Positions 1 through 64,000 of a stretch of 64,000 nucleotides of DNA are shown in pieces (positions within the stretch are counted from its first letter, which is position 1; the number at the start of each line of letters is the position of its first letter). The notes beneath the pieces are model-generated. The model was not told the origin of the DNA, searched no databases, and saw nothing but the letters and a program-made list of their open reading frames with translations. The DNA is from Trueperaceae bacterium (GTDB lineage: Bacteria; Deinococcota; Deinococci; Deinococcales; Trueperaceae). The stretch spans positions 704,001-768,000 of the forward strand of contig CBDCDZ010000004.1 of the NCBI GenBank assembly GCA_965215565.1, given 5' to 3'. The position numbers were made by a program, and so were the translations under genes.

Positions 1-135
1 CACCTCGACCTCATGGAGCAAGCAGCGGCGCTAGAGGAAACAGCGGGCGCGTGGTCTTTAGAAAATCATCCGACGATGGAAGACGATAAGGGGATAGATG
101 CCTGGCTGAAAGAGTCTCGGCGGGACCAGAGCTAA
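1..135 (+). CDS. 3' end of a small protein (partial), possibly an antitoxin-like protein
   Basis: Frame 1 reads HLDLMEQAAALEETAGAWSLENHPTMEDDKGIDAWLKESRRDQS*. The AGAW..E.HP...ID.W...R pattern resembles C-termini of small RHH-type antitoxins (recall, not searched). Confidence 0.45.
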   Translation, partial: HLDLMEQAAALEETAGAWSLENHPTMEDDKGIDAWLKESRRDQS

Positions 136-234
136 ATTTTGAGTACATTGCGAATCTGAGTTTATATCCGCTCTCGAGTTGAATTCAGCACTCTCACCTG
201 AAAACCACCTCTTGAAGCGGGTAAACTACCTCTT

Positions 235-1485
235 GTGACCATCATTCAAGCCGCCGCCGTCCTCATCTCCCTGACCGCCGTTTTAGGCTACGTCAACGAA
301 CGCTTCATCCGCCTCCCTACACCCATCGGTGTGATGCTGACCGCCCTAGCGCTCTCCTTGGGGCTCCTTATCTTTGGAACACAAGAGGTCAGCCAGTGGG
401 CGCAGACGTTTTTGGACAACCTCAACTTCAACAGCTTAGTGATGGACGGACTACTGAGCTTCCTGCTCTTCGCGGGCGCACTAACGGTGAACTTGGACGA
501 CTTAAACGAACAGAAGTGGCCCGTCTTGACGCTCGCAACGGTGGGCATCTTAGTCTCGACTTTTTTAGTGGGGACGCTCACCTACTACGCACTGATGCTC
601 TTCGGCCTGAACCTCCCGTATATCTACGCGCTGCTGTTCGGCGCACTTATCTCACCGACGGACCCGATTGCTGTGTTGGGTATCCTCAAAAAGCTGAGCG
701 TTCCCAAACGTATCGAGACGCTCATCACGGGCGAGTCGCTCTTCAACGACGGGGTGGGCGTCGTCGTGTTCAGCGTTTTGCTGAGCTTCGTTGAGGAGGG
801 TCAGGCGCAACCTAGCGTAGGCGGTGTCGCGCTTCTCTTTGCAGAAGAAGCTATGGGCGGCATCCTCTTCGGGCTCGTGCTCGGCTATCTCACGTATACA
901 CTTCTGAAGCGGGTCAATAACTACAGCGTGGAGGTGCTGCTCACGCTGGCGGCAGTGATGGGCGGCTATACGTTGGCGCAACTCATTCACACCTCGGGAC
1001 CGCTGGCGATGGTTGTGGTAGGGCTCTTTATCGGCAACCGGGGGCGGCTCTTCGCGATGTCCGAGACGACGCGCGAGCACTTAGACACCTTTTGGGAGAT
1101 GGTCGACGAGGTCTTGAACGCGGTGCTCTTTGCGCTGATTGGTTTGGAGCTTCTAGCCGTGCGTTTTAGTGGGCTCAACCTCGCGGCGGCACTCGTCGCC
1201 GTGCCTATCGCTTTACTGTCGCGCACGGTTAGCGTCGGCGCACCCATCAACCTCTTCAAGTTCCGCCAGGACTACGCGCCCTACACTGTTCGGATGATGG
1301 TGTGGGGCGGGCTCAAAGGGGGGATTTCGATTGCGCTCGCGCTGTCACTCCCCGAAGGAGACGAGCGCGAGCTGATTGAGGTAATGACGTATGGCGTTGT
1401 GGTCTTTACGATTTTAGTTCAGGGGTTGACGGTGGAGCGAGTGGCGAAACGGATGATTGAGAGTTCAAAAGAGCAGAACGCTTAA
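235..1485 (+). CDS. nhaP: CPA1 family Na+/H+ antiporter (NhaP-like)
   Basis: 416 aa, multi-TM. Motifs FGALISPTDPIAV, GESLFNDG and WGGLKGGISIALALS. Preceded by TAAACT-N7-GTG (leaderless). Confidence 0.92.
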   Translation: MTIIQAAAVLISLTAVLGYVNERFIRLPTPIGVMLTALALSLGLLIFGTQEVSQWAQTFLDNLNFNSLVMDGLLSFLLFAGALTVNLDDLNEQKWPVLTLATVGILVSTFLVGTLTYYALMLFGLNLPYIYALLFGALISPTDPIAVLGILKKLSVPKRIETLITGESLFNDGVGVVVFSVLLSFVEEGQAQPSVGGVALLFAEEAMGGILFGLVLGYLTYTLLKRVNNYSVEVLLTLAAVMGGYTLAQLIHTSGPLAMVVVGLFIGNRGRLFAMSETTREHLDTFWEMVDEVLNAVLFALIGLELLAVRFSGLNLAAALVAVPIALLSRTVSVGAPINLFKFRQDYAPYTVRMMVWGGLKGGISIALALSLPEGDERELIEVMTYGVVVFTILVQGLTVERVAKRMIESSKEQNA

Positions 1486-2933
1486 ACACCACCCGTAAAA
1501 ATCGACTTCGTCTCCATATACTCAAAAATCCCCTCAGACCCCGCCTCACGTCCGAAACCGCTGCCTTTGATACCACCGAAGGGAGCTTCAGGCGTCGCGG
1601 GAAGCCAATCGTTGATACAGACCATGCCGTATTGGAGCCCCTCCGACATGCGAATGGACGTGTTGAGGTCATTCGTTAGGACAAAAGCAGCTAAACCGTA
1701 CTCGGTGTTGTTGGCAAGCTCCAAGACCTCTTCTTTACCACTAAACTTCACAAGCGGCATGACCGGACCGAAAATCTCTTCGTCGTAGACGGGAACGCCT
1801 GGTTTTACACCTGTGACAACCGTCGGCTCAAAGAAGTACCCTCTTCCGTCCCTTGGCTTACCACCCGTCAAGACCTCTGCGCCGTTCGACGTACTTGCTT
1901 CGACCAATTCCGCCACCCGCTCACGCTGTTTGGCATTGATGAGCGGACCGACGTCCGTACCTCTCTCTAACCCATGTCCAACGGTGAGCGCCTTCGCTGC
2001 CTCTGCTGCTCGCTCTACAAATTCGTCATAGATATTTTCATGAACAAAGAAGCGTTGTGGCGACACGCAGACCTGTCCGCAGTTACGGGTTTTCCACGTG
2101 ACCGCGAGCTTCGCGGTTCGCGCCACATCTACATCCGGGAAGACGAGCACGGGCGCGTTGCCGCCGAGTTCTAAGGAGAGCCGCGTCATCGTCTGCGAGG
2201 CTCCGTCCATCAGCAATTTACCGACTCGAGGACTGCCCGTAAACTGGATTTTGCGCACCCTCGCGTCTTGCAGTAAAACCTCGCCCATCCCCTCCGGCTC
2301 CCCGTTGATGAGGTTCATCACCCCAGCGGGTGCGCCGCCCTCGTGTAAGGCTTGCGCTAAGAGCATCCCCGTGCGCGGCGTGAACTCGCTCGGACGCCCG
2401 ACGACGGTGTTGCCCGCCGCGAGCGCCGCCGCCCAGACCCGCACGTTGTTGTACACCGGAAAGTTCCACGCGGTGATGCTGCCCACCACGCCCATCGGCT
2501 GGTGGATGACCTGGATGCGGCGGTTACTGACCCGCGCCGGGACGGTGCGCCCGTAAGCGCGGACGCCCTCGCCTGCGAACCACTCCAAGTACCCCACCGC
2601 GCTCGCCCACTCCGCTTTGGCTTCACCCAACGGTTTGCCTGATTCTTCCGTCGTGACCCTCGCCAAATCCTCAATCCGCTCCGAAATCCACGCGCCTGCT
2701 TTGCGCAAGACCTCCGCACGTTTGTAGGGGTTCGTCTGTGACCAGGCGGGGAAGGCTTCGGCGGCGGCATCAACGGCGGCTTGCGCGTCCGCTTTATCTC
2801 CGAAAGGAACCTGCTGGATGACCTCTTCGGTGGCAGGGTCTACGAGGTCCCAAGTGCTGCCGTTACCCGCTTTGGTCCACTCGCCGCCGATGAGTTGTTT
2901 GAAAAAGTAGGCTTCTTTGGTTTGGACTGCCAT
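1482..2933 (-). CDS. gabD: NAD(P)-dependent succinate-semialdehyde dehydrogenase / aldehyde dehydrogenase
   Basis: WNFP, FTGS, LELGGNAP, catalytic Cys (GQVCVS), EEIFGP and PFGGIKGSGFGRE. Start placed at ATG 2933 behind SD AAGGAG. Confidence 0.88.
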   Translation of the reverse strand: MAVQTKEAYFFKQLIGGEWTKAGNGSTWDLVDPATEEVIQQVPFGDKADAQAAVDAAAEAFPAWSQTNPYKRAEVLRKAGAWISERIEDLARVTTEESGKPLGEAKAEWASAVGYLEWFAGEGVRAYGRTVPARVSNRRIQVIHQPMGVVGSITAWNFPVYNNVRVWAAALAAGNTVVGRPSEFTPRTGMLLAQALHEGGAPAGVMNLINGEPEGMGEVLLQDARVRKIQFTGSPRVGKLLMDGASQTMTRLSLELGGNAPVLVFPDVDVARTAKLAVTWKTRNCGQVCVSPQRFFVHENIYDEFVERAAEAAKALTVGHGLERGTDVGPLINAKQRERVAELVEASTSNGAEVLTGGKPRDGRGYFFEPTVVTGVKPGVPVYDEEIFGPVMPLVKFSGKEEVLELANNTEYGLAAFVLTNDLNTSIRMSEGLQYGMVCINDWLPATPEAPFGGIKGSGFGREAGSEGIFEYMETKSIFTGGV

Positions 2934-3062
2934 GTTTTTGCTCCTTCTCATTGATATCTACGCCAAACGGTGTTGTTGCTCGCTGCACTCTAAGTCTAAT
3001 CCAAATCCCTCATCATGCGTTTTGAAACTCCCTGCTCAGTAACACCACATAACACTATTACT

Positions 3063-3086
3063 TAGCATGCTTTGGCATGCTACTAT
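3063..3086 (+). promoter_or_regulatory. Inverted repeat TAGCATGC-TTTG-GCATGCTA carrying two GCATGC sites and overlapping an extended -10 (TG-C-TACTAT)
   Basis: Read directly: GCATGC at 3065-3070 and 3075-3080; TG at 3078-3079; TACTAT at 3081-3086; in-frame ATG at 3091. Confidence 0.7.
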
Positions 3087-3090
3087 TCTA

Positions 3091-3390
3091 ATGGTGCGAT
3101 GGAGTAGGCAAAGAAGCAACGCGGAAGCGTTAATGGTTAAAATTCTGTCGGAAAGTCAAGTTCCTATGTCTTTGAAAGAAGTTATTACACAAATTAGAAA
3201 GCTCGACTCAGACGCTTTTCAGGGAAAAACGCCTGAAAAATCACTGTATTCCGTCATCTATCGCAGGGAAAGGAAAAGAGAAAAGCTCCAGAAGACGTCG
3301 GCGTTTATCATTGAGAGAAGGTATGGGGCAACGCTATACAAGCTCAATCCTCAGTTCAACACTTCCGAAGCTGGCGAACAGATAGCGTGA
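3091..3390 (+). CDS. Stand-alone HARE-HTH (HB1/ASXL/restriction endonuclease winged HTH) protein
   Basis: AEALMVKILSESQVPMSLKEVITQI...GKTPEKSLYSVIY matches the HARE-HTH pattern (..IL......M...EI...I......GKTP..S/T+...+Y). The ORF is open from 3067; start uncertain (3067, 3091 or 3133). GTGA overlap with the MTase. Confidence 0.72.
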   Translation: MVRWSRQRSNAEALMVKILSESQVPMSLKEVITQIRKLDSDAFQGKTPEKSLYSVIYRRERKREKLQKTSAFIIERRYGATLYKLNPQFNTSEAGEQIA

Positions 3391-4304
3391 CAAAACCCGA
3401 AAGAATACCGCACGTTATCCCGTATCAAGGGAGTAAGAGGAAGCTTGCACGATCTATTTTAAGTCACATCTCTTTTGATGCCGACGTTTTTTTTGAACCT
3501 TTCGCTGGTTCAGCAGCCACAACGATTGCAGCAGCGACAAGTGATGTGGCAAATTCATACGTTATATCCGACAAGCTGAAAGTATTGACTGATTTATGGA
3601 GCATGATCGTTGATAGTCCTGATGAACTGATTCAAGAATACACCTGCCTCTGGGAGTCACAACTGACTGACCCCAAAGGCTTCTATCACCAAACTAGAAA
3701 AGCGTACAACCGAAACCCTACAGCACCAGCCTTTCTTTATCTCGTGGCTAGGTGTGTCAAAAATAGCATACGCTTCAATAGACAGGGCGACTTCAACCAG
3801 GGACCCGACAACCGCCGCTTAGGAATGAAACCGTCCAAGCTGGCTAAAGAAGTGCGAGCAACCGCTGAGCTTTTGAGAGGGAAAATTTCAGTTAGGCACG
3901 GAGATTTTCAGGATGTATTAGAAAGCGCGACGGAGAATGATGTCGTTTACCTAGACCCTCCTTGGCAAGGAACGAGCAAGAAAAATGATCCGAGATATGC
4001 TTACCTGCTAGAACTCGGTAAGTTAGTTGAAGAACTCAGCTTCCTGAATCAGCGCGGCGTTCCTTACTTGCTGAGCTTTGATGGTTCATGCGGTGATAAG
4101 GTCTACGGCGCGTCTCTTCCGCCTTGGCTCAACCTCGAAAAGGTAGCTCTTAAAGCGGGACGTTCAAGTCAAGCAACACTTCTTGGACGCAACGATGAAA
4201 CTGTTGAATCGTTGTATTTATCGCCTGCATTAGTGCAAAAGAAACGGGCTTTAGAGGAAAACACTATCCCGGAGCGGACCATGTTGTTCGAGCAACCGGC
4301 TTAG
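3387..4304 (+). CDS. Dam-family (alpha class, D12) N6-adenine DNA methyltransferase
   Basis: N-terminal IPYQGSKRKLA, motif I FFEPFAGSAA, and motif IV YLDPPW (DPPY variant). Confidence 0.92.
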   Translation: MTKPERIPHVIPYQGSKRKLARSILSHISFDADVFFEPFAGSAATTIAAATSDVANSYVISDKLKVLTDLWSMIVDSPDELIQEYTCLWESQLTDPKGFYHQTRKAYNRNPTAPAFLYLVARCVKNSIRFNRQGDFNQGPDNRRLGMKPSKLAKEVRATAELLRGKISVRHGDFQDVLESATENDVVYLDPPWQGTSKKNDPRYAYLLELGKLVEELSFLNQRGVPYLLSFDGSCGDKVYGASLPPWLNLEKVALKAGRSSQATLLGRNDETVESLYLSPALVQKKRALEENTIPERTMLFEQPA

Positions 4305-5032
4305 TTATCTTCTTGCTCCAAAGTCCTTTTGAGAGTTTCTTTTATGTAGCTCTGTACGGAGCGGTCTGACCGAGATGCACGTTCAGAGAGTCGTTCGTAA
4401 TCTTCTACCTCCTCGCTTTGCCAGACGATGTCGACTCGCCTTTCCTCTTTCGTGGCAACGTGCGTGTAACTCTCCGGGAATGCCCAGTAGCATCTTCGGC
4501 AGATTTCAGGGTCTTTCAGACTGATCAGATTTTCGCAGTGTTCGCACGACCATGATTTCTGTCTTTGCGACGTTCCTGTTAAGAGCATAAAGGCGTCTAA
4601 GTCGTCCTCGTTCGATACATTATCTCCAATAACTTCGTAGGGAATGCGGTGATCAATTTGAAGGTAACGCGGCTGGTATATCTCGTTTGTAATCGCTCCC
4701 CTGCTCCCATACTTTTCCACAAGGGCGTTCTTGAATTTTTTGGAGAAGGTTTTACGCCCTCCCAACTTGTGACGCTCTACATCGCTCGGATTACCGAACC
4801 TGTAAGCGGCTATCTTGCGCCCATCACGTCCTGTTACTTTGAACGTCTCTATTGGGATACCCTGTTCACGCACATCTCGGACAGCTCGAGGTGGATGATT
4901 GTATCCGTAGTCATCTTTGAGCTGCTCAGTAGTTATAGAACCATGCGCAATAATGTGGTCAATAACTGTTCTCGCACGTTTGGCTGTAACTTTCCTCGCA
5001 GCCTCTAAAATTCGCTCGTCAACTTTTGTCAC
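4301..5032 (-). CDS. HNH-type Type II restriction endonuclease, SphI-like
   Basis: GY.HPPRAVRD, LQIDHRIPY, KSWSCEHCEN...C..CYWA.PE.YTHV closely resemble R.SphI as recalled. Adjacent to an m6A MTase. Confidence 0.75.
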   Translation of the reverse strand: MTKVDERILEAARKVTAKRARTVIDHIIAHGSITTEQLKDDYGYNHPPRAVRDVREQGIPIETFKVTGRDGRKIAAYRFGNPSDVERHKLGGRKTFSKKFKNALVEKYGSRGAITNEIYQPRYLQIDHRIPYEVIGDNVSNEDDLDAFMLLTGTSQRQKSWSCEHCENLISLKDPEICRRCYWAFPESYTHVATKEERRVDIVWQSEEVEDYERLSERASRSDRSVQSYIKETLKRTLEQEDN

Positions 5033-5091
5033 GAGGTATTGTTACTCGAGCTGGACCAACAATCAACACACGAATAGCGCGACAAGTCAAT

Positions 5092-6444
5092 CTATCCTCT
5101 CATAGGCTCTTTCAGCGCCGCCCTAACCGCCTCACCCAGCACCCCCATCCCCTCATCAATCTCTTCATCCGAGAGGTTCAAGGGTGGCAGCAACCGGATA
5201 CAGTTGCTGTAGAGCCCCGCCCGCAAGATGATGAGCCCACGCTTCAAGGCTTCGGCGGTGATGTCTACCACCTCTTGCGCCGTAAGCGGTTTCTTCCCCG
5301 CTCTATCCCGCACGAACTCAACCGCCAACATCGGACCTAAGCCCCGCACGTCACCGACGGATTCGTGTTCGTTTTGAAGCCCTCGGAGGTGTTCCCGAAA
5401 GCGTTCGCCGACTCGGTTCGCACGTGCTAAAAACTCCGGCGCTTGAATCATCTTGACCGCTTCAATCGCCGCTGCACACGCTAGAGGATTGCCGCTGTAC
5501 GTCCCGCCCAACCCACCAGGATGCGGCGCGTCCATCAGTTCCGCTTTGCCGATGACCGCCGAAATGGGCATCCCTGCGCCTAAAGATTTTGCTGTCGTCA
5601 AGAGGTCAGGCGTCACGCCGTAATGCTCCACCGCAAAGAGCTTGCCCGTGCGCCCCATCCCGCACTGAATCTCATCAGCGACCATCACCATGCCGTGCTC
5701 CGTGCAGAGTTCGCGGATGCGCTTTAAGAACTTGGGCGGCGTCGGCAAGAAGCCCCCTTCACCCTGAACGGGTTCGATAACGACAGCGGCGACGGCGCTC
5801 GGGTCCACCTGGGCGATGAAGGCGTGCTCGAGCTGCGCAATCATATAATCCACATACTGCTCATCCGTCATGCTCTCTGGGCGGCGGTAGAGGTTCGGGA
5901 AGGGCAAGCGGTAAACTTCAGGTGCAAACGGCGCAAACCCTTTTTTGAACAGCGCGTACTTGCTCGTCATTGTCAAGGTTAGGTTCGTACGCCCGTGATA
6001 CGCGCCCTCGAAGACGACGATGCCGGGGCGTCCCGTGTATGAACGGGCAATGTTGACCGCCGTCTCGACGGCTTCCGCGCCGCTGCTCATAAAGGTGGCT
6101 TTAGTCTCGCCTGCAATTGGCGCAACCGACGTTAGTAATTCAGCAAGCTCCACCATCGGCTCAGAAGTTGCAACGATGCCGCAAGGATGAATGACTTTAT
6201 CCACTTGGTTTTTAATCGCGGTGACGACGCTCTTAGGTGTATGCCCAACCGCCAACATGCCGATGCCGCCCGCGAAGTCTAAAAGTGTATTTCCGTCTGC
6301 GTCGGTGACGGCTGCGCCATGGGCGCGTTCAACAGCGATGGAGGTGAGTTTCGCTGCGCCTCTTGGCGTGACCGCTTCTCTGCGGGCGACGATAGCGCGA
6401 CTTTTCGGTCCGGGAATCTCGGTGATGAGGTTGATGGTGGGCAT
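5092..6444 (-). CDS. gabT: 4-aminobutyrate aminotransferase (class III PLP)
   Basis: DFAGGIG, SGAEAVE, YHGRT, EPVQGEGG, DEIQCGMGRTG, PLP lysine in AKSLGAGMP, and GGTYSGNP. Confidence 0.88.
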   Translation of the reverse strand: MPTINLITEIPGPKSRAIVARREAVTPRGAAKLTSIAVERAHGAAVTDADGNTLLDFAGGIGMLAVGHTPKSVVTAIKNQVDKVIHPCGIVATSEPMVELAELLTSVAPIAGETKATFMSSGAEAVETAVNIARSYTGRPGIVVFEGAYHGRTNLTLTMTSKYALFKKGFAPFAPEVYRLPFPNLYRRPESMTDEQYVDYMIAQLEHAFIAQVDPSAVAAVVIEPVQGEGGFLPTPPKFLKRIRELCTEHGMVMVADEIQCGMGRTGKLFAVEHYGVTPDLLTTAKSLGAGMPISAVIGKAELMDAPHPGGLGGTYSGNPLACAAAIEAVKMIQAPEFLARANRVGERFREHLRGLQNEHESVGDVRGLGPMLAVEFVRDRAGKKPLTAQEVVDITAEALKRGLIILRAGLYSNCIRLLPPLNLSDEEIDEGMGVLGEAVRAALKEPMRG

Positions 6445-6446
6445 GA

Positions 6447-6812
6447 TTAGATGTGCTCGAGTTCCCGAACCGTGCGCTCGTTCTCGACCTCGCCCGTATT
6501 CAGCGTCGTTTTAGGTTCGAAGAGAAGAACATGCGCTTCGCTTTCAGCAATGGGTAAGTGCTCCATACCTCTTGGAATCACCACGCATTCCCCTTCCGAA
6601 AGCACGATGTCTTTTTGGTCACGCAACCTAATTATAAGTTGACCTTTCACCACTAAAAACAGTTCGTCCTCGTGCTCATGCTGATGCCAGTGGAACGCAC
6701 CCTCGAGCTTCGCCAACTTTACCGCCGCGTCATTGACCTCTCCAATGACTTTGGGGCTCCACTGGTCACTGAACGAGGCGAACTTCTCGCTGAGGTTGAT
6801 TTTCTGAATCAT
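6447..6812 (-). CDS. Cupin domain protein
   Basis: Cupin motifs WHQHEHEDELF and IPRGMEHLP. Confidence 0.88.
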   Translation of the reverse strand: MIQKINLSEKFASFSDQWSPKVIGEVNDAAVKLAKLEGAFHWHQHEHEDELFLVVKGQLIIRLRDQKDIVLSEGECVVIPRGMEHLPIAESEAHVLLFEPKTTLNTGEVENERTVRELEHI

Positions 6813-6826
6813 GACTCTCCTAGCCC

Positions 6827-8098
6827 CTAAACCGAAACGGGTGTGGCTTTTTCCAACGCGCCCGCGAAAATCTCCAAAGCTGCGTCAATCTGCTCCGCGT
6901 TCACGACGAGCGGCGGAATCCAGCGGATGATGTTGCTGTAGGTGCCGCAGGTCAGCAGCAAGAGGTTTTGCTCTAAACAGGCTCCGTGGACGCGCTTACA
7001 CGTCTCCGCGTCAGGCTGACCATCCGAGGAGGTGAACTCTGTCCCGATCATGAGCCCGCGTCCGCGCACGTCGCCCAAAACGGGATAGTCGCGTTGAAGC
7101 TCCCGAAGTCCCGACATCAACCGCTCGCCCATCTTGGCGGCGTTCTCAGGTAACTTTTCCTCTACGAGAACTTGGGCGGTTGCTTTGGCTACTGCAAGAG
7201 GTATCGCGCTGCCGCCGCCGTAGGTTCCGCCGTGCGTGCCGGTTTGCCATTTCTCCATCAGAGCGCGGCTCGAGGCTATCCCTGAAATCGGCAAGCCACT
7301 TCCCAACCCCTTCGCCATCACGATGATGTCAGGTAAGAGGTCTGCGTGCTCGAAACAAAACATCTTCCCCGTCCGTCCGAAGCCAGTCTGCACCTCATCC
7401 ATCACCAACATGATGCCGTGCTCGTCGCAGATACGGCGGAGTTCGTGTAGAAAGGGGAGCGGCGCGGGGACGTAGCCCCCTTCGCCTAAGATGGGCTCGA
7501 TCATGATGGCAGCAGTTTCGTCGGGTGCGCTCTGCGATTTCAAGAGGTGTTCCAGTTGGCGCACGCAAAACTCCACTGTCATCTCATCGTCCCAGCCGTA
7601 GAAGTAGGCGTAAGGATACGGCGCAACGAAGACGCCGCCCGGCAGAGGTTGATACTGGTGGCGGTAGACCGTCTTCGATGTCGTCATCGCCATCGCCTGC
7701 GCGGTGCGCCCGTGAAAGCTGCCCTGAAAGACGATGACGTTAGTGCGCCCCGTCGCGTGCCGCGCCAGTTTGAGTGCGCCTTCGGTGGCTTCTGCGCCGC
7801 TGTTTGAGAAGAAAAAGGAGTCGATACCTTCTGGCATAAGAGGTAGGAGGGTGTCGGTCAGCTCGAGCGCAGCCGGTGACACGACGATGTTCATCTGTCC
7901 GAAGAGGAGCTTTTCCGCCTGGTCTTGAATTGCCTTGACGACTTTTGGATGACAGTGACCCGTGTTTGTCACGCCGATGCCGGAGGTGAAGTCGGTAAAG
8001 CGCGTGCCGTCCTGTTCGAAGAGGTAGATGCCTTCGGCTCGAGTGGGCTGAATATGCGTGAGGTGGGTCCAAACGGGTGAGAGGTGTTCTAAAGCCAT
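6827..8098 (-). CDS. Class III PLP aminotransferase (GABA/putrescine aminotransferase-like paralog)
   Basis: DFTSGIGV..TGHCHP, SGAEATE, FHGRT, DEVQTGFGRTG and AKGLGSG. Confidence 0.9.
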   Translation of the reverse strand: MALEHLSPVWTHLTHIQPTRAEGIYLFEQDGTRFTDFTSGIGVTNTGHCHPKVVKAIQDQAEKLLFGQMNIVVSPAALELTDTLLPLMPEGIDSFFFSNSGAEATEGALKLARHATGRTNVIVFQGSFHGRTAQAMAMTTSKTVYRHQYQPLPGGVFVAPYPYAYFYGWDDEMTVEFCVRQLEHLLKSQSAPDETAAIMIEPILGEGGYVPAPLPFLHELRRICDEHGIMLVMDEVQTGFGRTGKMFCFEHADLLPDIIVMAKGLGSGLPISGIASSRALMEKWQTGTHGGTYGGGSAIPLAVAKATAQVLVEEKLPENAAKMGERLMSGLRELQRDYPVLGDVRGRGLMIGTEFTSSDGQPDAETCKRVHGACLEQNLLLLTCGTYSNIIRWIPPLVVNAEQIDAALEIFAGALEKATPVSV

Positions 8099-8156
8099 GC
8101 TAACCTTCTTTCGTAAAAGTTTGAAGCCATTCCAAGCCTGCGATTACTCGAGAATA

Positions 8157-9143
8157 TCAGCTCGAATGCCCTAAAACATCGAGAGGTACAGACAATCGTC
8201 CATGTACATCCAAATCTTCCAAAAACTCAGACCAACAACGCTTCTTTACTCGTAGTTCGCAGTAACATCCAGCTTGCAGCATGAAGGCGAAAAGCGTTTT
8301 GTACAAGTCCTCGAGAAACTGCTCTAAATCTTCTTCTTTGACATCTCCGTAAGACAAATAAAGCGCATCTCTGTAGTTGGCTTTTCCGCGGTACCTAAAA
8401 GCTTGATTCAAAAAGCAAATGGTCTTTCCTGAAAGTCTTTCGTCTCTAATTTCTTTCGCTACATTCTTACGGAAATTCTGGACACCTAACTTCTTGAACT
8501 CGCCACCTCTTCTTATATCCTCCTCTGCCTTCCCACGCTCATAGTCAGCCGTGCCCTTCAAATAGGCGAGACAAGCTCCAACTGCTTCTTCTCTATTTGA
8601 AGGAATTTCTTGTCCTATGTGAAAAGAGCTTCCCAAATTTCTGATTGCCTCTTCGTACTCACTCCTTACAAGTGTATCGAGTCTCCACGCGAAAGGGCTG
8701 CTAATGTAACGTTTCTTAGCAATGTGTGCATCCCAAGCTTTAGCCGTTTTTGCGTGCGTTTCCTGCGTTGAACCATCAGAAGCAGCGACCATAGCTTTAG
8801 CCGAAAAATAAATTCCGTAGTACCAAGAAACTATCGCTATCCGGGCAAGGTCGTACGAGCAGTTGACATCTTTCATCACGTAGAGTGAAGAGAGGTTTTG
8901 TAACGCCATGAATGTGTATTCACAAACAGTAGTATCTGCATTATCACTAGCTGGGTTGCGGAGATTGACTTTGCTACTGAGAGAAGAGAAGAGGAAATTT
9001 CTGTCAATATTCTCTTCATCACAAAGTATGGAAAGACCTCTCAGCCAACCCACCGTTCCTCGAAAGGCAAATCCAGGTGCAACTTTGGAGTCGGCACTTT
9101 TCAGGCGTCGAAAAAGCCACTGAGGTCGTAAAACAATCTTCAC
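8157..9143 (-). CDS. Low-GC hypothetical protein with HEPN-like motifs
   Basis: 328 aa with AT-richer codon usage. WYYGIYFSAKAM...ETH and RGKANY resemble HEPN YY..F..AKA...H and R-x4-Y/H motifs. Confidence 0.55.
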   Translation of the reverse strand: MKIVLRPQWLFRRLKSADSKVAPGFAFRGTVGWLRGLSILCDEENIDRNFLFSSLSSKVNLRNPASDNADTTVCEYTFMALQNLSSLYVMKDVNCSYDLARIAIVSWYYGIYFSAKAMVAASDGSTQETHAKTAKAWDAHIAKKRYISSPFAWRLDTLVRSEYEEAIRNLGSSFHIGQEIPSNREEAVGACLAYLKGTADYERGKAEEDIRRGGEFKKLGVQNFRKNVAKEIRDERLSGKTICFLNQAFRYRGKANYRDALYLSYGDVKEEDLEQFLEDLYKTLFAFMLQAGCYCELRVKKRCWSEFLEDLDVHGRLSVPLDVLGHSS

Positions 9144-9151
9144 GCTTTATT

Positions 9152-10510
9152 CTACGCCTCTAAGTCCCGCTTTTCCTCCAAGACCTCTTCTGCACGCTTC
9201 TCCACCTTCCGCTCCTGCGGCGCGTCCACCTCCGCTGCAATCGGCGCAACCACATCCCCCTCATAACTCAGCAACTCGGCGGCGGCGCGTCTGCCGCTCA
9301 GCAGAGCGCCGTGAACGGTGATGGCGCGGTGTTCGCTTTCAGTAGCTTCACCCGCCCAGTAGAGCGGCGGGGTGGGTGTGGCGAGGCGGGCTCTCGAGCC
9401 CTCATGCCCCGGCAACACGTGGCTGTAGCCGCCCCTGGCAAAGGGGTCAGCGGTCCAGTTGACGAGCCTTGCGGCTTCAGCCTTGAGGTCAGGGCGCTCT
9501 AACTCTTCGCGCAACGAGGTCAGCGCGGCACCCAGCGCCCCCTCTTCCCCTAGCGCGAGTAGCTGCGCCGCTCTGTCGCCAGAGACAAACGCGGTCCAAA
9601 CGTGATCGTCCGTCCCATGACCGAACGAAGGCGACCACCACATCGGCGGGTTAAGGCGGCTGTAGAGCGCCATGACCTCTTTCGGGACGATGGGCTCGCT
9701 GAATTTATAGATGAGCTTGATGACTGGACCCATGCGCAGCCCCGCTAGCGCCGTACGCTTGAAGTCAGGTAGCGCGGGCGTAAAGGTGAGGTGTCCTTGC
9801 AAAACGCCTAGAGGTACAGCGATGATGGCGTTGTCTGCGCTGTAATTTCCCTGTGTCGTTCGCACCTCAACCTCTCCGCTCGCTGACCAGATGACCTCTT
9901 CTACAGGCGTATTGAGGTGAACCTCGGTTCCCGCCGCCAAACCCTCGACCAACTGGCTATAGCCCCCCAAGAGCCGATAGTCGCCCAAACCGCTCTCTTT
10001 GCCTTTGTCGCGGAGAAGCTCGAGCATCGCTCCCGCACTTAGTAAACGCGCAGACTCACCTACGGCGTTAGCAAACGAACGCGCCACGTAGCGCAGTTGC
10101 GCGTGGGAGAAGCCAATGCGTTTCAAGTAGTCGTGCCAACATTCGAAGGGTAAAGGGGTTACCTCGGGCAGATTCCAGGTGCGGGTTTGGTCAAAGTCAG
10201 GGTGAGTAGCTCGCGCCGCCTTCATCGTCAGCCACGCGCCGTTTTCCAAGCGAACCAAGGAGTCGTCCGTTTTGCGCCAGTGGAGCGTCTCTAAGTTCAG
10301 CTCGCGAATCAGCTCCCACGTCGCGGCGCGGTCGCCGTGGATGAACTCCGCGCCCAACTCGACGGGTACGTCCGCAAAGTCGTAAGCGGTGTGAGTACGT
10401 CCGCCGATGTGGTCTTTCGCCTCTAAGACCACCACCTCTTCTCCGGCTTGCGTAAGAGACCGCGCCGCCGCCAAGCCCGCCACCCCCGCACCGATGACGA
10501 GCGTGCTCAT
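9152..10510 (-). CDS. Flavin-containing amine oxidase (monoamine/polyamine oxidase family)
   Basis: GAGVAGL, EAKDHIGGRTHT, ELGAEFIHG, W..DPF.RGGYS and AGEAT...TVHGALLSG.RAA. Confidence 0.92.
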   Translation of the reverse strand: MSTLVIGAGVAGLAAARSLTQAGEEVVVLEAKDHIGGRTHTAYDFADVPVELGAEFIHGDRAATWELIRELNLETLHWRKTDDSLVRLENGAWLTMKAARATHPDFDQTRTWNLPEVTPLPFECWHDYLKRIGFSHAQLRYVARSFANAVGESARLLSAGAMLELLRDKGKESGLGDYRLLGGYSQLVEGLAAGTEVHLNTPVEEVIWSASGEVEVRTTQGNYSADNAIIAVPLGVLQGHLTFTPALPDFKRTALAGLRMGPVIKLIYKFSEPIVPKEVMALYSRLNPPMWWSPSFGHGTDDHVWTAFVSGDRAAQLLALGEEGALGAALTSLREELERPDLKAEAARLVNWTADPFARGGYSHVLPGHEGSRARLATPTPPLYWAGEATESEHRAITVHGALLSGRRAAAELLSYEGDVVAPIAAEVDAPQERKVEKRAEEVLEEKRDLEA

Positions 10511-11295
10511 ACGTGAGCGCGTCGGATACTAGACTGGGGCGCGGGTTGGCTCGCTTTTTTACGCTTAGGTGCTTCCCAGACGATCAGCATCCCGGTGTGC
10601 GACGCTTGCGCGTCCCAGGCGTAGTTTTCAATCATTCCCACAGGCTTGAAACCTCTGCGCATCTGCACGCTCACGGTGGGGTCGAAGAGGTCGCCGCGCA
10701 TGACCTTAGTGGCGTATTCGCGCACCGACATCTCGCGCTTGTGACGCTGATACCCCTTGAGCATCCCGCCTGCGTAGATGCCGCACAGCCCCAAACGCTT
10801 GACTAAGTCGAACTGCGCCTTATAAAGCGCTGAGCCGATGCCTGTTCCTTGAAAGTCGGGGTGGACCGCCTTTTCAACGCCGTAAAGCCAACATCCTTCC
10901 GGGTCGTGGTTAGCAAGGGTGAGGTCGCCAATGACCTTCTCCCAGGGAAGCGGCTTCTCTGTCGGGTCGTAGCTCGTGCGCAGCGACAGCGCTACGCCGA
11001 CGACTTTTTCTTGTCCGTCTATATCAGCTACGGCGATGAGCTGACCCTTGGAAAAACGCTCCAGCAAGAGTCGCCACTCCGCCAAGCCGAACACCCCTGA
11101 GATGAAGTTGTCCGGGTTGTAAAGGTTGGCGAGGCAGATGACTTCGTAGACGCCGCGCCCGTGCTCAGGTTTTGCTTCTATGATGCGATAATTGAGCTTA
11201 CGACTGCTGGTTTCCTCGCTAGATTTAACTTCTTTACTGTATTTAATAGGTGTAATCGAGATTTGTCTCATAACGGTTATGTCCGAGACAACCAC
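10507..11295 (-). CDS. GNAT N-acetyltransferase (YkwB-like); true start possibly ATG 11271
   Basis: HDPEG.WLYG, VHPDFQGTGIGSALY, AGGMLKGY and DPTVSVQMRRGF. Overlaps the amine oxidase start (ATGA). Confidence 0.85.
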   Translation of the reverse strand: MVVSDITVMRQISITPIKYSKEVKSSEETSSRKLNYRIIEAKPEHGRGVYEVICLANLYNPDNFISGVFGLAEWRLLLERFSKGQLIAVADIDGQEKVVGVALSLRTSYDPTEKPLPWEKVIGDLTLANHDPEGCWLYGVEKAVHPDFQGTGIGSALYKAQFDLVKRLGLCGIYAGGMLKGYQRHKREMSVREYATKVMRGDLFDPTVSVQMRRGFKPVGMIENYAWDAQASHTGMLIVWEAPKRKKASQPAPQSSIRRAHV

Positions 11296-11830
11296 ACGTT
11301 TGTTAGAGTACTATTCTCTAGCACCTAACCTATTGGTGCGGCGTACGCCACACCAAAACGCTCATATAGAATGAGTTCGTTACAAATTGGGAAAAACTAA
11401 GAAGACGATAGGGTGAGTTTGTTGCCCTCAGCTAACACGCCAAGCCTGCATAAACACAGGGTTAAGTACCGAGCTAAATCAAACTAGGATAATGCGAAAC
11501 GATACTCAAAATCAACTTTAGCGTATCTTTTCCCTGATCGGTTTCTGCTTCTCCACAACCTTCACGCGAGAGGTTTCCTCCCGAAACACAAACGGTTTCA
11601 TTTGGCTAACTCACACTGCAGGGTTGTCTTGAAACTTTCACGCTCCCTTTAACTCGTCTTAGAAGAGTATAGCACGGGGCTCACAGTTCTGTGAAGGGGG
11701 AGAACACAGCGGAGTTTCAAAGTGAAGAAGTAGTCAAAATTCGGTAGTTTTCCTTATGCTGACTACCTTTAAGAAAGCAACTCTAGCGAATGCGCCACGC
11801 TTACCGCTTGCACGTAATAAGATATTCCCT

Positions 11831-12676
11831 ATGAACGAGCGCAAGGGGTTCCGACTCGCCTTTCCGGGTATCTTCTGGTTGACAGTCTTTTTCATGTTGC
11901 CACTGCTCTTCGTCTTAGCGGCGAGCTTTATGTCGAGCGGCTTGAGCGGCGCGCCGATGTTGCCCCTGACTCTGGAACATTACGTGCGCACCTTTGATAC
12001 CTTTGGTGTTATCGTGTGGCGCTCTTTACGCATCGCCCTCTACACGACAGTGTGGTGCTTGGTGCTCGGCTATCCGTTGGCGTTTTTTATCGCGACGCGC
12101 AAAAACTCGGCGGTGCGCCTCGTCCTTCTCTTTCTCATCCTCTTACCCTTCTGGACGAACTTTTTAGTGCGGACCTACGCGCTCAAGTCCATTCTCGGAC
12201 CCGACGGCATTATCAATGCGCTTTTAGCGAACCTCTCGCTCATCACGCAACCGCTGGAACTGCTCTTCACGCCCTTTGCTGTTATTTTAGGGCTCGTTTA
12301 CGGCTATCTTCCTTTTATGGTGCTGCCCGTCTACGCGGCGGTGGAGCGCCTGGACTTTCGCTTCGTCGAAGCCGCGTATGACCTGGGCGCGAACGACTGG
12401 CACACCTTCTGGCGCGTCGTGTTTCCGCTCACGTTGCCCGGTGTGGTGGCTGGCTCCATGCTCGTCTTTATCCCTTCGATCGGCTCGTTCATCACACCTG
12501 ACCTCTTGGGCGGCACGCGCGGGCTGATGATCGGCAACCTCATCGCGCGGCAGTTCGGCGGGCGCAACAATATCACGCTCGGCTCGGCAATTTCGATTGT
12601 ACTCATCGTGCTGGTGCTCATCGGCGTCGTGATCTACATCCGCTACGGACAAGAGAGGCAGGGGGAAGGTGGCTGA
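11831..12676 (+). CDS. potB: Spermidine/putrescine ABC permease
   Basis: LPFWTNFLVRTYA, YLPFMVLP.Y and EAA loop EAAYDLGA. Start ATG 11831 follows TAAGAT-N7 (ORF open from 11756). Confidence 0.88.
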   Translation: MNERKGFRLAFPGIFWLTVFFMLPLLFVLAASFMSSGLSGAPMLPLTLEHYVRTFDTFGVIVWRSLRIALYTTVWCLVLGYPLAFFIATRKNSAVRLVLLFLILLPFWTNFLVRTYALKSILGPDGIINALLANLSLITQPLELLFTPFAVILGLVYGYLPFMVLPVYAAVERLDFRFVEAAYDLGANDWHTFWRVVFPLTLPGVVAGSMLVFIPSIGSFITPDLLGGTRGLMIGNLIARQFGGRNNITLGSAISIVLIVLVLIGVVIYIRYGQERQGEGG

Positions 12677-13595
12677 TACCTCACGCGACACCTCTTTAAG
12701 CGCGCAGCAACCCGCCGATATGCAAATCAACGAGGGTAAGCTGCGCCGTGACCTCTTCGTTCGCAAAGTCGGCAAAATAGGGCTCTTCGTCACGCCCTTC
12801 GCCTCGTACTTCTTTCTATGGGCTCCTATCGTCGTCTTAATCGTCTTCTCGTTCAACGACGCGCCCTCGGTCTCGGTCTGGCGTGGGTTTACCTGGCGGT
12901 GGTATGAGAACATCTTCGCGGCGGGCTCAGGCGACGCGAGTTTTACAACGACGAAGCTTTTGGAGTCGCTCGGCAACTCGCTCATCGTGGCGTTTAGTGC
13001 GTCGTTTATCGCCACCGTTATCGGAACGATGTTGGCGCTCGCAATTCACAGGGGCAACTTTCCAGGTAAAAAGGTCATCGACGCGCTGCTCTATGTTCCC
13101 GTCGTCATTCCTGAAATTACGCAGGGCGTGTCGCTCGCTATCTTTTTTAGCATTCTTTTCGACTACCTGCAAAACATCACGGGTGGAGAACGCTTGTCGC
13201 TCGGCTTCGGCACGATCATCATCGCGCACGTGGCGTTCAACATCTCATACGTGGTCATCGTGGTGCGGGCGCGGCTCGCGACGATGAGCAGCAACTTTGA
13301 AGAGGCGGCGAATGACCTCGGCGCGAACCACTTTCAAACATTCTGGCGCGTCACCTTTCCGCTGCTCTTGCCCGGTATCATGGCGGGTGCACTCCTCGCG
13401 CTGACGCTCTCGCTGGACGACTACGTGGTGACGTTTTTTACCAAAGGCATCGGCGACGATACGCTACCGATTTTTGTTTATGGACTCCTTAAACAGCGCG
13501 TGTCGCCGGAGATCAACGCGATTTCGACGCTGATGATTCTCGCTTCGACGGTGCTGATTGGGATTTCGTTAGTGTTGCAGCGAAGAGGTTCGTAG
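12669..13595 (+). CDS. potC: Spermidine/putrescine ABC permease
   Basis: FSFN, IAHVAF, EEAANDLGA, SLDDYVVTFF and SPEINAIST. Confidence 0.9.
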   Translation: MADTSRDTSLSAQQPADMQINEGKLRRDLFVRKVGKIGLFVTPFASYFFLWAPIVVLIVFSFNDAPSVSVWRGFTWRWYENIFAAGSGDASFTTTKLLESLGNSLIVAFSASFIATVIGTMLALAIHRGNFPGKKVIDALLYVPVVIPEITQGVSLAIFFSILFDYLQNITGGERLSLGFGTIIIAHVAFNISYVVIVVRARLATMSSNFEEAANDLGANHFQTFWRVTFPLLLPGIMAGALLALTLSLDDYVVTFFTKGIGDDTLPIFVYGLLKQRVSPEINAISTLMILASTVLIGISLVLQRRGS

Positions 13596-13602
13596 GGACA
13601 AC

Positions 13603-13866
13603 TCATAAATTGCCCCTCGATGTTGAGTCGTAGTCGAGAATACCCTTGTCTTCTGAGTGTTTCCAAAAGCCTACTGAACCCGTTAAATTTTCATAACTCT
13701 GCCACCGCGTAAACGTTACGCCGAATATCTGTTCTTGCTTGAGAAGATTCTCGAGCGTGAACCATAGAGAGTCCTCTTCCGGACACCAGTAAGCATCTTC
13801 AGCTAAAGCGGGATGTGAAACGACGTGAACCCAATCCTGCTGGCAATTTGGGCAAATCAGCTTCAA
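13603..13866 (-). CDS. Small hypothetical protein with CPNC / CPEE motifs
   Basis: TTG start overlaps the GNAT stop (TTGA). MKLICPNCQQD...WCPEEDSLW; lower GC than neighbours. Confidence 0.6.
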   Translation of the reverse strand: MKLICPNCQQDWVHVVSHPALAEDAYWCPEEDSLWFTLENLLKQEQIFGVTFTRWQSYENLTGSVGFWKHSEDKGILDYDSTSRGNL

Positions 13867-14489
13867 GGTACTCTCTTTTTCAACGGATTCTCCCATACGA
13901 TCAGTGTCGCCCAGTTATCCGAGGCTTCATCCTCGAGATATCCCTCTAGGAGCCCACGCACCTCGAAGCCGTTCTTGAGTTGAAAGCTGAGCGTGGGGTC
14001 CGTAAGCTCACCTGAAACGACTTTCTGGACGTATTCAGGCACACTGTATTGACCTTTATACGTCGCGTAGCCAGGTAAGACGCCGCCCGCCACAATGCCC
14101 TTGAGCCCTCTTTCTCTGACCAAATCTTTTCGCGCGTTATACAGCAGCTTGCCGATACCGCGCCCTCTGTAGTCGGGGTGGACGCTGATGTCGCCGCCGT
14201 AATACCAGTCGCCGTTCGGATTGTGATTCGTGTAATGGCCGCCCGCGATGACCTCTTGAAAGGTGTGGTTCGGGTTGCCAAAGTCGAAGTCGGTGAGAAA
14301 GCCCGAGCCGAGACCGACCACCTGCTCATGATCTAAAGCGACGAAATCGCCTTCAGGAAAGACGCGGCAGTGACTTAAAAAGTGTTCTTCGCGCATCAGT
14401 TCGTGAGGCGCTAGGGTGGGAAAGCACTCGAGCTGCAACCGCTCCAGCGCTTTGGCGTACTTGGGCTCTATCGTCGTGAGGCGAATCAC
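13863..14489 (-). CDS. GNAT N-acetyltransferase (YkwB-like), paralog of 10507-11295
   Basis: FPEG.FVA, HNPNGDWYYG.DISVHPDYRGRGIG and DPTLSFQLKNGF. Confidence 0.9.
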   Translation of the reverse strand: MIRLTTIEPKYAKALERLQLECFPTLAPHELMREEHFLSHCRVFPEGDFVALDHEQVVGLGSGFLTDFDFGNPNHTFQEVIAGGHYTNHNPNGDWYYGGDISVHPDYRGRGIGKLLYNARKDLVRERGLKGIVAGGVLPGYATYKGQYSVPEYVQKVVSGELTDPTLSFQLKNGFEVRGLLEGYLEDEASDNWATLIVWENPLKKRVP

Positions 14490-14493
14490 GTCG

Positions 14494-15633
14494 CTAACTC
14501 AGTAGCGTCGCGTTGTCGTTCTGCCAGGAGACCCGCACCTTGTCGCCCTCTTTGAGCATCGAGCCGAAACCGTGATGCAAGTTTTGTACGCGCACCGCCA
14601 AATCCACATCGCTGCCAGAAACCACGCGGTAGCGCGTGTCGGTGCCGATGTAGAGAGCTTCGGAAATTTCCGCCTCGAGCACCGTGACGTTGTCCGTAGG
14701 TTTATCTGAAGAGGTGGGTTCCGCCGAACCGTTCAGGGACTGTAACGCAATCTTCTCAGGGCGCACCGCCAGAGTCACGCGCTCGCCCACCTCCGCGTCT
14801 AAAGCGTGACCCTTGAAGCGTCCCTCTAAACGTCGCCCGTCGGATAACTCCACAACGCCCGAGTCGCCGTTCTTACGTTGCAGTTTGCCCTCGACGAAGT
14901 TTGTCTCGCCGATGAAGTCCGCGACGAAGCGGTCCGCGGGCGCTTCGTAAATCTCGTCGGCGCGTCCGACTTGCAGCACGCGCCCTTCGCTCATCACGGC
15001 GATTCGGTCCGCCATCGTCATCGCCTCCTCTTGGTCGTGTGTGACGAACACAAAGGTGACGCCCACCTCGCGCTGCATGGTTTTAAGCTCCAACTGCATC
15101 TGCTTGCGGAGCTTGAGGTCGAGTGCGCCCAGTGGTTCGTCTAGGAGGAGTACGGCGGGCTTGTTGACCAGAGCCCGCGCCAACGCGACGCGCTGGCGCT
15201 GCCCGCCGGAGAGTTGCGCGGGTTTGCGGTTGGCGGTGTGGGGAAGTTGGACTAGCTCGAGCAGGTCTAGCGCCCGCTCCTTGGCCTCTTTTTTAGCAAC
15301 TTTCGCCATGCGCAGCCCGAACATCACGTTGTCCAGCACGCTCATGTGTGGGAAGAGCGCGTAGTCCTGAAACACTGTATTCACAGGGCGGTGAAAGGGC
15401 GGAATCCCCTGCACCGCCTCGCCGCGAATCAGCACCTTGCCCGAAGTCGGCTGCTCGAAGCCCGCGATAGTTCGCAGCGTCGTCGTCTTACCGCAGCCCG
15501 ACGGACCTAAGAGGGCGAAGAACTCACCGTCTGCGATTTGCAGCGAGACGTCGTCAACGGCGGTGACGGTGTTCCCCTGCGGGTCGGGGAAGGTTTTAGT
15601 GACCTCTAAGAGTTCGACGGAGGGTGTCGGCAT
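14494..15633 (-). CDS. potA: Polyamine ABC transporter ATP-binding protein
   Basis: GPSGCGKTT, VNTVFQDYALFPHM, LSGGQRQRVALARAL, LLLDEPLGALD, and a C-terminal TOBE domain. Confidence 0.92.
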   Translation of the reverse strand: MPTPSVELLEVTKTFPDPQGNTVTAVDDVSLQIADGEFFALLGPSGCGKTTTLRTIAGFEQPTSGKVLIRGEAVQGIPPFHRPVNTVFQDYALFPHMSVLDNVMFGLRMAKVAKKEAKERALDLLELVQLPHTANRKPAQLSGGQRQRVALARALVNKPAVLLLDEPLGALDLKLRKQMQLELKTMQREVGVTFVFVTHDQEEAMTMADRIAVMSEGRVLQVGRADEIYEAPADRFVADFIGETNFVEGKLQRKNGDSGVVELSDGRRLEGRFKGHALDAEVGERVTLAVRPEKIALQSLNGSAEPTSSDKPTDNVTVLEAEISEALYIGTDTRYRVVSGSDVDLAVRVQNLHHGFGSMLKEGDKVRVSWQNDNATLLS

Positions 15634-15680
15634 AGTTAAGCATACAGTAGTCAGTAGTTAGGTGTCAGAATTCAGCATTA

Positions 15681-15852
15681 TAGCAAGTATCATTTGGTTT
15701 GAGACGCTCTCACGATGTAGAACACCGTTGCCTAACGGCAAACTACGTAATTCGCTTTGCGAAAACTTCGTCCCTACGGGCTTTCAGAAAGCAGCACGCA
15801 CATTTGAGAATGATACTTGCGCTACTCCAATCAGCACTTATGTTAACTGCTA
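15681..15852 (-). mobile_element. MITE-like small repeat (TAGCAG...CTGCTA family), reverse orientation
   Basis: Begins TAGCAAGTATCATTTGGTTTGAGAC, the reverse complement of the right end of the copies at 18812 and 30389. Ends AACTGCTA. Confidence 0.7.
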
Positions 15853-15893
15853 TATTGTCCCGTCTACTGAATTCTGACTGCTGATTTCTGTTC

Positions 15894-17033
15894 TTACTGC
15901 CCCACAAAGATGCGCACTTCGTCCCACGCGCTGTAGTTGAGCTGTGCCCGTTCGGGGTTCTGTTCGACGAAGAAGAGGTTGTTCCTCGTCTCCTCGCTCG
16001 GGTAGATGCCGGGGTCGTTGGCGAGTTCGGGATCGATGAGCCCCTGCTCCAGCGCCACTGCGTTCGGCGTGCCGTACGCGGTGTAGTTCGCGATATCAGC
16101 GGACACTTGTGGGTCCAAGAGGTAGTCGATAAAAACCTTGGCGAGTTCGACGTTGGGCGCGTCTACAGGGATGGCGAGCGTGTCGATCCAGAAGAGCGTG
16201 CCCTCCTCGGGAATGACGTAGTCATACGTATCGCAGTCGCACTCGTCCATCACCTGGAAGATGTCACCGGAATACTCGACTACCATATCCGCTTCGCCGC
16301 GCACCAAGACCTCTTGTCCGTCGTCCTGGTTGATATACACGACGTTATCGCCGTTTTCGATAAGGTAGTCCTTCGCCCGCTGAATCTCGTCAGGATCGCT
16401 CGTGTTGGGGTCCAAACCGAGTTTGAGGAGCGCCACGCCCATCATGCCGCGAATATCCTCCAACCAACTCACCGAGCCGCTGTAGCTGAACATATCGTCC
16501 CAAGAGGTGACCTCGCCCTCGACGGCTTCGGTGTTGTAGCCGATGCCCATCGTGCCCCACTGGTACGGCACGCTGTAGGTGTTGTCGGGGTCAAAAGGTA
16601 AACCAATAAAGGTCTCACCCAAGTTGTTGAAGTTGGGAATCGTCGTCATATCGACGGGCTGCGCGAGGTCTTCGGCGATCATTAGCGAGAGCACGGTGCT
16701 GCTCGGCACGACGATGTCGTAACCGGGGTTGCCCTGGCGGATTTTAGCGAGCATGTCGTCGTCCGTCGGAAAGGTATCGTACGTAACCGTCACGCCGCAG
16801 CGTTCTTCAAAGTTGGGAACCGTGTCCTCGGCGATGTAGGTTGACCAGTTGTACACGCTGAGCTGTTGCCCCTCAAACCCTTCGGGGCAGGTCCACGCCG
16901 AAGTCTGACCTCCGGTTTCTTGTCCACCTGTTGCTTGCCCACCGGTTTCTTGCCCACCTGTCTGGGCGGCGGCGTAGCCTAACAGCAATATCCCTAGCAG
17001 TAACATCATTGTTAAAAAAAGCGTCAAACGCAT
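15894..17033 (-). CDS. potD: Polyamine ABC substrate-binding protein
   Basis: Signal peptide; YNWSTYI, YDIVVPS, YSVPYQWGTMGIGYN and PEEG...WID. TGGQ(E/A) repeats follow the signal peptide. Confidence 0.92.
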   Translation of the reverse strand: MRLTLFLTMMLLLGILLLGYAAAQTGGQETGGQATGGQETGGQTSAWTCPEGFEGQQLSVYNWSTYIAEDTVPNFEERCGVTVTYDTFPTDDDMLAKIRQGNPGYDIVVPSSTVLSLMIAEDLAQPVDMTTIPNFNNLGETFIGLPFDPDNTYSVPYQWGTMGIGYNTEAVEGEVTSWDDMFSYSGSVSWLEDIRGMMGVALLKLGLDPNTSDPDEIQRAKDYLIENGDNVVYINQDDGQEVLVRGEADMVVEYSGDIFQVMDECDCDTYDYVIPEEGTLFWIDTLAIPVDAPNVELAKVFIDYLLDPQVSADIANYTAYGTPNAVALEQGLIDPELANDPGIYPSEETRNNLFFVEQNPERAQLNYSAWDEVRIFVGQ

Positions 17034-17145
17034 CTATGCCTCCTTCAGGGTGATCGTCACCTTGAATTAGTTTTACCCTAAATGGAGCGTCGGCGTGAAG
17101 GATTTCGCCTACGGTGCTGCGTTTAATGAAGCCCGTCACGCCACC

Positions 17146-17604
17146 TCATTTCACCAGCCGGAGCGTCAGCGGATAGCGGTACGAGTCGCCGTTCGCCGCC
17201 TTTACGCCCGCGACGATGGGCAAGATGAGCCCGGTGATCAGCGCTGCGGCGAGGGCGAGCGAGAAGAGTACGATGCCTGCGACGCTTTCGTTGATGGAGA
17301 CGATGATGATAAGCGCGACGAGTGCGACGATATAAATGGCCAGCGAGAGGCTGAAATTCAGCGCCTCTTTCGCCTGCGCGTCGAGAAACTCGCTCTCGCC
17401 CTTTTTGATAAGCCAGATGACGAGCGGACCTAAAAGTCCTGGGATGCCGACTAAGCCTACGAGCACCGAGAGGTGTGCAGCGGCAGCCCAGCGCACCTCT
17501 TCTTGAGGGTCTGTTACGCCTCCTACGCTAGGTGGCGCGGCCTCCGCTACCGGTTCGGCGGACGTTTCTGTGCGGGGTGGTTGACTCAAATTCGGTTTAT
17601 CCAT
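17146..17604 (-). CDS. DUF4870 / Tic20-like membrane protein
   Basis: WA..AHLS, GPLVIWL.KK..S.F.D.QAKEALNF and G..YRYPL..RLVK. Confidence 0.85.
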   Translation of the reverse strand: MDKPNLSQPPRTETSAEPVAEAAPPSVGGVTDPQEEVRWAAAAHLSVLVGLVGIPGLLGPLVIWLIKKGESEFLDAQAKEALNFSLSLAIYIVALVALIIIVSINESVAGIVLFSLALAAALITGLILPIVAGVKAANGDSYRYPLTLRLVK

Positions 17605-17657
17605 TGCTTCCTCCTCTCTTTACAGTGTAGAGCACAAGCGCGCGAAAGGTTTATCCT

Positions 17658-17862
17658 TAGCAGTTCCACGACACACTGGGACAGTTGAACGCACGTCTCT
17701 GTCCGTAAGGACTAGCGTTACGGGCAGGCCGCCCTGCCGTTGCGGGATTTCATCCCTTAAAGTGCGTGCTAATTACGAAGTTTTCCGCAGGAAACAGCGT
17801 TTCACAAAGTGAGAGTGCTGCTTTGCAAAACTTCGTACACTCTGACCAGATGATACCTGCTA
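17658..17862 (+). mobile_element. MITE-like small repeat (TAGCAG...CTGCTA family)
   Basis: Left end TAGCAGTTCCACGACACACTG and right end ACCAGATGATACCTGCTA are shared with the copies at 18812 and 30389. Confidence 0.75.
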
Positions 17863-17928
17863 CCTCCATGAATTCAGCTTCATCATCTTGCCGTGGTCTT
17901 CCTCATCAATTCCGCTTAAAGTATTCCT

Positions 17929-18528
17929 ATGATTCAAACACTCCTCCTTTGCGCCACGCTATTTTTTACCTCTGCGTCCACGACCTCATACACCACCTCT
18001 GCGCAGCCGGACGACACCTACACCCTCAACCTCACCTTGAACGGACAGCCCATCGACTGGTTTGTGGGCGAATCCGTAAAGCGCAACGGCGACTGGTTCG
18101 ACCCGGTGGGACAAGAGACCGTGCGGGTGCTTTTTGACGGCGGCAGCCTCGAGCTAAACGTCGCCGACTGGGACATCTGGGACTACGCGCATATCATGGG
18201 CGTGAGCTATGAGCGCACGGGCGAGGATACCTACACGATGAGCGCCACCGTGCGCCACGACGACGCGGGCTGGGGCGACTACGCCAACGTCATCAAGTTC
18301 GAGGGCGAAAGCGTCCAGAACGGACTACGCGAGCTTCTGCACCCTCACGTCAACGAGCAGCCCTTCACTCGTTCGCAGAGCGGCGTCGTCGCCTCGGGCG
18401 AGGTGCGCGTCAGCGCGAACGACAACGTGGACGGTGAAGATGGCACGGTGGTGATGCTCGAGCTGGATAGCGAGATGTTCGCCTCTTTAGACCAAGCAGA
18501 GTTGGAGATTGGTTTAACGCGGAACTAA
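17929..18528 (+). CDS. Secreted hypothetical protein with a conserved-looking C-terminal domain (LLHPHVNEQPFTRS)
   Basis: Signal-peptide-like N-terminus, typical codon usage, and leaderless TAAAGT-N6-ATG. Confidence 0.75.
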   Translation: MIQTLLLCATLFFTSASTTSYTTSAQPDDTYTLNLTLNGQPIDWFVGESVKRNGDWFDPVGQETVRVLFDGGSLELNVADWDIWDYAHIMGVSYERTGEDTYTMSATVRHDDAGWGDYANVIKFEGESVQNGLRELLHPHVNEQPFTRSQSGVVASGEVRVSANDNVDGEDGTVVMLELDSEMFASLDQAELEIGLTRN

Positions 18529-18547
18529 GCGGTAATACTAAAGTGAA

Positions 18548-18577
18548 GTTTAGATGTCAAAAGTACGACATCTAAAC
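18548..18577 (+). terminator. Hairpin GTTTAGATGTC-N8-GACATCTAAAC downstream of 17929-18528
   Basis: Perfect 11-bp stem 20 nt after the stop codon. Confidence 0.5.
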
Positions 18578-18811
18578 CGCGCGGAAAAGAACCTTTAGCT
18601 GGGCGTATTATGCCGTTATCGACGCGCGTTGATTCAAAGATGCTACCTCTGGCTAAGGGCTTCTCAGCGCGTATCCTCAAACGCTCTCAATTTACGACAT
18701 CGTTCTTTCAGTTTAGTATAAGTTGGCAATCCTCAAGAGAAGAGAGAGACGACTCAAAGTTCGCCTCTCTCTTCTCTTTAACTTCTCGAGCACTGATGCT
18801 GAGCGTTCTCA

Positions 18812-18943
18812 TAGCAGTTCCAAGACACACTGAGACGAAATGCCGCAGGCATCATCACCGAACGTGCGTGCTAAACGTCGCTTCGGGCAGTAAGAGTGTT
18901 GCTTCGCATCGCTCCGCGCACTCAAACCAGATGATACCTGCTA
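18812..18943 (+). mobile_element. MITE-like small repeat (TAGCAG...CTGCTA family)
   Basis: TAGCAGTTCCAAGACACACTGAGACGAAATGCCGC...GGCATCATCACCGAACG.GCGTGCTA...CTCAAACCAGATGATACCTGCTA; collinear with 30389-30565. Confidence 0.8.
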
Positions 18944-18998
18944 TCAGATTGAGGAGGGCACTAAAAAATACCTCAACCTCTTGCCGAATCTGGCTACG

Positions 18999-20546
18999 TT
19001 ACCCCACCGGACTTGCCAGCGACGGCAGCCACGTCACGATGCTCGGGAAGAGCACGATCAAGAGCAGCGCCACGAGTTGAATGATGATAAAGGGGATGAT
19101 GCCCCTATAGATATCGGTTGTCTTGACCTCCGGCGGCGCGACCCCTTTGAGGTAGAAGAGCGCGAAACCGAAGGGCGGCGTGAGAAACGAAGCTTGCAAG
19201 TTCATCGCGATCAAGACCCCGAACCAGGGCATCATGTCCGCGCCGAAGTAGCGCAGGGCGATGGGCGCGATAAAGGGCACGACGATAAAGGTAATTTCAA
19301 TGAAGTCGATGAAAAAGCCCAGGAGGAAAATCGTGAGCATCGTGAAGAATAGAAAGCCCCACTGTCCGCCGGGCAGGTTGAGGAGAAACCCGTCTACGAG
19401 CTGCGGTCCGCGCAGCGCGTTAAAGACCATGCTAAACGTCGTCGCGCCGACCAAAATGATGAAGACCATGCTGGTGAGTTTCACCGTCTGATCCATCGTA
19501 TCGAGCAGGTTTTGCAAGTTGAGCTTGCGGTTGACGAGCGCTAGGAGCATCGCGCCGATTGCGCCCGCCGCGCCCGCCTCGGTGGGCGTCGCGTAGCCGC
19601 CGAAGATGGAGCCCAGCACGAGCAGGATGAGCGCTAAGGGCGGGATGAGGTTGACGACGACTTTGTACATCAGCGGCGAGTTCCAGTTGCGCACAAAGAG
19701 CCACACCATCAGCAAAAAGGCGGCGGCGTAGAGCGCATAGAAAAAGAGGTTGACGCCACCCGCCGAGATGGTCAAGAGCTGCAAGATGACGAACAGAAAC
19801 CCGTAGAGAAAGGCAAAGCCGACGAGCATCAGCGGAACTTTGATGTAGGGCGAGACGTCAATAGGTTTGATAGTGCGAGCCTCTAGGGGCATCGCAGGCG
19901 CTTCTTTCGGGCGCGTAAACGCGACGAAAACCACCCACAGCGCGAAGAGCCCCGCCAACATGAAGCCCGGAATTGCTGCGCCTAAGAAAAGCTCACCGAC
20001 GGAGACGCCGATCTGGTCTCCCAAGATGACCAGCACGATGCTCGGCGGAATGATCTGCCCTAGCGTGCCCGAGGAGGCGATCACCCCCGTCGCTAGCGGT
20101 TTGCTGTAGTTGTACTTGAGCATGATGGGCAGCGCCAAGACGCCCATCGTCACGACTGACGCGCCGACGACGCCCGTCGAGGCGGCGAGCAGCGCGCCCA
20201 CAGCCACAACCGAGATAGCGAGACCGCCGCGCAACGAGCCGAACAGGGAGCCCATCGTCTCCAAAAGCTCTTCCGCCAGCCCGGACTTCTCCAGCATCAC
20301 CCCCATAAAGACGAAAAAGGGCACCGCCACTAGCGTGTAGTTATCCATGATTGTGCCGTAGATGCGCTGCGGCAAAATGTTCAAGCGGGCGAGCCGAAAG
20401 GCGTCTTCCCAGGGCCAGAAAGGGACCAAATCGCTGAAAAAGAGGGTGAACAAAAACGCGGTGCCGCCCAAGCTGAAGGCGACGGGGTAGCCAATTAGGA
20501 GCAGCCCGATGGCAGCCGCGAACATCCAGAGTCCGAGATATTCCAC
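18999..20546 (-). CDS. dctM: TRAP transporter large permease
   Basis: GYPVAFSLGG, GTLGQIIPPS, ATPTEAGA.GA and SFLTPPFGFALFYL. Confidence 0.93.
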   Translation of the reverse strand: MEYLGLWMFAAAIGLLLIGYPVAFSLGGTAFLFTLFFSDLVPFWPWEDAFRLARLNILPQRIYGTIMDNYTLVAVPFFVFMGVMLEKSGLAEELLETMGSLFGSLRGGLAISVVAVGALLAASTGVVGASVVTMGVLALPIMLKYNYSKPLATGVIASSGTLGQIIPPSIVLVILGDQIGVSVGELFLGAAIPGFMLAGLFALWVVFVAFTRPKEAPAMPLEARTIKPIDVSPYIKVPLMLVGFAFLYGFLFVILQLLTISAGGVNLFFYALYAAAFLLMVWLFVRNWNSPLMYKVVVNLIPPLALILLVLGSIFGGYATPTEAGAAGAIGAMLLALVNRKLNLQNLLDTMDQTVKLTSMVFIILVGATTFSMVFNALRGPQLVDGFLLNLPGGQWGFLFFTMLTIFLLGFFIDFIEITFIVVPFIAPIALRYFGADMMPWFGVLIAMNLQASFLTPPFGFALFYLKGVAPPEVKTTDIYRGIIPFIIIQLVALLLIVLFPSIVTWLPSLASPVG

Positions 20547-20547
20547 C

Positions 20548-21114
20548 CTACACCGCCTCTGTCTCTTCAGTCACTTTGTCGTGCTGCTCGTAGCCTTCGA
20601 CGCCGCGCAAAAAGGCGACGCGCTTGATGACCTCGCTGACCGCTTGGAGGATAAGTAGCCCAAAGGCGACGATGATCACCGTCTTGATAGGGTAAATAGG
20701 CAACCCGGCGGCGTTGACGTTGATTTCACCCTGTTGCCACGAACGCCCCACATATCCCCAACTAAAATAGATACCCATGACGCAGAAGGGAATCAAAAAG
20801 ATAAAGGTCATGACGATGTCCACCCACGCTTTGAGACGCTGGCTGTAGTTCGAGTAGAGAATATCGACGCGCACGTGCGCGTCCTTGTTGAAGACGTACG
20901 CTGCGCCTAAGAGGAAGATGAGGTTGTAAGCGTAAGTTTGCAAGGCGATATAGAGCGTGCCCCCGAGCGAGATATTCAGCGCTCGCCCCAGATTGCGCGT
21001 GATGACATTGAACGCGCCTAAAAGCACCATGATGAGCGTGAGCCAGAACATGACGTAGGCAATCCAAGTGGTGAGCGTATCAATTCCTTTAGAGATGGCT
21101 AGAAGACCCCGCAC
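20548..21114 (-). CDS. dctQ: TRAP transporter small permease
   Basis: Four TM segments, LGAAY....HVRVD motif, directly upstream of dctM, with SD AAGGAGG. Confidence 0.9.
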   Translation of the reverse strand: MRGLLAISKGIDTLTTWIAYVMFWLTLIMVLLGAFNVITRNLGRALNISLGGTLYIALQTYAYNLIFLLGAAYVFNKDAHVRVDILYSNYSQRLKAWVDIVMTFIFLIPFCVMGIYFSWGYVGRSWQQGEINVNAAGLPIYPIKTVIIVAFGLLILQAVSEVIKRVAFLRGVEGYEQHDKVTEETEAV

Positions 21115-21135
21115 AGGGTTTCGCCTCCTTTCGTC

Positions 21136-21264
21136 GCAGGTATCAACTGGTCAGGGACGCACTCGGCTAAAGTAAGGAGCTAAAGAGAACGTCTACTCTC
21201 GAGATAACACCTAGCATAGCTGCGCCGCAGCACGTCTTAAAACCGCTATTCAGTTGCGACCTGC
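21136..21264. repeat. Degenerate member of the GCAGGTATCA small-repeat family
   Basis: GCAGGTATCAACTGGTCA ... TCAGTTGCGACCTGC imperfect terminal inverted repeats. Confidence 0.45.
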
Positions 21265-21406
21265 AAAACGTATCGGTGTATCGTATCCGTTCGCACAGTT
21301 GCGCGTCAATGCAAAAAGGGTGTGTAGGGGACGTCATTTTTCAAGTATGAAGATGGTGCGCTTTATAGTTGCTGGGGAATTTTGCGTTGGCTCGGTGGTT
21401 GTATTG

Positions 21407-21462
21407 GAGCAATGAGTTCAAAGCTAATGAGCAATGGGTGAAACCCTCTAGACTCATTGCTC
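21407..21462. repeat. GAGCAATGAGT / ACTCATTGCTC heptamer-type inverted repeat cluster
   Basis: GAGCAATGAGT at 21407 and its reverse complement at 21452. The same motif recurs at 22469-22549. Confidence 0.65.
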
Positions 21463-21492
21463 TGAATGCTCAGCCTCGAGCTACACTGCGTC

Positions 21493-22476
21493 ATGGACCT
21501 CCTCATCTTAGGCGGCACCCACTTCGTCGGGCGGCACATGACTAGAACCGCGCTAGACAGGGGGCACACCGTCACCCTCTTCAATAGGGGCAAGACCAAC
21601 CCCGAGCTGTTCCCTGACGCTGAGCATTTACGCGGCGATAGAGACGGCGACATGAGCGCATTAGAGGGGAGAGCCTGGGACGCGGTGCTGGATATGAGCG
21701 GATATCTACCGCGCATTGTCCGCAACTCGGCGGAGCTTATCCGAGCGGAGCACTACACGTTCGTCTCGAGCATCTCCGTTTACCCCGACGACGTGCCCTT
21801 ACACGCCGACGAGAGCGCCGAAGTGATTCAATTGGACGACCCCACCACTGAAACCATCGAGGGCGAAACCTACGGCGGTCTCAAGGTGCTGTGCGAAGAG
21901 GTCGTGAAGGAAGTCAAGGACGCCGCGCTCATCCTGCGCCCCGGCTTAGTCGTCGGACCCTTCGACTACACGGACCGCTTTGTGTACTGGTCGCACCGCG
22001 TGGACGAAGGCGGCGAGGTATTAGCGCCCGAAGGACCCGGCGTGCCGATACAGTTCATCGACGCAAGGGACTTCGCTGACTTCGCCATCTCCTCTGCTGA
22101 GTCAAGGCGCACCGGAACGTACAACGTCGTGAGCAACGCAGATCACTTCACGATGGGAGAGCTTTTGGAGACGTGCAAGCGGGTGAGCGAGAGTGACGCC
22201 ACGTTTACGTGGGTAGCTGAAGACTTCTTGCTGGAGCAAGGCGTCAGGCGCTTTAGTTGGGATTTACCCCTGTGGATCAAAGAGGAGGACCGAAATTTTC
22301 TGCGCGTCAGCAGCGAAAAGGCGCTCGGTCAAGGCTTGGAGATAAGACCCTTGGAGCTGACTGTCCGCGACACCTTGGGCTGGGACAAGACGAGACCGGA
22401 GGGCGAATTCACTAGGGTCGTATCGAGGGAAAGAGAAAAGAAAATTTTGGAGGAGTGGCGTAAAAAGAAGCAATGA
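21493..22476 (+). CDS. NAD-dependent epimerase/dehydratase family (atypical SDR, isoflavone reductase-like)
   Basis: LILGGTHFVG, FNRG.T, SSISVY, YGGLKVLCE and RPGLVVGP.D.TDRF.YW. Start ATG 21493 follows TACACT-N5. Confidence 0.9.
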   Translation: MDLLILGGTHFVGRHMTRTALDRGHTVTLFNRGKTNPELFPDAEHLRGDRDGDMSALEGRAWDAVLDMSGYLPRIVRNSAELIRAEHYTFVSSISVYPDDVPLHADESAEVIQLDDPTTETIEGETYGGLKVLCEEVVKEVKDAALILRPGLVVGPFDYTDRFVYWSHRVDEGGEVLAPEGPGVPIQFIDARDFADFAISSAESRRTGTYNVVSNADHFTMGELLETCKRVSESDATFTWVAEDFLLEQGVRRFSWDLPLWIKEEDRNFLRVSSEKALGQGLEIRPLELTVRDTLGWDKTRPEGEFTRVVSREREKKILEEWRKKKQ

Positions 22477-22549
22477 GTTGAAAGCAACGAGCAATGAGTT
22501 TTGTCCTTTCACTTTCGACTCATTGCTCATTGCTCGGTACTCATTGCTC
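22469..22549. repeat. GAGCAATGAGT / ACTCATTGCTC heptamer-type inverted repeat cluster (likely terminator-like hairpin)
   Basis: AGCAATGAGT at 22469, GAGCAATGAGT at 22489, ACTCATTGCTC at 22518 and 22539. Confidence 0.7.
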
Positions 22550-23041
22550 TTCACAGAAAATAGCGTTCGGCAACAAAATAAGGGGTCCCGTTTTGCGCGT
22601 TGAGGAGAAGCTATCCGGCTTGCCTACACACTTCACGTAATTCCGTACGCAAAACGTGATACACCGCAAAACAAAAGGAAACACCCTCTACCTTGTCTCG
22701 CTCTCTCGGTTCTTCCGCACCAAACTCAATAGTGGGATAGATACGCGCTCGAGCCTCTAGTGGCAAAGGGTGTCTCGCTGTGAGGATTGATCTTGATCCT
22801 TATCTATAAATGGTCCTCCTGTTCACTAACTTGGAGCGATTGTAACTCTTTGAGTACAACTAATGAAGGGTGGCAAGTCCTAATTGTCAGGGGCGCGTCA
22901 TGCTATGATCATAAGTTGGGGCTGGAAACTTATACCTTATTATTTTGCAAAGATACCTCACGCCGCTCTGCGCGCAGTTTTTTAGCAAAGGCTATTAGCC
23001 GTTGAGCACCCCTATAGAATCTGTTTTAACTGCTCCAAAGC

Positions 23042-23070
23042 TTGACGCAAATCGCGCTGCTTCGTATGGT
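23042..23070 (+). promoter_or_regulatory. Sigma70-type promoter TTGACG-N17-TATGGT
   Basis: Near-consensus boxes with 17-bp spacing. Confidence 0.45.
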
Positions 23071-23276
23071 GGATTTGAAACCCACCCCTACCACGCCAAA
23101 ACGTTCTCTCATTCGTGAGCAGCGCTGAGATTCACACTTCGTAGGTTAAAGTCACAGCTCGTCCACAAAACGTAGCGATAAGGCGATCTATTGCTTAGGG
23201 CTATATGCAGGACTCGAGCCTCGCATTCTAGGCAACTTCATAGTTTCGCGCGGCTTTCTAACCTTAAAGTAGCGAC

Positions 23277-23957
23277 ATGAACGTTTTTCTCAGGATCAAA
23301 TCAGCAAGCCAACTAGCTACGCTTCTCACCGTCCTTTTACTCTCCCTTGGCATACTCGCAAGCTGCGGACCCGTCAACCAAAACGAGAGCGCTACAGACG
23401 GCGAGACGGCGACAGTGGACGGCGACGTCGAGGAGGGCGCAAGCGGCGAGCCGGTCTTCGAGGCGAACGACAGCGACAACGACAGCATGATGCGAGACGC
23501 CACCCAAAATGAGAACAGGGGCACCTCAGCGGACAGCGACATCGCTTCAGGTGCAAACGCGGCCGATGTCAACGTCAGCATGACGGCGGACGGCAACGAG
23601 GCGTGGATCATCACGAACGTCGAGGGTGCGGTGGGTCTTGAAAGCCCGCAAGAGGGTATCGACGACGACGCCGAGACGGACACGCCGAACCCGACGCTCA
23701 CGCTCAGCGTGGGCGAGCGCTACCGCTTCAACAACCCGCTTTACGACGTTCACGTCTTGCAGTTTCGTAACGGCTCGGGCGACGTGCTCTTGGGTCAAGG
23801 CGAAACACAAGGCTCCTTCGCCGAGAACGAAGAGGTCAACGCGGTCGTGAGCGACAACGCCGTGACCTTTACCGTCACCGAGGCGTTGGCACAAGAACTC
23901 GCTGACTACCGTTCGCGAGAGTACGACGCGATGACGGGCGCGATTCAAGTCCAGTAA
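23277..23957 (+). CDS. Acidic lipoprotein with a C-terminal cupredoxin-like domain
   Basis: Lipobox LASC, D/E-rich linker, and NPTLTL..G.RY.F.N....H...F...Y......M.G.I pattern. Leaderless TAAAGT-N6-ATG. Confidence 0.7.
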   Translation: MNVFLRIKSASQLATLLTVLLLSLGILASCGPVNQNESATDGETATVDGDVEEGASGEPVFEANDSDNDSMMRDATQNENRGTSADSDIASGANAADVNVSMTADGNEAWIITNVEGAVGLESPQEGIDDDAETDTPNPTLTLSVGERYRFNNPLYDVHVLQFRNGSGDVLLGQGETQGSFAENEEVNAVVSDNAVTFTVTEALAQELADYRSREYDAMTGAIQVQ

Positions 23958-24031
23958 ACCTCGTTAAGACTTCACATCAGGACAAACAGCCCTTGCCGCC
24001 GGGCGTATGTCCGCGTTTATAATAGGAGCAT

Positions 24032-24310
24032 ATGAAACGTACCGGACTCACCTTTAGCCTCGCTCTAGTGCTCAGCCTCGCCCTCTTTCTCAGCGGGTGC
24101 GGACCCGAGACGCAGCAAGGGCCCACCACCGATTCGTCGCTCAACGTAGACTACGTCGGCGTCGGCAACATCGTGCCGCCCGAAGATTTGCGCAGCGACA
24201 CGCCCGACGTGTTCGCCGCCAAAAACCGCGTACCTCACCAGTATAAAGACCTCAACCCGTACAACTTTTTTGCGGTTTTTAACAACCTCAACCCTGGGTT
24301 GAACCGGTAG
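24032..24310 (+). CDS. Small lipoprotein
   Basis: SD AGGAG and signal peptide with lipobox LSGC. Confidence 0.75.
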   Translation: MKRTGLTFSLALVLSLALFLSGCGPETQQGPTTDSSLNVDYVGVGNIVPPEDLRSDTPDVFAAKNRVPHQYKDLNPYNFFAVFNNLNPGLNR

Positions 24311-24327
24311 TCACGGCACAGGTTTTC

Positions 24328-24358
24328 GGCGAGGCTCGAGTCACGCTCGAGCCTCGCC
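24328..24358. terminator. Hairpin GGCGAGGCTCGAG-TCACG-CTCGAGCCTCGCC
   Basis: Perfect 13-bp stem 18 nt after the lipoprotein stop. Confidence 0.65.
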
Positions 24359-24377
24359 TCATGGTAGTGGCTCCATC

Positions 24378-24427
24378 TGGAACGATACGGACGCTGAAGC
24401 AAGGGGTTTCAACCCCTTGTTCATCAC
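24378..24427. repeat. REP-like palindromic repeat TGGAACGA-N14-CAAGGGGTT(T/G)CAACCCCTTG, copy 1
   Basis: Second copy with identical spacing at 58355-58404. Confidence 0.65.
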
Positions 24428-24633
24428 CTTAGCTTATTACGTAGAGACAGCAGAAGGAGCATACAGTAGCATTCGACCTGGAATTGCTGTAGGTTCTGGC
24501 GAGGCTCTGTTGCAGCAACATTTAGACCTGCCCACAGCTACAAAGGTGACGCAAGGCTCCTTGTTATACTCAACCCTATGGCAAACGTAACGAGTCACAT
24601 TGGGATAAAGCGGGGTTGGGACTCTCCCCTAAC

Positions 24634-26040
24634 ATGAACCTCTTCGTCATCTTCGCTGTCATCGTTCTGCTGCTCGCCGCCAACGCGCTCTACGTGGCGG
24701 CGGAGTTCGCGGCGGTCAGCGCGCGGCGTACGCGCATTCAAGAGCGCGCGGCTGAAGGCAACCGCGTCGCGAAGTCGCTCCTCTCGGTTTTGGAGAGCCG
24801 GGAGGAACTCGACCGCTACATCGCGGCGTGTCAGATAGGAATCACCTTATCGAGCCTCGTGATCGGCTTCTACGGTCAGGCGCAGTTGGGTCCGTACCTG
24901 AGCCCGCTCTTCGTCCGCTTCGGCGGTCTGCAAGAGGCGGCGGCGTATTCGGTCTCAGCGGTCGTCGTCTTGCTACTCCTCACAACCTTTCAAGTAATTT
25001 TGGGCGAACTCATGCCCAAATCCGTCGCGGTGCGCTACCCCGAGCGTTTGGCGCTCGTCACCACGCCGCCTATGCGCGTGTCACTCTGGATTTTGCGCCC
25101 CTTCATCTGGGTCTTAAATGGCTCGGCGCTGGCGCTCCTCAAGTCGTTTGGCGCGGAGACCTCGCTCGAAGGAGAGCACGTCCACTCGCCCGAGGAGTTG
25201 GAAAGGCTCGTCAAGGAGAGCGCGCAGGGGGGACTCATCGACGCGGGCGAAAGGGAGATGTTGGAGAACGTCTTGCGCATCGAAACACTCGTGGCGCGCC
25301 AGATCATGGTCCCGCGTACACGCATAGTGACGGCGTCTATCGAGGACACGCCCGCCGACCTCTTAGCCAAACTCGTCGATTCGCCGCACATGCGCTTCCC
25401 AGCGGTGGAAGGCAACGTGGACAATATCGTCGGTATGATCCACCTGCGCGACCTCTTCGCATTCGCGCAGGACAACCCGGCGGGCAGCCTCAAAGAGATC
25501 GTGCGCGAGTTGCCCCTCTACCCCGAGTCCATCACCGTAAGCGACCTTTGGGACGCGCTCCGTTTAGAGGGGCGCTACATGGCGGCCCTATTCGATGAGC
25601 ATGGCGGCACGGCGGGGCTCGTGACCCTAGAGGACATCGTCGAAGAGGTGGTGGGCGAGCTGCAAGACGAGTTCGATCAGGAGACCGAGGCGGTGCGCTA
25701 CGCGGACGACGGGCGCGTCTATCTGCGCGGCGACTTGCTCGTTTCAGCGGTGAATAACAGGCTGCTCCTAAACTTGCCGACAGGCGAAGCGGATACGGTT
25801 GGGGGGCTTGTCGTAGAGCAGTTGGAGCACGTCCCCCGACAGGGCGAAGAGGTGCGCGTGGGCGGTGTGTCGCTGCGCGCCGAGCAGGTGGAGGCGCGCG
25901 CCGTCACCGAGGTGAGCTTGGCGACGCCGACGGAAACTGACCCGCTCGCTGAACAGGACGGGCAAGCTGACGTCAAGGTAGTTGAAGGACCGTCCGCCGA
26001 ACCAGCAGACGAGACAACTGAACAGAAGGTACAGACATGA
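24634..26040 (+). CDS. Hemolysin-family / CNNM (DUF21)-CBS-CorC protein
   Basis: NALYVAAEFA, QIGIT, GEL.PK, IMVPR, DEHGGTAGLVTLEDIVEEVVGE..DEFD. Start placed at ATG 24634. Confidence 0.92.
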   Translation: MNLFVIFAVIVLLLAANALYVAAEFAAVSARRTRIQERAAEGNRVAKSLLSVLESREELDRYIAACQIGITLSSLVIGFYGQAQLGPYLSPLFVRFGGLQEAAAYSVSAVVVLLLLTTFQVILGELMPKSVAVRYPERLALVTTPPMRVSLWILRPFIWVLNGSALALLKSFGAETSLEGEHVHSPEELERLVKESAQGGLIDAGEREMLENVLRIETLVARQIMVPRTRIVTASIEDTPADLLAKLVDSPHMRFPAVEGNVDNIVGMIHLRDLFAFAQDNPAGSLKEIVRELPLYPESITVSDLWDALRLEGRYMAALFDEHGGTAGLVTLEDIVEEVVGELQDEFDQETEAVRYADDGRVYLRGDLLVSAVNNRLLLNLPTGEADTVGGLVVEQLEHVPRQGEEVRVGGVSLRAEQVEARAVTEVSLATPTETDPLAEQDGQADVKVVEGPSAEPADETTEQKVQT

Positions 26041-27368
26041 TGAGCGTCCTACTTCCCATCCTCGTGATCATCGTCCTCATTATCTTGAATGGGCTCTTTG
26101 TCGCGGCGGAGTTCGCGATTGTGGGCTCGAGGCGCACCCGCGTTGACAAGTACGCCGAGGAGGGCAGCGGGGCGGCGCGCTACGTGCAGCGCGTGCTCTC
26201 GAGCCCTGAAAACCAGGACCGCTACATCGCCATCGCGCAGCTAGGCATCACCTTGGCGAGCATCGGTTTGGGGATGTACGGCGAGCAGTCTATCGCGGGC
26301 TGGCTCTACGGACCTCTGGAGCAATACGGCGGCTTAGGCTACGCCGCGTCGCACACCATCGGCACGATCATCGCGGTCTCCTTTTTAACGTATTTTCACG
26401 TCGTCATCGGCGAGATGATTCCGAAAGCGTTGGCGCTCCAGAAGCCCGAGGAGACCTCCTTTCGCGTGGCGAGGCCGATGCGCGTTGTGGGAACGGTTTT
26501 CCGGCCGGCGGTGTGGGCGCTCAACGGCGCGGGTACGCTGCTCCTCAAAGCGATGCGCGTTCCCGAGCCCGACGCGAAGAGCCGCTTCTACACGCCGCAA
26601 GAGTTTGAGCTTGTCGTCGGCGAATCGAGCGAGGCGGGCGCGCTGGAGAGCGAGCAACAAGAACTCATTGCCAACATCTTCGACTTCAGCGAGCGCGACG
26701 TGGGGCAACTGATGACGCCGCGTCCGCGCGTGATAGGGCTGAGCGTTGACAGCACAAGAGAGGACCTAGTCGCGCTCATCCGCGAGGGGCAGCACAGCCG
26801 CTTCCCGGTTTACGAAGGTGATTTAGACCACATCGTCGGGCTCTTGCACATTAAAGACTTCATCCGTGAGCAGGCGCGAGGCGAGTCCGAGCCCTTCGAA
26901 CTGCGCTCGCTCGTCCGCCGCGCGCCGCGCGTGCCGGAGGGGATGGCGGCGGAGAACCTCTTGGAGTCTTTCAAACATCTCAAGGTGCACATGGCGGTGG
27001 TCATGGACGAGTTCGGCGGTACGGCGGGCATCGTCACCTTGGAAGATTTGATCGAAGAAGTTGTCGGCGAGGTGCAAGACGAGTTTGACCGCGAAACACC
27101 GCCTGTCCAGAAAGTTGACGACGACACACTCTTGGTGCGCGGCGACGTGCTCTTAGATGACCTCAACGAGCATCACGGCTTTGACCTCTCTTCGGAGACT
27201 TCGGATACGGTGGCGGGACTTTTACTCGGCGAGTTGGGGCGTCCACCTAAAGTTGGCGACGAAGCAGAGATACAAGGGGTCCACCTGGGGGCGGAAGAGG
27301 TCGAAGGGCTGGTCATTCGGAAGGTGCGCTTGACGCGAATGAGCAAAGAGGCAGAGGAAGTGTCTTAA
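26037..27368 (+). CDS. Hemolysin-family / CNNM (DUF21)-CBS-CorC protein, tandem paralog
   Basis: NGLFVAAEFA, QLGIT, GEMIPK, MTPR and DEFGGTAGIVTLEDLIEE. Confidence 0.92.
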   Translation: MMSVLLPILVIIVLIILNGLFVAAEFAIVGSRRTRVDKYAEEGSGAARYVQRVLSSPENQDRYIAIAQLGITLASIGLGMYGEQSIAGWLYGPLEQYGGLGYAASHTIGTIIAVSFLTYFHVVIGEMIPKALALQKPEETSFRVARPMRVVGTVFRPAVWALNGAGTLLLKAMRVPEPDAKSRFYTPQEFELVVGESSEAGALESEQQELIANIFDFSERDVGQLMTPRPRVIGLSVDSTREDLVALIREGQHSRFPVYEGDLDHIVGLLHIKDFIREQARGESEPFELRSLVRRAPRVPEGMAAENLLESFKHLKVHMAVVMDEFGGTAGIVTLEDLIEEVVGEVQDEFDRETPPVQKVDDDTLLVRGDVLLDDLNEHHGFDLSSETSDTVAGLLLGELGRPPKVGDEAEIQGVHLGAEEVEGLVIRKVRLTRMSKEAEEVS

Positions 27369-27670
27369 ACCCTCCGAGTCACGAGCAAACTATGAGGACG
27401 TGTGCGGTGCGTAGGAAATTTATACATCGTTTCGCGCCGACGGCACATTCGGTTGTGGCGGAGAACGACGTTGCGTGGGGGAGGATTTTACATCTACCTT
27501 GGTCCGCCACCTTCATCCATCTCTGTGTGAGTTAATGCACATCTCGCTAAAATCCGGTACTATCGGGGGAGAGAGCGAAAAGAAAACAGACGTTGTCTCT
27601 TCGTGTTGCGAACGCTACAGTCCGGTAGGCGTATCGGTAACCAGATGACCTCTGTTCCGAGAGGAGCACC

Positions 27671-28795
27671 ATGGCCTTAAAAGCCCCTTCCCTGACTGTC
27701 GGCATCGAAGAGGAGTACCAGATCGTCGACCCGGAAACGCGCGAGCTTAAAAGTTACATCACGCAGTTTTTAGAGGGTGACCACAGCGTCTTGCGCGAGC
27801 TGGAGATTCAGCCCGAGCTGCACCAGAGCATGGTGGAAATCGGCACCTCGGTCTGCGACAACGTGCAAGACGCGCGTGACGAACTCATCGACTTGCGCTG
27901 CAAGGTGAGCGAACTCGCCAGGAGCCGGGGCGCGCGCATCGCGGCGGCGGGCACGCACCCCTTCTCGACGTGGGAGTCGCAAGAGATCACACCCTTCGAA
28001 CGCTACGAAGGGCTTCTAGAAGACATGCAGGTCTTGGCGCGGCAGCTCCTGATCTTTGGGATGCACGTGCACGTCGGTATTGAAGACGAAGGTTTCGCCG
28101 TGGACGCGATGAACACGCTGCGCTACTTCACGCCGCACGTCTTAGCACTCTCCACCTCGTCGCCCTTCTGGGAGGGACGCAACACCGGGCTTCACAGCTA
28201 CCGCAGCGCGATCTTCAAGCATTTCCCGCGCACGGGCTTGCCGATTGAATTCAACTCGAGAGCCGAATACGACGACTTCATCAACGTCTTGGTGCAAACC
28301 AACTGCATCCCCGACGGCTCGAAAATCTACTGGGATTTGCGCCCGCACCACAAGTACTCGACCTTGGAGTTTCGCATCTGCGACCTCTGCACGCACGTGG
28401 ACGACGCGATCTGCTGCGCGTCGCTCTTTCAAGCTCTGGTTTTGAAGCACTACAAAATGCGCACGGACAACGTCACCTTCCGCAAATATCCCTTGCACCT
28501 CATCGAAGAGAACAAGTGGCGGGCGGTGCGCTACGGGATTCAGGGCAAACTCGTCGACTTCGGCAAGCGCCAAGAGGTCTCCACCAAGGATTTGCTCCAC
28601 GAACTCGTCGACTTTGTCGACGACGTCTTAGACGAACTCGGCACACGCAAAGAGGTCGAGCACGTCTTTACGATTTTGGAGCGCGGCTCTTCAGCAGATC
28701 AACAGCTCGAGATTTTCGAGGACACGGGCGACCCGAAAAAGGTCGTGGACTGGCTTATCGAAGAAACCTTGAAGGGATGTGAGCTGCCGGATTGA
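27671..28795 (+). CDS. ybdK: Carboxylate-amine ligase / glutamate-cysteine ligase GCS2 (YbdK)
   Basis: TVGIEEEYQ, GTHPFS, FGMHVHVG, SSPFWEGR.TG..SYR, YWDLRP and ENKWRA.RYG. Confidence 0.92.
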   Translation: MALKAPSLTVGIEEEYQIVDPETRELKSYITQFLEGDHSVLRELEIQPELHQSMVEIGTSVCDNVQDARDELIDLRCKVSELARSRGARIAAAGTHPFSTWESQEITPFERYEGLLEDMQVLARQLLIFGMHVHVGIEDEGFAVDAMNTLRYFTPHVLALSTSSPFWEGRNTGLHSYRSAIFKHFPRTGLPIEFNSRAEYDDFINVLVQTNCIPDGSKIYWDLRPHHKYSTLEFRICDLCTHVDDAICCASLFQALVLKHYKMRTDNVTFRKYPLHLIEENKWRAVRYGIQGKLVDFGKRQEVSTKDLLHELVDFVDDVLDELGTRKEVEHVFTILERGSSADQQLEIFEDTGDPKKVVDWLIEETLKGCELPD

Positions 28796-28803
28796 GCCGG
28801 GAG

Positions 28804-29373
28804 CTAAGCGTCGCTCGGGGGCTGTCGCCAGTTTACAGCCTCCGCCCACTCGAGCCCGCCCGCCATCATCACGTCGAAGACGGGGTCTTTGATGTCGTAG
28901 TAGGCATTTACGTCATTCGGGAAATATCTGGCTAGCTGACGTTTGACTTCCGCATAGGCGTTCGCTGCCATAGGACGGGTGCGCAGATATTCACGGCAGA
29001 TGAGGGCGTAGCGCTGGTTGAACCGACCTTGAATCCGGACGTGAACGTGCGAGCGAGGCGCGTCACTTGAGAAGTAGCGTTTCTCGAGCTGCTCCGGCGT
29101 TAAGTCCAAACCCGGCGGACAGTGATCATGGTCGATGGTCCGGAACGTCAACCCCAAGTCCTCGAACGCTTCACGAAAAGGCAAGCTCAAGTCCGCAACT
29201 GTAACCTGAATATCGGTGACGTCTTTAGCAGCCAGACCCGGCACACTCGTCGAGCCGATGTGATGAATCGCCAGAGCGTCCGCCCCTGCCGCTTCACGCA
29301 AGGTTTTACCAAAGGTCGTGAACCTCTGCGGCCAGCTCTCTCTATACGGCACGATTTGAATCACGAGAGTCAC
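28804..29373 (-). CDS. GrpB/UPF0157 family nucleotidyltransferase-like protein
   Basis: Y...WP..F, HIGSTSVPGLAAKD..DI, HVHVR and Y..VK..LA. Confidence 0.88.
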   Translation of the reverse strand: MTLVIQIVPYRESWPQRFTTFGKTLREAAGADALAIHHIGSTSVPGLAAKDVTDIQVTVADLSLPFREAFEDLGLTFRTIDHDHCPPGLDLTPEQLEKRYFSSDAPRSHVHVRIQGRFNQRYALICREYLRTRPMAANAYAEVKRQLARYFPNDVNAYYDIKDPVFDVMMAGGLEWAEAVNWRQPPSDA

Positions 29374-29384
29374 TCTATCGTAGT

Positions 29385-30278
29385 TTGAGCGGTTGTACCA
29401 TCACCTCTTTTGATGTGAAGCTGAGCGGTGTGGACGAGTTCAATTGGCTCAGCACTGAAATCAACGGGCGTTCTGTCAGCTACGTGCGCACGGGACGAGG
29501 TCGACCTCTCGTCCTCTTACACGGCTTCACGCTCGGGCATAGCACGCTAACCTATGGTCCCAGCATCGAACCTCTTTCTAAACATTTCGAGGTGATCGCG
29601 CCGGACTTGCCGGGGTACGGCTCGAGCGCGCCTTTCCCCCAGCCCTTTAGCACAGAGAATTACATCGACTTTTTGGAGGGCTTCTTAGACGCTCTCAGCG
29701 TAGAAAAAACCTATCTGGTCGGCTTTTCGAAGGGTGGCGGCATCGCGCTCGGCTTCGCCTTGCAGCATCCTGGGCGCGTCTCTAAGCTCGCGCTGGTCAG
29801 CTCATACGCGCTCAGTGGCGCGGTGCAGATACCCTTTCTTCCCTACCTTGCCCTGCGCACGCCCGGTCTCGCTGAAGTCGCGTGGCGCAGCTTGCGCGGC
29901 GTTAAGGGGCTCCTACCTCTCTACCTAAAAAATCTCGTCTTCGGCGACGCGGACAACGTGACGGACGAGATCATCGCCGAGATACGCGAACCTCTCAATG
30001 AAGCGGGCAGCGAACGCGCCTTTATGACCTGGCTGCGCGGCGAGATGGGACCCTTGCGCCTCAAGACGAGCTACGCCGATAGACTCACCGAGTTGCGCGC
30101 GCCGACCCTCCTACTCCACGGCACCAAAGACCTCGTCGTACCCGCGAGACGCGCGAAGCGCGCCGCGAACCTCATCCCAAATGTCGAACTAGAACTCCTG
30201 CGCGGCTGTGGTCACTGGGTGCCGCGCGAAGTGCCGGAGCGTTTTGTGGAGGCGCTCTACACCTTTTTAGAGCGCTGA
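29385..30278 (+). CDS. Alpha/beta fold hydrolase (start uncertain, possibly GTG 29415 or 29430)
   Basis: LHGF, PDLPGYG.S, nucleophile elbow GFSKGG, HGTKD and CGHW. Confidence 0.88.
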   Translation: MSGCTITSFDVKLSGVDEFNWLSTEINGRSVSYVRTGRGRPLVLLHGFTLGHSTLTYGPSIEPLSKHFEVIAPDLPGYGSSAPFPQPFSTENYIDFLEGFLDALSVEKTYLVGFSKGGGIALGFALQHPGRVSKLALVSSYALSGAVQIPFLPYLALRTPGLAEVAWRSLRGVKGLLPLYLKNLVFGDADNVTDEIIAEIREPLNEAGSERAFMTWLRGEMGPLRLKTSYADRLTELRAPTLLLHGTKDLVVPARRAKRAANLIPNVELELLRGCGHWVPREVPERFVEALYTFLER

Positions 30279-30388
30279 GCCCTCTCAATCCGACTCACGC
30301 CACCTCATAATCTCATACACTAAGGTTATGCGTCGCCAACATCTGAAACGAACTCCGCCAGGTCTCATTTCTCAATATCTACATCAAA

Positions 30389-30565
30389 TAGCAGTTCCAC
30401 AACAAATTGAGACGAAATGCCGCTTTCTGAAAGCTGCTGCAAGCAGACGGAAGTTTTGGCAACGCCAAAGGCATCATCACCGAACGCGCGTGCTAGTTAC
30501 GCAGTTTTCTGTAGGAAACATCGCTTTACATACTAAGAGTGTCTCAAACCAGATGATACCTGCTA
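30389..30565 (+). mobile_element. MITE-like small repeat (TAGCAG...CTGCTA family)
   Basis: Ends TAGCAGTTCCACAACAAATTGAGAC and GTCTCAAACCAGATGATACCTGCTA form 25-bp imperfect terminal inverted repeats. Confidence 0.8.
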
Positions 30566-30605
30566 AAACTATGTATCATTTACAGAGAGCGTTTCAAACT
30601 AGATG

Positions 30606-30740
30606 ATACGGATTCCGTTTAATTCCCTATCACCGAGAAAGGCGTTCGATGATAGTTCATACACTCCATCCGTATCTTTGTTCCCACTCGCATCCGCTCG
30701 GATTGATTCGCTATGTTAGCGAATCAATCGGAGTTGGTAT
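30606..30740. repeat. Deinococcus-type small nucleotide repeat (ATACGGATTCCG ... CGGAGTTGGTAT)
   Basis: Imperfect terminal inverted repeats and an internal hairpin GATTGATTCGCTA..TAGCGAATCAATC. ACTCGCATCCGCTCGGATTGA resembles Deinococcus intergenic SNR repeats (recall). Confidence 0.65.
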
Positions 30741-30752
30741 GATACCTACTCC

Positions 30753-31199
30753 ATGATCTGGCAGTATCAAACACGTATCAGCACGCAACTCTTCGGTTGG
30801 AGCGCGCTAAGCGTCTTCGGCGGTCTAGGAATGTTGCTCCTTCTCAGTGACCCTTTCTTGCAGGGCGTCGGCTTGCAGGGCGTGGTTTGGGGCGTCATCG
30901 ACGCGGGCATCGCCTTTTTTAGTCAACTTGGAATGCGCCGCAAGCTCGCTGACATGGACGCGCCGAACAGCGCGGGCGTACAGCGCGAAGAGGCGCGGCG
31001 GCTGCGGCGCTTGCTCTACATCAACGCAGGGCTAGACGTGCTCTACGTCGTTGTAGGCGTCGGCATCATCTTGACCTTCGGCACGGAGAGCGCCTTCGCG
31101 AGAGGGAACGGCGTCGGCGTCGTTATCCAGGGGACGTTTTTGCTCCTCTTTGACCTCGTTCACGGCGTGCGGACGGGTAGGGTCATCGCGGAGCTTTAG
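30753..31199 (+). CDS. Small membrane protein (DUF6992-like)
   Basis: Four TM segments; Q...WG.ID..IA, NAGLDVLY and G.G...QG.FLL.FD. Confidence 0.75.
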   Translation: MIWQYQTRISTQLFGWSALSVFGGLGMLLLLSDPFLQGVGLQGVVWGVIDAGIAFFSQLGMRRKLADMDAPNSAGVQREEARRLRRLLYINAGLDVLYVVVGVGIILTFGTESAFARGNGVGVVIQGTFLLLFDLVHGVRTGRVIAEL

Positions 31200-31219
31200 G
31201 TGGAGCGTGGAAGGCTCGG

Positions 31220-31870
31220 CTAACCCATCAAATGGTGTAAGAGGTTCACGACCTCTTCTGCACCTACCTTCTCTTCCGCCAGTATTCGAAGTCGCCCTGT
31301 CTGGTAGAGCCTCTCCCCTACCTCGGTAGCCTTGGGAAGCTCACAGCGGTAGACCTCTATGAACTGCGGGTTGCCCTTGGGCGTGTTTCTGCGCAGATGT
31401 GATTCTATCTGCAGCGCGATCAGTACGCGCTCGAGGTCCGCCGACTGAGGCGGAACACCCCTTATCTTCTTCTCCCTCAGATACGGCACCTGCTCCGTCA
31501 TCGCGCTGCAGCCCGCCCAGGGATCACGCGAGGCGAAGTGAAAAGTGCGTACGCCCGCCATACGAATTGCACCCATGCACAGCGGGCACGGCTCGGTGGA
31601 GGTGTAGAGAACGCTGGTATACGGATTGTGCTGCGCGTAGTCGAAGCTCACGAGCGCGTTCATCTCGGCGTGGGCGAGCGGGTGTCCGGCTAACTGGGGT
31701 GGTGAGGGCGGTTCGTGGATGCGGTTGCGTCCGCTCGAGACTATTCGCCCCTCCTCATTCACGACAATCGAGGCGATAGGCAGCGAGCCCGCGCAGTACG
31801 CCTCCCAAGCGAGTTCGGCGCAGACGCGCCAGGGCTTGGAGAGTGAATTCCAAAAATCTACGGTGCTCAC
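31220..31870 (-). CDS. Zn-dependent nucleoside/nucleotide deaminase (TadA/guanine deaminase-like) with C-terminal extension
   Basis: AHAE and EPCPLCMG motifs. GTG start overlaps the upstream stop (GTGA). Confidence 0.88.
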   Translation of the reverse strand: MSTVDFWNSLSKPWRVCAELAWEAYCAGSLPIASIVVNEEGRIVSSGRNRIHEPPSPPQLAGHPLAHAEMNALVSFDYAQHNPYTSVLYTSTEPCPLCMGAIRMAGVRTFHFASRDPWAGCSAMTEQVPYLREKKIRGVPPQSADLERVLIALQIESHLRRNTPKGNPQFIEVYRCELPKATEVGERLYQTGRLRILAEEKVGAEEVVNLLHHLMG

Positions 31871-32472
31871 AGCACTTGCCCATGCTTTACAACGAGGTCA
31901 TCCAACGCTTCACGCAGCAAGCTCGCCTCGGTGCGGTTCAAGGCGTCGGAGAGCTTGGAGAGCCGCTCTAAGCTCGCTTTGGAGTAGTAGTTGCTCTTCA
32001 ACGTCATCTTTGATTCGACGTAGATAGCGACGCGCCCGCGCCCTTCGGTTTTAGCGCGGTAAAGGGCTTCGTCGGCAGCGCGCAAGAGGTCAGGGATACT
32101 CTTAGCGTGCGGCGGGCGGCTAGCGATGCCGACGGAGAGGTGGACCTTGCGCGGGATTTGCGGGTTCGGGGTGCGGCTCGAGAAGTGCGTGCGGACCTCC
32201 TCGAGCAAAATCAGCGTGTTCTCAGCGGGCAACCCCGGCAGCGCCACCGCGTACTCGTCACCGCCTAAGCGTGCGAGGAGCGCGTCAGCGGGCAAGCTGC
32301 CCTGCAACACCCCCTCCAAATGACGTAGCACCGCGTCGCCCGTCTCGCGTCCGTAATCGTCGTTAATTTCAGCAAAGTGGTCAAGGTCCGTCATTGCGAG
32401 ACTTATCAGCATGTCTTCCGGAAGTTCGTTAATCGCAGCTTCAAAGTCGGGACGGGTACGTAGCTCGAGCAT
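31867..32472 (-). CDS. GGDEF domain protein fused to a C-terminal ribbon-helix-helix domain
   Basis: DLDHF..IND.YG...GD, RLGGDEY, ADEALYRAK..GR; C-terminus KSNYYSKASLERLSKLS....RTEASLLREALDDL. SD AGGAGG before ATG 32472. Confidence 0.85.
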   Translation of the reverse strand: MLELRTRPDFEAAINELPEDMLISLAMTDLDHFAEINDDYGRETGDAVLRHLEGVLQGSLPADALLARLGGDEYAVALPGLPAENTLILLEEVRTHFSSRTPNPQIPRKVHLSVGIASRPPHAKSIPDLLRAADEALYRAKTEGRGRVAIYVESKMTLKSNYYSKASLERLSKLSDALNRTEASLLREALDDLVVKHGQVL

Positions 32473-32685
32473 CGTCACACCTCCTATAGTTTTATATTGA
32501 TATATATATGTTGCGAGCAATACGTAAAGACATGAAAAAGGTCACACTCGAGGTGGATAAATTCATAGCTTGCGGATAGATGTTGCGTCATCTCGAGTGG
32601 GGTTTCTCAACGGAGGCTACTAGCTTTCAACCAAAAAGCGCCCTAGCGCGTTGTTTGAATAGGTATTTGAGTACATAGTAGAAGC

Positions 32686-34173
32686 ATGGATGGAAAAATT
32701 CTAGTTACGGGGGCAACAGGTTATATCGGCGGGCGGCTCGTCCCGCGACTTTTAGAAGACGGACGCGACGTGCGCTGCTTGGTGCGCGACGCGGAGCGTT
32801 TCAAGGTGCGCTCGTACCATACAGAGGTCGAAGTCGTCGAGGGCGACGTGTTGGAACCCGAGAGCTTAGAGGGCACCTTCGACGGCGTCCACACCGCCTA
32901 CTACCTCATCCACTCGATGGGCGCGTCCGAGCGCGGCTTCGAAAACCGCGACCGCACGGCGGCGGAGAACTTCGCGCAGGCGGCGAAGAAGGCGGGCGTA
33001 AAGCACATCATCTACCTGGGCGGTCTCGGCTCGGACGACAAGGGAATGTCGAAACACCTTCACTCGCGCCAGGAGACCGGACGCGCGTTAGCCACGGCGG
33101 GCGTTCCCGTCACCGAGTTTCGCGCCGCCATCATCGTCGGCTCGGGCAGCATCTCCTTCGAGATGATTCGCTACCTGACGGAACGGTTGCCCATCATGGT
33201 GACGCCTAAGTGGGTGGACACGAAGGTGCAGCCCATCGCCATCCGCGATGTGCTCTCCTACCTGCAGAGCGCGCCCGAGCACACGGCTGAAGGTCATCAG
33301 ATTGTCGAAATCGGCGGACCGGAAGTTTTGACCTACAAGGACATGCTCTTTACCTACGCCGAGGTGCGCGGGCTCAAGCGCACGATGTTTTCGACGCCGG
33401 TGCTGAGCCCCAAGCTCTCGTCATACTGGATCAACGTCGTCACGCCGATTCCCGCCTCGATTGCGCGCCCGCTCGTCGAAGGTCTGACGAGCGAGGTCAT
33501 CGTTGACAATCCCGAGCCCGCCAAGGCGTACAAACTCCGCCCTATCTCGTACGAAACCGCCGTCAAACTCGCGCTCAACCGCGCCAGCCAAGGTGCCGTC
33601 GAAACGCTCTGGAGCGGCTCGCTCTCCTCGGTGCCGCGCGGCACGCCGAGTCAAGAGAAGCTCAAGGACGCCGAGGGGATGCTCTCGGACAGGCGCTCGA
33701 GGCACTTCGACGTGAGCAAAGAGAACGCCTTCGAAGCCATCGTCAACATCGGCGGCGAAGAGGGCTGGTACACCTTCGACTGGCTCTGGCAGATTCGCGG
33801 TGTGTTGGATAGGCTCTGGGGCGGCGTCGGGATGCGGCGCGGCAGACGCGACCCGCACAACCTCTTGCCCGGCGACGCTCTGGACTTTTGGCGCGTCGAG
33901 AGCGTCGAGGACAACGACCACTTACAGCTCCGCGCCGAGATGAAGGTGCCGGGGCGGGCGTGGCTACGCTTCGACGTGCGCGAGGACGACGACGGCAAAA
34001 CCGAGATTCAGCAAACCGCCTACTTCGAGCCGAAGGGACTCTTCGGATTCCTCTACTGGTACGCGATGTACCCCGCGCACCTCTTCATCTTCCCCTCGAT
34101 GATCAACGCGATCGGCGAACGCGCGAAGGAGTTCGAGAAGGGAACCTCGAGCGCCTCGCCCGAACCTGCTTGA
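32686..34173 (+). CDS. Atypical SDR oxidoreductase with DUF2867 (YbjT-like)
   Basis: TGATGYIGG.L, YYLIHSM, GSGS.SFE, IGG..GWY, LDFWRV and LRAEMKVPG.AWL. Confidence 0.92.
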   Translation: MDGKILVTGATGYIGGRLVPRLLEDGRDVRCLVRDAERFKVRSYHTEVEVVEGDVLEPESLEGTFDGVHTAYYLIHSMGASERGFENRDRTAAENFAQAAKKAGVKHIIYLGGLGSDDKGMSKHLHSRQETGRALATAGVPVTEFRAAIIVGSGSISFEMIRYLTERLPIMVTPKWVDTKVQPIAIRDVLSYLQSAPEHTAEGHQIVEIGGPEVLTYKDMLFTYAEVRGLKRTMFSTPVLSPKLSSYWINVVTPIPASIARPLVEGLTSEVIVDNPEPAKAYKLRPISYETAVKLALNRASQGAVETLWSGSLSSVPRGTPSQEKLKDAEGMLSDRRSRHFDVSKENAFEAIVNIGGEEGWYTFDWLWQIRGVLDRLWGGVGMRRGRRDPHNLLPGDALDFWRVESVEDNDHLQLRAEMKVPGRAWLRFDVREDDDGKTEIQQTAYFEPKGLFGFLYWYAMYPAHLFIFPSMINAIGERAKEFEKGTSSASPEPA

Positions 34174-34208
34174 GTTTTTTGAATTCGTAAGAACGGCCTT
34201 GAGCGGGC

Positions 34209-35156
34209 TCAAACCACCCGCTCTAATTCGCGTTTAGCCAGCGTTCGGAGTGCCTCTTTCGCTGACGAGGTTGGGAACATGCTCAGCGCCTCTACAGCTT
34301 TGTTGGTCTCGAGCACGATCCGCTCTTTAGCCTGCTTATCCGCGCCATGCTCCCTTATCAGCGTTTGTACCCGCGCTACATCACCCTCATGACTTGCGTG
34401 GCGGCGTAAAATCGTGCGGACCTCATCGACACTAGCTTGTAAAAGAGTCAATACCGCGTAGGTCGCCTTGCCCTCTCGCAAATCACCACCCACAGGCTTA
34501 CCTAGCGTTGCCGCGTCGCCCAAGAGGTCCAAGTAATCGTCGCGCATCTGGAAGGCGTAGCCGTAAGCAATTCCAAAGTCTCTAAGCGCCCGCTGCTCCT
34601 CCTCGCTTACGTCGCTCAGCATCGCCACGCCTTCTAGCGCCGCCGCGAAGAGCACCGCCGTCTTCCCTTCAATGATGGCAAAATAGTTCTCCAAGGAATA
34701 CGTCTCCAACGTCGCCATCTGGAACTGCAACACCTCCGCCTCGCAGATGCGCGCGGCGGTCTCCGACATGAGCGCGGTGAATTCGGAGCTTTGTGAACGC
34801 GCTAAGAGCCCTAAGACCCTGGCCAACATGAAGTCGCCCGACATCACGCTCACCACGTTGCCGTAGCGCCGAAACGCCGCCTCGTGGCCGCGCCGCGTGT
34901 CGGCGTCGTCGATGAGGTCATCGTGGAGGAGCGAGGCGGAGTGCAGCAACTCAGTGGCGAGCGCGACGCGCATGGTGGCGTCCGCGTCGGTGTGGAGCAG
35001 CTTGCCCGCCAAAAACGCGAGGCTCGGTCTGAGCCGTTTGCCGCCCGCGCTCACTAAGTCTTCGCCGATGGCTTCGATGAACGCCACCGAGGAGCGCAGT
35101 TCGGCGGCGAGCTGCGTTTCGAATTGGTTGAGGTTGTCTTGGATGAGGTCGAACAC
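34209..35156 (-). CDS. Polyprenyl diphosphate synthase
   Basis: GGKRLRP, first Asp-rich motif LHDDLID...RRG, GKTA.LF, FQMRDDYLD and GKP.G.DL.EGK.T. Confidence 0.93.
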   Translation of the reverse strand: MFDLIQDNLNQFETQLAAELRSSVAFIEAIGEDLVSAGGKRLRPSLAFLAGKLLHTDADATMRVALATELLHSASLLHDDLIDDADTRRGHEAAFRRYGNVVSVMSGDFMLARVLGLLARSQSSEFTALMSETAARICEAEVLQFQMATLETYSLENYFAIIEGKTAVLFAAALEGVAMLSDVSEEEQRALRDFGIAYGYAFQMRDDYLDLLGDAATLGKPVGGDLREGKATYAVLTLLQASVDEVRTILRRHASHEGDVARVQTLIREHGADKQAKERIVLETNKAVEALSMFPTSSAKEALRTLAKRELERVV

Positions 35157-35254
35157 AATAAGGTCTAGTATACGTGCTAAGCAAGTAGTATCTGGTCATC
35201 GACCTCGCCCGCGAAGATGTTGACTTAAAAGAGGCAAAGGCTAGAGGTATGGGA

Positions 35255-35281
35255 AACCCCCTCGAGTGGCTCGAGGGGGTT
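35255..35281 (-). terminator. Hairpin AACCCCCTCGAG-TGG-CTCGAGGGGGTT
   Basis: Perfect 12-bp stem 25 nt downstream of the 35306 stop. Confidence 0.65.
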
Positions 35282-35305
35282 CACAATCAGACTGTTTTTA
35301 TAAGT

Positions 35306-37096
35306 TTAGAAGTCGTTCTTCGTCACACCAACTGCGGGACCAATATTGGAGTGATGTACACCTGTTTCCAAGTCTTGGAAAACTGCTTCAACTTCCCAAA
35401 CGCCGATATCTGTGTCACCAAACGACCTGCTAAGGGTCAGCGACTGCCGCGCAGGATCGAGCGTTCCCTTAACAAAGCGTACAACATTATTGTTGAATCT
35501 AACGATGAGCAGGTACTTCACAGGGTTAGTAATACCGCTTGTGTCGATGACCCAGGTTGCACTCTCTGGTGTGACTTCGCGCTCTACATTTTCGTCCGTA
35601 ATCACTCCGAAGCCAGGAGGACTACTCAGTGGGTCAAGAGCTTCCTCTAACTGGCTATAATCGGCGCTTCTATCAACGATGACGTTGAACTCTCTGATGT
35701 TACGCTTGCTTTCATCGCTTTTGTCAATACCGACGACGCGCAGCTTCCACTCGTCGCTATCGAAGACGTAGGGGGAGCCATCGAGGGCAATTGTACCTGT
35801 TGAGAAGAGGTCGTACTCACCTTCTCTGTTGTAGAAAAGCAGCTTATTTTCAGGCTTGCCGTTCTCACCGCAGCTATCACAAACCATGCGCACTTCAACC
35901 GCTTCGATATTTTCCGTCTGGTCTGTGACGCGCCCGGAGACGTTGATGACGTCGCCGACGCGGGCGGTTGCGCCAGCTTCTGGTGGAGAAGGTGTGAAGA
36001 CGAGCAGGGCGGGCGGCAGGGCGCTATTGATTGCGCCGTTTACAGCGTTGCTGCGGCTCACACTCACTTCGACGCCGTTGACGACAACCGTACCTTCAAC
36101 TTTGATGATATAGCTATCCGTGGGGATGTCGCCGAGGTCGAATGAGGCTCTGCCGATGAAGTCGACGTTGTCTTGAGGCTCGTCCGCCGCGCTGCCTGTG
36201 CCATTCGCTGTGAGATAGTCTCTCGCAACGAGTTCGCCTCGGTAATCATAGATGTAGACCCACAGCTTGCGGCCGTTCTCGAGCTGCCAAGTGTAGTCTT
36301 CACCGCCCGAAATCACTTCAGCCACGACGTCAAAGGTTGCGCCGATTTCGTTGCCTTCGCTGGGCGAGACAATCGTCAGTGTAGGCGGAATGCCACTATT
36401 AAGCACGTTAATCGAGAGGCCTTCTTCGCCGATTCTGCCTACCGCGTCGTACGCTCTCGCGCTGAGCGTGACCGGACCGTCGTCACGTCCCACGTCTAAA
36501 TCTTCGGTGTTCCAAGCGTAGCTGTAAGGCGCTTCGGTGTCGGTAGCGAGGAGTTGGTTGCCTGCATAGAATTCGACGCGGGTCACGCCTTTGTCATCGT
36601 TCGCAGCAACCGCTAAGTCAACGACGCCGCTGTAGTTGTCGTCGTTCGTGGGCGAAATCCACTCGACGGTGGGGTTCTCCTCGTCGGGGCTGTCGGGGTC
36701 AGAGGGTTTCGTGACCGTGACCGTCATCGGCTCAGTGCGCGCCGTTTGACCGAAGCCGTTCTTAGCTTCAGCCACAAAGGTGTTCGCGCCTAGCGTCGTC
36801 GAGGCGTCCCAGTCATAGGTGAGCGTGACTGCGCCGAGCGAGAGGCTTCCGTCTTCGTCTCTTTCGCCGTTCGCCGTCGAGATGACTCTGTCGTTCAGCG
36901 ACAGCGTGATGCTGGCGATACCGCTCTCCTCATCGGACGCAACCACGACAACTTGCGTGCTCTGCGGACTCACCGTGTTGCTGCTCGGGCTCATAAACGC
37001 CACTTTCGGGGCGGAGCCGTCGAAGAGCAAGTTACACCCCGCGAGTAGAGCGCTCAGCCCCAGCGCGAGCAGTAACCCAACCTTAAACCTCTTCAT
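35306..37096 (-). CDS. Large acidic lipoprotein with repeated bacterial Ig-like domains
   Basis: SD AAGGAGG, lipobox LAGC, and repeated P.V...SP...A.D..G+..V modules (Big_7-like APYSYAWNT). Confidence 0.85.
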   Translation of the reverse strand: MKRFKVGLLLALGLSALLAGCNLLFDGSAPKVAFMSPSSNTVSPQSTQVVVVASDEESGIASITLSLNDRVISTANGERDEDGSLSLGAVTLTYDWDASTTLGANTFVAEAKNGFGQTARTEPMTVTVTKPSDPDSPDEENPTVEWISPTNDDNYSGVVDLAVAANDDKGVTRVEFYAGNQLLATDTEAPYSYAWNTEDLDVGRDDGPVTLSARAYDAVGRIGEEGLSINVLNSGIPPTLTIVSPSEGNEIGATFDVVAEVISGGEDYTWQLENGRKLWVYIYDYRGELVARDYLTANGTGSAADEPQDNVDFIGRASFDLGDIPTDSYIIKVEGTVVVNGVEVSVSRSNAVNGAINSALPPALLVFTPSPPEAGATARVGDVINVSGRVTDQTENIEAVEVRMVCDSCGENGKPENKLLFYNREGEYDLFSTGTIALDGSPYVFDSDEWKLRVVGIDKSDESKRNIREFNVIVDRSADYSQLEEALDPLSSPPGFGVITDENVEREVTPESATWVIDTSGITNPVKYLLIVRFNNNVVRFVKGTLDPARQSLTLSRSFGDTDIGVWEVEAVFQDLETGVHHSNIGPAVGVTKNDF

Positions 37097-37204
37097 GTAT
37101 TCCTCCTTAGAATCATGCTCAAAACAGGTCTCAGGATAGGCAAAAAACCGCGCCCAACCTGCTAAAAAGCCCACAGGCAGGGTGAGGGATTTTTGACGTT
37201 TACA

Positions 37205-37280
37205 GCAGGTAACATCTGGTCACGAACGCCCTCAGTAGGCAAATCGGCACTGGGAACTCACATTTATAGATGTTACCTGC
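37205..37280. repeat. Short element with perfect 13-bp terminal inverted repeat GCAGGTAACATCT
   Basis: GCAGGTAACATCT at 37205 and AGATGTTACCTGC ending at 37280; related to the MITE right end GCAGGTATCATCTGGT. Confidence 0.6.
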
Positions 37281-37438
37281 GACCCTTCATCTCAGTGCAA
37301 GGACCTCCGCAAACACATTATGAGATTTATAGCAGCTCGGCGCACCCGAAATGAATTTTAGACGCCGATTGCGAACATACACACCACCTTGTGACGCATC
37401 AAGACGCCATTTTCACGCTTTTGCGCTAAGGTAATCGT

Positions 37439-38632
37439 ATGCGCACCATCGACCAAACCGTGAACGTTACCTTTCGCTATCCCGTCCTTTTCACCGAAGG
37501 TCTCTTGACCCCCAACAACCCACTTTTGGCTGACACACTCGCTCCTCGAGAGGTCAAGCGCGTGCTCTTCGTGGTGGACGAAGGCGTCGCCGAGTACCAT
37601 CCGGGGCTCATAGGCGATATCGGGCGCTACTGTGAAGCGTGGGAGAGGCTCGAGCTAGTCGCCTCTCCCCTGCTCGTCCAGGGCGGCGAAAGGACCAAAA
37701 ACAACCCCGCCAACGTCGAAGCGGTGCAGCGCGCCGTTCACGAACACGGCATCGACCGCCACGCTTACGTCGTCGTCATCGGCGGCGGCGCGGTCATCGA
37801 CATGGTGGGCTACGCCGCCGCCACCTCTCATAGAGGCGTGCGCCTCGTGCGCGTGCCGACTACCGTGCTCTCACAAAACGACTCGGCGGTGGGTGTTAAG
37901 AACAGCGTGAACGCTTTTGGTAAAAAGAACTTCTTAGGCACGTTCGCGCCACCTTTCGCTGTATTCAACGACCCGCACTTCCTGACGACACTGGAGAGGC
38001 GCGACTGGCTGGGCGGCGTCTCTGAAGCGGTCAAGGTGGCGCTCCTTAAAGACCAGAGGTTCTTCAAATTTTTAGAGCAGAACGCTGAGGCGTTAGTCAG
38101 CCGCGATATGAAGGCGATGAACTACGCCGTCTACCGCTGCGCCGAGCTGCATCTTCACCACATCGCCACCTCCGGCGACCCCTTCGAGTTCGGCTCGTCG
38201 CGCCCGCTGGACTTCGGGCACTGGGCGGCGCACAAGTTGGAGGCGATGACGGACTATAGGCTCAGGCACGGCGAAGCCGTCGCCATAGGTATCGCTTTGG
38301 ATTCGACGTACGCTTATCTTAAAGGAATGCTCTCAAAGACGAGCTGGCAGCGCGTCATGACCCTCTTCAGTTGCCTCGACCTCGCCACCTACACGCCTGA
38401 GCTTAGCGATACAGCGACTATCGTCGGCGGCTTGAACGAGTTTCGGGAGCACCTGGGCGGACGCCTCACCATCATGTTGTTAGAAGGTATCGGTCAGGGT
38501 GTAGAAGTTCACAAGATGAACACAGAAACTATCACACAAAGTATCAACCTCTTGCGTGAACACGCACCGAAAGAGACGCGAACGGGAGCGGAGAAAGGAA
38601 CGACGTGGAAACAGCCGACACTTGCCCACTGA
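37439..38632 (+). CDS. eboD: 3-dehydroquinate synthase-like sugar phosphate cyclase (EboD-type)
   Basis: [42 protein letters not shown] and HGEAVAIG; ebo gene context. Confidence 0.82.
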
Positions 38633-38955
38633 GCCAACAGAAACTCATCGACGAGTTCTTCATCGAGCACCGCACCAAAGTTTTAGACATCGCCGGCTTT
38701 TTAGACCGCATGGACCGCAGCGTAGACAAAAATGGCGAGGACGACTTTAGACTCCTCGCCTTTCGCGACGCGCTCACCATCCTCTCTGAAAACGAAGTCG
38801 GACGCGCCGAGCGGGTGCAGATGGCGCTCAGCGACCTCAATACGGAACTCCTAGAAGAGCGCGACCAGCAAGCGGCGTTCGGAGCCTCTAAAAGGGAACC
38901 CAGAAGAGAACAAGGAGACCAGGGAGAACGAGGAGTGCACCGTGAAATATATTGA
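38605..38955 (+). CDS. Conserved-looking small helical hypothetical protein in the ebo operon
   Basis: SD AAGGA before GTG; overlaps both neighbours; host-like codon usage; F.E.R.K.LDIA.FLDR.DR pattern. Confidence 0.75.
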
Positions 38956-39799
38956 CCTGCACGCCCATATGGTGTCGCGCACCACCGACGACTATCAGAA
39001 GATGGCGATGACGGGCTGCGTCGCCTTGACCGAGCCTGCGTTCTGGGCGGGTTACGACCGCCGCAGCGCGGACGTCTTCGCGGACTACTTCGAGCATCTG
39101 ACCGTGTTCGAGCCGAGTCGCGCCGCACAGTACGGCATTCAGCACTACACCTGGCTCTGCTTGAACCCGAAAGAGGGCGAAGATAGAGACCTCACCAAAG
39201 AGGTCCTAAACATCATCCCCGAGTTCTTAGACCGCCCAAACGTCTTAGGCATCGGCGAAATCGGGCTCAACCGCGTGACGCGCAACGAGCTTGCGTCGTT
39301 CAAAGACCACGTCGAACTCGCCTTGGAGCACGACCAGCTCATCCACATCCACACGCCGCACTTAGAGGACAAATACAAAGGCACAAAGGTCATCGTGGAG
39401 ACGCTCGCGGCAGACTCGCGCATTGAGCCGGGGCGCGTGATGGTGGACCACGCCGAGGAGCACACGCTCGGGATGATTTTGGACAACGGCTTCTGGACGG
39501 GCATGACGCTCTATCCAAAGACGAAAGCGTCGCCGGGGCGAGCCATTGACATGCTCGAGATGCACGGCTCCGAGCGCCTTTGCGTCGCGTCCGCCTGCGA
39601 CTGGGGCGAGAGCGACCCCCTCGCGGTGCCGCAGTTCGTCTTGGAAATGCGCCGCCGGGGGCACAGCGAAGCCTTGATTGACAAAATCGTCATGGAGAAC
39701 CCCGCGTCGTTCTTGGGGCAGTCACCTAAGTTCAAGCTGACTAGTCCAGCAACCGTTATGAAAGAGGAAACGCCGCTCGTCACCCATGCGCCTGAATAA
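38942..39799 (+). CDS. eboB: TatD-family metallohydrolase (EboB-type)
   Basis: D.HAHM.SRTTDDY, EPAFW, LNPKE, GEIG, HTPH and DWG.SDPLAVP. Confidence 0.85.
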
Positions 39800-40979
39800 G
39801 CAACATTTTACCTACTGCACGAACATTCACCCGAGCCGAGGTTTACGGGAGGTCAGGGCGAGTTTAGAGCGCTACGCTGCCCCGCTCAGGGCAGAATTCG
39901 CGCCGAATCAACCTTTTGGCATCGGGCTGAGGTTGTCGGGGCAAGAGAGCTGTGAAGTTTTAGAGGATGACAACTTAGCGCACTTCAAGACCTTTTTGGA
40001 CGAGCGCGGGCTCTACGTCTTTACCATCAACGGCTTTCCTTACGGACCCTTTCACGGGCAAGCCGTAAAAGAAAACGTTCACGCCCCCGACTGGCATGAT
40101 GAGGAGCGCGTGCGCTACACCTTGCGGCTCGTGCAGATTTTGGAACACCTCTTGCCTAGCGGCGTGACGGGCGGCATTTCGACGAGTCCGCTCTCTTACA
40201 AAGCGTGGGTGGACGGCAGTACCGAGACGTGGAAGACGCTGACGGACAACGTCGTGCGCGTGGCGGAAGCGCTTTACCGCGTCAAAGAGCGTGACAGGGT
40301 GATTCATTTAGACCTCGAGCCTGAGCCCGACGGACTCTTAGAAAACAGCGAAGAGGTCGTGCGCTTCTACCAGGACTGGCTTTTGGACTACGGCGCGAAG
40401 CGGTTGGCAGCGCGGTTGAATATCACCGAGGACGAGGCTCGAGAGGTTCTCCTGGCGCACATTCAAATCTGCTTCGACACTTGCCACGTCGCGCTAGCCT
40501 ACGAGGAACCTGGAGACGTTTTGCAGCGTTTTGAAGAGGTTGGCATCAAAGTAGGCAAGATTCAGATCAGTTCGGCGCTCAAGGTAGATTTACCTCGAGA
40601 TAAAGGTGAGCGCGAAGAGGTGGCGAACAACCTGCGCGCCTTTGTTGAATCCACCTACCTACACCAAGTTTTACAAAAGAACGAAGACGGCACGCTGACG
40701 CAGTACCCGGACCTGCCCGATGCACTCCCGCACATCCAAGATACTCGAGCAACCGAGTGGCGCGTCCACTTTCACGTGCCTATCTTTACGGCGCACTTCG
40801 GCGCGCTGAGTTCGACGCAGGAGGGGATTGTGAAGACGCTCGAGCTGCTCAAAGAAGAGCCGTTCACAGAGCATCTGGAAATTGAGACTTACACATGGGA
40901 TGTGCTGCCCGAAACCCTGAAAGTCAACCTCTTAGAATCCATCGAACGTGAATACAGGTGGGCGCTCAGTGTCCTCTAA
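39786..40979 (+). CDS. eboE: Metabolite traffic protein EboE (xylose isomerase-like TIM barrel)
   Basis: [16 protein letters not shown]...[27 protein letters not shown] and [12 protein letters not shown]. Confidence 0.9.
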
Positions 40980-41850
40980 GCCAGGGTCTTCTAACGCCAC
41001 ACCGAATACTTGGGGAACGTTCGAAGATCACTTGGCTCTCGCGCGTGTCTCGAACAGCCCCACGGTTGTCAGCAACGTTCTGGCGGGCGCGGCATTAGCA
41101 GGTGGCTTGAATCAACCGGGTACGGTGCTCTTACTCGCGGTGGCGCTCGTCCTCTTTTACACGGCGGGCATGGTCCTCAACGACCTCTTCGACTACGAGC
41201 ACGATGTAAAGATGCAACCCGGCAGACCTCTTGCGGCGGGGCGCGTGTCTAAAGACGTTGCGCTCACCGTCACGGTGGCGCTTTTCGGTATAGGAAGTTT
41301 TCTGCTCGCTTTTGCAGGTCCAGCAACGTTGTTGAGCGGCATCATTCTTATCGGTTTAATCGTCCTCTACGACGCCTGGCACAAGACAAACCCGTTCAGC
41401 CCGCTGCTGATGGCGAGCACGCGGGTGATGGTCTACGTCACGGCGTTTCTAGCCTTTTCTTTACAGGTTTCAGCGTCGCTCATCCTCTGGTCTCTTTTAC
41501 TGGCGCTCTACATCATCGGCTTAACCTACCTCGCCAAGATGGAGTCGCGTCCCGGCTTCGCGCGCTACTGGCCCGCGCTGGCGCTCGTTTTACCCGCCGT
41601 TTACGCCGCGCTATACGTCAACATATGGGGGCTACTCCTCTTGCTGCTCTTTATCAGTTGGGTGAGCTTTTGCCTCTATCTCGTGTACGTCAAACGCAGC
41701 TTCGGCGCGGCGATCGGTTCGCTCATCGCGGGCGTGTCGCTGCTAGATGCGCTCGTGCTAGCCGTAACGGGTTCTACGGTAGGCGTTATCCTCGCGCTGC
41801 TCGCGTTCGGTTTGACGCTATTTTTTCAGCGGTATATCAAAGGAACATAG
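40969..41850 (+). CDS. eboC: UbiA-family prenyltransferase (EboC-type)
   Basis: L.R.SN.PTV.SN.LAG, GM.LND.FD...D....P.RP...G and YD..HK; multi-TM. ORF open from 40948. Confidence 0.85.
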
Positions 41851-42480
41851 ATGAGCCACGTCGTTCTACTTGGCGATTCGATTTTCGATAACGCCGGATA
41901 CGTGCCCGATGAGCGCTCCGTTATCGAGCAGATGCGGAGTCATCTACCCCCGGATTGGCAAGCCACGCTTCTCGCCGTGGATGGCGATGTGACTGAAGAT
42001 GTCCTGAGGCAAACCCGGCGTTTACCGGGTAGTGCAACACATCTCGCCCTGAGTTGCGGCGGCAACGACGCAATTCGCAGAAGCGGCATTTTGAAAGAGA
42101 AAATCGACTCCGTCGCGGAGGGGTTTGAAGTTGCGGCTTACTTAAGGCGTGAGTTTAGGACGAACTACCGCAAAACGCTCGAGCACCTTCTGAGCTTCGA
42201 AAAATCCCTCGCCGTCTGCACGGTTTACGACGCAGTACCTGGGCTTAGCGAGGCTGAGAAGAGTGCGTTAGCACTGTTCAACGAAGTCATTCTCAAAGAA
42301 GCGTTTGCCGAAAAACTGCCCGTAGTTGATCTGCGCCTTATCTGTGACGACGCAGAAGACTATTCAGCGCTTTCACCCATCGAACCTTCAGCGATTGGCG
42401 GCGACAAGATAACTCAGGTTATTGCAGACCTTTTGTATACTCACAACTTTAGCGCCCGGCGCAGCGTAATTTATTCGTAA
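41851..42480 (+). CDS. SGNH/GDSL hydrolase
   Basis: VLLGDSIFDN, GGND and PIEPS..GG (His-less block V variant). Confidence 0.85.
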   Translation: MSHVVLLGDSIFDNAGYVPDERSVIEQMRSHLPPDWQATLLAVDGDVTEDVLRQTRRLPGSATHLALSCGGNDAIRRSGILKEKIDSVAEGFEVAAYLRREFRTNYRKTLEHLLSFEKSLAVCTVYDAVPGLSEAEKSALALFNEVILKEAFAEKLPVVDLRLICDDAEDYSALSPIEPSAIGGDKITQVIADLLYTHNFSARRSVIYS

Positions 42481-42513
42481 AAGCAGCGAAGACACCCTCG
42501 AGATTGGAGCCTC

Positions 42514-43908
42514 ATGAACCGAACCGCCGTCATCAACGTCGTCGGGCTCACCCCCGAACTCATCGGTGAGCACACGCCTAAACTCAAAGCCTTTGTGGAG
42601 CGCGGCTCGCTCGCGCACGTCAAAGAGGCGCTGCCCGCTGTAACGTGCACGGCTCTAGCAACGTATACAACGGGGAAAACGCCCTGCGAACACGGTATCG
42701 TCGGCAACGGCTGGTACGCCCGCGACGCCTGCGAGGTCAAGTTCTGGCACCGCTCGGACGGGATGGTGCAAGCGCCGAAGCTGTGGGAAATCGCAAAAGC
42801 GCAAGACCCAAACTTCACCTGCGCGAACCTCTTCTGGCGCTACGCGACCTACTCATCGGCGGACTATACAGTCATCGAGCGCCCGATGTACCCCGCCGAC
42901 GGGCGCAAGATTCCTGATATTTACACTTGGCCGCACGAGCTTCGCCCCGCCTTGCAGAGCGACTTGGGGCAGTTTCCCCTGTTCAATTTCTGGGGACCGA
43001 ACTCGGCGGTGGTCTCGAGCCAGTGGATTGCGGACGCCGCCAAGTGGATTGAAGAGAAGTACAGCCCGACTCTCTCGTTCGTCTATCTGCCGCACCTCGA
43101 TTACGGCTTGCAGCGGTACGGTCCTGACTTAACGAAGGTCTCGCAAGACCTACGCGAGATTGACGACGTGGCGGGCGACCTTACCGAGTTTTTCGAAGCT
43201 AGGGGTGTTCAGGTCATCCTCGTCTCCGAGTACGGCATCGACCACGCCGACAGATCCGTTCACCTCAACCGCGTGTTCCGCGAGAAAGGCTTGATTCAGG
43301 TGCGCGAGGAGTTGGGGCTAGAGCACCTTAACTACGGCATGAGTGCGGCGTTCGCTGTTGCCGACCATCAGATTGCGCACGTGTACGTGCAAGATAGAAG
43401 TCGTTTGAATGAGGTGCGAGGGATTTTAGAGTCCACGGATGGAATAGCAGAAGTTTTAGACGAGGCGGGCAAAAGGCGCTATAACCTGGACCATCCGCGC
43501 TCCGGTGACTTCGTCGTACTGGCTGAGCGGGACGCTTGGTTCACCTACTACTACTGGCTAGACGACCACAAAGCGCCCGACTTCGCCCGCACCGTTGCGA
43601 TTCACGATAAGCCCGGTTATGACCCGGCAGAACTCTTCGTCAATCCAGTGTTCAAGAACCCTAAACTCAAAGTGGGTAGCGTACTGCTCAAGAAGAAGCT
43701 GGGCTTTCGCTACATGATGGACGTGATCGGACTAGACGCGACGCTCGTGAAAGGGTCACATGGGTTGCGGAGCACAACGCCCGCGAAGCAGCCTCTCTTC
43801 GTGACGCAGCAGCCTTTAGAGCGAACCTCGGTCGAGGCTACGGATGTGTTTGGGCTTGTCCTGCGGCATCTCGGGGTTGAGACGGAAGAAAGCGCGCCAA
43901 TTTTATAG
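42514..43908 (+). CDS. eboF: Alkaline phosphatase / nucleotide pyrophosphatase family protein (EboF-type)
   Basis: INVVGLT, PAVTC, HGIVGNGWY, YLPHLDY..QR.GP, ADHQ.AH.Y, IH.KPGYDP.ELF and VKGSHG. Confidence 0.9.
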   Translation: MNRTAVINVVGLTPELIGEHTPKLKAFVERGSLAHVKEALPAVTCTALATYTTGKTPCEHGIVGNGWYARDACEVKFWHRSDGMVQAPKLWEIAKAQDPNFTCANLFWRYATYSSADYTVIERPMYPADGRKIPDIYTWPHELRPALQSDLGQFPLFNFWGPNSAVVSSQWIADAAKWIEEKYSPTLSFVYLPHLDYGLQRYGPDLTKVSQDLREIDDVAGDLTEFFEARGVQVILVSEYGIDHADRSVHLNRVFREKGLIQVREELGLEHLNYGMSAAFAVADHQIAHVYVQDRSRLNEVRGILESTDGIAEVLDEAGKRRYNLDHPRSGDFVVLAERDAWFTYYYWLDDHKAPDFARTVAIHDKPGYDPAELFVNPVFKNPKLKVGSVLLKKKLGFRYMMDVIGLDATLVKGSHGLRSTTPAKQPLFVTQQPLERTSVEATDVFGLVLRHLGVETEESAPIL

Positions 43909-43952
43909 GCGGCTACGAACTTGGTCCTCTCGGTGTGCCACACTAAGAGGTC

Positions 43953-44669
43953 TTGAAACCCTCTGCCATCTTCTCTGAACCGCTAGAACTCGAGCACGGC
44001 ATCTACCGCGCTTTAGACAAGCGCCCCCGCGTTCCCTTAGCGCAAGCGAGCAACTTTTTACCCCTGACGGCGGCACTCTACGAACCCTTGTGGCGCAAGC
44101 GCTCCTTGTCCATCATCACAGGTGGCGACTTCGACGTGACGCGCGAGCTTGCACTGATGATCAAGTGGCTGAGACCGCAACCGGGTCAAGTCGTCCTCGA
44201 CGCGGCGTGTTCGGCGGGACTTTACGCCCGCACGCTGCTCCATCACGAAGAAGACTTAGAGGTCCACGCGCTGGACTTTAGCTTGCCCTTTCTCAACAAG
44301 GCGAAGGAGTACGCCGCGAAGGAAGCCGTCGAGATGACGCTCGTCTACGCGGACGTGATGAAATTGCCGTACGAGGACTCGAGCTTCGACGCCCTCGTCT
44401 GCGGCGCGTCGCTTAACGAGTTTACCGACCTCTCCAGGTCCATCACCGAATTCAGCCGTGTACTTAAACCGGGCGGCTTGATGTGGCAGATGTACGTCTC
44501 TAAAGCGGAAGCCTGGTACGGGCGGCTTTTTCAAAGCCTTTTTAGGCTCTCTGGAGTTCGCTTCATCGACCCTACTGTTCTGGAGAACGAAGCTAAAGCG
44601 GTAGGGATGAGGCTTCTTAAAGCGCAGCACCGCAAACGCATCACGCTGGCACTTTTTGAGAAGCTCTGA
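43953..44669 (+). CDS. Class I SAM-dependent methyltransferase
   Basis: VLDAACSAG, LDFS, ADVMKLPY...SFD and RVLKPGG. Confidence 0.85.
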   Translation: MKPSAIFSEPLELEHGIYRALDKRPRVPLAQASNFLPLTAALYEPLWRKRSLSIITGGDFDVTRELALMIKWLRPQPGQVVLDAACSAGLYARTLLHHEEDLEVHALDFSLPFLNKAKEYAAKEAVEMTLVYADVMKLPYEDSSFDALVCGASLNEFTDLSRSITEFSRVLKPGGLMWQMYVSKAEAWYGRLFQSLFRLSGVRFIDPTVLENEAKAVGMRLLKAQHRKRITLALFEKL

Positions 44670-44708
44670 GAACTGCCCGACACCTTCGCTTCGGAAGGTG
44701 TCGTTCAC

Positions 44709-45878
44709 TTACGCCGCTTTCTGCGGGAGCAACACCTCAAAATACGCCTTCGTCGCCGCCTCGTGCGAAAAGGTGTCGGCTCGGTTGACGAGCGCCGCTT
44801 CGTCCATAGGATTGCGCAACGCCTGCAACATGCCCTGGGCTAGAGCGTCCGCGTCGCTTACGGGCACGAGCGGACCCCAGCGCCCGTCCTCTAAAATCTC
44901 TTTGGACCCGCTCGGACAGTCCGTCGCCACGACCGGACAGCCGCACGCCATCGCCTCGATGAGCACGGTGGGTAGCCCTTCCCAGCGCGAGGAGAGGACG
45001 AGCGCGCTAGCGCGGCGCATGTAAGCGTAAGGGTTCGAGACGAAGCCGGGCATGAGCACGTGCTCCGAAAGGTTCAAGGTATCGCGGAGCTGCTCGAGTT
45101 CGCCCCGCTTTCCCCCCTCACCCAAGATGACCAGCCGGGCGTCTGCCTGCTGACGCACCTTTGAAAACGCCTGAAGGAGCGTCCCGAAGTCCTTCTGCTC
45201 CGAAAGCCGCCCGACGGCTAAGAACACCGGCGGCGCACCCTCGGCAAACCAGGGGTGGTCCAACGGCTCACGCGACTTCGCCTTGAGCGTTTCGCCAACG
45301 ACCGGGTTGTATATGGTGTGGACGCTGCCGCTCGGGAGCTTGAGCGAGCGCTCTAAGTCGCGTGACACACCGCTCGAGACGCCGACGATGGTATCCGCTC
45401 GCCCGTAAGAGGCTTTGACGAAGACCGGCACGAGCCGCTGCCTCAAGTTCCCGGTTCCGTCGCCGCGCCCGAAGACGGACGAAAACGTGTTGTGTTCGAC
45501 GAGCACGAGGTTCGCGCGAATTCGTGACAACTCTTTTGCCAGAATGAGCGCGACGTTCGTATGCGAGAGGTGCGACAAGAGGGCGTCGGGTTTGTACTCC
45601 CTCAGGTAACGGCGTAGTGGCAAGATCGCTTTAGAGACGTTGCCCACACCTAAGTCGATCACGCGCACTTGCGGGGGCACCTGGGACAGATAAGGACCGC
45701 TAGCGTTCGCTAAAACCAGGTCTAAATTGACCTCTTTGGAGACGAGCCCTTCCAGGAGGTTGACGGCGACTTTCTCCGCGCCGCCGCCCTCTAAGTTGCT
45801 CATGAAGCAGGCGATGCGAGGTTTTTTAGGGCTAACATCTTCCGCGCGCACAGCGCCCAGGTCTTCTATATGTGGCAT
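44709..45878 (-). CDS. Glycosyltransferase family 4
   Basis: GGGAEK, VGRL..QK.F and SS.WEGLPTVLIEAMACG.PVV.TD. Confidence 0.93.
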   Translation of the reverse strand: MPHIEDLGAVRAEDVSPKKPRIACFMSNLEGGGAEKVAVNLLEGLVSKEVNLDLVLANASGPYLSQVPPQVRVIDLGVGNVSKAILPLRRYLREYKPDALLSHLSHTNVALILAKELSRIRANLVLVEHNTFSSVFGRGDGTGNLRQRLVPVFVKASYGRADTIVGVSSGVSRDLERSLKLPSGSVHTIYNPVVGETLKAKSREPLDHPWFAEGAPPVFLAVGRLSEQKDFGTLLQAFSKVRQQADARLVILGEGGKRGELEQLRDTLNLSEHVLMPGFVSNPYAYMRRASALVLSSRWEGLPTVLIEAMACGCPVVATDCPSGSKEILEDGRWGPLVPVSDADALAQGMLQALRNPMDEAALVNRADTFSHEAATKAYFEVLLPQKAA

Positions 45879-45945
45879 CTACGATCCTTCCTCTTACAGG
45901 TCTGCTTACCGGGTCTCTGCTTATCAAATCCCTGCGCTCCCAATT

Positions 45946-46863
45946 CTAATGAAGCGTCAAATGACTTCTGGTGTCTTTATCAACGTTGCGCCGCTTGACC
46001 CGGTACATTGCGCTGTCGGCTACCTGCAACAGTTCGTCCGCGCTGCGCCCGTCCTGCGGATAGAGCGCCAAGCCTAGACTCGCGCTCATCGCCACCTCTT
46101 GATTTTGGACGTTGAAAGGGAGATGAAAAGCGTCCAGCAAGGCCCCGGCGACGCGCTTAACGCTCTGCACGTCCTTGAGTCCCGTCGCGATAACCGTGAA
46201 CTCGTCACCGCCCATGCGCGCTAGCGTATCACTTTCGCGGCGGCGCTTTCCTAAACGCTCGGCGATTTGCCGGAGCAAGTCGTCGCCAGCAGCGTGTCCC
46301 AGCGAATCGTTGACCTCTTTGAAGCCGTTCAGATCGAGAAAGCAGACCGCGACAACCTCACCGCTGCGCTTAGCTTGCGCCACAGCTCTCTCCAAACGGT
46401 CCATGAAGAGCGAGCGGTTGGGTAGTCCGGTGAGCGGGTCGTGTTGCGCGAGGTGCAGGAGTTGTTTGTGCTTCTCGAGCAACGCCTTCTTCTGCTTATG
46501 AAGTTGCACGCGCACGTCACGTAAATAGCCAACCACGCCGCCAAGGAGAAGAACCGCGACGTGACCTGCACCGCCCTGGTGACTAAAAACAGCGTCCCAC
46601 CCACCTAAAGTGGGGGCCACGATGTTGAACAACAGGGTGTTGACGGCGAAGCTGAGCGTGCCTACAAGGAGACCCGCATAGAACCCCCAAAGCCAAGCGC
46701 TGAGCGCGACGGGCAGAAGCGCCAACGCACCTAACTGCGCTCCGAACGTGGCAAAGCCGAGCACAAATAGGGCGGCGTAGAAGCCCCAACCCGCAAGCGC
46801 GACGAAAAGCTTGAGGGTGCGCGGCTTAAAGGTACGGCGTAGTAGAAGAAGAGCCTCACGCAT
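45946..46863 (-). CDS. Membrane-anchored diguanylate cyclase (GGDEF)
   Basis: N-terminal TM segments; HDPLTGLPNR, DLNGFK.VND..GH..GD, RESD (I-site) and RMGGDEF. Confidence 0.92.
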   Translation of the reverse strand: MREALLLLRRTFKPRTLKLFVALAGWGFYAALFVLGFATFGAQLGALALLPVALSAWLWGFYAGLLVGTLSFAVNTLLFNIVAPTLGGWDAVFSHQGGAGHVAVLLLGGVVGYLRDVRVQLHKQKKALLEKHKQLLHLAQHDPLTGLPNRSLFMDRLERAVAQAKRSGEVVAVCFLDLNGFKEVNDSLGHAAGDDLLRQIAERLGKRRRESDTLARMGGDEFTVIATGLKDVQSVKRVAGALLDAFHLPFNVQNQEVAMSASLGLALYPQDGRSADELLQVADSAMYRVKRRNVDKDTRSHLTLH

Positions 46864-47145
46864 TAGATTGTCACTCTACAAGTTTAACTCTGACAAGCCT
46901 CTGACTAAAGCGCACCTGCACATCAAGGCGAGGTTCATGAAAAGGATAAACTGGAGGTATGTCGGACTTTCGTAGGGTTACTCGAGCAAGCTCAGCAAAG
47001 AGGGCAGCGTCTCAGCATCTCAGCGCGTCAGCAGGTCAGGAAAACCCGCCGGGTAAAGAGGGGGCGCGGAAAGTTTTACTGTACACGTCTCTACAAAGCC
47101 GGGCGCTTCTAGCCGATGTTCCTATCTCATCTGAGCGGCTGTCTC

Positions 47146-49710
47146 GTGTCTGAATCAACGAGCCAGACTCCGCTTATCCAAGGACCCGCGCCCAAAAAAG
47201 CCAACGGTCACAAAATCGTCATTATCGACGGTCACGCCTTGGCCTTTCGCTCCTATTACGCGATTCGCGATCTTTCCAACAGCAAGGGCGAGGCAACGAA
47301 CGCGGTTTTCGGCTTTTTGCGCTCGCTTTTGCGCATCTTGCAAGAGGAGGGCGAATTCGACGCGACGGTGGTCACCTTCGACGCGCCCGCCAAGACCTTT
47401 CGCCACGAGCAGTACGAGGACTACAAGGCGGGGCGCAAAGAGACGCCCGAGGATTTGCCAGGGCAGATCAGGACGATCAAGAAGCTGGTGGAGCTTTTAG
47501 GGCTCCATCAGATCGAGCAGGCGGGCTTAGAGGCGGACGACCTCATCGGCACGATCGCCAAGCGCTGCGAGGCGAGAGGGTACAGCGTCGAGATCGTCAC
47601 GAGCGACCGCGACGCCTATCAGCTCGTCACCGATAGGGTATGCGTGCGTGGGCTCACCAAAGCGGAGCGCTTCGGACCCGAAGAGGTCTATGAAAAGTTC
47701 GGCGTGCGCGTGGACCAGTGGATCGACTACCGGGCGCTCACGGGCGACTCATCGGATAATATTCCCGGCGCGAAGGGCATCGGACCCAAAACGGCGTCGA
47801 AGCTGTTGCAGAGTTACGACACGCTCGACTATATGCTGGCGCATGTCGATGAACTGAAACCGGACGCCGCTGCTAAAAAGGTCAAGGCGAGCCTAGAGGA
47901 CGTCAAGTTCTCTAAGATGCTCTCTAAAATTGTCATAGACGCCGACATCGACATCGATCCGGAAGGCTGGGCGAAGCGCGAGATGGCGCGTGAAGAACTC
48001 CGTGAGATGTTGGAGGGGCTCGAGTTCGGCTCCATCATTAACGAGCTTGGCTTGGGCGGCGCGGCGCAGTCGGCTACGAGCAGCGCGTACCAGAAAATCT
48101 CTTCGGCGGACATCTTTTTCGGCGGGAGTTTCGGTTACGTATTGTCCGACGTGAATCCGATGAACGCGGAGCTTACCGAACTCTCCGTGGCGTCAGCGGG
48201 AACGGTGGCGAACATCGCTGAGAAGTGGCGGGGCGATATCTTGCGTACCGAGGGCGAGTTAAACGCTTGCGACGCCAAAGCCCTAACGGTCTACGCAAAG
48301 CGCGAAGGCTTGGACTGCAAGCCCGGCGATGACCCCTTGCTGATGGCGTACGTCTTGGACCCCAACGTGACCGAGCCCGAGACGGTAGCGCGGCGCTACG
48401 GCGCGGGCGAGTGGGGCGCGGACAGCACCTCCAGAGCGACGGTTACTGCCGAACTTTTGAGCGTCTTGCCGGAGAAGCTGACGGGCAAACTGAGGGACCT
48501 CTACGAAAAGATCGAAAAACCGCTCGCCGACGTTTTAGCCGAGATGGAATACACGGGCGTACGGCTCGACGTGCCCTTCTTAAGGGCGCAATCCGAAGCG
48601 ATGAACGAGACCTTGGCGCGGCTCGAGGGTGAGGTCCGCGACGTCGCTCAAAATTCTGAACTAAACCTCAACTCACGTGACCAGTTAGCGGAACTTCTGT
48701 ACGAGAAGCTCGAGTTGCAGCCCGGCAAAAAGACCTCCACGGGCAAACGCTCGACGGCGGTGAGCGCCCTAGAACCGCTTCGCGACGCGCACCCCGTCGT
48801 GGGTCTCATCCTAGAATACCGCGAGCTGTCGAAGCTCAAGAGTACGTACTTGGACCCGCTGCCGCGCCTCGTCAACGAACGTACCGGGCGAGTTCACACG
48901 ACGTTTAACCAGACCGTCACGGCGACGGGGCGCTTATCCAGCGCCAACCCAAACCTGCAAAACATCCCCGTGCGCACGGAAATCGGGCGGCAGATTCGGC
49001 GTGGCTTCGTGGCGGGCGAGGGCATGAAACTTCTCGTTGCCGATTACTCGCAAATAGAGCTGCGTATCTTGGCGCACATCACGGGCGAGGAGGCGCTCAT
49101 TGAGACCTTTAGGCAGGGCGAGGACATCCACCGCCGCACCGCCGCGCAAATTCACGACGTTGCACTCGGAGAGGTCCAACCCGACATGCGCCGCGTGGCG
49201 AAGATCATCAACTTCGGCGTCCTGTACGGCATGTCGGCGCACCGGCTTACAAACGAGTTGAGTATCAGCTACAAAGAGGCGGACGCTTTTATCACCACCT
49301 ATTTCGAGCGCTACCCCAAGGTGCAAGGGTATATCGACGATACGCTCGCCTTCGCCCGCAAAGAGGGCTACGTCGAGACGCTTCTGGGGCGGCGGCGCAT
49401 GATTCCTGACATCAACACGAAAAACCGCAACCTGCGCGAGTACGCCGAGCGCACCGCCTACAACATGCCGATCCAGGGAACGCAAGCCGACATCGTGAAG
49501 CTAGCGATGCTGGAGCTTGCGCCCAAACTGAGAGAGAGGGGCGCAAAGCTCCTTTTACAAGTCCACGACGAGTTAGTCATCGAAGCGCCCGAAGATAAGG
49601 TACAAGAGGTCTCGCAGGAGGTTCAAAGAACGATGGAGGGCGCTTATGAGATGAGCGTGCCGCTCGTCGCGGAGGTCGGGGTGGGTGAGAACTGGCTCGA
49701 GGCTAAATAG
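47146..49710 (+). CDS. polA: DNA polymerase I (Taq/Deinococcus type)
   Basis: 5'-3' exonuclease IDGH.LAFRS, EADD, GD.SDNIPG; polymerase TATGRLSS.NPNLQNIP, DYSQIELR, R..AK..NFG..YG and QVHDEL. ORF open from 47116. Confidence 0.97.
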   Translation: MSESTSQTPLIQGPAPKKANGHKIVIIDGHALAFRSYYAIRDLSNSKGEATNAVFGFLRSLLRILQEEGEFDATVVTFDAPAKTFRHEQYEDYKAGRKETPEDLPGQIRTIKKLVELLGLHQIEQAGLEADDLIGTIAKRCEARGYSVEIVTSDRDAYQLVTDRVCVRGLTKAERFGPEEVYEKFGVRVDQWIDYRALTGDSSDNIPGAKGIGPKTASKLLQSYDTLDYMLAHVDELKPDAAAKKVKASLEDVKFSKMLSKIVIDADIDIDPEGWAKREMAREELREMLEGLEFGSIINELGLGGAAQSATSSAYQKISSADIFFGGSFGYVLSDVNPMNAELTELSVASAGTVANIAEKWRGDILRTEGELNACDAKALTVYAKREGLDCKPGDDPLLMAYVLDPNVTEPETVARRYGAGEWGADSTSRATVTAELLSVLPEKLTGKLRDLYEKIEKPLADVLAEMEYTGVRLDVPFLRAQSEAMNETLARLEGEVRDVAQNSELNLNSRDQLAELLYEKLELQPGKKTSTGKRSTAVSALEPLRDAHPVVGLILEYRELSKLKSTYLDPLPRLVNERTGRVHTTFNQTVTATGRLSSANPNLQNIPVRTEIGRQIRRGFVAGEGMKLLVADYSQIELRILAHITGEEALIETFRQGEDIHRRTAAQIHDVALGEVQPDMRRVAKIINFGVLYGMSAHRLTNELSISYKEADAFITTYFERYPKVQGYIDDTLAFARKEGYVETLLGRRRMIPDINTKNRNLREYAERTAYNMPIQGTQADIVKLAMLELAPKLRERGAKLLLQVHDELVIEAPEDKVQEVSQEVQRTMEGAYEMSVPLVAEVGVGENWLEAK

Positions 49711-49719
49711 CCTCGAGCC
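49694..49719. terminator. Hairpin GGCTCGAGGCTA-AA-TAGCCTCGAGCC overlapping the polA stop, between convergent genes
   Basis: Perfect 12-bp inverted repeat. Confidence 0.55.
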
Positions 49720-49741
49720 TTGTATGACGCTTTTACACTAA

Positions 49742-52700
49742 TCAGTCTACGCGGACTAGCTCAAACTTGTCTAGCCGCGTCCCGTCTTCGCGCAGATAAA
49801 CCGTAAGCGTGTGCTCGCCCGCCTCTAAGTCGAAGGTGAAGGGCGACTTGTTGCGCCGCGAGGCGTCTTGCGGCTCGAAGCGGCTGTTGCGCGGCGTGTC
49901 CCAGCGGTCACTTCTGATGTCATCATCTATACCGAGATAGAACGAGTCGCTGCTCCTTGCGCCCTGCACCCAACCTCTCACCTTGTAGCGACCTGGCTCG
50001 TCCACGTTCACGCAGTAGTCGGCGCGGTTAGCAGAGTTCAGGCTCTTTTGATGTCCGACACCGTCCGGGGTGTCGATGTAACGTCCACCGCTCGCCGAAG
50101 TACTGTTTACAGTGCGGAACGCGCCGAAAAGCTCGCCGTCTTCCGCCTCTTGCGCCAATGCACCGCACGTGTCGGATGGCGTGCCTAATGTGTCCACGCG
50201 GACTAGCTCGAGCTTGTCCAAGCGCGTCCCGTCCTCGCGCATGTAGATCGACACGGTGTGCTCACCCGCATCTAAGTCAAAGGTGAAGGGCGGCTTGTTA
50301 CGGCGTCCGACGTCCTGCGGCTCGAAGTGGGTGTTGCGCGGCGTGTCCCAACGTTCGTTCTCGACATCGCCGTCTACTGCCAGATAGAACGAGTCGCTCT
50401 TTCTCGCGCCCTGAACCCAGCCCGTCAGCTTGTAGCGCCCCGCTTCGGCGACGGTCATACAGTAGTCCGCGCGGTGCGCGTCGTTCGCGCCACTCTGCTC
50501 GCCAAAGCCGTCCGGCGTGTCGATATAGCGCCCGCCGCTCGCTGAGGTGCTGTCTACAGTGCGAAACGCGCCGAAAAGTTCACCGCCTTCCGCCTCTTGC
50601 GCGAGTCCGCCGCACACAGGTTGAGGCGACTCATACGTCGCGGTGAGCGTCTGCGGCGTCTCTTGAACGGTGATGTCATGGATGCGCTCACCGCCGTCGG
50701 ACCAGCGCACGAAGTCCAGTCCCTCTTGCTCCGCCAAGGCGCTCAGTTGCTGGCGCGCGTTCACATTCGTCGTGACCGTAAAAGGCGTGGTGCGCTCCAC
50801 CCCTTCCCAATTTAGGGATAAACCGCTCGGCTCGGTCTCGAGCGTGTACGCCACTGTATTCAAGGTGAGCGTGACGCAGCTAGGGTCACTCTTATTGCCA
50901 TTTTGCATAACTTCTAAGCAAAGCTCCAGAGAGGTGTTGTCGCCGTGGTCGGGTACGCTGAACGCGCCGTCTACACCCATCGTCGGGGGCAGTTGGTTGA
51001 AGTGCTGGTGCTCGTCATGGTTGAGCTTTAGAGACCAAGAGAAGTCCTCGGCGTCCGTGAGCGTTTCGCCCTGGTCCGAAGCGAGGAAAGGCACCTGGTC
51101 GCCGACGGTGAACATAGCGCCGTCCTCGGGCGAGAGGATGACTGCGACGGGCTGCGTCGTGCCCGCTTCAATGAGAACGGTATCTGTGTTGCTCGCCCCC
51201 GCCGTGTCGGTCACGGTCAAGCGTGCGCGGTAGAGGCTCACCTCTTCGTAGGTGTGCACCGGGTTCGCCTTGGACGAGGTGGTGCCGTCACCGAAGTCCC
51301 AGGCGTAGCTGAGGATATCGCCGTCGTCATCCGCACTGCTATCCCCCGTGAAGCTCACCGTCAAGGGGACGGAGCCCGACGCATTTGTCGCCTCCGCTTG
51401 CGCCCTGGGCGGCGTGTTGCCCGCCGCCGTGTAGCGTAGCCGCTTGAGCTTGCCCTCTCGGATGTTCATGAGGTAGAGGTTGCCCCCCGGCTCAGCGACC
51501 ATCTGCACCACGCCGTGTTCGCTGCCGAAGTCGTTCACGTCCGCCACGCTGCCGTCGGCGTTAAAGGTGAGCGTGCGAATCCACCGCTGGTTGTAGTCGG
51601 TGATGAATAGAGCACCCTGATACTCGTCCGGGTAGCGCGTCCCCGTGTAGAAGTCACCGACTTGAACCGAGGCGCTCGTTCCGCTGCGCGTGTAGCTGTA
51701 GAGTGGCGGCGTAGCCTCTTCGTTCTCGTAGAAGTCCTGACAGAAGCTCAGCGATCTGAAGCCGCCCTGCTGCAAATTCTCGCCGCCGCCGCCCTCATAG
51801 CAGGGCCAGCCGAAGTTCGCGCCCCTGCCCGTGTTGACCTCTTCCCAGGTGCCCCGCCCCACGTCACCGATGAAGGGCTCGCCCGTCGTGGGATGGACCG
51901 CGAAGCGGAAGGGGTTGCGCAAGCCTAAACTGTAGACCTTCGAGCGGTTGCTGTTCGGGTCGCCGTCGTAGAAGGGATTGTCCGCGTAGCCCTCGCCCGT
52001 CAGCGGGTGAACGCGCATGATCTTACCCGCGAGGCTGTCCAGATTGAGTGCCCGCGTCGTGTAGGGCTCGGACTTCGTATAGTTCGCGCCGTCGCCGCTG
52101 CCAACCATCAGCGAGCCGTCAGGCGCGAAGCGCACCGTGCCGATGGTGTGCGACTGCTCGTCGGCGGGCAGACAGTCGCGGACGTATACGCCACCCTCTT
52201 CACACGAGGGCGGGCCGTTGCGCTGCTCGGGGTCGCCGATATTAGCGAAGGTGCTGTTCGTCCCTAAGAGGACTTTTTCGCTACCCGGCACTGCGACGTT
52301 GTAGCCTTTCGCCTCGTCCGCCGTGACGCGAATCAGGCGCGACACCCGCGCGCCGTTGCCGTCGGGTCCGCCTACATCGCTGTCTGAAAGTTCGGGCGGG
52401 TCGTAGGTAAAGAGCAGGTAGACGTAAGGCTGCGCTGGAAAGTCGGGGTGCACCGCGAGCCCCAACATCCCTCTGTCGTGGCGGCTGTTGACTCTGTCCG
52501 AGAGGTCGATAAAGGGAGCGCCCATGAGCTTCCCGTCCTCGAACACGCGCACCACGCCGCCCTTCTCACCGATGAAGATGCGCCCGTCGGAAGCGAAATC
52601 AAAGACGACGCCCTGGTTGAGCCCTGTGACGACATCCTCCAGAACGAAGCCGCTCGGTACGGTTTGCGTGGTGAGGCGGGCGTTTTGGTCTGCGCTAATC

Positions 52701-53302
52701 GCCCGCACCCGTACTGTGACGTTGCCACCAACCGCATCACTTCTAAGCTGGAGGTTGTCGAGCGTCACTCTATAGACGTCGTCGCGGGGACCTTCCAAGC
52801 TCTCGTCTGGGCGCTCTGTGTCCGAGTCACTGTCCAGGTAGAAATGCTCCGCGCCGTCAGCGAGGGTGATGAGGACCTCGAGCATCTCCGACTCGCCCTC
52901 CGCTTGCTTGGGCACGTCGATATGAAACTGTTTGCGCTCCGCGAAGGTGCCGCTCGGGTCCACCGCACCGTAAACCGCACCGTACGGTAGCGTGAGCGTC
53001 ACGCTCGGTCCGGCGGCGCTCACCGAGCGAGTATAGGCAGCGTCGGCATCGGCGGGTGCGGGTTGCGGCGTGGTGCTCGAGGCGAGGGTGACTTGCGCCT
53101 CTCGGGAGAAGAAGCCAGCGTCAAACGTAGCGCGAGCGCCGCCCTCCAAGCGAACACTGCCAGCGTCCACGCCAACCGTAGCGGAAGCCGTTTCGTTCGG
53201 GTCGACTCCCTGCTGACAAGCGAAGAGCAAAAAGACGAGTCCTACGCTGCTGATGAGCACGCTTAAATGTCGTATGCCTAGGTTGCGCCGTTTCTCCATC
53301 AT
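49742..53302 (-). CDS. Lipoprotein: glucose/sorbosone (PQQ-type) dehydrogenase beta-propeller + PKD + two CBM6/35-like repeats
   Basis: Lipobox LFAC; DRGMLGLA.HP.F, GLRNPFR, NFGWPCYEG; PKD WDFGDG; two C-terminal repeats starting QEAE.GELFGAFR. Confidence 0.88.
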   Translation of the reverse strand: MMEKRRNLGIRHLSVLISSVGLVFLLFACQQGVDPNETASATVGVDAGSVRLEGGARATFDAGFFSREAQVTLASSTTPQPAPADADAAYTRSVSAAGPSVTLTLPYGAVYGAVDPSGTFAERKQFHIDVPKQAEGESEMLEVLITLADGAEHFYLDSDSDTERPDESLEGPRDDVYRVTLDNLQLRSDAVGGNVTVRVRAISADQNARLTTQTVPSGFVLEDVVTGLNQGVVFDFASDGRIFIGEKGGVVRVFEDGKLMGAPFIDLSDRVNSRHDRGMLGLAVHPDFPAQPYVYLLFTYDPPELSDSDVGGPDGNGARVSRLIRVTADEAKGYNVAVPGSEKVLLGTNSTFANIGDPEQRNGPPSCEEGGVYVRDCLPADEQSHTIGTVRFAPDGSLMVGSGDGANYTKSEPYTTRALNLDSLAGKIMRVHPLTGEGYADNPFYDGDPNSNRSKVYSLGLRNPFRFAVHPTTGEPFIGDVGRGTWEEVNTGRGANFGWPCYEGGGGENLQQGGFRSLSFCQDFYENEEATPPLYSYTRSGTSASVQVGDFYTGTRYPDEYQGALFITDYNQRWIRTLTFNADGSVADVNDFGSEHGVVQMVAEPGGNLYLMNIREGKLKRLRYTAAGNTPPRAQAEATNASGSVPLTVSFTGDSSADDDGDILSYAWDFGDGTTSSKANPVHTYEEVSLYRARLTVTDTAGASNTDTVLIEAGTTQPVAVILSPEDGAMFTVGDQVPFLASDQGETLTDAEDFSWSLKLNHDEHQHFNQLPPTMGVDGAFSVPDHGDNTSLELCLEVMQNGNKSDPSCVTLTLNTVAYTLETEPSGLSLNWEGVERTTPFTVTTNVNARQQLSALAEQEGLDFVRWSDGGERIHDITVQETPQTLTATYESPQPVCGGLAQEAEGGELFGAFRTVDSTSASGGRYIDTPDGFGEQSGANDAHRADYCMTVAEAGRYKLTGWVQGARKSDSFYLAVDGDVENERWDTPRNTHFEPQDVGRRNKPPFTFDLDAGEHTVSIYMREDGTRLDKLELVRVDTLGTPSDTCGALAQEAEDGELFGAFRTVNSTSASGGRYIDTPDGVGHQKSLNSANRADYCVNVDEPGRYKVRGWVQGARSSDSFYLGIDDDIRSDRWDTPRNSRFEPQDASRRNKSPFTFDLEAGEHTLTVYLREDGTRLDKFELVRVD
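49745..50615 (-). repeat. Intragenic tandem duplication of about 140 codons (CBM-like modules)
   Basis: Near-identical segments AQEAE.GELFGAFRTV.STSASGGRYIDTPDG...YMREDGTRLDK.ELVRVD occur twice. Confidence 0.85.
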
Positions 53303-53938
53303 AGTGTTTCCCCCAAAAAGCATTTGACTCGTCGTGACGGCGTATATACGCAAATGAAGAGCCTCTAAGGTGTTAACTTCTTCACACCACGTTAAGTTTT
53401 TCACACTATGGGAGCACATACAACACACGAGATATTCATCAATTCTTAATTAAGCATTTTTGTAGTAGACCTCTGCGAAGGTGAGAATCGGGCTTTCTCC
53501 CCGGTTCTCGCTTTCGCCGAGTAGTTCATGCAGTCTGACGGGTCCGAACAAAGTGAGAACACTATCGGCTTACGAGTATGAGCAGTGCACGAAGTGAAGT
53601 CGCGTAGTCCCGCTAGGCAAAGCAACGCCATCACTGGATGAAGGGATACTTTTGCAAGCCTAGTGCTTACTTAAAGCGCATCTCTCGAAGCCGGTACATA
53701 CTGTGCGGCGCAACGATACTTTATGGATAAGTAGCAGGCGAGAATGCCTGCAAGAGGTTCGGTGGCTCTAACCCGCCTTACATCTCTATAGGTCATAATT
53801 TTCATCATTCTATGAGTATCTACCGCGGCTTGCTTGACGTCATTCACCACCCTATAAAGGGTGTGATACACACGTATCTCTTCCCTTTGCGTACTATCGC
53901 ACGTCCTCTGTGGGCTTTCTCACGCTAGAATGATGCCG

Positions 53939-55267
53939 ATGACGACACGACACTACTTTGGAACCGACGGCATTCGTGGGGTTGCGGGCGACACGCCCTT
54001 GACCGCCGAATTCGCCTTTAAGGTGGGCGTAGCTGCGGCTGAAGCCCTCCGAGATGCGGGCAAGCACGCACCCACCGTCCTTATCGGCTCGGACACCAGG
54101 CGCTCCGGTCCGATGCTCGCGAACGCGCTGAGCGCGGGGCTCGCTTCACGCGGCGCGGAGGCGGTGGGCTTAGGCGTGATGCCGACGCCGGGCGTCTCCT
54201 ACCTCGCCCGCCGCTTAGAGGCGGACGCGGGCATCGTGGTGAGCGCCTCACACAATCCCTTCGCCGACAACGGCATCAAGTTTTTCGACGCCAAAGGTGA
54301 AAAGCTCTCGGACGCGCTCGAGGCGGAGATCGAGCGCTACTTGGAGGTGGATGACTTAGCGCCGGTTACAGGCGAACAGGTGGGCACGATCCGGCGGCAC
54401 AACCGCCTGGAGTCGAGCGACTACTTCGACTTTTTGGTTGCGAACGGTCCTGACCTTAGCGGGCTCAAGATCGGTTTGGATTGCGCCAACGGCGCGAGCT
54501 ACGCCCTCGCGCCCGAGGTCTTCCGGGCATTGGGGGCCGACGTAAAAACGATCTGCGCCGAGCCCGACGGCGTCAACATCAACACGAACTGCGGCTCGAC
54601 GCACCCGGACGTTATCAAGCAGCACGTGCGTGACAATAAGCTCGACTTAGGGGCAACGTTCGACGGAGACGCCGACAGGGTGTTGCTCGTGGACCGGCGC
54701 GGGCGGCTAGTCTCAGGCGATCACATGCTCGCTATCTGCGCACTTTACCGAGGCGAGCGGGCAGTCGTCTCAACCATCATGGGCAACTTAGGCTTAGAAC
54801 ACTTCTTAGGTGAGCACGGCGTCACCTTGCTTCGCAGCGCCGTCGGCGACCGCTACGTCCACGAGCTGCTTAACCGAGAAAACCTCACCCTGGGCGGCGA
54901 ACAGTCAGGGCACCTTCTCTTCTTAGACAAAGCGCCTACGGGTGATGGGATTTTCAGCGCGCTGCGCACGCTCGCGGCGGTGCAGACGCTCGGTAAGCCG
55001 TTGGACGCTTGGGTAGACGAGATTCCTATGTACCCGCAGACGCTCCTCAACGTGCGCGTCGCACCCGCGCTGAAAGCGAGCGTCGCCGAGCACGAGAGGG
55101 TCAAGCGCGCGGTCGAGGCGGCGGCTCTAAAGCTCGAGGGTCAAGGGCGCATCAACCTGCGTCCGAGCGGCACGGAGCCTTTGGTGCGCGTCATGGTGGA
55201 GGGGCAGGACCAGGCGCTTATAGAAGCTGTAGCGCAAGACGTCGCTTCGGTGGTCGAGACGATCTAG
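53939..55267 (+). CDS. glmM: Phosphoglucosamine mutase
   Basis: YFGTDGIRG, SASHNP..DNGIK, DGDADR, GGEQSGH and R.SGTEPLVRVMVE. Start follows TAGAAT-N7. Confidence 0.96.
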   Translation: MTTRHYFGTDGIRGVAGDTPLTAEFAFKVGVAAAEALRDAGKHAPTVLIGSDTRRSGPMLANALSAGLASRGAEAVGLGVMPTPGVSYLARRLEADAGIVVSASHNPFADNGIKFFDAKGEKLSDALEAEIERYLEVDDLAPVTGEQVGTIRRHNRLESSDYFDFLVANGPDLSGLKIGLDCANGASYALAPEVFRALGADVKTICAEPDGVNINTNCGSTHPDVIKQHVRDNKLDLGATFDGDADRVLLVDRRGRLVSGDHMLAICALYRGERAVVSTIMGNLGLEHFLGEHGVTLLRSAVGDRYVHELLNRENLTLGGEQSGHLLFLDKAPTGDGIFSALRTLAAVQTLGKPLDAWVDEIPMYPQTLLNVRVAPALKASVAEHERVKRAVEAAALKLEGQGRINLRPSGTEPLVRVMVEGQDQALIEAVAQDVASVVETI

Positions 55268-55311
55268 TCATCCCTTTTGGATGTACTTTCGACTGCGTAG
55301 AGGAGAACAAG

Positions 55312-55348
55312 GAAAGAGGTCGCGTGCTACTAGCACGCGACCTCTTTC
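55312..55348. terminator. Bidirectional terminator between glmM and glgP
   Basis: GAAAGAGGTCGCGTGCTA-C-TAGCACGCGACCTCTTTC, an 18-bp inverted repeat followed by a T-rich tract. Confidence 0.8.
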
Positions 55349-55450
55349 TCTTATTTTTGCTGCCGCGTTGTCCAAAAGCGAAAGGGCGTGCGGTTCACTC
55401 TAAATGTCCATACGCTCCTCGCGCCTCGAGCTAGCGCGGACGGGCTCCAA

Positions 55451-57997
55451 TCACGCCCAGCGGATGCTGTGCGAGTCGAAGGCGTTGACGAGGTGCTCGT
55501 GGACTGGGTAGACCCGCACGCCGTACGACAAGCGTCCGCTGATTTCAGGCTTGAAGCTCGTGCGGTACAAGCTGCCGCCGTCGGCGTAGGACTCGACGCA
55601 TTCCAGAGGCACCTTGCGCAGGTTCTGTTTGAGTTCGTCCTCTTCGGGGCTGTAGACGAGTTCAACGCGCAAGTCGGACGCCTCAAGCTCTTTGGTATTG
55701 AGAACCGCCTCGACGGTGATAGCGTCGCCGATATTCGCGGTGCGCTCGCTCGCGGCTTTAGCGGTGAAGTAGAGCGTATGCCAGCTCCTCTGAACGTGCT
55801 GCCGCCACTTCGCGAGGTCAGCGGCAGCGGCGAAGTCGCCCGCCTCCATGACCTCGGTGCGCTCTGAGCCAGGCGCGTAGAACTTATTCACGTAGTCTTT
55901 GACCATGCGCTGTGCGTTGAAGTTAGGGCTGACGGTTGCGATTGCGTCCTTCGAGCGCCTCAACCACTCTTGGGGCAGCCCACTCTCGTCACGCTCGTAG
56001 TAGAGCGGTACGACTTCTCGCTCCAAGAGGTCGTAGAGCGCGTCCGCGTCGGCGGCGTCGGCGAGTTCGGGATCGGTGATATCTCTGCCTGCACCAATAG
56101 CCCAGCCGTTTTCGCCGTCGTAGCCTTCGGGCCACCAGCCGTCTAAGATGCTCAGGTTCAAGACGCCGTTCATCGCCGCTTTCTGTCCGCTCGTGCCCGA
56201 CGCTTCAAGCGGTCTGCGCGGGTTGTTGAGCCACACGTCCGTCCCTCTCGTAATGGCGCGCCCCACCGCCATGTCGTAATCTTCAACAAAGATGATCTTA
56301 CCCTTGAAGCGCGGATCGTTAGACAAGTTCTGAATCTTTTCGATCAACTCTTGCCCTGGCTTATCAGCGGGGTGCGCCTTGCCCGAAAAGACGAGTTGGA
56401 CGGGCATGTCAGGCTTGTTGAGGATGCGCGCGAGCCGGTCTAGGTCTCTAAAGATCAGCGTGGCGCGTTTGTATGTCGCGAAGCGGCGGGCGAAGCCGAT
56501 GGTCAGCGCATTTTGGTCGAAGAGCGTGTCCACGTAGCGGAAGTCCGAGGGACCTGCGCCGTGCCGCTCTAACTGCGTGTGAATCCGCCGCCTAAAAAAG
56601 TCGATGGTCTGCGCGTTGAGGGCGCGGCGCGCCTCCCAGAGCTTGGCAGAATCCACCTCTTTCACCTGCTGCCACATTTCAGCGTCGTCCGGGCGGCTGC
56701 GCCAATCGTCGGGCAAGACCTCGTCGGTCAGGCTCTGAATTTCGGGCGAGACCCACGTCGCGGCGTGAACGCCGTTGGTGATGTGGTCGATGGGCACCTC
56801 TTCGGTGGGCACTTCGGGCCAGAGGTCGTTCCAGATGCGCCTCGAGGTCTCGCCGTGCAGCTCGGCAACGCCGTTACGCCCGCTCGAGAAGCGGAGCGCC
56901 AGCGCGGGCATACTAAAGACCGGACCCCAACCGTGGTCGTGGCGAGCGAGATCGAAAAACTGCTGTTGAGACAATCCGAGTGAGCCCCAGTAGCCGCTGA
57001 AAAAGTGTGTGATGAGTTCGAAAGGGAACGCATCGTTGCCCGCCGCGACGGGCGTATGCACCGTGAAGTTCGTCCCGGCGACGACTGCTTCGCGCGCCTG
57101 ATCGAAGCTCACGCCGCCCTCGACGAGTTCGCGGCAGCGCTCTAAAGGCATAAAAGCGCTGTGCCCCTCGTTCATGTGCCACGCCGTCGGCTCGATATTT
57201 AGTGCGCGCAAGAGCCGCACGCCGCCGATGCCCAAGATAATCTCCTGCGCGATGCGCGTGCGTTGATCGCCGCCGTAAAGCCGCGCCAAGAGCGCCCGGT
57301 CTTCGGGGCTGTTTTCAGGCACGTCGGTGTCGAGCAGATAGACCTTGACCGCGCCCACCGAAAGGAGCCACGCCCGCAGTTCCACCTCACGGCTGTGGAG
57401 CGTCACGCGGACGCGGACCTCGTCACCGTTCTCGTCCTTGACCGGCTTAAAGGGCATCTCGCTCGGGCTGAGGCGCTCGTAGACCGCTTCTTGCTTGCCG
57501 TTCGCGCCGACTTGCTGGTGAAAGTACCCTTCGGGGTACCAAAGACCTACCGCGACGAGCGGCACGCCCAAGTCCGAGGCAGCCTTTGTGTGGTCACCCG
57601 CCAAGATGCCCAAACCGCCCGAATAGAGCGCGACGGCTTCGTGCCAGCCATATTCGGCGCAGAAGTAGGCGTAGACGTGATCCGAAGACGCGCCGTACGT
57701 TCTCTTAAACCAGCTCTGAGGCGAATCCAGGTAGGCGTCAAAAGCTTCGATGACGTCGTCGTAGAGCGCGAGGTATTCGTCGTTTTGCACGGCGGCCTCG
57801 AGCTTGCGCTGCTCGATGTCGCGCAGCATCGCTACGGGGCTGTGCCCAACGCGCTCCCACAGCTCGCGGTCCAAACGGCGAAAGATGCGCCGCGCGTCGG
57901 GACGCCAGGTCCAGTAGAGGTTGTGCGCTAACTCGTCTAGGCGCGCGATACGCTCGGGCAGGTCAGGCAGGACAGTCACACGTCCGAGGACATTCAT
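55451..57997 (-). CDS. glgP: Alpha-glucan (glycogen/maltodextrin) phosphorylase
   Basis: YSGGLGILAGDH, HMNEGH, HTPV.AG, GFARRFATYKR and PLP site EASGTSGQKA..NG. Confidence 0.96.
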   Translation of the reverse strand: MNVLGRVTVLPDLPERIARLDELAHNLYWTWRPDARRIFRRLDRELWERVGHSPVAMLRDIEQRKLEAAVQNDEYLALYDDVIEAFDAYLDSPQSWFKRTYGASSDHVYAYFCAEYGWHEAVALYSGGLGILAGDHTKAASDLGVPLVAVGLWYPEGYFHQQVGANGKQEAVYERLSPSEMPFKPVKDENGDEVRVRVTLHSREVELRAWLLSVGAVKVYLLDTDVPENSPEDRALLARLYGGDQRTRIAQEIILGIGGVRLLRALNIEPTAWHMNEGHSAFMPLERCRELVEGGVSFDQAREAVVAGTNFTVHTPVAAGNDAFPFELITHFFSGYWGSLGLSQQQFFDLARHDHGWGPVFSMPALALRFSSGRNGVAELHGETSRRIWNDLWPEVPTEEVPIDHITNGVHAATWVSPEIQSLTDEVLPDDWRSRPDDAEMWQQVKEVDSAKLWEARRALNAQTIDFFRRRIHTQLERHGAGPSDFRYVDTLFDQNALTIGFARRFATYKRATLIFRDLDRLARILNKPDMPVQLVFSGKAHPADKPGQELIEKIQNLSNDPRFKGKIIFVEDYDMAVGRAITRGTDVWLNNPRRPLEASGTSGQKAAMNGVLNLSILDGWWPEGYDGENGWAIGAGRDITDPELADAADADALYDLLEREVVPLYYERDESGLPQEWLRRSKDAIATVSPNFNAQRMVKDYVNKFYAPGSERTEVMEAGDFAAAADLAKWRQHVQRSWHTLYFTAKAASERTANIGDAITVEAVLNTKELEASDLRVELVYSPEEDELKQNLRKVPLECVESYADGGSLYRTSFKPEISGRLSYGVRVYPVHEHLVNAFDSHSIRWA

Positions 57998-58354
57998 AGG
58001 GGCTCCTTCTCAGCGGTTGTGGGGATTGGGAAAGGGATAATGGACATTCAACATTGAAATTTACCACTTCTGCGCAGGGTCTGCCTAGAGAAAATAGCCT
58101 CATCTAAACAGGTCACCTCGGCATGGCTGAGGCCAGAACGTATAAGAAATCTGCTCGAGGTTCCCTGATTCCCCACGCATCTTATAACGGAGACGCGGCA
58201 AAATAGCAAGAGAAGACACACTTTTTGCCACTTTTCCAGCGTTGTCCTATATGCTGAGATACAACAGTAAGGAAGAAAGCAGATTATAGCCATCCGAACT
58301 GTTGCCACGTTCTACTCGTCGCCTCTCCTAAAGAATCTGAGTAGCGGCTCTATT

Positions 58355-58404
58355 TGGAACGACAGTGATGTCAAAACAAGGGGTTGCAACCCCTTGTTTA
58401 TCGC
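58355..58404. repeat. REP-like palindromic repeat, copy 2 (perfect 26-bp palindrome AAACAAGGGGTTGCAACCCCTTGTTT)
   Basis: Matches 24378-24427, including the upstream TGGAACGA. Confidence 0.65.
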
Positions 58405-58582
58405 ATGGAGACGGTAAAAGAAGCACACAGTGGCATTCAACTTAGAACCACTACCAGAATTTGCACCCTTTCGCCTCTCCCGCCCCAGCAAACCTATCAG
58501 TAGATTTACTTGACAGCGCATTCAGTTGGCAGCGCATCTGGTTGACAGTACGAGCGCCCGAAGTGAGACAGAATAGAGCTTA

Positions 58583-60184
58583 GTGATTCCTTCAACGCGC
58601 CCTCAACCCCACGAACCGCAAAACCGCGCCCTCCGAACCCGCCGCTGGCCGCCCCTCATCGTCCTCGTGCCAAGCGTCATCGTTGCGGCGTCGGTGCTCT
58701 TGCCGCTCGTCTACCTCGCGCTGCGCTCGTTGGGAGCGGGCACGGACGTCTGGTCTTTTATCTTGCGTCCGCGCACACTCGGGGTGGTGTGGCGCAGCCT
58801 GGCGTTAGCCTTTTGCGTGACGACGGCGAGCCTGGCGCTCGCTCTGCCCACCGCGTGGCTCACGCTCCGCACCGATTTGGCGTTGCGACGCCTCTGGTTC
58901 GTGCTCAGCGTGTTGCCGCTCGTCATCCCTAGCTTCGTGGGCGCATTTGCGCTCGTCTCGGCTTTCGCGCCCGGCGGTCTCGTCACGGCTTGGCTACCTT
59001 TCGGGGTGCCGAGTCCCTACGGTTTCTGGGGTGCGTTCGTCGTGCTCACGCTCTTTAACTACCCCTACATGCTCCTCGCTATTCGGAGCGGTTTGCGCGG
59101 GCTTGACCCGAGTTTGGAGGAGGCGGCGCGGAGCCTCGGGAGAACGCCCTGGCAAACTTTCATGGAGGTGACGCTGCCGCACCTGCGCCCCGCCATCGCC
59201 GCCGGTGCGCTCCTCGTCTCGCTCTACGTGTTATCGGATTTCGGCGCGGTCTCGATGTTGCGCGTGGAGACCTTTACTCAAGCGATTTATGTCCAGTACA
59301 AAGGCTCTTTTAACCGCGCCAACGCCGCCGTCTTGGGGCTCATGCTCGTCGCGCTTATCGGAACCGTGATGCTCGTAGACGCGGTCGTGCGCGGACGTTC
59401 ACGTTTAGACAGGCTCGGCTCAGGGGCGGCGCGCAAGCCTGCGCTCATCAAGCTCGGCGCGTGGGGGTGGGCGGCGCAGCTCTTTTTAAGCAGCGTGACC
59501 CTTTTCGCGCTCGTCGCGCCCGTATCCGTGATGCTGGTGTGGTTCTGGCGAGGCGTCCAAAGCGGCCAGGCACTCTCCACCGAACTCTCCCCCATCTGGA
59601 ACGCGGTCAGCGTCTCGCTCTTAGCAGCGCTCATCACGAGTCTCGCGGCGGTGCCTATCGCGGTATTAGCAGTGCGCTTTCCCTCCAGGATTAGCGCCTC
59701 CTTAGAACGCCTGACCTACGTCGGCTACGCACTACCAGGTATCGTCGTCGCACTCTCCCTAGTCTTCTTCGGCGCACGCTACGCGCCCTGGCTCTACCAG
59801 ACTAGGGCGATGCTCGTCTTCGCCTACGCGGTGCTCTTTTTGCCGCAGGCGGTGGGCAACGTGCGGGCGACACTCCTACAGGTCAACCCGCACTTGGAGG
59901 AGGCGGCGCGGAGCTTGGGGAGGGGCCGGACGCGGACCCTCTTAGAGGTCACGCTGCCGCTTGTGCGGAGCGGACTCATCACGGGCGCAGCCATCGTCTT
60001 TTTAACGAGCATGAAGGAGTTGCCCGCGACGCTCCTCTTGAGCCCCATCGAATTCAACACGCTCGCCACGCGCATCTGGTCGTGGACCACCGAGGCGTTT
60101 TTCGCGCAAGCCGCCCCCTACGCGCTGCTCTTGGTGCTCGTATCGTCGCTTTCGGTTGGCATTTTGTTGTCGCAAGAGGAGTAG
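58583..60184 (+). CDS. Fe(III) ABC transporter permease (FbpB/SfuB-like)
   Basis: Two fused permease halves, each with EEAARSLG; SDFGAV, ALPGIV and MKELPATL.L.P. Confidence 0.9.
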   Translation: MIPSTRPQPHEPQNRALRTRRWPPLIVLVPSVIVAASVLLPLVYLALRSLGAGTDVWSFILRPRTLGVVWRSLALAFCVTTASLALALPTAWLTLRTDLALRRLWFVLSVLPLVIPSFVGAFALVSAFAPGGLVTAWLPFGVPSPYGFWGAFVVLTLFNYPYMLLAIRSGLRGLDPSLEEAARSLGRTPWQTFMEVTLPHLRPAIAAGALLVSLYVLSDFGAVSMLRVETFTQAIYVQYKGSFNRANAAVLGLMLVALIGTVMLVDAVVRGRSRLDRLGSGAARKPALIKLGAWGWAAQLFLSSVTLFALVAPVSVMLVWFWRGVQSGQALSTELSPIWNAVSVSLLAALITSLAAVPIAVLAVRFPSRISASLERLTYVGYALPGIVVALSLVFFGARYAPWLYQTRAMLVFAYAVLFLPQAVGNVRATLLQVNPHLEEAARSLGRGRTRTLLEVTLPLVRSGLITGAAIVFLTSMKELPATLLLSPIEFNTLATRIWSWTTEAFFAQAAPYALLLVLVSSLSVGILLSQEE

Positions 60185-60997
60185 TTAGTCGGACTCGAAA
60201 TACGCCTCGAACAGCTCGGGATTAAAAGAGCTTACCGAGACGATTTCTTGCGCCACAAGGACTACTTCGAAGTCGTGGGCTAAGGCGCTCATCTCCGGGT
60301 GGCGTGCGGCGCGGCGGTAGACCTCTGCTACGATCTCCTCTTCGGTGAAGCCGGGAAGCCCTAACGTCACCTCTTCGATGAGTTGAACGTAAATCTCTTC
60401 GATGCGCGTCTGCACACCCGCGTGCGTCGCTTCGTAATTGACATTCAAGGTAAGACTGTGCGTCTTTTCGTCGCGGTAGCCGCTACGCACGAGCCTTAGC
60501 CGCACGCTTTCGACGCGCCTCGCCGGGTTGATAGAAGACACCACGCGCCCGACGTATACTTTGCCAGAGCGAAGCGTCACCGAGAGCAGCGCTTGCGTCT
60601 CCAGGTGCTCAATGAGCAACACCTCTAAAGGGTCGCCCGCCTGAAGGATAAGCCGCCGCACGAGGTTCTCTACACGCAGCGCGGGCACAAAAAAGCGCAA
60701 GAGGTTGAGGGGCCACCAGAGCGCCGCGCCCAAGAGAAAACCGAGCACGGCCTGGGCTGAATCGTCTATGGTGACGACGCTATACCACCACGCGAGTATC
60801 TGCCGTAACGGAAACGTCGCCCCGAGACCTACGACCAAAAAGTGTGCGAGGAGAAGAAACAGCCCACCCGCCACCGACGCGGCGAAGACGAGCTTATATC
60901 CCCCTGCGCGCTGCGACCAGTAGCGCAGCGGAAGCCAGAGGCTCACAAAGATAAAGCCGCCTAAAAGGGGCGGCAAAAAGAGGTTGACTGTAGGCAC
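60185..60997 (-). CDS. Hypothetical membrane protein with a C-terminal Sm-like beta domain (DUF6338-like architecture)
   Basis: About three N-terminal TM segments, then VTLRSGKVYVG...SGYRD...EIVSVS.F. Confidence 0.7.
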   Translation of the reverse strand: MPTVNLFLPPLLGGFIFVSLWLPLRYWSQRAGGYKLVFAASVAGGLFLLLAHFLVVGLGATFPLRQILAWWYSVVTIDDSAQAVLGFLLGAALWWPLNLLRFFVPALRVENLVRRLILQAGDPLEVLLIEHLETQALLSVTLRSGKVYVGRVVSSINPARRVESVRLRLVRSGYRDEKTHSLTLNVNYEATHAGVQTRIEEIYVQLIEEVTLGLPGFTEEEIVAEVYRRAARHPEMSALAHDFEVVLVAQEIVSVSSFNPELFEAYFESD

Positions 60998-61212
60998 TAT
61001 TCTTCGGGTGTGGCTTCGCCTTTTTGCCTGGTACCTCTTTGCCTAGCGTCCAAGCGTTGCCGAACTAAACTGCGCAAGGTCTGGGGGGATATCGCTGCGA
61101 CCGCGCTCTCCACATAGGGCGTGCCCGAGCGGGTAAATTTAACAGGTACGACGGTTTTCCGCTCTGACCCAGTCTCACGTTCTGCGCCAGCGGGCAAGGT
61201 AATACTCGCCAT
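60997..61212 (-). CDS. Small hypothetical protein (71 aa) coupled to the downstream membrane protein
   Basis: SD AAGGAG and TATACT upstream; its stop overlaps the next GTG (TAGTG). Confidence 0.6.
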   Translation of the reverse strand: MASITLPAGAERETGSERKTVVPVKFTRSGTPYVESAVAAISPQTLRSLVRQRLDARQRGTRQKGEATPEE

Positions 61213-61271
61213 GATTCACGCTCCTTGCGCTCAGTATAGCAGACGTGCAAATTTCAGAGGGTGATGTTTCA

Positions 61272-61301
61272 ACGACGCGCCGCCGCTGGGCGGCGCGTCG
61301 T
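61272..61301. terminator. Hairpin ACGACGCGCCGCC-GCTG-GGCGGCGCGTCGT
   Basis: Perfect 13-bp GC-rich stem with a weak U-tail. Confidence 0.5.
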
Positions 61302-61542
61302 CAAGAGGTCGCATGGTCTCTCCCAAATCGTCCCGGTCCTGGTAGACGGTTCCGTGCAAGGAGCAAATTGCGCGAAGAGGTCGTGAGAACGCGCATTATC
61401 CTTCCGCCGAACGCTCCGTCAAACGGGGATACACTAAGCAGTCGGTTGAGCAAGGTCTTGTATAGAGGAACCAAGAATACAGAATGGGAGCCTATATTCT
61501 TCATTCTGTATTCCTCCTTCATGCGGTGTGACCTGGTCCTCT

Positions 61543-62484
61543 TTACCCCTCCAGCCGTTCCGGGTGCTTCTTCTGCCAATACCGCTTGAGCCCCATCACC
61601 GTCATCGCGTCGTTCGAGGTGACGCGGTGGCGCTCCACAACCGCTTCGGAGGCGTTCTCAGCGTCTAGCTCTTTGCGGGACAACCGCTCGAGCCTCGCCC
61701 CGAGTTCATCGTCCTCTTCGCCCCGCTGAAGCCCCGCTAAGACCTCCTCTGCCCACGCCGTATTCTTCTCCGCCACCTCAACCAAGTGCGCGTCCACCTC
61801 TTTCACCTCGCCAAAGTGGGTCAAGAGAAGCCGCTCCGCCCCCGCTTGGCGGATGACCTGGAGCGTATCTTCCCACGCCTCTAAGTCCACTTCGGGGGGC
61901 GGCAAGGCGGGGCGCACCACGCCTGAGCCGGGCAGCCGAATCGCCGCCGCGTCACCCGTAAACAGCGCGCTCTTTTCCATAAGATACGCCACGTGATGTG
62001 AGGCGTGACCAGGCGTGTAGAGCACGTCAAAACGCCTGCCTGCCGCCTGAAAGGTCTCACCGTCACGCACGACGCGCAGGAGGTTTCGCGGTAGAGGCTC
62101 CATCTCGCCCCAGAGCGTCTCCATTTGACTGCCGTAGATGCGCGCCGCGCTCTTCATGAGGCGGCTCGGGTCCAAGAGGTGAGGCGCGCCGTTTTCGTGG
62201 ACGTAGACCTCGGCGCTGTAGCGCCGCGCGAGCGTGCCTGCCGCGCCCGCGTGGTCGAGGTGGATGTGGGTGACCATGACGCTTTCAAGACCTTCGGGCT
62301 CGAAGCCCGCCTCGCGAACCGCGGCTTCTAAGGTGTCCAACGTCGAGCCCGGTCCGCTCTCGACTAGGGCGAAGCTGCCGCCCGGTCCGGGCACGAGGTA
62401 CGCACCCACCGTTCCTTGGTAGCCCATGTGCCGCGTGTCGAGCAAAAAGACGTCGCCTAACTTCTGCGCTAAAGGAAGGTTCAT
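61543..62484 (-). CDS. Metallo-beta-lactamase fold hydrolase
   Basis: THIHLDHAG, TPGHASHH, FTGD and LTHFG. Confidence 0.92.
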   Translation of the reverse strand: MNLPLAQKLGDVFLLDTRHMGYQGTVGAYLVPGPGGSFALVESGPGSTLDTLEAAVREAGFEPEGLESVMVTHIHLDHAGAAGTLARRYSAEVYVHENGAPHLLDPSRLMKSAARIYGSQMETLWGEMEPLPRNLLRVVRDGETFQAAGRRFDVLYTPGHASHHVAYLMEKSALFTGDAAAIRLPGSGVVRPALPPPEVDLEAWEDTLQVIRQAGAERLLLTHFGEVKEVDAHLVEVAEKNTAWAEEVLAGLQRGEEDDELGARLERLSRKELDAENASEAVVERHRVTSNDAMTVMGLKRYWQKKHPERLEG

Positions 62485-63257
62485 CCTGCCTCCACCCGGT
62501 TTTTCAGCGTGCCGACGCCTTCGACGCTGACCTCGACTTCGTCGCCCACGTGCAGGGGTCCGACACCGTCGGGCGTACCCGTCAGCACCACGTCACCCGG
62601 CTCTAAGGTCATAAAAGTGCTGATATAAGCGAGGACCGCGGGGACGGAAAAGATGAGGTCCGACGTGTTGCCGCTTTGTCTAAGCTCGCCGTTGACGCGC
62701 GTTTGTACGCTCAGGCTGCTCGTGTCTAAATCGGTCTCGAGCCACGGTCCGAGCGGGCAAAACCCGTCGGCGGACTTCCCCCTTGTCCACTGCAAGTCGC
62801 TCTGCTGCTTGTCGCGCGCGGTCACGTCTAGCGCGCAGGTGTAGCCGAGCACATGGGACAGGGCGTCCGCTTCCGCAACCTCTTTCATGCGCCGCCCGAT
62901 GACGACGGCGAGTTCGCCCTCGTAATGCAAATTTTTCGTCCACGAGGGGTAAGGGACCGGGTCCCCTGGGTTGGAAAGCGTGTTGAGCGCTTTGAGGAAG
63001 AGCCCCGGCTCGCTCGGCAGATGCCCTTCGTCGCCGCCCATCTCCCTGATATGTTTCGCGTAGTTTCTGCCGACGCAGACGATGGCGCGCGGTTCACAAG
63101 GCGCGAGGAGGGTCACGTCGGACAGCGCCATCTCCGTCAACGCCAAATCCTCATCTTTATGCTCACTCGTCATGTCCATTAGGGGATGAATCCGTTCGCC
63201 TTCTAGTTCGCCCCAGTGTACGCCGTCAGCGTCCCTATACTTCACACGTTTCAACAC
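62481..63257 (-). CDS. Fumarylacetoacetate hydrolase family protein
   Basis: VGRNY..H..E, YEGELAVVIG, DVTARD.Q, GKS.D.FCPLGP and TL.PGDVVLTGTP.GVG. Confidence 0.94.
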   Translation of the reverse strand: MLKRVKYRDADGVHWGELEGERIHPLMDMTSEHKDEDLALTEMALSDVTLLAPCEPRAIVCVGRNYAKHIREMGGDEGHLPSEPGLFLKALNTLSNPGDPVPYPSWTKNLHYEGELAVVIGRRMKEVAEADALSHVLGYTCALDVTARDKQQSDLQWTRGKSADGFCPLGPWLETDLDTSSLSVQTRVNGELRQSGNTSDLIFSVPAVLAYISTFMTLEPGDVVLTGTPDGVGPLHVGDEVEVSVEGVGTLKNRVEAG

Positions 63258-63295
63258 GTCACCTCTTCCAAGCCGTTCTATACTGAGTTCATTCG

Positions 63296-63438
63296 AGCAG
63301 GTATCATTCGGTCAAAGAGCCTAAAGTACACCTTTGAACGCGACGTACACCTCTAGGCAGCAAACTTGTATACCACTTTCAGTGAAACTCGTCCGCGGAG
63401 CAGCTTTCGCACTTCGCATTTAAGACAAAATCCTGCTA
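63296..63438 (-). mobile_element. Diverged MITE-like small repeat
   Basis: Starts AGCAGGTATCATTCGGTCAAAGAG (similar to the reverse complement of the family right end) and ends CCTGCTA. Confidence 0.5.
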
Positions 63439-63660
63439 GCTTCGCTGAGACCCTTCGCCAGTTACACAGTTTCCCGACTCTACCGAAGCGCGAAGCGTCA
63501 GGAAGGCAAGACTTCACAAGCGACATTCTGCCTCAATATAGTTGGGTACTGCTGTTAACCAAAAGCATCTTACCCGAGCCGGCGGTATTGTACCCCGGAC
63601 GCGCGCCCGCCTGCCCCGCCACCTGAACCGTCGCCCATCTGGGCGTGTCATGCTTAGCGG

Positions 63661-64000
63661 GTGGCGCAACCTCTTATCTTCTTCCCTACAGTTGCCGCCG
63701 GCGGTGGACACGTGGCGACAGCACGGGCGATGGCGCAGGCAGTAGAGGCGCATTATCCGGGCGCGTTTCGCACTGAAGTGTCGGACTATATGCTCGAGCT
63801 GGGCGAACGGCATCCTGACATCCACACCCTCGACGCGCAGCATAAAGCCTCGTGGCGGGTTGCGCTCAAGTATCCCCTGCTCGCCCGCTACGGACAGCAC
63901 GCGCTCGACGCCTTCCCCGCGCTCACGCGCGCCGTTCAGCGGAGGCAACTACGCCCCTTCGCGGCGCACGCGGCTAAGGATTTGCGCGCGCGCGCGCCCG
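63661..64000 (+). CDS. MGDG synthase / diacylglycerol glycosyltransferase family (5' part, runs off the window)
   Basis: Not in the ORF track. GTG 63661 reads MAQPLIFFPTVAAGGGHVATARAMAQAV..., with the GGGH..A.A motif of GT28/MGDG synthases, and stays open to the window end. Confidence 0.75.
   Translation, partial: MAQPLIFFPTVAAGGGHVATARAMAQAVEAHYPGAFRTEVSDYMLELGERHPDIHTLDAQHKASWRVALKYPLLARYGQHALDAFPALTRAVQRRQLRPFAAHAAKDLRARAP

Follow-up and report, generated by a model that had tools for sequence, protein, structure and literature searches.

This locus raises the question of what a stand-alone HARE-HTH gene does at the head of a methyltransferase operon whose predicted promoter carries two copies of the predicted cognate site, GCATGC. 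The locus was found in a stretch of 64,000 nucleotides from a Trueperaceae bacterium, which is called the window here. Coordinates are those of the window. The three genes concerned are called H, M and R.

The cassette and its two enzymes

From its genes, the cassette is a predicted SphI-family type II restriction–modification (R-M) system, in which H and M form an operon and R is convergent to it. H (3091–3390, + strand) encodes a stand-alone winged-helix (HARE-HTH) protein of 99 aa, the candidate controller. M (3387–4304, + strand) encodes a D12-class (Dam-like) N6-adenine methyltransferase of 305 aa, and R (4301–5032, − strand) encodes an SphI-family HNH restriction nuclease of 243 aa. H overlaps M by GTGA (3387–3390), and M and R overlap by 4 bp at their convergent ends. 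An earlier note on this DNA had described the coupling of H to M and the convergent nuclease gene, and the coordinates confirm both. M is a Pfam D12 match (PF02086, E 9.5e-30) and is also matched by NCBIfam dam and PADLOC MTase_II; the motif FFEPFAGS, followed by DPPW, is visible. The genes of the nuclease and the methyltransferase are separate, adjacent and intact, as in type IIP systems.

R is matched by PADLOC REase_II (E 5.8e-49) and Pfam HTH_39. It has an N-terminal winged helix, D127-H128...Q156, two CxxC motifs and a ribbon-helix-helix-like tail. The nuclease had been said to resemble R.SphI, and the comparison bears this out: counted by hand, about 43% of the positions (81 of 188 columns, without the linker and the ends) are identical to the R.SphI sequence in the supplement alignment of PMC2441816. 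In this alignment of the HNH family (Orlowski and Bujnicki 2008), R aligns with SphI from the N-terminal region through the HNH and Cys motifs, whereas the first CxxC of SphI is not kept here. D127, H128 and four Cys residues are invariant in 101 nuclease rows. All 20 of the 20 H-linked nucleases have Q156 as the last HNH metal ligand, whereas this ligand is N in SphI and in 78 of 81 relatives without H (Q in the other 3 of 81). KpnI has Q at this place. In a FastTree tree of R, the H-linked nucleases do not form one group. The R tail (4301–4400, − strand) gives weak FitA-like and RelB-like matches below the cut-off, and is possibly a dimerisation element.

According to PMC6191088, SphI recognises GCATGC and is blocked by m6A. 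From the likeness to SphI, the specificity of M and R is very probably GCATGC. Because the site has one A per strand, an m6A enzyme for GCATGC must give GC(m6A)TGC, and this is the predicted product of M.

The window contains just two GCATGC sites, both upstream of H, where 17.8 are expected. The 4.49-Mb genome contains 25 against about 507 expected from a Markov model (O/E 0.049), and GCATGC is its third most avoided hexamer. ACATGC (530), GCATGT (613) and ACATGT (355) are common and not depleted; thus, the avoided word is GCATGC and not RCATGY. Genome G005, which has the cassette, contains 14 sites. Two same-genus genomes that lack M and R by the queries used contain 112 and 29, so that avoidance is seen there too; two other members of the family contain 1018 and 1117. 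Five hosts of other relatives contain 2 to 454, and the host of locus L001, described below, contains 432. As the same-genus genomes without M or R also avoid the site and the hosts are mixed, genome-wide avoidance is weak as proof of specificity and was rejected as such. The genome strongly avoids many palindromic hexamers, namely GGCGCC (O/E 0.015), GAGCTC, CAGCTG, TTTAAA, ACGCGT, CCCGGG, CTTAAG and CCATGG, and CTCGAG is over-represented (1.34). This avoidance suggests many past or present R-M systems.

The cassette is flanked by an aldehyde dehydrogenase-like gene on one side and an aminotransferase-like gene on the other. Its GC content is 0.44–0.48 against 0.59, and its GC3 is 0.45–0.49 against 0.68–0.69. 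In two same-genus genomes both flanks match and the cassette is absent, with gaps of about 0.5–0.6 kb at this spot. The lower GC than in the flanks and the absence from the same spot in these two genomes indicate that the cassette is an insertion, and the inserted segment was placed at 2946–5092. H is present in 3 of 301 genomes of the order, and the E. coli genomes gave no DNA match to the cassette. In G005 (C1:3069252–3071245), a transposase gene interrupts the nuclease gene, and H, M and the paired sites are intact; the nuclease of G154 is whole. Another insertion may be present in the window at 8157–9143 (− strand), where an ORF of 328 aa with no obvious family by eye lies between aminotransferase-like and amine oxidase-like genes.

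The paired sites and the H-M promoter

Upstream of H, TAGCATGC (3063–3070) is followed by TTTG and GCATGCTA (3075–3082), and TACTAT (3081–3086) comes directly after the second GCATGC. The two GCATGC sites occupy 3065–3070 and 3075–3080, which agrees with the spacing of exactly 10 bp that had been read in the earlier note. The dyad TAGCATGC-N4-GCATGCTA (3063–3082) is a predicted operator and a predicted substrate of M, and it places both sites in the spacer of the predicted H-M promoter. The extended −10 of this promoter is TG-C-TACTAT (3078–3086, + strand), whose TG comes from the second GCATGC. The overlap had also been proposed before, and it is backed by TAnnnT directly after the second site in 20 of 23 non-redundant promoters (mean match to TATAAT, 4.1 of 6); in locus L110 the hexamer is TATAAT itself. 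The predicted −35 position is TTACTT (3058–3063, + strand), 17 nt before the −10. It was placed by T enrichment, as T is the commonest base at −7 and −6 from the first site (18/23 and 13/23 promoters). The −35 is weak, with a mean match to TTGACA of 1.9–2.5 of 6 in the 23 promoters. A plain sigma-70 scan did not pick up the predicted extended −10. With the specificity taken from SphI, a cognate site overlaps a core element of the predicted methyltransferase promoter, an arrangement of the AhdI/CfrBI type.

Across the H loci, the start codon follows the −10 at anything from 4 to 35 nt, whereas the distance from the pair to the −10 is constant. Because the pair and the −10 are locked together while the start-codon distance varies, the paired element belongs to the promoter. 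It is almost certainly a cis-regulatory element of the H-M promoter. The two sites are also the only GCATGC sites within 50 bp of each other in the genome. At the genome density, the probability (p) that a given 100 bp contains two sites is about 1.5e-7, a value that overstates the case because the cassette is foreign DNA.

The claim of the earlier note depended on the paired sites being conserved at homologous loci. When metagenomes were scanned with the H alignment, 29 loci were obtained, which were chosen by the H protein and not by the DNA motif. M is directly downstream of H in all 29 (in one of them, the first codons of M only), and R is convergent wherever it is seen. GCATGC-N4-GCATGC is upstream of H in 28 of the 29 loci. 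The other, L108, has a single site, which looks like the result of a deletion between two sites leaving a perfect palindrome. The pair is also present, with other flanking genes, in G005, in G154 (another genus) and on an Arsenophonus plasmid; it is the sole one of its kind in the G005 genome and in the G154 genome. The arrangement is preserved among distantly related bacteria. Taking all H loci besides the window, the pair is kept in 31 of 33, with one single site (L108) and one locus with none. The latter, L001, is from a Bacillota bin, in which the H and M genes and the convergent R are kept and no GCATGC occurs in its 3852 bp. After removal of near-copies, the 23 promoters have invariant GCATGC cores and 20 different spacers.

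For the control, the best 80 of 305 nuclease relatives in genome contigs were used. By profile search of the fetched flanks, 79 of these and two plasmid loci lack H. The pair is found in none of these 81 loci, and a single site lies within 150 nt of M in 1 of the 79 with at least 100 nt upstream. Conservation of the pair, as the note had expected it, thus holds at the loci with H. The genes are tandem (M-R) in 78 of the 81 and convergent in 3. On a quick tree of the methyltransferases (109 rows long enough), the 30 H-linked enzymes form one side of a single branch (SH-aLRT 98). Since they form one clade, H and the pair may have become linked a single time and may have stayed so. In the sister loci on this tree, L023 and L098, R is preceded by an XRE-type gene, and H and the pair are absent.

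No relatives of H or M were found in viral contigs. Viral contigs with the paired motif number 17, and in none of them does H, M or R lie within 1.5 kb; the motif by itself is therefore no marker of the system. Two viral contigs (L134 and L142) contain short tandem arrays of 10-bp units that include GCATGC, and these too have none of the three genes close by.

A second operator at the R promoter was considered and rejected, because no GCATGC is found upstream of R in any H locus that has the start of R. A delay of R would be indirect, for example via convergent transcription, and this is speculation. Upstream of R (5033–5050, − strand), CTCGAG-n-AA-n-AAT is shared with L126 and L149 at 5–8 nt before the R start, and may be a weak leaderless −10.

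The H protein and its possible action

The ATG of H at 3091 is backed by a conserved N-terminal M-x-W-x-R; the product called in the database is a shorter form of 74 aa. The ORF at 3091 had been assigned to HARE-HTH in the earlier note, and it passes the Pfam profile PF05066 narrowly, with 26.1 bits against a cut-off of 25.9. Among the aligned members of the H family, 110 of 115 match PF05066 at E ≤ 0.01. By the HARE-HTH profile criterion, the best Atlas match of H is 0.95. H is the only HARE-HTH match in its genome, and it has no XRE match in Pfam or NCBIfam. A homolog search with the single shortened sequence returned itself alone, and an alignment was needed as the query. The alignment-based search gave a family of at least 130 small proteins (50–174 aa). 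When the length limit was removed, 82 of 83 representatives were 41–164 aa and the other was a weak match in an 830-aa protein. The median pairwise identity of H is 45%, and L19, G45, S51, L52, Y53, S54, R58 and R63 are invariant in 115 members. Hardly any variation is seen in the third helix, S51-L-Y-S-x-x-Y-R-R-E-x-x-R63. Stand-alone H-like proteins of a distant subgroup (alignment A4, P0164–P0194) have this helix changed, to R-x-N-x-R-R.

The model of H (pLDDT 82.6) consists of three helices and a beta hairpin, a winged helix. The best fold matches are forkhead, histone H5 and PadR domains with middling Z scores (top match: Z 8.7, rmsd 3.0, 82 aligned), and nearly all the top ones are winged-helix. 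The N-terminal domain of B. subtilis delta is among the matches (2krc, Z 6.8, rmsd 3.8, 86 aligned), and the DpnI winged helix is absent among the matches listed. Foldseek with the model gave no match at E ≤ 0.001, and the PDB contains no sequence relative of H. HARE-HTH domains are described in PMC11037411 as having an extra short helix inside the helix-turn-helix; the DSSP line of the model has no helix at residues 39–47, where a one-turn helix could be hidden. A derivation of H from the winged helix of R was rejected, as the probability of profile likeness is 0.1%.

Wherever the interpretation in the earlier note was open to computation, the outcome supported it. Its mechanistic core is an inference: methylation of GCATGC by M, binding of the pair by H, and dependence of this binding on methylation. 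Our preferred, tentative reading is a feedback in which methylation of its own promoter by M would allow H to bind the pair and turn down the H-M operon. In a new host, the H-M promoter would be unmethylated and active, and M would be made early. M would then methylate the GCATGC sites, among them the pair within the spacer of its own promoter. The methylated pair would be bound by H as two winged-helix units on the same helix face. Bound H would cover the spacer and the extended −10, and H-M transcription would drop to a maintenance level. Replication, through hemimethylation, would loosen H again. That H binds the pair at all is probable. Once binding is granted, a preference of H for the methylated state, with repression, is the outcome we expect with some reserve. 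We also lean slightly towards H being a stand-alone HARE-HTH transcription factor that reads the m6A of its own system on a doubled cognate site, which would found a further class of R-M regulators.

Several features argue for a methyl-reading H. The pair is restricted to H loci, its cores are invariant while the spacer varies, and the third helix of H is near-invariant. The sister loci with an XRE gene in place of H have no pair. GCATGC has its one A per strand in an ApT step, and the winged-helix domains described in PMC11037411 read fully methylated ApT in one pocket, with tandem sites raising the activity. M.EcoRII, according to PMC12707154, represses its own gene only if the substrate sites are methylated. 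On the other side, H is retained in L001, where there is no site, and L108 carries a single one, and HARE-HTH domains are considered in PMC11037411 more likely to be readers of modified cytosine.

L001 would suit a different arrangement of the kind known from AhdI and CfrBI, in which RNA polymerase at the extended −10 is directly affected by methylation, or by bound M or R, and H has another task, for example binding M, R or RNA polymerase like delta. We regard this as unlikely. The template-strand A of the second site is opposite the T of the extended −10 TG, and m6A there could act on RNA polymerase without H. The AhdI site overlapping the −10 halves transcription without C protein in the experiments of PMC2275141, and the delta domain is among the fold matches of H. 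However, AhdI and CfrBI use one site, and here two are held at a fixed pitch of 10 bp. The H-less relatives also have no pair (0 of 81) and hardly any single site near M (1 of 79).

Another reading, which we consider unlikely, makes H an ordinary autorepressor whose binding to the dyad is indifferent to methylation, and explains the match to the R-M site by history. The conservation of the dyad over the promoter of H itself and the near-invariant recognition helix would be explained in this way. The left arm also keeps a TA that mirrors the right arm (21/23 and 20/23) and lies beyond what the sigma-70 consensus explains. A methylation-blind repressor, however, would not need a core that is the exact predicted cognate site in 23 of 23 promoters. 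As H has no profile likeness to the winged helix of R, inheritance of the specificity from R is unsupported.

The weak −35 would fit the opposite sign, in which H binds the unmethylated pair, activates the poor promoter and is evicted by methylation. Activators that bind in the spacer exist, namely the MerR family, but a protein on the extended −10 more often blocks polymerase, and the two GCATGC sites overlap this element. A further point against activation is that the methylated state is preferred by the prokaryotic winged-helix sensors characterised in PMC11037411, and we consider this reading quite unlikely.

The arms of the dyad co-vary outside the core. The third and fourth flanking positions are complementary in 14/23 and 15/23 promoters, against 5.9 and 6.8 in shuffles that ignore the relatedness of the promoters; four pair types occur at each position, and the count is 39 against 15–20 in slid controls. 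This co-variation would fit equally well with a hairpin, with the symmetry of an operator and with mutational correction of the repeats, such as the template-switch correction of quasi-palindromes. In a last reading, very improbable to us, the element would extrude as a DNA hairpin or cruciform and thereby control the promoter, perhaps under the influence of methylation, with H secondary. The predicted hairpins (−7.8 to −12.5 kcal/mol) and the CfrBI site, which PMC12707154 also places within inverted repeats, would allow it, but the 6-bp cores never change, so that sequence matters, and the repeat in the window reaches only 2 bp past the cores.

Comparison with known systems

A 2025 review gives four ways of transcription control in type IIP systems, namely promoter methylation, MTase-fused repressors, antisense RNA and C proteins (PMC12707154). 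In the account of the review, none of the four is a separate protein that reads the system's own mark. AhdI, CfrBI and LlaDII likewise have a cognate site in the methyltransferase promoter, and AhdI is likewise convergent with a site overlapping the −10 (PMC12707154, PMC2275141). As these systems are described, methylation acts on RNA polymerase directly, and one site is used in AhdI and CfrBI, whereas here two sites and H are present. The descriptions of AhdI, CfrBI and LlaDII in these sources include no co-transcribed reader protein, and in AhdI the regulator, a C protein, is encoded by the other operon. For LlaJI, epigenetic control is named in the title of a reference. M.EcoRII, M.SsoII and M.Ecl18kI likewise repress their own genes, by a repressor domain fused to the methyltransferase (PMC12707154). 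In contrast, the system here has a separate winged-helix protein, an m6A methyltransferase and a predicted operator that is a doubled cognate site.

C proteins (PvuII, BamHI, AhdI and Esp1396I) share with H a small DNA-binding gene that is translationally coupled to an R-M gene, and a dyad over their own promoter. They are XRE-type helix-turn-helix proteins. They bind C-boxes, whereas H is winged-helix and has a dyad built of the restriction site. C proteins typically lead the nuclease gene (PMC12707154), and H leads the methyltransferase gene. Tested as a C protein, H has a similar layout and a conserved dyad, but differs in fold (no XRE) and in position (before M).

DpnI, HhiV4I and the wH fusion nucleases have the winged-helix fold, the ApT core and tandem sites in common with the H system (PMC11037411). 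They are described there as nuclease fusions that read G(m6A)TC, whereas H is stand-alone. HARE-HTH domains are reported as fused to nucleases and methyltransferases, and the reading of modified bases was proposed from this domain architecture. In the literature searched, which also included PMC4738411, PMC3874152, PMC5920184, PMC3695507, PMC10853773, PMC12839542 and bioRxiv 10.64898/2025.12.04.692298, as far as the text of these sources was available, no controller of SphI and no dedicated reader protein for promoter-methylation feedback were found. No stand-alone HARE-HTH controller was found in the same literature, outside which Aravind and Iyer 2012 and REBASE fall. Promoter-methylation feedback itself is known from AhdI and CfrBI, and the H regulator family is apparently undescribed.

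If the methyl-reading of H is correct, the promoter would learn the genome's methylation state through H. HARE-HTH domains would then also have a natural ligand of modified DNA with a defined sequence, of which none was found in the literature searched. The HARE-HTH family includes the N-terminus of human ASXL1, and the locus offers a 99-aa protein and a 20-bp predicted ligand for the idea that this family reads modified DNA. Synthetic epigenetic circuits could also make use of a small m6A-dependent repressor with a defined site.

The SphI family appears here in three layouts: mostly tandem M-R with no regulator seen, an XRE gene with R, and H with M and the paired sites. They form a natural comparison of regulatory designs. 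At least five tandem methyltransferase genes without H, among them L004, L006, L007, L009 and L075, have a −10-like hexamer close before the start codon. It is located 6–7 nt before the start in L006, L007, L009 and L075, and its closeness suggests leaderless transcripts.
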